Assembly: GCA_040377305.1 (NCBI GenBank)
Contig: JBEIPA010000044.1
Location: 1 to 27,357, forward strand
Source of the DNA: Flavobacteriales bacterium
Lineage (GTDB): Bacteria > Bacteroidota > Bacteroidia > Palsa-965
Reading direction: 5' to 3'
Length of the DNA stretch: 27,357 nucleotides
The notes under the pieces were generated by a model that searched no databases, had not been told where the DNA came from, and saw only the letters and a program-made list of their open reading frames with translations. Positions within the stretch are counted from its first letter, which is position 1. Every line of letters begins with the position of its first letter. The position numbers were made by a program, and so were the translations under genes. Below, one piece after another: positions 1 to 27,357 of this stretch.

Positions 1-55
1 AGTCATCCGAGCGAGCACCTAACAAGCCTCGGAAATCAAAATCCGCGTTCCAATT

Positions 56-1282
56 TTAAACGAAATCGAGCAGTTCAAATTTCTGCCCAAGTATGGTTTC
101 GTGATTGGCTCCCAACCAATTCTGCAACACCGTCGCATACACCTGCCTGAAATCGATCTTGTAGATCAAATCACCTTCTTCGAGGTTTTGTAAATCGGCA
201 GCTTCGGTGATTACGCCTTTCTTTTTCAATCCGCCACTGGCGAACATCACAACGTTTGCTGTTCCATGGTCAGTTCCTTGGGAACCGTTCTGTTTCACGC
301 GACGACCGAATTCGCTGAATGTCATCACAAGTGTGTCGTTCCATTTTCCTGCTGCCTGAAGATCTTTTGCCAAAGCTTCTATCGCCTGCGAATAAATTCC
401 AAGCAAACGATTCTGCTGATTGTTTTGTCCCGCATGCGTGTCGAAACCAGTAAGCGTGACATAAAAAATAGAAGTTTCACTTCCTGCGAGAATCAGATCA
501 GCCACATTCTTCATCTGCTTTCCGAATGCATGTTGCGGATAAATCTCTTTCGCACCACCGATTTTCGATTTCTCGATTAAGTACTGCGCACTCTGTGCTG
601 TTTCTGCCAGACACTGGTGCAGATAATCAACCAGTGCGTGATCGCTTTCGTGGTGCGTGTAGTCATTCGCAATCTGCATGAGCAACTTATCCTCCGTCAG
701 AATCTTCATCTTCTTCGGATTTCTGTTCGCGATTCCATTACGTGTTTCACCTTTCAGTGCAAGACTCATCGTGTCGTCAATCTCTACTGCCTGGTGCGGA
801 GGAGTTTGTTCGCCGAGCGAATCGAGGTAACGTCCAATCCATCCGGTGGTGAGATATTCATTCGGACCGCATCCACCATGCCAGATGTCCATGGAACGGA
901 AGTGCGAACGGTTCGGATCAGGATAACCCACACAGTTCAATGCCGCGAAATGTCCGTTGTTGTACAGATCGTGAATGCCTTTCATGTTTGGATTCAAACC
1001 ATGATAGTCATCGAACTTCAGAACTTCCGGAACCTTAATTCCAACAGTGGGACGATTACTGTGGTATAAATCGTTTCCATGCGGAATCACCATGTTGAGC
1101 CCGTCGTTACCACCGCTGAACTGAACTACAATCAAACGCTTTCCGTTCGTCTGGGACAGAAACAGATTGTTAATCTCGCTCTGCACACTGGTGTCGGCTC
1201 CGCGCAAAAACTTCGGCAACATTAAAGTCGCTGATGCAAGAGCACTGATGCGAAGGAAATCTTTTCTTGAGAAATTATTCAT
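56..1282 (-). CDS. DUF1501 domain-containing protein, probable Tat substrate
   Basis: N-terminal SRKDFLR twin-arginine-like signal. Motifs GGNDGLN, PNRSHFRS, GFDTH, TFSEFGRR and GTDHG are typical of DUF1501. Lies directly downstream of a DUF1800 gene. Confidence 0.92.
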   Translation of the reverse strand: MNNFSRKDFLRISALASATLMLPKFLRGADTSVQSEINNLFLSQTNGKRLIVVQFSGGNDGLNMVIPHGNDLYHSNRPTVGIKVPEVLKFDDYHGLNPNMKGIHDLYNNGHFAALNCVGYPDPNRSHFRSMDIWHGGCGPNEYLTTGWIGRYLDSLGEQTPPHQAVEIDDTMSLALKGETRNGIANRNPKKMKILTEDKLLMQIANDYTHHESDHALVDYLHQCLAETAQSAQYLIEKSKIGGAKEIYPQHAFGKQMKNVADLILAGSETSIFYVTLTGFDTHAGQNNQQNRLLGIYSQAIEALAKDLQAAGKWNDTLVMTFSEFGRRVKQNGSQGTDHGTANVVMFASGGLKKKGVITEAADLQNLEEGDLIYKIDFRQVYATVLQNWLGANHETILGQKFELLDFV

Positions 1283-1297
1283 AACGGTATTTTTTTA

Positions 1298-1329
1298 TTG
1301 TCACACTGAGCGTAGTCGAAGGATGACAA
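1298..1329. repeat. REP-like short palindromic remnant (TTGTCA-CACTGAGCGTAGTCGAAGGA-TGACAA)
   Basis: 6-bp inverted ends around CTGAGCGTAGTCGAAG. From memory this resembles a common Bacteroidota intergenic repeat (GTCACCCTGAGCGAAGTCGAAG-type). Single copy in this window. Confidence 0.5.
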
Positions 1330-1336
1330 AATGTTA

Positions 1337-2731
1337 TCAGATAATTTGAAACTCCGGAAACTGCATTATAGTTGCCAACGTGGTAATGATGCGACGATCC
1401 TTATTCGATTTATCAACGAGCTTTTCGAGCTCCGCGTTGTCGAGGTGTTCGGTTGTCGTAACCAATAAATAGTCCAGACATGCTTGCGTGAGCTGATCGT
1501 CGGGTGTATTCTTGAAATGCTTCACCATTTCATTCCAGTCCGACTTTATCTTCACAATTTCATCCGGACCTTTCTTGTTGTCCATTTCCTCCTCCTCAAA
1601 AGCAGGTTTGCGTTTGATCTTCACCGTTCCCGAATCGAGAATTGCTTTCGGCATGTGCAGTCGAAGCGTAATGGAATTTCCGTCAATCCAACTCTTTCCT
1701 CCCTTCCACCCGGCCACGTTTGGTGGAGAGAAAAGCGTTTGCCCGAGCACTTTCTGAAACGCGAGCATTTGTTCGTCTTCCACTTCCACCTGACAAATGC
1801 GTTTCATTTTCACGATCAGTTCAACCGGAGAAATCACAATCGTTCCGATGTTCTCCTTCGCGTAAAACCATTCCGCATTGAAAACGGTTTTCATGAGATC
1901 AGCAATATCGAAATCACTCTTGAAGAACCGCGACGCCATTTCCTGGACGTGATCTTCATTCACAATGTTGTTTACGAACGTGCGGTAAATTTTTCTCGAC
2001 ACATAAACCGCAGTTTCCCGCTTCTGAAGCAACATGTCGACTACATCGTTTCCATTGTAGTTGCCGGTTCTTCCGAAAATGGTTTTGTATCCGTTGTCGT
2101 GCTGTTTCGGGTTGAATTCGTATTCACCTTTCTGATTCACAGTCCAGCCGGTAAACGCTTTCGCTGCTTCTTTGATATCGTCTTCGGTGTACCCGTTTCC
2201 TTCTCCGAGCGTAAAGAGTTCCATCACCTCTCGCGCGAAGTTTTCATTCGGCGCATTTTTCTTATTCTGCTGATTGTTCAGCCAGAGAATCATCGCAGGA
2301 TCTTTCGAAATATCATGCAGCATATCGCGGAAACTTCCGAGCGCATGTTTACGCAACGTGTTGTGCTGCATCTGCATGAGGTACGCGAAATTTGTTCCGG
2401 TCGCGAAGTGATTGTGCCAGAACAACGTCATCTTCTCACGTAAAGTGGCTTGTGCAACCGACATGCGATCCACCCACGCAAGATTCAACTCATCTTTTTG
2501 CTTCTGGGATTTAATAAACTGTCCAGCCACTTTGAATGGCCCTACTTTGCCATTGTCTTTCGTTTTCGGTTTCGCCAGGTACAACAAATCGGTAACGGTT
2601 GCCGAATCTTTGAAAAGTTCGTCGACCACCACGGCCAGTTCTTTTCCCTGGAAACGTTTCAGCGTGTCGGGTGTTGGCCCGAAAGCGGCACGATTCAGCA
2701 AATGATGCAGTTTTAACTCAGCGTCGGTCAT
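1337..2731 (-). CDS. DUF1800 domain-containing protein
   Basis: Motifs HLLNRAAFG, LREKMTLFWHNHF, PAMILWLN, PNENFAREVMELFTLG, AFTGW and PPNVAGW. Canonical neighbour of DUF1501. Confidence 0.93.
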   Translation of the reverse strand: MTDAELKLHHLLNRAAFGPTPDTLKRFQGKELAVVVDELFKDSATVTDLLYLAKPKTKDNGKVGPFKVAGQFIKSQKQKDELNLAWVDRMSVAQATLREKMTLFWHNHFATGTNFAYLMQMQHNTLRKHALGSFRDMLHDISKDPAMILWLNNQQNKKNAPNENFAREVMELFTLGEGNGYTEDDIKEAAKAFTGWTVNQKGEYEFNPKQHDNGYKTIFGRTGNYNGNDVVDMLLQKRETAVYVSRKIYRTFVNNIVNEDHVQEMASRFFKSDFDIADLMKTVFNAEWFYAKENIGTIVISPVELIVKMKRICQVEVEDEQMLAFQKVLGQTLFSPPNVAGWKGGKSWIDGNSITLRLHMPKAILDSGTVKIKRKPAFEEEEMDNKKGPDEIVKIKSDWNEMVKHFKNTPDDQLTQACLDYLLVTTTEHLDNAELEKLVDKSNKDRRIITTLATIMQFPEFQII

Positions 2732-2794
2732 ATAGCAAGATGTTTCGGTAGTGGTCAGACTGCAATTAAGATACCAGATAAATTTTCAATAGCC

Positions 2795-2821
2795 TGTAAC
2801 ATTCAACGTTTTGTCAGCGTC
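2795..2821 (+). promoter_or_regulatory. candidate ECF-sigma promoter (TGTAAC-N17-CGTC)
   Basis: TGTAAC at 2795-2800, a 17-nt spacer and CGTC at 2818-2821 in the divergent intergenic region. Fits the generic ECF AAC/CGT consensus. Confidence 0.35.
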
Positions 2822-2982
2822 TTTAGCGTCCACTACTACTTTTTATGGTACTTATTTAGACTCTGCAAACGTGCAAAAGTTTATTGTACGTTCGCTCTTA
2901 ACAATCCCCGTTTAATAAATCAACCATTTCTCTTCATTTCCACGTCCCGCTTCACGGTAACTTTCGAAGTCTATACAAATCC

Positions 2983-5718
2983 GTGACCAAAAGGCTGAAA
3001 ATTGTTCTGATTACTCTAAGCATCGTGGTGCTGGGTGGAGGACTTTTCGCTTATTTCTATCTGCGCAGCCTTAAGCAACCTGCCAGTGAAGCACTTAAAG
3101 CTGTTCCTGCCGGAGCGTTTTGTGTGGTTTCGACAACCGATGTGCGCAATTCCTGGGAGCAACTCAACCAGGGAAACCTGATTTGGGCCGCGTTAACTGA
3201 AACGGATTGGGCGGCGAATGTTTCTGCGACTGCTTCGCTCGTGGACTCTCTTCTCGCGGCAAGTTCAGAAATGGACGAAGTAATTGCCGACAACACCTGC
3301 TACATTTCTCTTCATTGCACAGGAACCGACGGATTCAACTATGTGTTTTCTGTTTCTCTTCCCGGCATAGCTTACGAAGACAAGGCGATTGAGTTCGTGA
3401 AGCAAAGTGCGGGCGGTTACACGTTTTCGGAACAAGCAATGACCAATGGAACCATTCTCACCGCGAAATCGGGAGAGAAAAAATTCTTCGCGTCGGTTTC
3501 ACAAGGTGTGCTCCAGTTCAGCGATAATGAAGATCTGCTCAAAACCGCAATCGAACAACTTTCTGCGAAAAGCAAAACATTGCTCGAAGATGTTTCTTTC
3601 ATGGCGGTCCATAAAACTGCCGGAGAAAAAGTAGCAGCGAATATCTATGTGAACTATTCACGACTACTTGTTTTGCTCAAGCGTGTCTCTGATAAATCAT
3701 TTCACGATGAACTGGACGCGTTCAATTCATTTGCCGGTTGGACAGAAACCGATCTGACTCTGAAACCGAATGCAGCATTGCTGAACGGATATACACACGC
3801 GACAGATTCCATGGCGGCGTACCTGAATGTTTTCCGCGGACAACAGCCACAACCACTCGAAGCAGATGCAGTTTTGCCGAACGGAACTGTTTGTTATCTC
3901 GATTTCTGCATCAGCAACTTCGACACGTATCTCACCAACTACGATTCGTATCTCGCGAAACTAGGCTTGGCTGATGAACGTCGCGATCGCCTTGCACAGC
4001 TACAATCGAATTACGGATACAAACCGGAAGAACATATTGGCAGCTGGATCGGAAATGAAATTGTGAAAGCAGAGGTGAATATTCCGGGAGAAGGTATTCA
4101 GCCCGTTGCCATTCTAAGTACGGTTAGTACGGCAAAAGCACGTGAGAAATTAGAGTCGCTTCGCCCGAAACGCGACACCGGTTCTGTTCAGCCTGAATTT
4201 GATTCGACCGGAGTTATCGTTCGTTCTGTTCCTGTGCCGGAGATGTTGTCGGTAACGTTTGGTGAAATGTTCGGTGAGTTCCGTGAATCGTATTACGCCA
4301 TCACCAGTCATTTCGTGATTTTCGCCGAGAATGCAAACGTGTTGAAAGCATTCGTTACTTCTGCAGAATATGGTCGCACGCTGAAAAAAGATCGAAACTA
4401 CCTCGACTTCGTAACCAACATGGCAACTGAAGCAAGTGTGACCATTTTTGTTGCGGTTCCGAAAGTTCAACCATTGATTGAAGAACGTTCGGAGACCGGT
4501 TTCAAAGCCGATGTTACTCATCAGGCTGATCTACTCAAGCGTTTCGACGGAATTGTATTGCAGTACAACATTGATGACGGCGGACTACATTACACGAATG
4601 CATTTCTACGACACAATCCGCAAAGCAAAAAGAGCGATGCTTCTCTCTGGGAATTGCAACTTGATTCTACTTTCAGCGGTCGCCCGTGGCTGATCACGAA
4701 TCACAACACAAAAGGGCTGGACATTTTTGTGCAGGATGATGCGAACAAGATTTACCTCATTAGCAGTACAGGAACGATATTCTGGCGAAAACAACTGAGT
4801 CAAACCATCATGAGTGATGTTCAGCAGATTGATGTACTCAAGAACGGCAAACTACAGATCGTTTTCAATACGCGCGATTCCTTGTATTGCCTCGACCGAA
4901 ACGGAAATCCAGTTGACAATTTCCCAATCAGACTTCCGGCAAAAGCGACCAATGGTGTACGCGTGATGGATTACGATGGTAATCGCGAATACAGAATGCT
5001 GATTGCACTCGACGACAAGAAAATCTACAACTACACCACGAAAGGAACTGTTGTTTCCGGCTGGAAATACCCGACTACAACGAGTACAGTTTCCGCAACG
5101 ATTCAGCACACTGTTGTAAGTACAAAAGATTACGTGGTGATTGTTGACCGCGAAGGAAAAACATACATTGTCGATCGTCAGGGTGCAACACGTCTAACGC
5201 TGAAAGAGCAACTCGGTCGACCTGTGAATACGTTCTTTCTGGAATCGGGAAAAGATTTAGCCCGCACCCGAATTGTTGCAGCTGATTCGCTGGGAAATAT
5301 TTATCGCCTGACATTAACCGACGATCTGGAACGATTGCATTTTTCTGATTTCTCATCGCCACCGTTCTTCGATTACCGCGATCTGAACGGAGACGGAAAC
5401 TTCGAATACATTTTCCTGAGCGAAGACAAACTCGCGGTGTACAATCAGGATAAACTCAATGCATTCTCATTCGGATTTGAGTCCCCTGCAATTTGTTGCG
5501 CAAACCTTTTCCGTTTTGGCGACAACGATATAAGAATCGGCGTTACGTGTCCGCAGGCCAGTGAATTGCATCTCATCAATCGTGGCGGCGCCGACAGTGA
5601 GGGATTCCCAATGCCAGGGCAAACTCAATTCGCAATAGGTCAGTTGAATGGTGAAAATGGGTATACCCTGATTTCCGGAATTAATGGTAAATACCTGACA
5701 GCGTACTCTTTACAATAG
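2983..5718 (+). CDS. large membrane-anchored protein, DUF3352-like N-terminus with a C-terminal beta-propeller-like region
   Basis: 911-aa ORF with a GTG start and an N-terminal TM anchor. The C-terminal region has repeated DxxxNG/DYDGN/DLNGDG motifs and GWKY/GFP turns typical of this conserved Bacteroidota family. Confidence 0.75.
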   Translation: MTKRLKIVLITLSIVVLGGGLFAYFYLRSLKQPASEALKAVPAGAFCVVSTTDVRNSWEQLNQGNLIWAALTETDWAANVSATASLVDSLLAASSEMDEVIADNTCYISLHCTGTDGFNYVFSVSLPGIAYEDKAIEFVKQSAGGYTFSEQAMTNGTILTAKSGEKKFFASVSQGVLQFSDNEDLLKTAIEQLSAKSKTLLEDVSFMAVHKTAGEKVAANIYVNYSRLLVLLKRVSDKSFHDELDAFNSFAGWTETDLTLKPNAALLNGYTHATDSMAAYLNVFRGQQPQPLEADAVLPNGTVCYLDFCISNFDTYLTNYDSYLAKLGLADERRDRLAQLQSNYGYKPEEHIGSWIGNEIVKAEVNIPGEGIQPVAILSTVSTAKAREKLESLRPKRDTGSVQPEFDSTGVIVRSVPVPEMLSVTFGEMFGEFRESYYAITSHFVIFAENANVLKAFVTSAEYGRTLKKDRNYLDFVTNMATEASVTIFVAVPKVQPLIEERSETGFKADVTHQADLLKRFDGIVLQYNIDDGGLHYTNAFLRHNPQSKKSDASLWELQLDSTFSGRPWLITNHNTKGLDIFVQDDANKIYLISSTGTIFWRKQLSQTIMSDVQQIDVLKNGKLQIVFNTRDSLYCLDRNGNPVDNFPIRLPAKATNGVRVMDYDGNREYRMLIALDDKKIYNYTTKGTVVSGWKYPTTTSTVSATIQHTVVSTKDYVVIVDREGKTYIVDRQGATRLTLKEQLGRPVNTFFLESGKDLARTRIVAADSLGNIYRLTLTDDLERLHFSDFSSPPFFDYRDLNGDGNFEYIFLSEDKLAVYNQDKLNAFSFGFESPAICCANLFRFGDNDIRIGVTCPQASELHLINRGGADSEGFPMPGQTQFAIGQLNGENGYTLISGINGKYLTAYSLQ

Positions 5719-5723
5719 ACCGC

Positions 5724-5758
5724 AAAACCTTGAAGGTTTTAAAAACCTTCAAGGTTTT
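5724..5758. repeat. perfect 35-bp palindrome, REP-like or bidirectional terminator
   Basis: AAAACCTTGAAGGTTTT-A-AAAACCTTCAAGGTTTT. The 17-bp arms are exact reverse complements and each arm is itself a palindrome. Starts 6 bp after a stop codon. Confidence 0.85.
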
Positions 5759-5809
5759 ACACGGGCGGAAACTGATTTTTCTATCTTTAGTCCTCCTTAA
5801 CCACACCTT

Positions 5810-8380
5810 ATGAAAAGAGTTTTCACCCTGCTAGCCGGTCTGCTTTCGTTTACCGGAATAATGCAAGCGCAAAACATGCTCGGTTTCCAGAATACCAACT
5901 ACGCTGGTGTTTACGGAATTGACTGGAACCCGTCTTCTATTGTTGACAGTCGCTTCAAGATGGACGTTAACCTGATCGCATTCGATATTGGTTTCACGAA
6001 CAGCTATGTGGGCATGAAGCATAGCGCATTCGCTGGCATGTCTGCATACGGTGCATGGCGCGCCGATGCAAAAGACTCCAATTCAACAGCATTCGACGCG
6101 TTTAACGACGATCAGTTTCAAAGCGTACACATGCAGAAATCTACTGGTGTAGATAATCACTCTGTATTTGTTGGGATGCGCACCGTTCTTCCACTTTCAT
6201 TTATGTGGACGCACGATGATAAGAACGCATTTTCAATGACCGGCGAATTCCGCATGATCACAAACATTGACGGAATTAGTCAGCCGCTCGCTGATTTCCT
6301 TTACGATGACTTCGGTGATTCAACCATGTGGGATCAGAGTTTCTCGAATGCCAATGCAAGTATCCAAATGATGACGTGGCACGAAATCGGGTTCGGTTAT
6401 GCGCGCGTTTTACAAGACGATGGAAGCAACTTCTGGAAGATTGGTGTACGTCCTAAACTTGAACTCGGTTTGGGTTCAATGTATTTCTATGCTGAAGAAC
6501 TCACCTACGAAACAGAGAACAAAGATTCAATTACGATCTATGGTTCGAATGTTCAGTACGGTCACAGCACAAACTTCGACTTCCCGAACGGACAAGGCGA
6601 TCAGGGCGCACTTCGTTATAACTATTCAGAAGCGTTTGCACATCCCGGACTTGGTCTCGACGTAGGTGTTACTTACGAATGGCGTCCGAAGTATCAGGAT
6701 TTCAAATATGATATGGATGGAGAAACGAATCTGTGGATGAAGTCTAAAAACAAATATGAGCTTCGTGCGGCATTCTCAGTTACCGACATTGGTTGGATTA
6801 AGTTCAGTCGTGCAGCAGGTAGCGGTGACTTCAGCGGAGGAATCCAGGACTGGAACTTCCGTGATATTGAATTACAGGATGCAGACTCAAGTACAGTAGA
6901 TTATCCGATTCAGGCGCTTGATGATACGCTACGTAAGTTGTTTGTGTTCCGCGATACAAAAGAAGTATATCGCGTGAATCTTCCAACTGCATTCCGTGCT
7001 GATATTGATTATCACATCTGGAATGATTTCTACATCAACCTTCAGGCGGTGGGTGCAGTACAGTGGAAGAAGAATGCAAACAAAGTACACGACATGTCTT
7101 ACATCGCAGTAACTCCACGTTACGATTACAAGTGGGCTGGTGTGATGGTGCCAATGTCATACAATCAGTACAAACGATTTCAGGTGGGAACAGCAGTTCG
7201 CCTCGGACCAATTTTCGTTGGTACTTCAGACATGGGTGCAATGTTCGGCAAGAAGAAAGATATTACCGGCATGAACTTCTACTTCGGTGTGAAAGTTCCA
7301 TTGCACTTCAAAGAACCAAAAGATCGTGATAAGGATAAAGTGTCCGATAAGAAAGATAAGTGTATCGACACTCCGGGAGTTTGGGAATTCCTCGGTTGTC
7401 CTGACCGCGATGGTGACCATATCCAGGATTCTGAAGACTTGTGTCCGGATGAGCCAGGTGTGAAACAACACAATGGTTGTCCTGATCGTGATGGTGATAA
7501 TATCATTGACAAACAAGATGCGTGTCCGGATGATCCAGGCTTGCAGGAGTTCAATGGTTGTCCTGATAAAGACGGAGACAAAGTGATCGATAAAGAAGAT
7601 GACTGTCCGGATGAGCCAGGTGTGAAAGACTTCAAAGGTTGTCCGGATAAAGACGGCGACGGTGTAATGGATAAACTTGATATCTGTCCTGAGAAACCAG
7701 GTCCGGTTGAGAACGAAGGTTGTCCTGAAGTTATTCTGAGCCTTGTTGATCTTGCTGGTCAATCACTCAAGCAAACGAAGCAAGCGAAAGACGGAAGCTT
7801 CACGTACGAGTCGTTGCCTGCAGATTCAGTTTGCGTGTTCCGCCTCGATGGAGATCCTGACAAAACAATTGGCGTGAATGAAGTGAAAATTATCGTGAAC
7901 GGATTGCCTAAGCGTGCATTGCGCAGCCAGTCTGACGGATTATTCCGCTTCGATATTCCTAAACCAGTTGGAAACGGATTGATTAAACAGCCGGAAGTCG
8001 CACCTGTACTTACGAAGCAGGAAGCAGAAATCCTGAAGCGCGCATTCGACAACCTTGAGTTCGAATCAGGAAAAGCAATCATCAAGCAGGTGTCTTACGC
8101 ATCACTTGATACGCTTGCTGACCTGATGAAGAAGAAGCCTGAGTGGAACCTGAAGATCTCTGGTCACACAGATAACGTTGGTAAGCCGGCTTCGAACATG
8201 AAGCTCTCTGAGAATCGTGCGAAAGCGGTGAAAGCTTACCTCGTATCAAAAGGCATCGATGAAAAACGCCTCATCACGGAATGGTTTGGTCAGACTCGTC
8301 CGATCCAGCCGAACTCAACGCCGGAAGGACGTCAGAAAAACCGCCGCGTAGAAATGATGATTCTCGAAAAAGCGAAGTAG
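5810..8380 (+). CDS. outer-membrane protein: DUF5723-like barrel, thrombospondin type-3 repeats and OmpA-like peptidoglycan-binding domain
   Basis: Signal peptide and beta-strand-rich N-terminal region. Repeated GCPDxDGDxVxDxxDxCP units at about 7320-7725. C-terminal ISGHTDNVG, NMKLSENRAKAV and GRQKNRRVE OmpA motifs. Confidence 0.92.
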   Translation: MKRVFTLLAGLLSFTGIMQAQNMLGFQNTNYAGVYGIDWNPSSIVDSRFKMDVNLIAFDIGFTNSYVGMKHSAFAGMSAYGAWRADAKDSNSTAFDAFNDDQFQSVHMQKSTGVDNHSVFVGMRTVLPLSFMWTHDDKNAFSMTGEFRMITNIDGISQPLADFLYDDFGDSTMWDQSFSNANASIQMMTWHEIGFGYARVLQDDGSNFWKIGVRPKLELGLGSMYFYAEELTYETENKDSITIYGSNVQYGHSTNFDFPNGQGDQGALRYNYSEAFAHPGLGLDVGVTYEWRPKYQDFKYDMDGETNLWMKSKNKYELRAAFSVTDIGWIKFSRAAGSGDFSGGIQDWNFRDIELQDADSSTVDYPIQALDDTLRKLFVFRDTKEVYRVNLPTAFRADIDYHIWNDFYINLQAVGAVQWKKNANKVHDMSYIAVTPRYDYKWAGVMVPMSYNQYKRFQVGTAVRLGPIFVGTSDMGAMFGKKKDITGMNFYFGVKVPLHFKEPKDRDKDKVSDKKDKCIDTPGVWEFLGCPDRDGDHIQDSEDLCPDEPGVKQHNGCPDRDGDNIIDKQDACPDDPGLQEFNGCPDKDGDKVIDKEDDCPDEPGVKDFKGCPDKDGDGVMDKLDICPEKPGPVENEGCPEVILSLVDLAGQSLKQTKQAKDGSFTYESLPADSVCVFRLDGDPDKTIGVNEVKIIVNGLPKRALRSQSDGLFRFDIPKPVGNGLIKQPEVAPVLTKQEAEILKRAFDNLEFESGKAIIKQVSYASLDTLADLMKKKPEWNLKISGHTDNVGKPASNMKLSENRAKAVKAYLVSKGIDEKRLITEWFGQTRPIQPNSTPEGRQKNRRVEMMILEKAK

Positions 8381-8400
8381 TAAAATTTGAATAAAAGTTC

Positions 8401-8441
8401 AATCGCCCGATTCTGGTAACAGAGTCGGGCGATTTTGTTTT
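8401..8441 (+). terminator. intrinsic terminator of the OmpA-family gene
   Basis: 15-bp stem AATCGCCCGATTCTG / CAGAGTCGGGCGATT with one G-U pair, a GTAA loop, and a following T-rich tract. Confidence 0.85.
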
Positions 8442-8449
8442 GCTGACCC

Positions 8450-8540
8450 TTGTGCGTTGAACATTGAACTTTGACACTTTACGCCTATGACCCGATGAAA
8501 GTAAAGTGTCAATGAACAACGCTCAAGTGGCAAGTAACAA
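8450..8540. repeat. heptamer-periodic imperfect inverted repeat
   Basis: Left arm TTGTGCG-TTGAACA-TTGAACT-TTGACAC. Right arm GTGTCAA-TGAACAA-CGCTCAA-GTGGCAA-GTAACAA. Perfect 12-bp core TTGACACTTTAC (8471-8482) / GTAAAGTGTCAA (8501-8512). Confidence 0.75.
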
Positions 8541-8570
8541 GTTAAAAGATATGCATGTATCTTTAGATAT

Positions 8571-9122
8571 ATGATCACCATCATCAACTTCGGCTCTACC
8601 AAAACACCACAGATACTTTCCGTGGTGCGCGAATTAGGTTTTGAAGCTGAAGAAAAAAACTGGAAAGAATTTTCTGCGGCTGATTACGCTAAGCAGGATA
8701 AAATTATTTTCAGCGGATCGCCGACTTATCTCACCGAAGTAGATCACACTCCTTACACTGAAAGATATTCCTGCATCAAAGAAGGAAAAGTTCCTGTGCT
8801 AGGAATTTGTTTCGGTCATCAGGTAATGGGAATTATTCACGGCGCGAAAATATTTCGTGGTGAGCCAATTCGCACGGATGTTACAATCACCGTTGTGAAA
8901 GAAGACAAGCTTTTCGAAGGACTCGCTCCAACAACCGTAATGCGACAAGATCACACAGAAGGAATTTCATTGCCTGCTGGTTTCATTCATCTCGCCTACT
9001 CGAAAGATTACGCGATTGAAGCCATGCGGCATCCGTATTTACCGTTGTGGGGAACGCAGTTTCATCCGGAGGTTTCGGGGGAGAATGGCAGGCGGCTGAT
9101 TCAGAATTTTCTGAAGCACTAG
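8571..9122 (+). CDS. class I glutamine amidotransferase (stand-alone, GMP-synthase GATase-like)
   Basis: INFGS start, IIFSGSP oxyanion strand, PVLGICFGHQ nucleophile elbow and QFHPE catalytic His-Glu. Confidence 0.92.
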   Translation: MITIINFGSTKTPQILSVVRELGFEAEEKNWKEFSAADYAKQDKIIFSGSPTYLTEVDHTPYTERYSCIKEGKVPVLGICFGHQVMGIIHGAKIFRGEPIRTDVTITVVKEDKLFEGLAPTTVMRQDHTEGISLPAGFIHLAYSKDYAIEAMRHPYLPLWGTQFHPEVSGENGRRLIQNFLKH

Positions 9123-9134
9123 TCCGTGTTTTGT

Positions 9135-9443
9135 TTCCGTGGGCGAAAGCCGTAATTCCTAAAGTTCCAGTCGATGTTATGTTCCGTGGGCTAAAGTCGA
9201 AGCTCCCGAAGCTCCAGTCCATATTATCTTCCGTGGGCTAAAGCTAAATTTCCCCGAAGCTCCAGTCCATATTATCTTCTGTGGGCTAAAGCTAAATTCC
9301 CCCGAAGCTCCAGTCCATATTATCTTCCGTGGGCTAAAGCTAAATTTCCTAAAGTCCCAGTCGATGTTATGTTCCGTGGGCTAAAGCTAAATTTCCCCGA
9401 AGCTCCAGTCCATATTATCTTCCGTGGGCTAAAGCCGCACGGA
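9135..9443. repeat. tandem array of six 47/48-bp units plus a terminal REP-like hairpin
   Basis: Units start at 9135, 9182, 9229, 9277, 9325 and 9372, with a partial unit at 9420. Each begins TTCCGTGGGCTAAAG or a 1-nt variant. The last reads TCCGTG-GGC-TAAA-GCC-G-CACGGA. Lies between convergent genes. Confidence 0.95.
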
Positions 9444-9460
9444 TTTGGACGATCTATTTA

Positions 9461-10405
9461 CTACTTCCTTCTCGGCTTCGCTTTCCGCAGATAAATCACC
9501 TGCCCCGCTTTCGGCTCACTTCCCGGCGCCATCTCATTATACTGATAAAGCTTCTTCAGCTTCACACCATACCGCTGAGAAATATCGAACATCGTCTCTC
9601 CCGGTCGTACCTGACATTTATCCTCTGCACAACGATTGCGTTTCGGTTGTATGTAAAGCATCTGTCCAGGCTTCAACGATGAATCTTTGTTCATGTCGTT
9701 GTACTTGTACAATTGCCATACGCCCATCTCCATCTCCTGCGCCAGCTTCATGAACGTATCATCCGACTTCACCACAACGAATTTTCGATTGTTGTTGAGG
9801 AATATCTGGCGATGCTGCATACCCACACCACTAACCGTTTTGTTTCCTTGCGGAGTTTGCGGTTCAACAGCTACCGGTGCGAGACCTTCGAGTTTATCGT
9901 ATTGGTTGAGCTTGTAACGTTCGATGATGTCAATCAGTCGCGAAGCATATTTCGGATCGGTGGCGTAACCCGCAGCCTTCAATCCGTTCGCCCAGCCTTT
10001 GTAGTCGGTGATTTTCAATTCGAACAACGAAGCGTAACGCGGACGTGTTTTCAGAAATTGAGAATGGTCGACATAAGAATCGTATGCGTCGCCGTACTTT
10101 CTGAAACACTCATCTTTGGTGTCATCGTCCTGCGTGTAGGTTTCACCAGTCCATTCTTTGTGACACTTAATTCCGAAATGGTTGTTCGCATAAACCGCAA
10201 GAGCACTGTTGCCGTTGTCCGACTCAAGCATTCCCTGCGCAAGCGTTATACTCGCGGGTACACGATAAAGCTGCATTTCCCGGATTGCATCGTCTTTGTA
10301 AGTCGCGATGTAATCATCCGGTGTATTCTTCTTTTCCGCTGGCTGAGCATACAGAACTGCCGCCGGAAAGGACAAAGCAATTGCTAAAACGATCAGTCGT
10401 TTCAT
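9461..10405 (-). CDS. glucosaminidase (GH73) domain plus two LysM domains, peptidoglycan hydrolase
   Basis: Signal peptide. GH73 motifs PASITLAQGMLES, NNHFGIKC and GYATDPKYA. Two LysM repeats (VVKSDDTF...; VRPGETMFDISQRYGV). Confidence 0.95.
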   Translation of the reverse strand: MKRLIVLAIALSFPAAVLYAQPAEKKNTPDDYIATYKDDAIREMQLYRVPASITLAQGMLESDNGNSALAVYANNHFGIKCHKEWTGETYTQDDDTKDECFRKYGDAYDSYVDHSQFLKTRPRYASLFELKITDYKGWANGLKAAGYATDPKYASRLIDIIERYKLNQYDKLEGLAPVAVEPQTPQGNKTVSGVGMQHRQIFLNNNRKFVVVKSDDTFMKLAQEMEMGVWQLYKYNDMNKDSSLKPGQMLYIQPKRNRCAEDKCQVRPGETMFDISQRYGVKLKKLYQYNEMAPGSEPKAGQVIYLRKAKPRRK

Positions 10406-10630
10406 GGTGACACAAATTGGGACGAGACAAAACTAATTTTAGATCAGCAAGTCAATTTGTGCCATCATGGGGATGTTTGAACAGCGATTTGTTAATAGGA
10501 ACGCGATTACGTGTATAAAATTGGCCTTAACAACACCTGAATACCAATTGACTGAATAAACGTTGGGCAATCCTAAGAAAGTGAGATTGAAGACTCAATA
10601 TCTGTGAATTCAGTTTCAACAACAATGTCT

Positions 10631-10921
10631 TCAGTCTTTCTTTCTAAACGTTGCAGCGAACCCACCGATGGAAACTGCCAGTAAAGTAGCGCCCGTTTTA
10701 TAAAGTTGCACCTCGTGCTGAAAACAGAAAATAGTAATGAGACCAAAGGCAATGAAAATTACACGTAGTACTATTATGTAAGTACGATTATGGGTACGAA
10801 AAGCAGAAATCATCAGCACACAAGCTATCACAATCAGCACGAGCATGATATTGGTACATATCCTGTCAATCGCACTTACTGCGTTACCAATTCCGTTACT
10901 CAGACCATCCATGAATGCCAT
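10631..10921 (-). CDS. small hypothetical membrane protein (about 3 TM helices)
   Basis: 96-aa ORF with three hydrophobic segments, co-oriented with its neighbours. TAATTTTG promoter motif 4 nt upstream of the ATG. Confidence 0.65.
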   Translation of the reverse strand: MAFMDGLSNGIGNAVSAIDRICTNIMLVLIVIACVLMISAFRTHNRTYIIVLRVIFIAFGLITIFCFQHEVQLYKTGATLLAVSIGGFAATFRKKD

Positions 10922-10949
10922 AGGACAAAATTAAATTCTGTACGCTGAT

Positions 10950-11816
10950 TCAATATTGATTGACAAACGCGTATCCCCCGGTGTGCACGAACAACACATT
11001 CTTCCCTCTGAAGGAGCCTGAATTTGCCATACGATGCAACGCAAAAAGTGCTTTCCCGGAATACACATGATCCAACGGTAAATCATACTGTGTTTTCATC
11101 GTTTGAATGAAAGCGGTCAGTTCATCTGATGTATTCGCATAACCGCCCAGCGTGAAGTCGTGGTATAAATCCCAGGAGCAGGAAACCTTCTCATACATCA
11201 TCTTTCTGATTTCATCTTCGAGATGATCCTTCGCAGATAATACCGCAATTCCGGAGACGTGCTGATGCGCTTTCGCAGTCTGAATGATTCCGGCAATCGT
11301 TGTTCCCGTTCCAACAGGCAAAACAAGTTCGTCAAACTTATCACATTCCGGCGTGAGAATTTCCAGGCATCCGCGCACGCCCTGATCTCCTCCTCCACCT
11401 TCGGGCACAACGTAAATCGTCCCGAACTGTTCAATGAAGTCAAGTGTCGATTCCGTTTCGTTTTTCTGCCGGTAATATCCGCGTGAAATAAAATGCAACT
11501 TCATTCCGCACTCGCTCGCAAACCGGAGAACAGAATTTGATCCGGCATTCAGTTCTTCTCCGCGTATGACACCAATCGTTGGAATGTTGTTCACCTTTCC
11601 TGCGTATGCCAACGCGGCAATGTGATTGGAATACGCTCCACCGAATGAAAGAATTGATCCGTCACCAATCATTCGAAAAACTTCAAGATGGTATTTCAGT
11701 TTATACGATTTATTTCCTCCTGCAACAGCATCAGGAAGATCTAATCGCAGGAATGAAAGCGACTTCACACCTGGAAAGAATTCTTCAACGAGATCTTTGG
11801 AAGCGTGCTGAATCAT
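10950..11816 (-). CDS. 1-aminocyclopropane-1-carboxylate deaminase / D-cysteine desulfhydrase family PLP enzyme
   Basis: GGNKSYKL (PLP lysine), SFGGAYSNH, IRGEE, VPEGG, PVGTGTTIAGI, PLDHVYSGK and VHTGG motifs. The start overlaps the upstream stop (TGATG). Confidence 0.93.
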   Translation of the reverse strand: MIQHASKDLVEEFFPGVKSLSFLRLDLPDAVAGGNKSYKLKYHLEVFRMIGDGSILSFGGAYSNHIAALAYAGKVNNIPTIGVIRGEELNAGSNSVLRFASECGMKLHFISRGYYRQKNETESTLDFIEQFGTIYVVPEGGGGDQGVRGCLEILTPECDKFDELVLPVGTGTTIAGIIQTAKAHQHVSGIAVLSAKDHLEDEIRKMMYEKVSCSWDLYHDFTLGGYANTSDELTAFIQTMKTQYDLPLDHVYSGKALFALHRMANSGSFRGKNVLFVHTGGYAFVNQY

Positions 11817-12943
11817 CAGTGTACGAAAGGATCAGAAAACTTCGGGTCGTTGATGAATGTTTGATCCGTAAGCGTGTTCAGAAAGGCAATCAACGCCTGC
11901 TTCTCGTATGCACTCATGTTCATCTGCACAGGAGGACCACCGATAGTAAGAGTTGTAGTGAGTCGATCATCCAGTGTGGGACTTGGCTGAACACCGCTGT
12001 TATAATGTTCGAGTACTTCTTCCATGGTGCGGAATCTTCCATCATGCATGTATGGAGCAGTGAGCATGATGTTGCGCAACGTGGGTACACGGAATCTTCC
12101 AATGTCATTCGGGTCTCCGGTAATCAAAGCAAGTCCGCTGTCTGTTGCGATGGACTCCAATCCATTGTTCCGCGGATCACGTTCGTAGAAGTTTTGTGTC
12201 GAGTGACAATGATTGCATGCAAATTGTCCGCTGAAAAAGAAATTCATTCCGTCATTTTCTTCCTGCGTGAAATTTGCAAAGCTGCTCGCTACACCTTGGT
12301 CATATTTCGAACGATATGAAATCATAGCACGGAGAAACTGCGCGAGTGCATAACGAATCCGTTGAACCGTAACAACGCGCGTTCCGAATGCTTTTTCGAA
12401 CAGTGGCGGATAATATGTTGCCGATACAACCCGACTCACCAGCAATGTTGTATCCATGCCCATCTCCAGTTCGTTCTCGATGGGCATGATGACTTGATTC
12501 TCCAAACCATTCACGCGTAAATCCCAGAAGAACGTTCTCGAGAAGCGAAGATTCACGATAGCCATTGCACTGCGATCAGTATGTCCACCCATGAATCCAG
12601 TGCTGAATGCGCCTGTATCCGCAAATGCATTCGATTGGTGATGACATGATGCACACGAAACGGTTTGATTCGCAGACAACGCCACATCGTAAAACAACAC
12701 GCGGCCTAAAGTCGCGCCCCAATTTGTTGTTGGATTGTAGGATGGTTCGGCATTCAGTACGTTCAACGGAGTAAAAAGCATATACTGCGGAATGCCTTGT
12801 ATATCGCCTACATAATCGTACGGATCAGCTGGCAAAAAAGGACCGGAACTTTCTGCGGGTGTAGGCTCCAACTCAGGATCACGCGTGCACTGTGTTATCA
12901 GCACAACACCAAACAGAATCGCTAAAACCCACCATTTTTTCAT
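11816..12943 (-). CDS. di-heme cytochrome c peroxidase family (bCcP/MauG superfamily), probable lipoprotein
   Basis: Two CxxCH motifs (CASCH, CNHCH). Family motifs LGRVLFYD, FFWDLR and FRVPTLRNI...TAPYMHDG. Signal peptide ends in LITQC. Confidence 0.93.
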   Translation of the reverse strand: MKKWWVLAILFGVVLITQCTRDPELEPTPAESSGPFLPADPYDYVGDIQGIPQYMLFTPLNVLNAEPSYNPTTNWGATLGRVLFYDVALSANQTVSCASCHHQSNAFADTGAFSTGFMGGHTDRSAMAIVNLRFSRTFFWDLRVNGLENQVIMPIENELEMGMDTTLLVSRVVSATYYPPLFEKAFGTRVVTVQRIRYALAQFLRAMISYRSKYDQGVASSFANFTQEENDGMNFFFSGQFACNHCHSTQNFYERDPRNNGLESIATDSGLALITGDPNDIGRFRVPTLRNIMLTAPYMHDGRFRTMEEVLEHYNSGVQPSPTLDDRLTTTLTIGGPPVQMNMSAYEKQALIAFLNTLTDQTFINDPKFSDPFVH

Positions 12944-13000
12944 TTGAATAATAGCTTACGAGCTACATCGCGATGTGTGTTTACCTTATTAGGGAAGCCA

Positions 13001-13696
13001 CTATTGCACAATCATTTTTCGTCTCGAAACGAAAACGTCATTACTGTATAGCGAGTAAAAATAGATTCCGGATGAAAGATTTCCCAGCGTTATTTCTCCC
13101 GCAGGATTATTTAATTGGTGTTCTGAAATTACTTTACCGGAAACATCAGTAACTACCAAAGTCCCATTCGCATCATTCAATGTATATCGAATAGTTGTTG
13201 AGCTGGAAAAAGGATTTGGGAAATTCTGAGAAAGGGCGTTTGTTGCTGAAGAATTATCATCAATTCCAATTGTAGAATTCGCGTGATAAAGAAATGTGAT
13301 CGTATCGGCATTTGCAGGATTGCCTGTTTCAAAAACCCTTACTCGTATCTGATTACTCCCCGCAATGCCCATAAAACCACATTGAACGTGGAGGTACGCA
13401 CTGTCGCCATTAGCTATAGTGCCCAATGAACCAGCGGATGGGACATAAGGAAAACATGCCGCATTCGTACACAACACCACATTCCATCCAGCAGGAGTAA
13501 TCGTATTACTAATAGTCTGAAAGCTCAAGGTTAAAGGAGAACCGGAATTGTTCCCGAGATAAATAAAATCCGAAGCCCAGTCAGAAACGGTATAGGTACC
13601 TTCAACGGAATCATTCGGTGTCGCCACGAATGTTTGCGCATTCGCAGCACCAGCCACTACGAAAAATAAAGTCAGACAGATAGCACACTTTTTCAT
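13001..13696 (-). CDS. T9SS type A sorting domain-containing protein
   Basis: Start reassigned to MKKCAIC (ATG at 13696), which gives a signal peptide. C-terminal QNFPNPF...SGIYFYSL...RKMIVQ T9SS CTD. Confidence 0.9.
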   Translation of the reverse strand: MKKCAICLTLFFVVAGAANAQTFVATPNDSVEGTYTVSDWASDFIYLGNNSGSPLTLSFQTISNTITPAGWNVVLCTNAACFPYVPSAGSLGTIANGDSAYLHVQCGFMGIAGSNQIRVRVFETGNPANADTITFLYHANSTIGIDDNSSATNALSQNFPNPFSSSTTIRYTLNDANGTLVVTDVSGKVISEHQLNNPAGEITLGNLSSGIYFYSLYSNDVFVSRRKMIVQ

Positions 13697-13715
13697 TGGA
13701 GAAAGGTAAGGAAAA

Positions 13716-13813
13716 AGTGGCAGCGGCAGTCGCAGTGGCAATCAGTAAACAGTATTCCGTTTTTAACCAATCCTGACTGAAAACTGACTGCAACTGCGAC
13801 TGCAACTGTGACT
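13716..13813. repeat. hexamer-periodic imperfect inverted repeat
   Basis: 38-nt arms at 13716-13753 and 13776-13813 match at 29 of 38 positions as reverse complements. They are built of (g)CAGTnn / ACTGnn units and lie between divergent genes. Confidence 0.8.
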
Positions 13814-13832
13814 TCCCGTAACGTCGATTTGC

Positions 13833-13840
13833 TACCTTTG
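13833..13840 (+). promoter_or_regulatory. Bacteroidota primary-sigma -7 element (TACCTTTG)
   Basis: Exact TAnnTTTG match 5 nt upstream of the ATG at 13846. Confidence 0.7.
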
Positions 13841-13845
13841 TTACG

Positions 13846-14034
13846 ATGTCGTTGCTAAGCGAACTGGACAAAGACGATTACTACTTTTCACCCGAAGGCT
13901 ACGTGGTGTTCACAGCGAAATATCTTCTAAAGAGAGGTTATTGCTGTCAGAATGGTTGCAAACATTGTCCGTACGGTTACAACAAAAAAACAGGACGTTT
14001 CGATACCAAAAAAGACGATGGGATTTCTGAGTAA
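13846..14034 (+). CDS. DUF5522 small Cys-rich protein
   Basis: DYYFSPEGYVVFTAKYLLKRGYCCQNGCKHCPY signature. Confidence 0.88.
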   Translation: MSLLSELDKDDYYFSPEGYVVFTAKYLLKRGYCCQNGCKHCPYGYNKKTGRFDTKKDDGISE

Positions 14035-14608
14035 TTTATTCGGCAGCAAAACTCCGCAAGCAGAACTGCCGTCTGCAGAAGTTTACATGCGTCGCGAATA
14101 CGTGGATAATTTGTTGCTGGAGCAACTTCACACCGGAAAAGTCATGCTGATTACTTTTTTTCAGGCTACACAACAACAACTCATCGGACGTTGCACAAAT
14201 CCTGAACTACAGAAAAACATAGTTCAGTATAATGATGCATTCACCATTACAGAACTGACTGCAGTCAAAACATTTCTCTCATCACCCGATCGAAGCGTTT
14301 TTTTGGTGGAGCGATATCCGTTATCAAAAAAAGAAACGGATCTCATTCAGCAATTGCGTCAGTACGGAATTCCGCATCCAGTATATGGGTTTTGTGCATT
14401 GGACGATGAACTTATAATGCGTTTTGGCGGTGAAAGAATCATCAAACTGATGCAAAACCTGGGCATGTCGGAAACGGAAGTCATCCGACACAATATGATT
14501 ACCACTTCGATTCAGAATGCTCAGAACAAAACGCAGAAGAAAATTAACTATGAACAGCAGGCCAAAAGTGCAGCTGATTGGTATCGTCTGAACTTCCCGC
14601 AGTCATAA
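14018..14608 (+). CDS. hypothetical protein resembling the SecA NBD2/IRA2 to scaffold region
   Basis: Start reassigned to MGFLSNLFG (14018), giving 196 aa. The C-terminal ALDDELIMRFGGERIIKLMQNLGMSETEVIRHNMITTSIQNAQNK resembles SecA SLEDDLMRxFGSERI...HxMITKSIExAQKK. Confidence 0.7.
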   Translation: MGFLSNLFGSKTPQAELPSAEVYMRREYVDNLLLEQLHTGKVMLITFFQATQQQLIGRCTNPELQKNIVQYNDAFTITELTAVKTFLSSPDRSVFLVERYPLSKKETDLIQQLRQYGIPHPVYGFCALDDELIMRFGGERIIKLMQNLGMSETEVIRHNMITTSIQNAQNKTQKKINYEQQAKSAADWYRLNFPQS

Positions 14609-14613
14609 CTTTG
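14606..14613 (+). promoter_or_regulatory. Bacteroidota -7 element (TAACTTTG) for hutU
   Basis: Exact TAnnTTTG match that shares the upstream TAA stop codon, 6 nt before the ATG at 14620. Confidence 0.65.
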
Positions 14614-14619
14614 TACTAT

Positions 14620-16641
14620 ATGAGTCCACAAGAGTTTAAAAAACATATCCTCACCGGCATTCCTGCAGAACTTCCTGCTGCAAAAGCTTTTGATACCACG
14701 CTCAATCACGCACCGAAACGTAAAGACATACTTTCTCCTGCCGAGAAGAAACTCGCGATCAGAAATGCATTGCGTTATTTCCCTTCAAAACACCACGCTG
14801 TACTCGCTAAGGAATTTGCCGAAGAGCTGAAGACATACGGACGCATTTACATGTATCGCTATCGTCCCGACTACAAAATTTACGCGCGTCCAATTCACGA
14901 TTATCCTTTCGAGTGTGTTCAGGCTGGTGCGATCATGCACATGCTTTCAAACAATCTGGATTATGCAGTTGCTCAACATCCGCATGAACTGATTACGTAT
15001 GGCGGAAACGGTGCCGTGTTCCAGAACTGGGCGCAGTACTTGCTCACCATGCAGTACCTCGCAACAATGAAGGATGATCAGACATTGGCGTTGTACTCAG
15101 GTCATCCAATGGGATTGTTCCCTTCGCATAAAGATGCTCCGCGTGTAGTTGTTACGAATGGCATGATGATTCCGAATTATTCCAAACCAGATGATTGGGA
15201 AAAATTCAATGCCCTCGGCGTAACACAGTACGGACAAATGACTGCCGGTTCTTTCATGTACATCGGTCCGCAGGGAATTGTGCACGGGACAACAATTACG
15301 GTGATGAATGCCGCACGAAAGATTTCAACGAGCGAAGAAGATCGTAAGGGAAAGCTATTTGTGACATCGGGGCTTGGTGGAATGAGTGGTGCGCAACCGA
15401 AAGCAGGGAAAATTTCCGGATTGGTTGCTGTTGTTGCTGAGATCAACGCGAAAGCAACGCAGACACGACATTCGCAAGGCTGGGTAGATGAAGTTTATTC
15501 TGATCTGAATGAACTCATCGCACGCATACGAAAAGCGCAAGCTGCCAAAGAAGGAATTTCTCTGGCGTATCAGGGCAACGTTGTTGATCTCTGGGAGAAA
15601 CTCGTTGAAGAAAAAGTGAAGGTAGACATTGGTAGCGATCAAACCTCGTTGCACAATCCGTGGGCAGGTGGATATTACCCGGTTGGTTATTCGCTCGAAG
15701 AATCCAACAAACTCATGGCGGAGAATCCAATGAAGTTTGGTGATGCTGTGCGTTCTTCCTTGCGTCGACATGCTGAAGCTGTTGGTAAACTTGCAGATGA
15801 TGGAATGTATTTCTTCGATTACGGAAACGCGTTTCTTCTGGAAGCCGCACGTGCCGGAGCACCAATTAAGAACGAAGACGGCACATTCCGCTATCCTTCA
15901 TACGTGCAGGACATTCTTGGTCCGATGTGTTTCGATTACGGTTTCGGTCCTTTTCGTTGGGTGTGTACATCCGGCGATTCAAAAGATCTTGCAGTAACCG
16001 ATGAACTTGCATTGGAAGTACTGAAAGATATGCATGCAAATTCTCCGGATGAAATCAAGCAACAGCTTAGCGATAACATCACGTGGATCCAGGATGCAAT
16101 GCACAACAATCTCGTTGTAGGTTCGCAAGCAAGAATCCTGTACGCAGATGCAGAAGCGCGCATTCGTATCGCCTCTGCAATGAACAGCGCAATCAAAAGC
16201 GGAAAAGTTTCTGCTCCAATCGTACTCGGACGTGATCACCACGATGTATCGGGAACAGATTCTCCGTACCGCGAAACATCAAACATTTACGACGGCTCTG
16301 CTTTCACTGCAGATATGGCTGTTCAGAATTTTGTCGGTGACGGATTCCGCGGTGCAACTTGGATTTCATTGCACAACGGTGGCGGTGTTGGCTGGGGCGA
16401 AGTAATCAACGGCGGTTTCGGAATGGTTCTCGACGGAACGGAAGATTCAGAACGTCGTTTGCAATCGATGCTGTTCTGGGATGTCAACAACGGAATTGCC
16501 CGTCGCAGTTGGGCGCGCAATAAAGAAGCGATGTTTGCAGCAGAACGTGAAATGCAACGCACTCCAAATCTGAAAGTAACGATGCCGAATTTGGTTGATG
16601 ATTCGTTGCTCGATGAGGTGATGTCAGGATCCCAATCCTGA
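14620..16641 (+). CDS. hutU: urocanate hydratase (long form)
   Basis: Motifs ELITYGGNG, YGQMTAGS, GPQGIVHGT, GLGGMSGAQP, SDQTSLHNP, FDYGN, GRDHHDVSG and LHNGGGVGWG. Start reassigned to the ATG at 14620. Confidence 0.97.
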   Translation: MSPQEFKKHILTGIPAELPAAKAFDTTLNHAPKRKDILSPAEKKLAIRNALRYFPSKHHAVLAKEFAEELKTYGRIYMYRYRPDYKIYARPIHDYPFECVQAGAIMHMLSNNLDYAVAQHPHELITYGGNGAVFQNWAQYLLTMQYLATMKDDQTLALYSGHPMGLFPSHKDAPRVVVTNGMMIPNYSKPDDWEKFNALGVTQYGQMTAGSFMYIGPQGIVHGTTITVMNAARKISTSEEDRKGKLFVTSGLGGMSGAQPKAGKISGLVAVVAEINAKATQTRHSQGWVDEVYSDLNELIARIRKAQAAKEGISLAYQGNVVDLWEKLVEEKVKVDIGSDQTSLHNPWAGGYYPVGYSLEESNKLMAENPMKFGDAVRSSLRRHAEAVGKLADDGMYFFDYGNAFLLEAARAGAPIKNEDGTFRYPSYVQDILGPMCFDYGFGPFRWVCTSGDSKDLAVTDELALEVLKDMHANSPDEIKQQLSDNITWIQDAMHNNLVVGSQARILYADAEARIRIASAMNSAIKSGKVSAPIVLGRDHHDVSGTDSPYRETSNIYDGSAFTADMAVQNFVGDGFRGATWISLHNGGGVGWGEVINGGFGMVLDGTEDSERRLQSMLFWDVNNGIARRSWARNKEAMFAAEREMQRTPNLKVTMPNLVDDSLLDEVMSGSQS

Positions 16642-16794
16642 CACAGCGAAGATCGAGACTTGCAACGATTCGGTGGTTATCGAGGAAAACTGTTTCTCTT
16701 TCTCCACACTCCAGATTTTTTTAACGCGATTTCCTTCTGTTTTCCACTGGAACAAATGTTGCAACACGTTCTTGTGAAGCAATCCAGAGGAGCC

Positions 16795-17823
16795 ATGAAA
16801 ACATACATCATCGCTGCGTTGGCAGCACTCATTTCCACTTCCGTATCAGCCGCAGCACCCGATTCGCTCGGTCTGCCCGGCGACGGACTTGATCTTCGCG
16901 CGACACTGAATCTTTTCAAAGAATCAAAATCGCCCGAAGAGTTTGAGAAGAAACTCAACAACAAAGACAATCACATCAACAACCTCGATCTCAACAAGGA
17001 TGGAAAAGTTGATTACATCCGTGTACATGATATTTCGAAAGACAATGTTCACGCGATTGTACTTCAGGTGCCTGTTAACGCCGATGAATCACACGACGTT
17101 GCTGTAATTGAAATCGAGAAACGCGGCGATGAGTCTGCTGCAATTCAGATTGTAGGCGATGTTGAATTGTACGGCGAAGAATACGTTGTGCAGCCAAAAC
17201 CGGAAAAGGAAAAATCTGCAGACGATAAATTCAAACACTTCAGCAATAATCAGATTGCGTATGTCAATGTGTGGTACTGGCCATGCGTGCATTATGTGTA
17301 CGCGCCATCTTATGTGGTTTGGGTTTCACCATGGTATTGGTCATACTATCCGATGTGGTGGAATCCCTGGGCGCCGTATCCGTACTATACTTACTACGGA
17401 TGGAATTACGGTTACTACGATTACTATTACTGCTGTGCGCCGGTTTATGTTTTGCCCAATGCACCGGAAGTTTATGCACCACGTCGTGTAGTATCACAAA
17501 CAATTGTGCAGAATAATCAGGGTGGTCGAAATGCCAATGGTGGAACGCGACCAAATCAAACCGTTGATCCGGCACCGCAAGAAGTTCCTCGCGATCAATC
17601 GCGACCAACACCACAACAGAAAAATGATCCGCAGCCCGCACCGCAACAACAACGAGGTGGTGATGTAACTCCAACACCACAACCATCTCCCCAACCGGTT
17701 CCGCAACCAAGTCCACGCCCGCAACCGCGACCTGAAGTACGTCCAATGCCGCGACCAATGCCTGCACCGGCTCCAGCACCGAGAACAATGCCAACGCCGA
17801 GACCGATGCCGCGACCGAGGTAA
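16795..17823 (+). CDS. secreted hypothetical protein with an EF-hand-like loop, a Tyr/Trp-rich segment and a Pro/Gln/Arg-rich tail
   Basis: Start at MKTYII (16795), preceded by GAGGAG, with a signal peptide. DLNKDGKVD is a DxDxDG-type Ca-binding loop. It is followed by a YxW-rich block and a PQP/PRPM low-complexity C-terminus. Confidence 0.85.
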   Translation: MKTYIIAALAALISTSVSAAAPDSLGLPGDGLDLRATLNLFKESKSPEEFEKKLNNKDNHINNLDLNKDGKVDYIRVHDISKDNVHAIVLQVPVNADESHDVAVIEIEKRGDESAAIQIVGDVELYGEEYVVQPKPEKEKSADDKFKHFSNNQIAYVNVWYWPCVHYVYAPSYVVWVSPWYWSYYPMWWNPWAPYPYYTYYGWNYGYYDYYYCCAPVYVLPNAPEVYAPRRVVSQTIVQNNQGGRNANGGTRPNQTVDPAPQEVPRDQSRPTPQQKNDPQPAPQQQRGGDVTPTPQPSPQPVPQPSPRPQPRPEVRPMPRPMPAPAPAPRTMPTPRPMPRPR

Positions 17824-18019
17824 GTAAAATCAACCCCGCAAGCGTTTAACTCCTGCAGGGTTATGCGCGCACGCGAGTTACAACATCAACTCCGCCCTAG
17901 ACGGCCAAAAGGAATCCTTCGGAGTAACAAGCATTTGAAAACGCATAAATTCCTCGTCTTTTCATATCGGAACTACATGGCACATATATTGCAATAATTG
18001 TGCGCCTTAAAACCAACCC

Positions 18020-20218
18020 ATGAAAAACGCCTACACTTTTCTCGGCTTTTACCTGCTTTCAACTTTCGCATTCGCTCAAGCTCCCGCCTATCAATGGGCC
18101 GGAACTTACGGCAATAGTTCTTCTCAGGAACCCTATTCTGTTGCTGCAGATGCTAACGACAACATGTATATCGGGGGTGCATTTTACCAAACCAATTTCG
18201 ACCTCGATCCCGGTGCGGGAAATACCTATGTAAATGCAAATTCATCTTCCGATGCGTTTCTCATGAAGGTAAATTCAGCCGGTGTTTTTCAGTGGGGCTT
18301 TGACATTGGCGTAATCTTCGGTGATATCATTTACGATGTAGATTGCACGCCTGCAGGAACAGTTGTTGCTGTTGGCAGTTACGCTGGCAATTTTGTGTAT
18401 GCCGATCCTGGTGTGAACGGTTATCCATTTCCTCCGGGAGGTGGAAATGGTTCTGAAGCATTTGCTGCATGTTACGATTCGAATGGTAATTATTTATGGC
18501 AGTACACGCTCAACGCAACCGGAGCACAATACATCTGGGATGTTGCAATTGACAACGCCGGATACGTATATCTCGCTGCTGAATTTACCAATACAGTTAT
18601 CGTCGATCCACTCACGTCAACTTCATTTACGTCTGTCAATGGTTCTGAAGATATGCTGATCATCAAACTCACACCAACAGGTGCATACGTGAATGCATGG
18701 CAAATCGGAGGAACGTACAATCAACAACCGTTGGCGATGGATGTTGACAATCTTGGTCACGTCATCCTCACAGGCAACATGACTTCCACTGTAGATTTCG
18801 ATCCAAGTGGCGCTACGTATAATCTCACCACGCCGACTACACAACTGGATATGTTTGTTGCTTCGTACGATACGACTGGTGCATTCAGCTGGGCATTTCA
18901 GATCGCAACGGGCACTCAAATTCAAGGCGATCGTGTTTCCTGTGATGCAAATGGAAACGTGTTCATCATTGGACCACTTGAAGACACTGCTGATTTCGAT
19001 CCCGGCGCAGGCAATTCTATTTTGAGTTCCGACGCCTGGGGTGATGGATTTCTCGTGAGCTATGATTCAAACGGTGTTTTCCGCTTCGCATTCCCGATTG
19101 GATCTGCGAATGAAGTCGATCGCATTCGTGATGTTTCTGTCGACGCGTCAAACAATGTGTACGTAGGCGGACACTTCATGAACCTGTGCGATTTCGATCC
19201 GGGTCCGGGATACGACACAATCCGCACACACAATTTCGGACAGACACAGGCCGCATTTGTTGCGAAGTACTCCAACACAGGAGTACATCAATGGGCTTTT
19301 CATTTTCAGCCCACCACATCACTTGGGTCGGCAGCGAATGTTTGCGCAATGGATGTAAACAGCAACGGAAATCTGTTCATCAGTGGATATGTTGGTAACG
19401 ATTGCGATTTCGATCCGGTTGGAAACTCACTTGTTTTAGGTAACAACCGACTGACTTACGTTGCGAAATACGGCGGAACTTGTGTTGCTCCATCAGCACC
19501 AACTTCCATCACAGGAACAAATGTGATTTGCGAAGGATCAATAAACACCTATTCAGTGAGCCCTGTTGCCGGAGCGTCAACTTATAATTGGACATTTCCT
19601 GCAGGATGGAGCGGAAGTTCAACTTCGAATTCGATTGCACCAACGGCTAGTGCAACCAGCGGAACAATTTCTGTTACAGCTTCTAATATCTGCGGAACAT
19701 CTGCAGCCACTACAATGAATGTTACCGTAAATCCACTTCCGATTGTATCGTATGTCCAGTCGCCTGATACATTCTGCATTCCAGGTCCGGTGCAAACCTT
19801 AACGCCCGGCTCACCTACCGGTGGAAGTTATGTTGGATCGTACATCGTGGGAAACACCATTGATCCTGCAACACTTCCGGTTGACGATTGGTACATCTAC
19901 TATGTTTACACCGATGCGAATGGATGCACCGCTTACGATTCAACATTCGTTCACGCTGACATTTGCAATGGAATTGCCGCGGAAGCATTGAGTCTCATTG
20001 AAATCTATCCGAATCCGTTTGACAACAAACTGAATTTCACGAATCCATCGGGTCAAGTAATTACAGTTGAAATCATTTCTTCCCTCGGAGAAGTGGTAGA
20101 ACGATTCTCTTTCAACGGCACGCAGCACGCTCACAACACAGAGAAGATTGCGACCGGGATTTACTTTGTGCGAATGACCTCACAATCAGGCACGCAAATC
20201 GAGACCTTAGTGAAATAG
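18020..20218 (+). CDS. T9SS cargo with SBBP-like beta-propeller repeats and a PKD/Ig-like domain
   Basis: Signal peptide. Repeated DFDPG and DxxGNVYxxG motifs. ITGxxxIC...YNWTFP Ig-like unit. C-terminal IYPNP...GIYFVR T9SS CTD. Confidence 0.92.
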   Translation: MKNAYTFLGFYLLSTFAFAQAPAYQWAGTYGNSSSQEPYSVAADANDNMYIGGAFYQTNFDLDPGAGNTYVNANSSSDAFLMKVNSAGVFQWGFDIGVIFGDIIYDVDCTPAGTVVAVGSYAGNFVYADPGVNGYPFPPGGGNGSEAFAACYDSNGNYLWQYTLNATGAQYIWDVAIDNAGYVYLAAEFTNTVIVDPLTSTSFTSVNGSEDMLIIKLTPTGAYVNAWQIGGTYNQQPLAMDVDNLGHVILTGNMTSTVDFDPSGATYNLTTPTTQLDMFVASYDTTGAFSWAFQIATGTQIQGDRVSCDANGNVFIIGPLEDTADFDPGAGNSILSSDAWGDGFLVSYDSNGVFRFAFPIGSANEVDRIRDVSVDASNNVYVGGHFMNLCDFDPGPGYDTIRTHNFGQTQAAFVAKYSNTGVHQWAFHFQPTTSLGSAANVCAMDVNSNGNLFISGYVGNDCDFDPVGNSLVLGNNRLTYVAKYGGTCVAPSAPTSITGTNVICEGSINTYSVSPVAGASTYNWTFPAGWSGSSTSNSIAPTASATSGTISVTASNICGTSAATTMNVTVNPLPIVSYVQSPDTFCIPGPVQTLTPGSPTGGSYVGSYIVGNTIDPATLPVDDWYIYYVYTDANGCTAYDSTFVHADICNGIAAEALSLIEIYPNPFDNKLNFTNPSGQVITVEIISSLGEVVERFSFNGTQHAHNTEKIATGIYFVRMTSQSGTQIETLVK

Positions 20219-20416
20219 TTGTTCTTAGTCGATCTGTTCTGACAAGAACCTGCCCAACGCAGTGGCGCAAGTACAAAGAGAGTCCATGCAGAGACATATT
20301 AGTTCTCCGTGACCGCCGGATGGTGTTCGAACGATGAACATTTTTTCGTCGTTTCACCGTGACTCCGTGGTAAGCGCCGCACGCATGAGCAGAAATCGTA
20401 ACTTCATACTACAGCT

Positions 20417-21145
20417 ATGAAAGATCTCTTCTCCACTCAATCCAACGAGTACGCAAAATTCCGTCCTACCTATCCACCTGCGTTAATTCAGGAGTTGATT
20501 TCAATTTGTCCTTCATTAAATCTTGTGTGGGATGCGGGAACCGGTAACGGACAATTCGCGAATTTACTTGCACCGTACTTCGCACGCGTTGTTGCAACAG
20601 ACATCAGTGAAAAGCAGTTGTCGTACGCAGTGCGTAAACCGAATATTGAATATTCCATCAGCGATTCCACTTCAGTAAACATAGCTGATCATCAGTGCGA
20701 CCTAATCACTGTTGCCCAAGCCGTTCATTGGTTCAATTTCGAAAAATTCTACGCCGAAGTTCGTCGCGTGATGAAAAAAGATGGCGTTCTCGCGCTCGTG
20801 AGTTATGGTTTGATGAATTCCGAACCAAAAGTGAACGACATCATTCTTGATTTCTACAACAACACGTTGCACGACTGCTGGGATTCGGAACGTCGCTTCA
20901 TCGATGAAGAATACAAAACGATTCCTTTTCCATTCAAAGAAATTCATCTGAAAAAATATTCGATGCCCTACATCTGGGACATCGATCAGCTCATCGGTTT
21001 TTTCTCAACGTGGAGTGGACTGCAGCACTATATTGCAAAGTACGGTGTTGATCCATTGCCGGAGTTGAGGCAGAGTTTTCTGGGAACGGGCTTGACCAGC
21101 TTTCCGGTTGACTTTCCGATTTATACTCGTATCGCAAGGCTCTAG
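20417..21145 (+). CDS. class I SAM-dependent methyltransferase
   Basis: YAKFRPTYP, WDAGTGNGQ (motif I), VVATDIS and DLITVAQAVHWF. Confidence 0.94.
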   Translation: MKDLFSTQSNEYAKFRPTYPPALIQELISICPSLNLVWDAGTGNGQFANLLAPYFARVVATDISEKQLSYAVRKPNIEYSISDSTSVNIADHQCDLITVAQAVHWFNFEKFYAEVRRVMKKDGVLALVSYGLMNSEPKVNDIILDFYNNTLHDCWDSERRFIDEEYKTIPFPFKEIHLKKYSMPYIWDIDQLIGFFSTWSGLQHYIAKYGVDPLPELRQSFLGTGLTSFPVDFPIYTRIARL

Positions 21146-21256
21146 GGTCTCGTTGAGCAGCTAATCACTTCACTCATCGTCTCCTACCAGCGGTTGACCG
21201 AAATCATATTTTGACAAGCTAATTCCTGTGTAACTTTAAGGTACAAAATCATTCTT

Positions 21257-21646
21257 ATGGCAGGCTTTTTCAATAGCGTTGTCAATTCAAAGTGCCCGCG
21301 CTGCAATCTCGACAATCTTTATGTTGACAACAATCCTTATCATTTGTCCAAGCTCGCGCAAATGAAAAAGTGTTGTGACAAATGCGGACAACTTTACGAA
21401 CCTGAAACCGGATTTTACTACGGTGCCATGTATGTGAGCTACGCGCTCGGCATCGCACTGATGTTCGTTCCGGCGTATCTTCTGTATATGGTGTTCGATA
21501 TCAGCTTCGGTTGGTTACTCACATTCGTTCTCTCTGTTTACGTCCTTACATTTCCACTCGTGTTCCGATGGTCAAGAAACATCTGGCTGAATATTTTTGT
21601 GAAGTTTGACGAAGAGGTGCATAACAAGCTTGCTTCAAAGTTTTGA
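21257..21646 (+). CDS. DUF983 domain membrane protein
   Basis: KCPRC...CDKCG zinc-binding pairs, EPETGFYYGAMYVSYA, two TM helices and RWSRNIW. Confidence 0.9.
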   Translation: MAGFFNSVVNSKCPRCNLDNLYVDNNPYHLSKLAQMKKCCDKCGQLYEPETGFYYGAMYVSYALGIALMFVPAYLLYMVFDISFGWLLTFVLSVYVLTFPLVFRWSRNIWLNIFVKFDEEVHNKLASKF

Positions 21647-21852
21647 AAATCCCGCGAAGCTCACGATAATATTCCCTCTCTCAGGCCGCTAGAGAGACAG
21701 CGAGAATTTTGACGTCGTGGTGGTAAAAAAAATCAGCGCATGTAACTTTGGGCAACTGGGAGCGTCTTATAGGATTAACCCTCGAAACCTGCGTTTTTTC
21801 GCTAATTTTTGGCACTCGGTTTGCCATGTTATAGTAAAATGCCATATTTGTT

Positions 21853-22278
21853 ATGATGACGCTCAAATCAATTCAATTCCGAAAACTTGCACTGGCTATT
21901 ATACCCATTGCATTTTTGGTTGTTTCTTGCCAGCCCGACGAAGCAGAACCTGCAGATGACCGGGATAAGTTCGTGGATGTTTGGCACGTAGTTGAAACCA
22001 GTTCGCAGATCGGGAACACACCGTACGATGTGCACATCAATTTATCTACAACAAACACCTCTCAGGTTTTGATGGAGAACTTCTACAACGTAGGATTTTC
22101 TTTCAAAGCTGTTGCCAGTGTTTCCGGCACTTCACTCACTCTCGCGAATCAGACTTACAACTCAAGCCAGTTGCAGGGTAACGGAAGCATGAACGGTAAT
22201 AACACGATCAACATGAGCTATACAGTGAACGACGGTAGCTCTATTGACACTTGCACAGCGGTTTTCACCCGCCAATAA
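21853..22278 (+). CDS. hypothetical lipoprotein
   Basis: Lipobox LVVSC followed by acidic residues and DDRDKFVDVW. Beta-rich body. Confidence 0.85.
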   Translation: MMTLKSIQFRKLALAIIPIAFLVVSCQPDEAEPADDRDKFVDVWHVVETSSQIGNTPYDVHINLSTTNTSQVLMENFYNVGFSFKAVASVSGTSLTLANQTYNSSQLQGNGSMNGNNTINMSYTVNDGSSIDTCTAVFTRQ

Positions 22279-22291
22279 TTCCTAGCTGAGT

Positions 22292-23494
22292 ATGATCAAA
22301 TTTTTTGCTGTGAGAAGTCTGCTTTTTGTAATTGCAGTCTTCCTCATCGGCGCGCCTTTGCGTGCACAAACATTTACCGTTGCTGAAACGAAGGCATTCG
22401 AAAAGTCGAAATCGCTTTTCCAGAAAGGGAAATACGATAAAGCAATTACAACACTGAACAAAGTTCTTTACGCACACGTTCACAATGAAGAACTGTGGCA
22501 GCATCGCGTGTTGTTTGAGAAGGGACGTTACGAAGCAGCATTTGAACAGGATATCAAGTATCTCATCAAGCAGGGTTCGAAATCAGGCGGAACTGTTGAC
22601 GTAAACAAACTGAAGTCCCCGACGTATCGCGATGAAATGTTATTCGCTTGTTACGGAGCAACGTTGTATGCACGCAATCAGGATTTGGGTTCATTGATGC
22701 TGCACAAGAATTATATTGCACCCACAGTCGATACGCTCATAAGCGATGAAGTAAAAGCCGTTCACGAAAAAGGTTTGGTTGCTCAGAATGATAAAGACAA
22801 TGCAGAAGCAATTCGTCAGTTCGAGAAAGCATTCCGCATGGATTCTACGTACTACACGGCTGCAATGAATATCGCTTACACGTACTACCAGGACGACAAA
22901 GTGGATAAGGCCATTTCATGGTTCCGCACGGCAAGACGTTTGCAACCGGAAATGCTTGAGCCGCATTTTTACCTTGTGGAAATTTACATGGACCGTAAAG
23001 ACTGGCAAGGTGCGTACGATGTTTGTCTCGATGCAATGATTCAATATCCGTTCACAGGATATTTCACGCGTATGGAACGCATCTGTGAAAATCTGAACAA
23101 GACTTTCAAGATTCACTGGATGGAGCGCGACTATTTCCCGGCTGTTGCTTCTATACAGAATCAGGAACAAGCAACCGAACAACCCTGGAGTTTCTACACG
23201 GGAGCGAAAGATAAAATCCGCAGTTACGTAAACGATGATGGCATCGTGAAGAAATCGAATACGATCACCGAGTCGAAGTACATGGAAGTTTACAGCTGGG
23301 AATATATGCTCAAGAAGTCAGACGACGACCGGGGTGAAATGGCATTCGCGCGTCGCCAGCAAGAACAAGGCAACTTAGATTGCTTCGCGATGTTCAGTAT
23401 GTATCACATTACGTTTGCGGCGCAGTACACGGATTTCAGAGATAATAATCGTGCGCGGCTTAAAGAATATATCGAGACGCAGTTGGTGCGCTAA
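22292..23494 (+). CDS. tetratricopeptide-repeat protein, secreted
   Basis: Signal peptide. TPR-like helices (KYDKAITTLNK; AIRQFEKAFRMD; DKAISWFRTARRLQP). Confidence 0.85.
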   Translation: MIKFFAVRSLLFVIAVFLIGAPLRAQTFTVAETKAFEKSKSLFQKGKYDKAITTLNKVLYAHVHNEELWQHRVLFEKGRYEAAFEQDIKYLIKQGSKSGGTVDVNKLKSPTYRDEMLFACYGATLYARNQDLGSLMLHKNYIAPTVDTLISDEVKAVHEKGLVAQNDKDNAEAIRQFEKAFRMDSTYYTAAMNIAYTYYQDDKVDKAISWFRTARRLQPEMLEPHFYLVEIYMDRKDWQGAYDVCLDAMIQYPFTGYFTRMERICENLNKTFKIHWMERDYFPAVASIQNQEQATEQPWSFYTGAKDKIRSYVNDDGIVKKSNTITESKYMEVYSWEYMLKKSDDDRGEMAFARRQQEQGNLDCFAMFSMYHITFAAQYTDFRDNNRARLKEYIETQLVR

Positions 23495-23510
23495 TCTGCT
23501 ACTTAATTTT

Positions 23511-23736
23511 TACCGGCAAGGCGTATTTTTGACCACAAAGCGCACGAAGGCACAAAGTTTTACTTCGTGCTATTTCTTTGTGTCTTGGTGTACTTAGTGG
23601 TAAAACCTAAGAGCGTAACGTTGTTCCCACTGATGAAATAGCTGATCCGTCAAGCCAATCTTATTGACCACAAAGCACACAAAGGCACAAAGTTTTGCTG
23701 TGTACGATTTCTTGGCGTTTTGGCGTCTTGGCGGTA
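23511..23736. repeat. two 8/9-mer-periodic palindromic elements between convergent genes
   Basis: Hairpin A: ACCACAAAGCGCACGAAGGCACAAAG (23532-23557) / CTTTGTGTCTTGGTGTACTTAGTGGT (23576-23601). A second left arm starts at 23667. Outer arms TACCGGCAAGGCG (23511-23523) / CGTCTTGGCGGTA (23724-23736) match at 11 of 13. Confidence 0.85.
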
Positions 23737-23742
23737 GACTTT

Positions 23743-26214
23743 CTAAGAGCGTAGCGTCGCACCCACCTGCTCTTCAAACGCCTTCTGCAACTTCTCCATC
23801 GTCTTATCAATCTGCTTATCGGTCAACGTAGCTTCGTTGTCTTGCAGAACAAAACTCAACGCGTATTGCTTCTTGTCGCCACCAAGCTTATCGCCTTCGT
23901 AAACGTCAAACAAATTCAGTTCGCGCAATAGCTTGCGCTCTGTATTCCATGCAATTTCTTCGAGCTGCTGATACGTAACGCCTTTCGCAATTACAAGTGC
24001 AAGATCTCTACGCACCGAAGGAAATTTTCCAACTTCCTCAAAACGTGTCGGCTTTACTTTTCCTAAGAGACGCATGATCGTACTCCACTCAAATTCTGCT
24101 GCAAGAACAATTCCTTGTGTGTCTGTTTGCTTGAGTGTGCTTTTCGAAATAACGCCCATGCGCACAACTTCACGCTTGCCTTGCATAGCAACAAGTCCTT
24201 CGCTGTAGAGCGGATTCGAAATGGACTGCCACTTCAAACCGTCCAGTTTTAGTTTGCGTAGAATCACTTCTACTTCGCGACGAATATCAGCGAAAGAAAC
24301 TTTCTCCGCTTTGCCCGCCCACGTTTCCGGCTGCTTGTTGCCGGTGATGAGCATCAGCAGGTGTTCGTTTTCTTCCCAATTCCATCCTTCGAAATTGGGT
24401 TCAGAAAGAGTGCTGTACACTTTGCCAAACTCGAATACGCGCAGGTCTGTCGATTTACGATTCTGATTATAAGTCAATGTCTCCAATCCACCGAACAACA
24501 AAGTCTGACGCATCACACCTAAATCAGAGCTCAGCGGATTCAAAACTTTCACTGCGCGTTGTGCTTCTTCGCCCTGAAGCTGCTCGGAGTACGAAGTCTT
24601 CGTAAGCGAATTATTCATGAGCTCACGAAAACCGCGCGACGATAAATTATTCGAAATCGTTTCGCGCACATTCTCCGGATCAGGATTCTTCATCTTCGAA
24701 GCGGAAATCTGCAGCTTCTCCGGGAAGCCAATATTGTTGTAGCCGTACACGCGGAGAATTTCTTCTACCACATCGGCCGGACGCGTAACATCCACTTTGA
24801 AATGCGGAATGGACAACAACAAGGCATCTGCCCCGTCTGAAAGAATCTGAATACCAAGTGCAGTGAGAATCTTGCGAATAATATTGTGTTCAATTCTCTT
24901 TCCGATAAGTTTATCGCACTGATCGAACGAGAAAGAAATTTCAAGCGGTTCTGTTTTTCCGGGATAAACATCGCTCACTTGCGAAGCTGCTTTACCGGAA
25001 GACGTATACTCCATGAGATACACCGCACGCAACAACGCAGTGACTGTAATCTCCGGATCTGATCCGCGTTCGAAACGGAAAGAAGAATCTGTTTTAAGCT
25101 GATGATGTTTCGAGGTTTTACGCACGTGTACAGAATCAAACGCAGCGCTCTCGAGGAATACACGCTTTGTACTTTCGTTCACACCGGAATCTAATCCTCC
25201 GAAAACGCCCGCTATACACATCGCTTTGTTCTCATCGCATATCATGAGATCAGTCGAAGTTAAGTCACGAGTCGCGCCATCCAGGGTAGTAAATTTCGTT
25301 CCCAAAGAAACCTTTTTCACTTTCACTTTTCCACCGCCGATTTTGTCTGCATCAAACGCATGCAAAGGCTGACCGGTTTCGTGCATCACGTAATTTGTAA
25401 TGTCAACGATATTATTGATCGGACGCAATCCGATTGACTTCAAACGATTCTGCAACCACTCCGGCGACGGTCCGACTTTAATTTCATCAATGAGAATTCC
25501 CGAATAACGCTTGCATGCAACGCTGTCTTCAATCTCAATCGCGATCGGACAAGCCGGCAACTCTTCTGACGTAGTTGCAAGCGTAGGATATCTCGCTTCA
25601 GCAGATTCTGCGTGAATATCTTTAATCAGTTTTTGCGCAAGCACAACTGCAGCCAAATCTCTCGCCACACCAAAATGCGATGCTGCATCAGAACGATTCG
25701 GAGTCAATCCGATTTCCAGAATTGCATCGGAACTTACGTTGTAATATGCTGCAGCAGGTGTTCCCACTTTCGCATCAGCAGGCAACACAATAATTCCCGC
25801 ATGCGATTTACCGAGACCAATTTCATCTTCCGCACAAATCATTCCTTCCGAATTCTCGCCGCGAATTTTCGACTTCTTGATTTCGAATGGTTCACCTTCC
25901 GTTGGATATAATTTCGCACCAACTGTTGCCACAACCACTTTTTGTCCGGCTTCCACATTCGGTGCACCACAAACAATACTCAGCAATTCCGCACCACCCA
26001 CATCAACTTTCGTGAGCGACAATTTATCTGCATTCGGGTGCTTCGAACATTCCTTCACTTCTCCGATCACAACACCACGCAATCCGCCAGGCAAACTTTC
26101 AAAAGGCTCCACGCTTTCTACTTCGAGTCCGCAATCCGTTAGGGCAGCAGAAATTTCCTCTGCCGTGAGGTCGGTTGGATAGTATTCTTTGAGCCAATTG
26201 AGGGATATTTTCAT
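23743..26214 (-). CDS. pheT: phenylalanine--tRNA ligase beta subunit
   Basis: MKISLNWLKEY start (ATG at 26214). Motifs HPNADKL, IVCGAPNV, SEGMIC, LTPNRSD, INNIVDITNY, GQPLHAFD, RFERG, FPSVRRDLA and LFDVYEG. Confidence 0.98.
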   Translation of the reverse strand: MKISLNWLKEYYPTDLTAEEISAALTDCGLEVESVEPFESLPGGLRGVVIGEVKECSKHPNADKLSLTKVDVGGAELLSIVCGAPNVEAGQKVVVATVGAKLYPTEGEPFEIKKSKIRGENSEGMICAEDEIGLGKSHAGIIVLPADAKVGTPAAAYYNVSSDAILEIGLTPNRSDAASHFGVARDLAAVVLAQKLIKDIHAESAEARYPTLATTSEELPACPIAIEIEDSVACKRYSGILIDEIKVGPSPEWLQNRLKSIGLRPINNIVDITNYVMHETGQPLHAFDADKIGGGKVKVKKVSLGTKFTTLDGATRDLTSTDLMICDENKAMCIAGVFGGLDSGVNESTKRVFLESAAFDSVHVRKTSKHHQLKTDSSFRFERGSDPEITVTALLRAVYLMEYTSSGKAASQVSDVYPGKTEPLEISFSFDQCDKLIGKRIEHNIIRKILTALGIQILSDGADALLLSIPHFKVDVTRPADVVEEILRVYGYNNIGFPEKLQISASKMKNPDPENVRETISNNLSSRGFRELMNNSLTKTSYSEQLQGEEAQRAVKVLNPLSSDLGVMRQTLLFGGLETLTYNQNRKSTDLRVFEFGKVYSTLSEPNFEGWNWEENEHLLMLITGNKQPETWAGKAEKVSFADIRREVEVILRKLKLDGLKWQSISNPLYSEGLVAMQGKREVVRMGVISKSTLKQTDTQGIVLAAEFEWSTIMRLLGKVKPTRFEEVGKFPSVRRDLALVIAKGVTYQQLEEIAWNTERKLLRELNLFDVYEGDKLGGDKKQYALSFVLQDNEATLTDKQIDKTMEKLQKAFEEQVGATLRS

Positions 26215-26220
26215 AGCCCA

Positions 26221-26228
26221 CGAAATTA
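26221..26228 (-). promoter_or_regulatory. -7-like element (TAATTTCG) for pheT
   Basis: One-mismatch TAnnTTTG variant 6 nt upstream of the pheT ATG. Confidence 0.55.
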
Positions 26229-26239
26229 CGCTGTTTTGG

Positions 26240-26455
26240 ACCACATAGGAACATAGAAACGTCACTAAAAAAGGGTTTCGACAAGTCGAAACATACATAG
26301 TTCACAGGAGTAATATTCCTTACGGAATATTGATTGCTTGGCATGAAGTGGTTACAAAGGGGGGATGATCCTCATCTTCCCTTACTCTTGTGAACTATGT
26401 ATCGCGCTTTTGCGCGCCTTTTTCTAACACCTAACACACTATGATCCTATGTGGT
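26240..26455. repeat. complete copy of a multi-branched structured element with 17-bp terminal inverted repeats
   Basis: P1 26240-26256/26439-26455 (16 of 17). P2 26268-26274/26417-26423. H1 26275-26292. P3 26293-26313/26382-26402 (21 bp, one G-T). H2 26314-26329. H3 26359-26381. H4 26403-26416. Confidence 0.9.
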
Positions 26456-26480
26456 TATAAATTTTTCGGGCGGGATACCA

Positions 26481-26531
26481 GACAAGTCGTTGCGTACATA
26501 GTTCCCAGAAGTGTATTACTGACGGAATATT
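26481..26531. repeat. degenerate left-internal copy (H1-P3-H2 part) of the structured element
   Basis: GACAAGTCG..TACATAGTTC.CAG.AGT..TATT.CT.ACGGAATATT aligns with 26280-26331. Confidence 0.75.
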
Positions 26532-26579
26532 ATTATTTTGTGTATTATTCATCATGTATTAATTTGATATTTAAAGACT

Positions 26580-26987
26580 ATGACGAAACAGGAACTAGAC
26601 AAACTCAGCTATGATGTTATCGGAGCAGCAATTGAGGTTCATCGTATCCTTGGACCCGGATTACTGGAAGCAATGTATCACAAGTGTATGATGAAGGAGT
26701 TGACTTTGCGAAAACTGAAATTCAAATCAGAACTCAAGGTCGACGTGGAATACAAGGGAGATAAAATCAAAACCGGACTTCGATGCGATCTTCTCGTGGA
26801 AGACATATTGGTGGTTGAACTCAAAGCAGTCAATGAACGGAATCCCCTTTTTGAAGCGCAACTATTGACATACATGAAGCTACTTGGCAAACCCAAAGGC
26901 ATCCTAATCCACTTTAATTGTCACAACATTTTCAAAGACGGTCAAAAAACTTTCGTCAACAAACTCTACGAAAACCTCGCCGCGTGA
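26580..26987 (+). CDS. GxxExxY protein (PD-(D/E)XK nuclease-like)
   Basis: IGAAIEVHRILGPGLLEAMY contains GxxExxY. CDLLVEDILVVELK supplies the D...ExK motif. AQLLTYMKL and GILIHF are also family motifs. Confidence 0.95.
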   Translation: MTKQELDKLSYDVIGAAIEVHRILGPGLLEAMYHKCMMKELTLRKLKFKSELKVDVEYKGDKIKTGLRCDLLVEDILVVELKAVNERNPLFEAQLLTYMKLLGKPKGILIHFNCHNIFKDGQKTFVNKLYENLAA

Positions 26988-26988
26988 A

Positions 26989-27357
26989 ACCACATAGAAT
27001 CATAGAAATCGTGGCTTAAAAAAGGGTTCCGACTTGTCGGAACCCTTTCTCTTGTGAACTATGTATCGCGCTTTCGCGCGCCTTTTTTCTAACACCTAAC
27101 ACACTATGTTCCTATGTGGTTAACAGCGCCATTTTCTAACACCTAACACCCTATGATACTACGTGGTTAAAGTCGAGGTAACAAATGGGAGATGTTTCAC
27201 ATCTCCCGTTTCTCTTGTGACCTATGTATCGCGCTTTTGCGCGCCTTTTTCTAACACCCAACACCCTATGTTCCTATGTGTTTAACAGCGCCTTTTTTCT
27301 AACACCTAACACCCTATGATATTACGTGGTTAAAGTCGAGGTAACAAATGGGAGATG
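26989..27357. repeat. downstream copies of the structured element, including a 163-bp tandem repeat truncated by the window end
   Basis: A copy at 26989-27120 starts right after the stop codon. TTTCTCTTGTGA recurs at 27046 and 27209, and GGGAGATG at 27187 and 27350, giving a period of 163. Confidence 0.92.

Follow-up and report, generated by a model that had tools for sequence, protein, structure and literature searches.

A perfect four-way fold beside a GxxExxY gene lies within a dispersed repeat family whose ends accompany the gene clade

Introduction

The GxxExxY proteins (PF13366) form a very large family whose function is listed as unknown (PMC3424549). The window analysed here, 27,357 nt of contig JBEIPA010000044.1 from a Flavobacteriales bacterium (assembly GCA_040377305.1), carries one such gene beside a short stretch that, in an initial annotation made from the letters alone, appeared to fold into a perfect four-way junction resembling a Holliday junction. 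That annotation supposed that the single-stranded element might present a junction substrate to the adjacent protein, or might be a scaffold RNA. The locus therefore raises the question of whether the junction is what the element is for, or whether it is a consequence of how the element is built. We address this question by examining the fold itself, the repeat family to which it belongs, the link of that family to GxxExxY genes, and the recurrence of the junction in other copies, other genomes and unrelated repeats.

Results

The four-way fold and its locus

Folding with DNA and with RNA parameters gave the same four-way junction as the minimum-energy structure of both strands, with zero unpaired bases at the junction. 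The four helices abut as first described: P2 (26268-26274/26417-26423) has 7 Watson-Crick pairs, H1 (26275-26292) offers 8 pairs around AA and folds as 7 pairs with a 4-nt loop, P3 (26293-26313/26382-26402) has 20 Watson-Crick pairs and one G-T pair, and H4 (26403-26416) has 5 pairs. The fold z-scores of the four strand and parameter runs were -11.66, -11.20, -10.12 and -10.65, with 0 of 200 shuffles as good in each, and a perfect four-way junction with every arm at least 4 bp long had a probability of 0.71, 0.73, 0.77 and 0.84 in sampled ensembles. The four-way fold is real.

Hairpins H2 (26314-26329) and H3 (26359-26381), at the far end of P3, are also genuine: compensatory changes in the copy that a relative has at this locus preserve the pairing of both. 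A second junction had been proposed between them and P3, and this is poorly supported: its probability was 0.91 for the plus strand as RNA, 0.05 for the minus strand as RNA, and 0.04 and 0.01 as DNA, and its middle stretch holds 15 of the 25 substitutions listed for the relative. The extent of the element also had to be revised. The interior fold stands, but the coordinates first given omitted inverted outer ends at 26240-26256 and 26439-26455; the four-way fold is the interior of a longer stem closed by these ends, each of two CATAG units. The features of the locus are as follows.

23743-26214, minus strand: pheT, divergent neighbour
26240-26455, no strand: complete CATAG-family element, gene-less, 216 bp; one among the genome's 40 paired copies
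26240-26256, plus strand: left terminal inverted repeat, two CATAG units
26268-26274, plus strand: left strand of P2; on the minus strand, the T-tract after H1, terminator-like
26275-26292, no strand: H1, left-arm palindrome, ending 3 nt before the inner CATAG
26293-26313, plus strand: left strand of P3, an inner degenerate copy of the CATAG repeat units
26314-26329, no strand: H2; a compensatory change keeps the hairpin in the relative's copy
26330-26358, no strand: variable middle stretch; the weak stem first seen here is not conserved
26359-26381, no strand: H3; in the relative, one compensatory change and two G-T to Watson-Crick changes, innermost pair broken
26382-26402, plus strand: right strand of P3
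26403-26416, no strand: H4, right-arm palindrome, sequence unlike H1
26417-26423, plus strand: right strand of P2; T-tract after H4, terminator-like on the plus strand
26439-26455, plus strand: right terminal inverted repeat
26481-26531, plus strand: decayed copy of the left interior (end of H1, left strand of P3, H2), upstream of the GxxExxY gene
26580-26987, plus strand: GxxExxY gene, 135 aa (TIGR04256, PF13366 PDDEXK_3), with E30, D70, E80, K82, Q94 and Y98
26989-27120, no strand: second element, internally deleted, directly after the GxxExxY stop codon, with a terminator-like hairpin at 27067-27080
27121-27357, plus strand: tandem right-arm array, 163-nt unit, running off the contig, copy number uncertain

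The window element thus stands in a divergent gap, between pheT on the minus strand and the GxxExxY gene on the plus strand. As the second element and the right-arm array lie 3' of the gene, the outermost ends enclose it. A TAnnTTTG-like box, a Bacteroidota promoter motif, stands just outside each end of the whole insert, the one on the pheT side at 26228-26221. The right-arm array and the end of contig C11 share a 63-nt overlap with a single mismatch; on C11 a TMEM260-like gene comes next. In run X1 a contig joins 26258 to 27104, and we set it aside as it may derive from another organism. We also rejected H1 and H4 as a target-site duplication of one palindrome, because their loops are mirror-symmetric and not direct repeats.

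The window contains other repeats. Two palindromic elements with CACAAAG-type arms lie directly beyond the pheT stop codon (23526-23766); these arms resemble those of the GxxExxY paralogue at C10:11482 and have about 68 matches in the genome. An intergenic tandem array of about six 47-48 nt units with a conserved core occupies 9135-9435, two imperfect inverted repeats of 6-7 nt units flank short spacers at 13715-13814 and 8457-8526, and three 81-nt coding repeats (27 aa) lie at 7394-7636 within an 856-aa ORF (5810-8380).

A dispersed family with a conserved arm

The ends of the element are inverted copies of CACATAG-nnn-CATAG. This motif occurs 106 times in the 5.18-Mb genome, compared with 22 in a Markov simulation, and its pairing yielded 42 elements, or 40 once one false pairing and one truncated copy were removed. 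The window element is therefore one member of a family. Its copies, as cut out, span 87-250 nt; they have the inner stem P3 in common, which is itself a degenerate pair of CATAG-type units, and their interiors vary. The conserved unit is the arm, consisting of a spacer, a GC-rich palindrome of varying sequence, 2-3 nt and the inner CATAG. The register of the hairpin is fixed: 2-3 nt separate its end from the inner CATAG in 30 of the 37 hairpin arms of this genome and in 34 of 35 in the relative G015. The four bases read outward before the hairpin vary (GTAT, GTAG, GTAA, GACG or GTCG; the REP tag is GTAG or CGTC).

Elements are placed in gaps, often immediately after stop codons. None of the 41 examined lay inside a long ORF, and 21 of 80 element ends began one base past the stop of a reading frame 90 or more codons long. 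By a crude ORF caller, neighbours were convergent for 18 elements, tandem for 15 and divergent for 5, with 3 elements at contig ends; convergent gaps accordingly held 18 of the 38 elements with two neighbours, compared with 193 of 1406 long gaps. No viral contig with the CATAG arm pattern was found.

Arm type follows the GxxExxY clade

We assembled 147 non-redundant homologous loci (160 fetched, less 9 duplicates and 4 short ones). A left arm lay upstream of the GxxExxY gene at 118 of these and a right arm downstream at 114, with both present at 101, and an inverted-repeat score of at least 14 was reached at 102 loci and in none of 118 control windows. Arm type required 9 changes on a quickly built tree of 108 proteins against a mean of 40.6 with shuffled labels, a difference that near-copies inflate. 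CATAG arms were found at none of the 23 loci below 50% protein identity; protein homologues 81-95% identical exist, and the loci with DNA context reach 68% identity at most. Among 35 genomes of the family, at least 20 exact arms were present in 4 of the 7 with the clade gene versus 0 of the 28 in which the gene was not found, where kin are not independent and the tallies, like one row of the tree, include G012, a genome that is not the sole basis of any claim. There were exceptions in both directions: G010 has 14 arms and the clade gene was not found there, and G001 has the gene and no exact arm. This genome has eight PF13366 genes, and its other GxxExxY paralogues carry other arm families, each with its own dispersed copies. 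The ends of the element are thus linked to one clade of the gene. A literature search, paywalled papers and supplements aside, found no description of repeats around GxxExxY genes.

Presence of the element is patchy among relatives. The pheT spacer of G014, G010 and G007 is short and empty, that of G015 contains a nested CACATAG array but no GxxExxY gene, and that of G013 has a different palindrome. At four other element sites, CATAG arms occurred in 0 of 12 relatives' loci, several of which hold palindromes of other arm families. The flanking genes of these relatives are 68-86% identical, too distant to define the empty-site joints by which a target-site duplication would be recognised.

Two further sites illustrate the history of such repeats. 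At C36:9236-9376 of this genome, G000 (L293; L305-L308; also L314 and L317), G000, G015, G013 and G007 each have a different arm family and G010 has none, and several of these families resemble arms of other GxxExxY paralogues; the turnover suggests repeated replacement at hot spots after stop codons. In the pheT spacer of G015 (L082) and the downstream flank of L267, elements are several layers deep and the inner arms are full terminal-repeat copies, a nesting that suggests growth by insertion into existing copies.

We consider it reasonably probable that the element is a REPIN-like, non-autonomous derivative of a GxxExxY cassette, spread in trans by the cognate nuclease, with the perfect junction a likely by-product. 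Four other explanations, which partly overlap with this one, are weighed below.

Most copies lack the junction and unrelated repeats form it

Only 1 of the 40 copies in this genome forms a perfect junction with a probability of at least 0.5 (42 elements were folded), a count that fits shuffling of arms (0.64 expected, P 0.50). Around GxxExxY genes, in a scan that used DNA parameters only, shorter flanks and no joined regions, the junction was absent at 143 of 145 loci, and the two that had it did so with 4-bp arms. None of 10 elements in the relatives G013 and G007 formed it. Nor did a search of 400 other genomes of the class (drawn without G015) turn up the nested architecture, although the gene clade spans several phyla.

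G015 departs from this pattern. Among 20 elements recovered from fetched loci, which are not its full set, 3 form a perfect junction at 0.5 or above as DNA, and 4 form a junction when up to two unpaired bases are allowed; as RNA, the count is 2. Their hairpins differ from those of the window: two junction elements have the window's flanks around other hairpins, others have wholly different flanks, and one of the three perfect junctions differs in its junction-flanking bases too. Of the 20, 8 had arm pairs in register where shuffling gave 4.3 (P 0.01), and none had arms with the same stem where it gave 2.9 (P 0.04). The excess of in-register pairs is what selection for the junction would produce; it is equally explained if a few founders were copied, and such copying could underlie both departures. 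Junction continuity is therefore lost in most homologous copies and kept in a few.

The relative's copy at the window's own locus (run X4, a single low-depth contig) has 25 listed substitutions, all within 26315-26384; there are 0 in the 39 junction-proximal nt versus 25 in 70 nt distally. It also has a one-base deletion at 26402, at the junction itself, and 4 further differences that the alignment left unplaced. Conservation near the junction could reflect conversion among copies or selection on the junction.

A strict scan of the whole genome identified 10 perfect four-way junction sites, including that of the window, while each of two block-shuffled genomes yielded 0. The nine others (C15:163921, C15:166206, C17:28966, C18:53059, C19:113683, C21:32663, C24:77241, C28:36032 and C54:1567) lie outside the CATAG family and consist of inverted arms with slightly different palindromes in unrelated sequences; five match Y1/RAYT flanks and none matches GxxExxY flanks. 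Perfect junctions are generic in the repeats of this genome. The geometry accounts for them: when inverted arms in register carry different palindromes, the flanks pair across and each palindrome folds alone, so that a four-way junction results, one that would be locally equivalent to a cruciform extruded at one arm. REP heterodimers are known, with protection from palindrome clearance as the suggested reason (PMC3733652), and a clover fold has been proposed as the form of a REPIN that a RAYT dimer recognises (PMC3116915).

The GxxExxY protein and the junction as substrate

The only profiles matched by the protein are TIGR04256 and PF13366; its homologue search gave 7986 matches among 7998 candidates scored, and a PDB sequence search with its alignment gave none. 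E30, D70 and E80 are invariant and K82 is at least 90% conserved in 83 sequences, and Q94 and Y98 of a QxxxY motif, described as RecB-type (PMC2475608), are at least 90% conserved. With the predicted structure (pLDDT 96.6), Foldseek placed Cas4 SSO0001 first (E 4e-4, TM 0.52) and Hjc at ranks 10 and 15 (E 0.02-0.04, TM 0.38-0.39), whereas VIA gave uniformly middling Z scores of 8.1 for CinB, 7.5 for Cas4 (rmsd 4.6, 101 aligned) and 6.5 for Hjc (rmsd 3.5, 87 aligned). The three cysteines, C36, C69 and C114, do not make up a four-cysteine Fe-S set. A GxxExxY domain has been noted where another tool called cas4 (10.1101/2021.01.26.428298). From the model and the conserved residues, the protein is likely an active enzyme with a generic PD-(D/E)XK core and a RecB-type motif. 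One Cas4 cleaves 2-3 nt from branch points (10.1101/2024.11.29.625776), so the Cas4-like ranking is compatible with branch cutting.

These data bear on the proposal that the junction, or a one-arm cruciform, is the working substrate, with a branch-specific GxxExxY protein cutting at the foot of the hairpin and junction-forming copies being the active ones. Several observations agree with it: the G015 junctions with their different hairpins and in-register excess, the fixed 2-3 nt register, conservation near the junction in the relative's copy, the position of the junction-bearing copy next to a GxxExxY gene, intact catalytic residues, Hjc within about 1 Z of Cas4, the Cas4 cleavage distance, and the clover as a proposed recognised form. 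Against these stand the scarcity of the junction in this genome, in G013 and G007 and at gene flanks, the failure to find the nested architecture in the 400 other genomes of the class for so widespread a gene clade, the base missing from the relative's copy at the junction, the Foldseek order of Cas4 above Hjc, and the RecB-type motif. We regard a working junction as unlikely. That it is a required substrate finds no support: 39 of the 40 copies here and the flanks of 143 of 145 homologous genes are without it, and unrelated repeats of this genome form it. The suggested tie to the adjacent protein survives in another form: the ends belong to a repeat family that brackets the gene clade, the junction recurs in G015, and the catalytic residues are kept.

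Another mobilising enzyme

The elements might instead be moved by a different enzyme, a Y1/RAYT or IS transposase, with the GxxExxY gene as a passenger. The genome has ten Y1 genes, and the architecture is REPIN-like. However, CATAG arms occur in the printed flanks of 0 of the 10 Y1 loci, with a single loose, two-mismatch arm match within 700 nt of one; arm type tracks the phylogeny of GxxExxY; and the GxxExxY paralogues here have their own arm families. We find a passenger role for the gene rather improbable.

An upstream motif containing AAACGTTTGT is common to several Y1 and GxxExxY genes of G000 (C10:136654, C10:11170, C38:2472 and C43:12128 among them). Standing before unrelated small genes, it is possibly a common promoter or operator.

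Terminator and RNA readings

H4 with its T-tract on the plus strand and H1 with its T-tract on the minus strand score as terminator-like. Each hairpin precedes a T-tract on its outward strand, so P2 can also be read as two terminator-like tracts. The structure could accordingly be kept as a bidirectional terminator or insulator, with an outward GC-rich hairpin and T-tract in each arm and P2 pairing only on paper. The preference for convergent gaps and the ends one base after long-frame stop codons agree with such a use, as does the plain bidirectional terminator that G014 has at one orthologous site; the convergent-gap enrichment points to a role at transcript ends, against the cassette-derivative explanation. 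Yet a T-rich tract follows the hairpin in only 9 of 37 arms here and 7 of 35 in G015, the window copy sits between divergent genes, and the CATAG ends and their link to the gene clade are left unexplained. Termination as the reason for the structure seems to us very unlikely, and it can hold beside the cassette-derivative explanation as a secondary use.

With respect to RNA, no Rfam family reached its gathering score in the window; the best sub-threshold match, located on the second element, was the rimP leader (35.9 of 47 bits). Among B-type arms, 15 of 16 have GNA loops, with a varying middle base, and GCGNAGC, which as DNA forms an unusually stable mini-hairpin and as RNA a far weaker one (PMC13037366), occurs on the outward strand 18 times versus 1; since B-type arms share ancestry, these counts are only a hint of a role as DNA. 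The G015 elements point the same way, with junctions reaching 0.5 in 4 of 20 as DNA and in 2 of 20 as RNA. We judge it most improbable that transcription of the element yields a structured RNA acting as scaffold or regulator for the GxxExxY protein: the strong RNA fold (z -11.66), the stabler plus strand (-75.5 versus -61.7 kcal/mol) and the compensatory changes in H2 and H3 would agree with it, but no known family reaches the Rfam cut-off, the fold is nearly strand-symmetric, the interior differs among copies, the family has loops of the DNA mini-hairpin type, and on the left of the element no TAnnTTTG-like box is directed into it.

Discussion

We return to the element as a REPIN-like cassette derivative. 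A gene-less copy of the cassette has two inverted arms with GC-rich palindromes at the same place and of different sequence, and once single-stranded, such a copy would pair its flanks from arm to arm and leave each palindrome to fold by itself. The GxxExxY protein likely binds CATAG units, because arm type follows protein clade, and it may nick or process single-stranded DNA at these units and so copy the element. Copies would land in gaps after stop codons, and unlike hairpins would persist since they break up what would otherwise be a long perfect palindrome. Arms like those of the window copy may also serve as terminators that face outward. Neither excision nor target duplication nor activity was seen.

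A bolder version, which we hold to be doubtful, is that GxxExxY proteins, as minimal PD-(D/E)XK nucleases, mobilise a hitherto undescribed kind of selfish DNA: they would recognise their own CATAG repeats and cut at the foot of a hairpin, cruciform or junction in the arms, with junction-forming copies active. If true, a REPIN-like system would be run by a branch-cutting nuclease and not by an HUH transposase. The locus supplies candidate substrates for PF13366/GxxExxY proteins, namely CATAG arms, a hairpin in 2-3 nt register and, in some copies, a four-way junction. Should the protein move the elements, bacteria would have a further route to REPIN-like repeats that requires no known transposase. 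Should it not, perfect four-way folds would be a generic outcome of inverted arms with unlike palindromes, and would not by themselves be evidence of a resolvase substrate or a scaffold RNA.

Comparison with known systems

Hjc and T7 endonuclease I, which were first invoked for this locus, are homodimers with two active sites that make paired, symmetric cuts in a four-way junction. The GxxExxY protein resembles them in its small stand-alone PD-(D/E)XK fold and intact catalytic residues, and Hjc appeared in both fold searches, below Cas4 in each and by about 1 Z in one; unlike them, the protein has QxxxY. Among the Cas4/RecB nucleases (SSO0001, Pcal_0546) lies its top Foldseek match, with D70, ExK and QxxxY motifs in common; Cas4, however, has four Fe-S cysteines and about 200 aa against three cysteines and 135 aa, and the neighbours of the GxxExxY gene are pheT and a TMEM260-like gene.

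Like bacterial MITEs, the element is short, non-coding, bounded by terminal inverted repeats and patchy among relatives, whereas a cognate transposase and target duplication were not found here, with the relatives' flanking genes 68-86% identical. Like a TIRtron (PMC3733652), the locus has a small gene bracketed by terminal inverted repeats that also form a dispersed family; the TIRtron carries a tyrosine transposase, whereas the cassette here carries GxxExxY (TIGR04256/PF13366). With REPINs, the REP dimers of RAYTs (PMC3116915, PMC3733652), it has in common inverted short palindromes, a structured spacer, extragenic placement, tens of copies, unlike palindromes in the two arms and a published alternative clover fold. 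It differs from them in that the linked gene encodes a PD-(D/E)XK protein and not an HUH tyrosine transposase, that its outer ends consist of CATAG units of 8-9 nt in tandem with the palindromes inside them, and that the clover is the predicted ground state in the window copy. The element works like a REPIN or a TIRtron but is without their tyrosine transposase. Three findings are new here: the register of the hairpin is fixed, the junction reappears in a relative built from different sequences, and the repeats of this genome form such junctions generically.

Follow-up and report, generated by a model that had tools for sequence, protein, structure and literature searches.

Genes for GxxExxY proteins and the palindromic repeats that surround them go together by protein clade. 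The pairing is real, strongly non-random and apparently undescribed in print: no title or abstract among those listed by our literature search pairs GxxExxY, TIGR04256, PF13366 or PDDEXK_3 with repeats, and PMC3424549 lists PF13366 as of "Unknown" function with multiple transfers. Judged from the sequences and by analogy, the protein likely cuts and spreads its repeat, much in the way proposed for REP repeats and their transposases, which are unrelated to it.

The GxxExxY locus and its setting

The window, the whole 27,357-nt stretch of DNA analyzed here, is the entire contig C53 of the source genome (G000), which is 5.18 Mb in size, near-complete, and has its nearest GxxExxY relatives mostly in named Bacteroidota. 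The GxxExxY locus occupies the end of this contig, upstream of pheT, and consists of the following features:

23743..26214, minus strand: pheT (phenylalanyl-tRNA synthetase beta), the left neighbor, with transcription directed away from the element
26221..26228, minus strand: TAATTTCG, a −7-like box of pheT, read from the sequence; comparable boxes occur in congeners
26240..26455, no strand assigned: full gene-less element, from repeat and fold analysis
26481..26531, plus strand: degenerate left half copy, 81% identity over 52 nt to 26280–26331
26580..26987, plus strand: GxxExxY protein, 135 aa, PD-(D/E)XK fold, with E30, D70, E80-x-K82 and Q94-xxx-Y98
26989..27120, no strand assigned: internally deleted element, starting 1 nt past the GxxExxY stop codon
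27121..27357, plus strand: tandem array with a 163-bp period, made of right-hand element pieces with two inverted-type arms per unit

The full element begins 11 nt upstream of TAATTTCG, which resembles the Bacteroidota −7 promoter box and would serve pheT. All the pieces named in the original prediction, a GxxExxY gene with an intact D...ExK motif among full, half and deleted copies and a 163-bp array, were confirmed by sequence. No cas genes were found at the locus, and profile and fold searches revealed no DDE transposase between the inverted ends.

Repeat finding placed the array at 27046–27357 (163-bp period, 1.9 copies, 94% matches). It had been described as running off the window and does continue on contig C11, the end of which matches it at 96–98% and then runs into a TMEM260-like (PF11028) gene, but there it appears to be finite, stopping 6 nt short of the −7-like box of that gene. 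Because the end of C11 matches the array and the TMEM260-like gene is the gene that follows pheT in congeners, C53 and C11 probably join inside this finite array. Sequencing depth in run X1, possibly the source sample, was 57 for the array unit vs. 13.5–17.8 for unique pieces, which hints at about 3–4 units. Contigs from the same run span both the pheT–element and the element–gene junctions, and run X3, from another study, spans the gene and the downstream element with 0 differences.

Repeats of other kinds also occur in the window. An array of 47–48-bp units starting with TTCCGTGGGCTAAAG (9113–9437; 5.8 copies by TRF) lies between convergent glutamine amidotransferase and glucosaminidase-LysM genes and has no close copy elsewhere in the source genome, and palindromes at 13715–13814 and 8457–8526 have arms of 6–7-nt repeats and represent a different repeat class.

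Architecture and folding of the element

The element forms a nested palindrome bounded by CACATAG-doublet arms in inverted orientation, and its general plan is an outer arm, made of ACCACATAG and a second CATAG 8 nt further on, a leg with a side hairpin, an inner arm and a central hairpin, then the same parts mirrored in reverse. In the full copy the outer arm, a CACATAG doublet (26240–26256), is followed by a side hairpin (26275–26292), the inner arm (26293–26313), central hairpins, the inverted inner arm (26382–26402), a GCGC side hairpin (26403–26416) and the inverted outer arm (26439–26455). This 216-nt copy (26240–26455) folds with z-scores of −13.2 as RNA and −12.3 as DNA, and 0 of 200 shuffles were equally stable. 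The half copy, 48 nt 5′ of the ATG, keeps a remnant of the side hairpin, the inner arm and the first central hairpin. The deleted copy lacks the left inner arm and the center and retains the left outer arm, the left hairpin and the entire right half; base pairing of its right arm with the left arm of the full copy (at 26240) places the GxxExxY gene in the loop of an 880-nt nested palindrome. The 890 nt spanning these two arms fold with a z-score of −8.9 vs. 20 shuffles.

The original prediction had considered a folded RNA or single-stranded DNA element. Wobble (G-U) pairs show no bias toward either strand (5 vs. 8 and 10 vs. 15, small counts) and RNA folding energy prefers one strand in 12 of 23 elements, so that a strand-specific fold is unsupported on these small counts; the absence of a wobble strand bias fits DNA better than RNA. 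For the full copy, no Rfam family reached its gathering score (best 35.9 bits vs. 47). A four-way junction forms when the gene-side element folds, and we considered a perfect junction, mimicking a Holliday junction, as a general feature and rejected it, as only the gene-side copy, 1 of 40 elements, has it.

A predicted RecB-type nuclease

The open reading frame at 26580–26987 matches TIGR04256 (E 3.9e-37, 127.2 bits vs. a cut-off of 35) and PF13366 (E 1.8e-36, 125.5 bits vs. 22), and its 135-aa product has D70 and E80-L-K82 intact. Across 184 aligned GxxExxY proteins, D70 and K82 are present in all 184 and E30 and E80 in 183 each, with all four together in 182, and QxxxY occurs in 151. The combination of E, D, ExK and QxxxY corresponds to the RecB motifs described for Cas4 (PMC8610317). 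By motif and by model, then, the protein carries motifs I (E), II (D) and III (ExK) plus QxxxY on a restriction-enzyme fold, as expected of RecB-type PD-(D/E)XK nucleases, and we infer that it is an active metal-dependent DNase of the RecB/Cas4 type. No cysteine column reaches 75% in the 184 rows, and hence the four cysteines of a Cas4-type Fe-S cluster were not found as conserved positions.

With the predicted structure (pLDDT 96), Foldseek returned no match at E ≤ 0.001, the best being Cas4 SSO0001 at 1.7e-3, and VIA-align scored CinB (Z 8.0, rmsd 3.4, 118 aligned), BpuSI (7.5) and SSO0001 (7.5), with Hjc lower at 6.7. These matches tie, and the modeled fold is on this account a generic PD-(D/E)XK core. 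Searching the PDB by sequence gave a single chance-level row, and none of the entries listed holds RNA. Nine columns are specific to the CACATAG group, all within residues 99–133; our guess is that these may read the arm.

Association of gene and repeat across genomes

Genes of the GxxExxY/PF13366 family are widespread (about 7100 stored stretches in the genome collection, as estimated with two peptide patterns). We assembled 195 GxxExxY loci from 29 initial loci, 80 of about 160 further places listed, 80 peptide-pattern loci and 6 paralogs of the source genome; the set excludes one locus from an unpublished genome and leans to Bacteroidia and close relatives. Among the 188 loci with full flanks (two of them duplicates), 122 have 200-nt flanks that share an inverted repeat with a score of 28 or more, vs. 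10 of 1000 longer control genes of the source genome and 4.8% of mismatched flank pairs. The flank check that had been proposed for the repeat was thus run, and the expected enrichment beside GxxExxY genes is present.

The gene had also been described as lone, which holds at its locus but not in the genome, where GxxExxY has 8 matches. Five inspected paralogs carry five different inverted arm types, one each, and these types also occur without a gene (20, 10 and 15 paired elements elsewhere for the three types counted), indicating that arm type tracks the protein and not the host. A second dispersed palindrome, centered on AAACGTTT, has 74 relaxed matches in the source genome vs. 3 for a reversed control (e.g., C10:11350, C10:136818, C11:49454, C43:12031, and C4:46470). 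It lies 50–70 nt upstream of three GxxExxY paralogs, of Y1 transposase genes and of other small genes, and from its sequence and placement looks like an operator; it is absent at the C53 locus and present upstream of 10 of the 195 GxxExxY loci.

The proposed co-phylogeny was examined on a quick tree of 185 proteins with arm labels defined after the arms had been viewed, and arm type follows protein clade. The 43 CACATAG-labeled rows require 3 changes on the tree vs. 37.3 when shuffled, and the six arm labels together 27 vs. 80.1, the CACAAAG- and CACAGAG-type labels being mixed (21 and 19 changes). All 43 CACATAG rows fall in one 61-row fork (SH-aLRT 92) together with 15 unlabeled and 3 other rows; the 60-row node just inside it has a support of only 17. 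Hosts in the fork belong to the Bacteroidota, Acidobacteriota and Ignavibacteriota, with 3 Acidobacteriota and 1 Ignavibacteriota among the CACATAG rows. Three loci labeled Bifidobacterium (L151), Rhizobium (L175) and Chryseobacterium (L144) are of Bacteroidota type and likely come from mis-binned or mislabeled contigs; L151 and L175 were excluded from the transfer count, and L144 agrees with locus L004 of the congener G024 in its protein and in its flank result.

Repeat abundance likewise follows gene presence. Across 301 genomes of the class, hand-counted and including kin that are not independent, at least 10 exact arms were present in 14 of 32 genomes with a clade gene (match at E ≤ 1e-36) vs. 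6 of 269 without (odds ratio 34), and 13 of the 32 have no more than 2 exact arms, the exact pattern missing variants. Four of five arm-rich genomes without a clade match carry other or more distant GxxExxY genes; the fifth, G134, a single-contig genome that is 99% complete, lacks any TIGR04256 match despite its 28 exact arms. Protein and repeat had been proposed to form one system, which agrees with their association by clade, but, as in G134, gene-less copies can persist without the gene. In a repeat-first sample, 15 of 128 arm-bearing metagenome loci contain a GxxExxY gene; 13 of these genes best match rows of the CACATAG fork, and 2 match close relatives absent from the tree. Five of the six metagenome arm pairs wider than 330 nt enclose a GxxExxY gene. 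Carriage by phages was considered and rejected: on viral contigs, 0 of 73 arm-bearing loci contain such a gene, and 6 have paired arms. A RAYT was considered as mobilizer in the source genome and rejected, since 0 of its 10 Y1 transposase (PF01797) genes have a CACATAG arm within 600–700 nt.

Dispersed gene-less copies in the source genome

The source genome contains 40 paired CACATAG elements, 38 of them away from a GxxExxY gene, with fold z-scores from −2.3 to −17.6; the exact arm pattern misses variants (18 exact vs. 118 relaxed matches). The elements are polar mosaics, none with two legs of one identified type, in which a frequent left leg combines with several right legs, and two outer arms resemble each other more if they belong to one element (1.45 differences) than if they come from different ones (1.77; p 0.0025). 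At each end a direct CACATAG doublet follows TWA, with side hairpins further inward: A precedes all 80 element ends, and T stands at −3 in 69 of them.

Where a stop codon lies within 60 nt, 21 of 41 element ends begin right after it, vs. nulls of 0.10 and, per gene, 0.29 (p 0.002). This adjacency is special to the CACATAG type (0/21, 0/6, and 3/16 for the other three types), with counts that depend on the chosen start of the arm patterns, and the stop codon is in its native position at both sites with readable orthologues. By crude ORF calls, convergent genes border 18 of the 37 typed elements, compared with a genome-wide share of 661 convergent pairs in 4099 (16%). Target-site duplications in the 40 elements did not exceed shuffles at 3, 4, 5 or 8 nt; a 6-nt duplication was present in 3 of 40 vs. 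0.96 expected, and old copies may have lost theirs.

The CACAAAG type is a sister arm family with many copies in the source genome, two of which, gene-less and in tandem, stand at the pheT 3′ end between convergent genes (window 23526–23766). At C18:19512–19740, a lone CACATAG arm is fused to two CACAAAG-type elements, showing that arm families insert into or beside one another.

Orthologous sites and mobility

The GxxExxY gene is present at the pheT junction in 0 of 25 published congeners (two loci with <600 nt of flank). Where the TMEM260-like gene is adjacent to pheT, the junction consists of a short spacer free of visible repeats in six congeners, of repeats of other types in four, and of a gene-less CACATAG array in the closest congener, G015. 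The divergent promoter region upstream of pheT takes at least five repeat types across species (L032–L057), and in G024 the two −7-like boxes directly flank a palindrome.

A syntenic junction in the source genome was obtained for 23 of the 48 congener GxxExxY loci: 4 of these also have the gene, 5 (at four sites) have a gene-less palindrome of the same repeat class, and the remainder have other repeats, none, or doubtful matches. At L002/L006, L065, L069, and L097, the gene-bearing site of the congener corresponds in the source genome to a palindrome that lacks the gene and is of the same type or a sister type. A search for filled and empty sites had been suggested, and filled, gene-less and empty states do occur at orthologous sites of congeners but not as a strain-level insertion allele: among the joints listed for the runs (X2 and X3 at only about 3x) there was no empty or clean insertion allele, and one of four site searches in five congeners gave no match. 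At the DUF983 3′ end (window 21646–21853), the source genome has a decayed hairpin, and G015 has a CACATAG-clade GxxExxY gene with its element.

Elements keep their sites in G015 and in a run of about 86–88% identity, with a replaced interior (199 other letters at one element in that run), which argues that new insertion is slow. The 42 CACATAG-armed genes fall into 24 neighborhood groups, the largest common to about 8 Flavobacterium-like genomes, and some GxxExxY sites are common to kin. Shared sites, interior turnover and the 24 neighborhoods together suggest that sites are long inherited and interiors change, and that the gene relocates on a longer scale. GxxExxY genes are mostly co-oriented with their neighbors (35 of 41 upstream, 33 of 37 downstream). 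A recent sweep of the gene, considered on account of the 0 differences in runs X2 and X3 vs. 2–4% in pheT, was rejected because other regions also show 0 differences.

In two cases the arms enclose unrelated genes: a lipoprotein-like ORF in the source genome (C19:156827–157334) and a weakly TPR-like, membrane-anchored ORF in G134 (L484, C1:2508407–2509039). Passenger capture is a possible explanation for both.

Proposed mechanism and alternative explanations

We give slightly better than even chances to a system resembling REPIN-RAYT that would be run by an unrelated nuclease, which would recognize its cognate arms on folded DNA and nick near the stem foot, leaving host repair to copy the element. 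The GxxExxY protein would recognize its own CACATAG arms, perhaps through the clade-specific C-terminal residues K106, N116, F118, Q122, and T124, on a hairpin or cruciform DNA substrate presumably cut near the T(A/T)A|CCAC stem foot. A hydrolytic nuclease cannot itself rejoin DNA, and the copying step would therefore require host enzymes. Host repair would copy the nicked, folded element to new intergenic sites, with template switching or recombination giving rise to new copies, swapped halves, tandem arrays and captured passenger genes, and might also account for rare moves of the gene-filled form.

Among the alternatives, the protein may be a domesticated binder or RNA processor, which binds or trims hairpins in DNA or at mRNA 3′ ends for the host, for example in termination or in mRNA turnover where genes converge, and controls its own expression via the flanking copies while the repeats multiply by slippage or recombination without it. 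The excess of elements between convergent genes, the ends abutting stop codons, the co-orientation of GxxExxY genes with their neighbors and the sites kept across congeners would all fit. We nevertheless consider it unlikely: G-U pairs are not favored on the transcribed strand, nor on one strand of the element over the other, the pheT locus lies between divergent promoters, and REP ends also supply stop codons (PMC3733652), so that stop adjacency fits a mobile repeat too. A somewhat smaller probability attaches to the arms bounding an exchangeable cassette that a different enzyme, or recombination by the host, would move, with GxxExxY as the commonest cargo, linked to arm type by descent. Other genes do lie between the same arms, G134 retains its arms without the gene, and simple linkage would be enough to group the arm labels on the tree; yet GxxExxY is what five of the six wide arm pairs of an unbiased sample contain, genome-wide arm number tracks the cognate gene, no Y1 transposase of the source genome adjoins arms, and the catalytic residues are nearly invariant.

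Structure-directed homing, in which the nuclease would cut extrudable gene-less palindromes and spare gene-filled ones, repair from the filled copy then pasting the gene into the loop, strikes us as improbable. PD-(D/E)XK homing endonucleases exist, and one, I-Bth0305I, appeared as a weak Foldseek row. The congener gene sites that match gene-less same- or sister-type palindromes in the source genome are what homing would leave, as is the reverse state at pheT (gene in the source genome vs. gene-less in G015), but these pairs would also result if the gene were lost from the loop, and only one of about 39 CACATAG sites in the source genome has the gene. The favored explanation, copying by host repair after nicking by the cognate nuclease, is in turn weakened by the arm-rich, gene-free G134 and the many clade-gene genomes with no more than 2 exact arms, by arms around unrelated genes, by the lack of a clean insertion allele or target duplication, by the poorly sorted CACAAAG and CACAGAG labels, by slow insertion and by the generic fold ties.

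More tentatively, and with rather less confidence than in the mechanism itself, GxxExxY proteins could be the enzymes behind a large class of semi-domesticated mobile DNA that has so far gone undescribed, in which a minimal RecB-type nuclease would read a short iteron code on folded DNA and arm and protein would co-diversify into orthogonal pairs, bringing palindromes to gene ends, moving their own gene and capturing passengers with no transposase or recombinase chemistry. The match of clade to arm names a specific substrate for each protein, which opens the function of the family to direct tests with oligonucleotides. Should the protein prove to spread the repeats, REPIN-like systems would have at least two origins, based on unrelated enzymes, and a population of repeats could be maintained by no more than a hydrolytic nuclease. 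Several orthogonal protein-arm pairs within a single genome would also constitute a compact set of structure- and sequence-specific nucleases.

Comparison with known systems

MITEs and their autonomous insertion sequences share with the present elements inverted ends, gene-filled and gene-less forms and occasional passenger genes. They differ in that no DDE transposase and no target-site duplication were detected here, the copies are divergent mosaics, and one cognate gene per genome is the rule. RecB-type nucleases (Cas4 SSO0001/4ic1, AddB, lambda exonuclease) have the same E, D, ExK and QxxxY motifs as GxxExxY, which is however only 135 aa long, without a conserved four-cysteine Fe-S staple and without cas genes at the locus. 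The system is neither a DDE element nor Cas4. Archaeal Hjc (1gef) likewise consists of a minimal PD-(D/E)XK domain, comparable in size (VIA Z 6.7, rmsd 3.2, 86 aligned), and the four-way junction of the gene-side element recalls its substrate, but the match ties with those to many other nucleases, a perfect junction is confined to that one element, and the QxxxY of GxxExxY is a RecB-type feature. To our knowledge, QxxxY is absent from Hjc.

The closest parallel is REPIN-RAYT, as described in 10.1101/2022.05.22.493013, PMC3116915, and PMC3733652. Both systems comprise dispersed intergenic nested palindromes of about 100–250 nt with conserved ends and a variable middle, asymmetric halves, tandem arrays, and ends that supply or abut stop codons. 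In both, a genome may hold several divergent partner genes, each with its own repeat group (as for Group 3 RAYTs), and a repeat group is tied to one partner gene, the exceptions being arm-rich genomes without the cognate gene. The partner here is a PD-(D/E)XK protein (PF13366), whereas RAYT is a Y1 HUH transposase. Each end here carries a direct 8–9-nt doublet as its terminal arm, whereas REP is a hairpin tagged GTAG/CGTC. The GxxExxY gene, in addition, sits within the loop, changes neighborhood and crosses phyla, and RAYTs are described in those sources as immobile and vertically inherited. The system thus works like REPIN-RAYT, yet stands outside it in enzyme, end structure and immobility.
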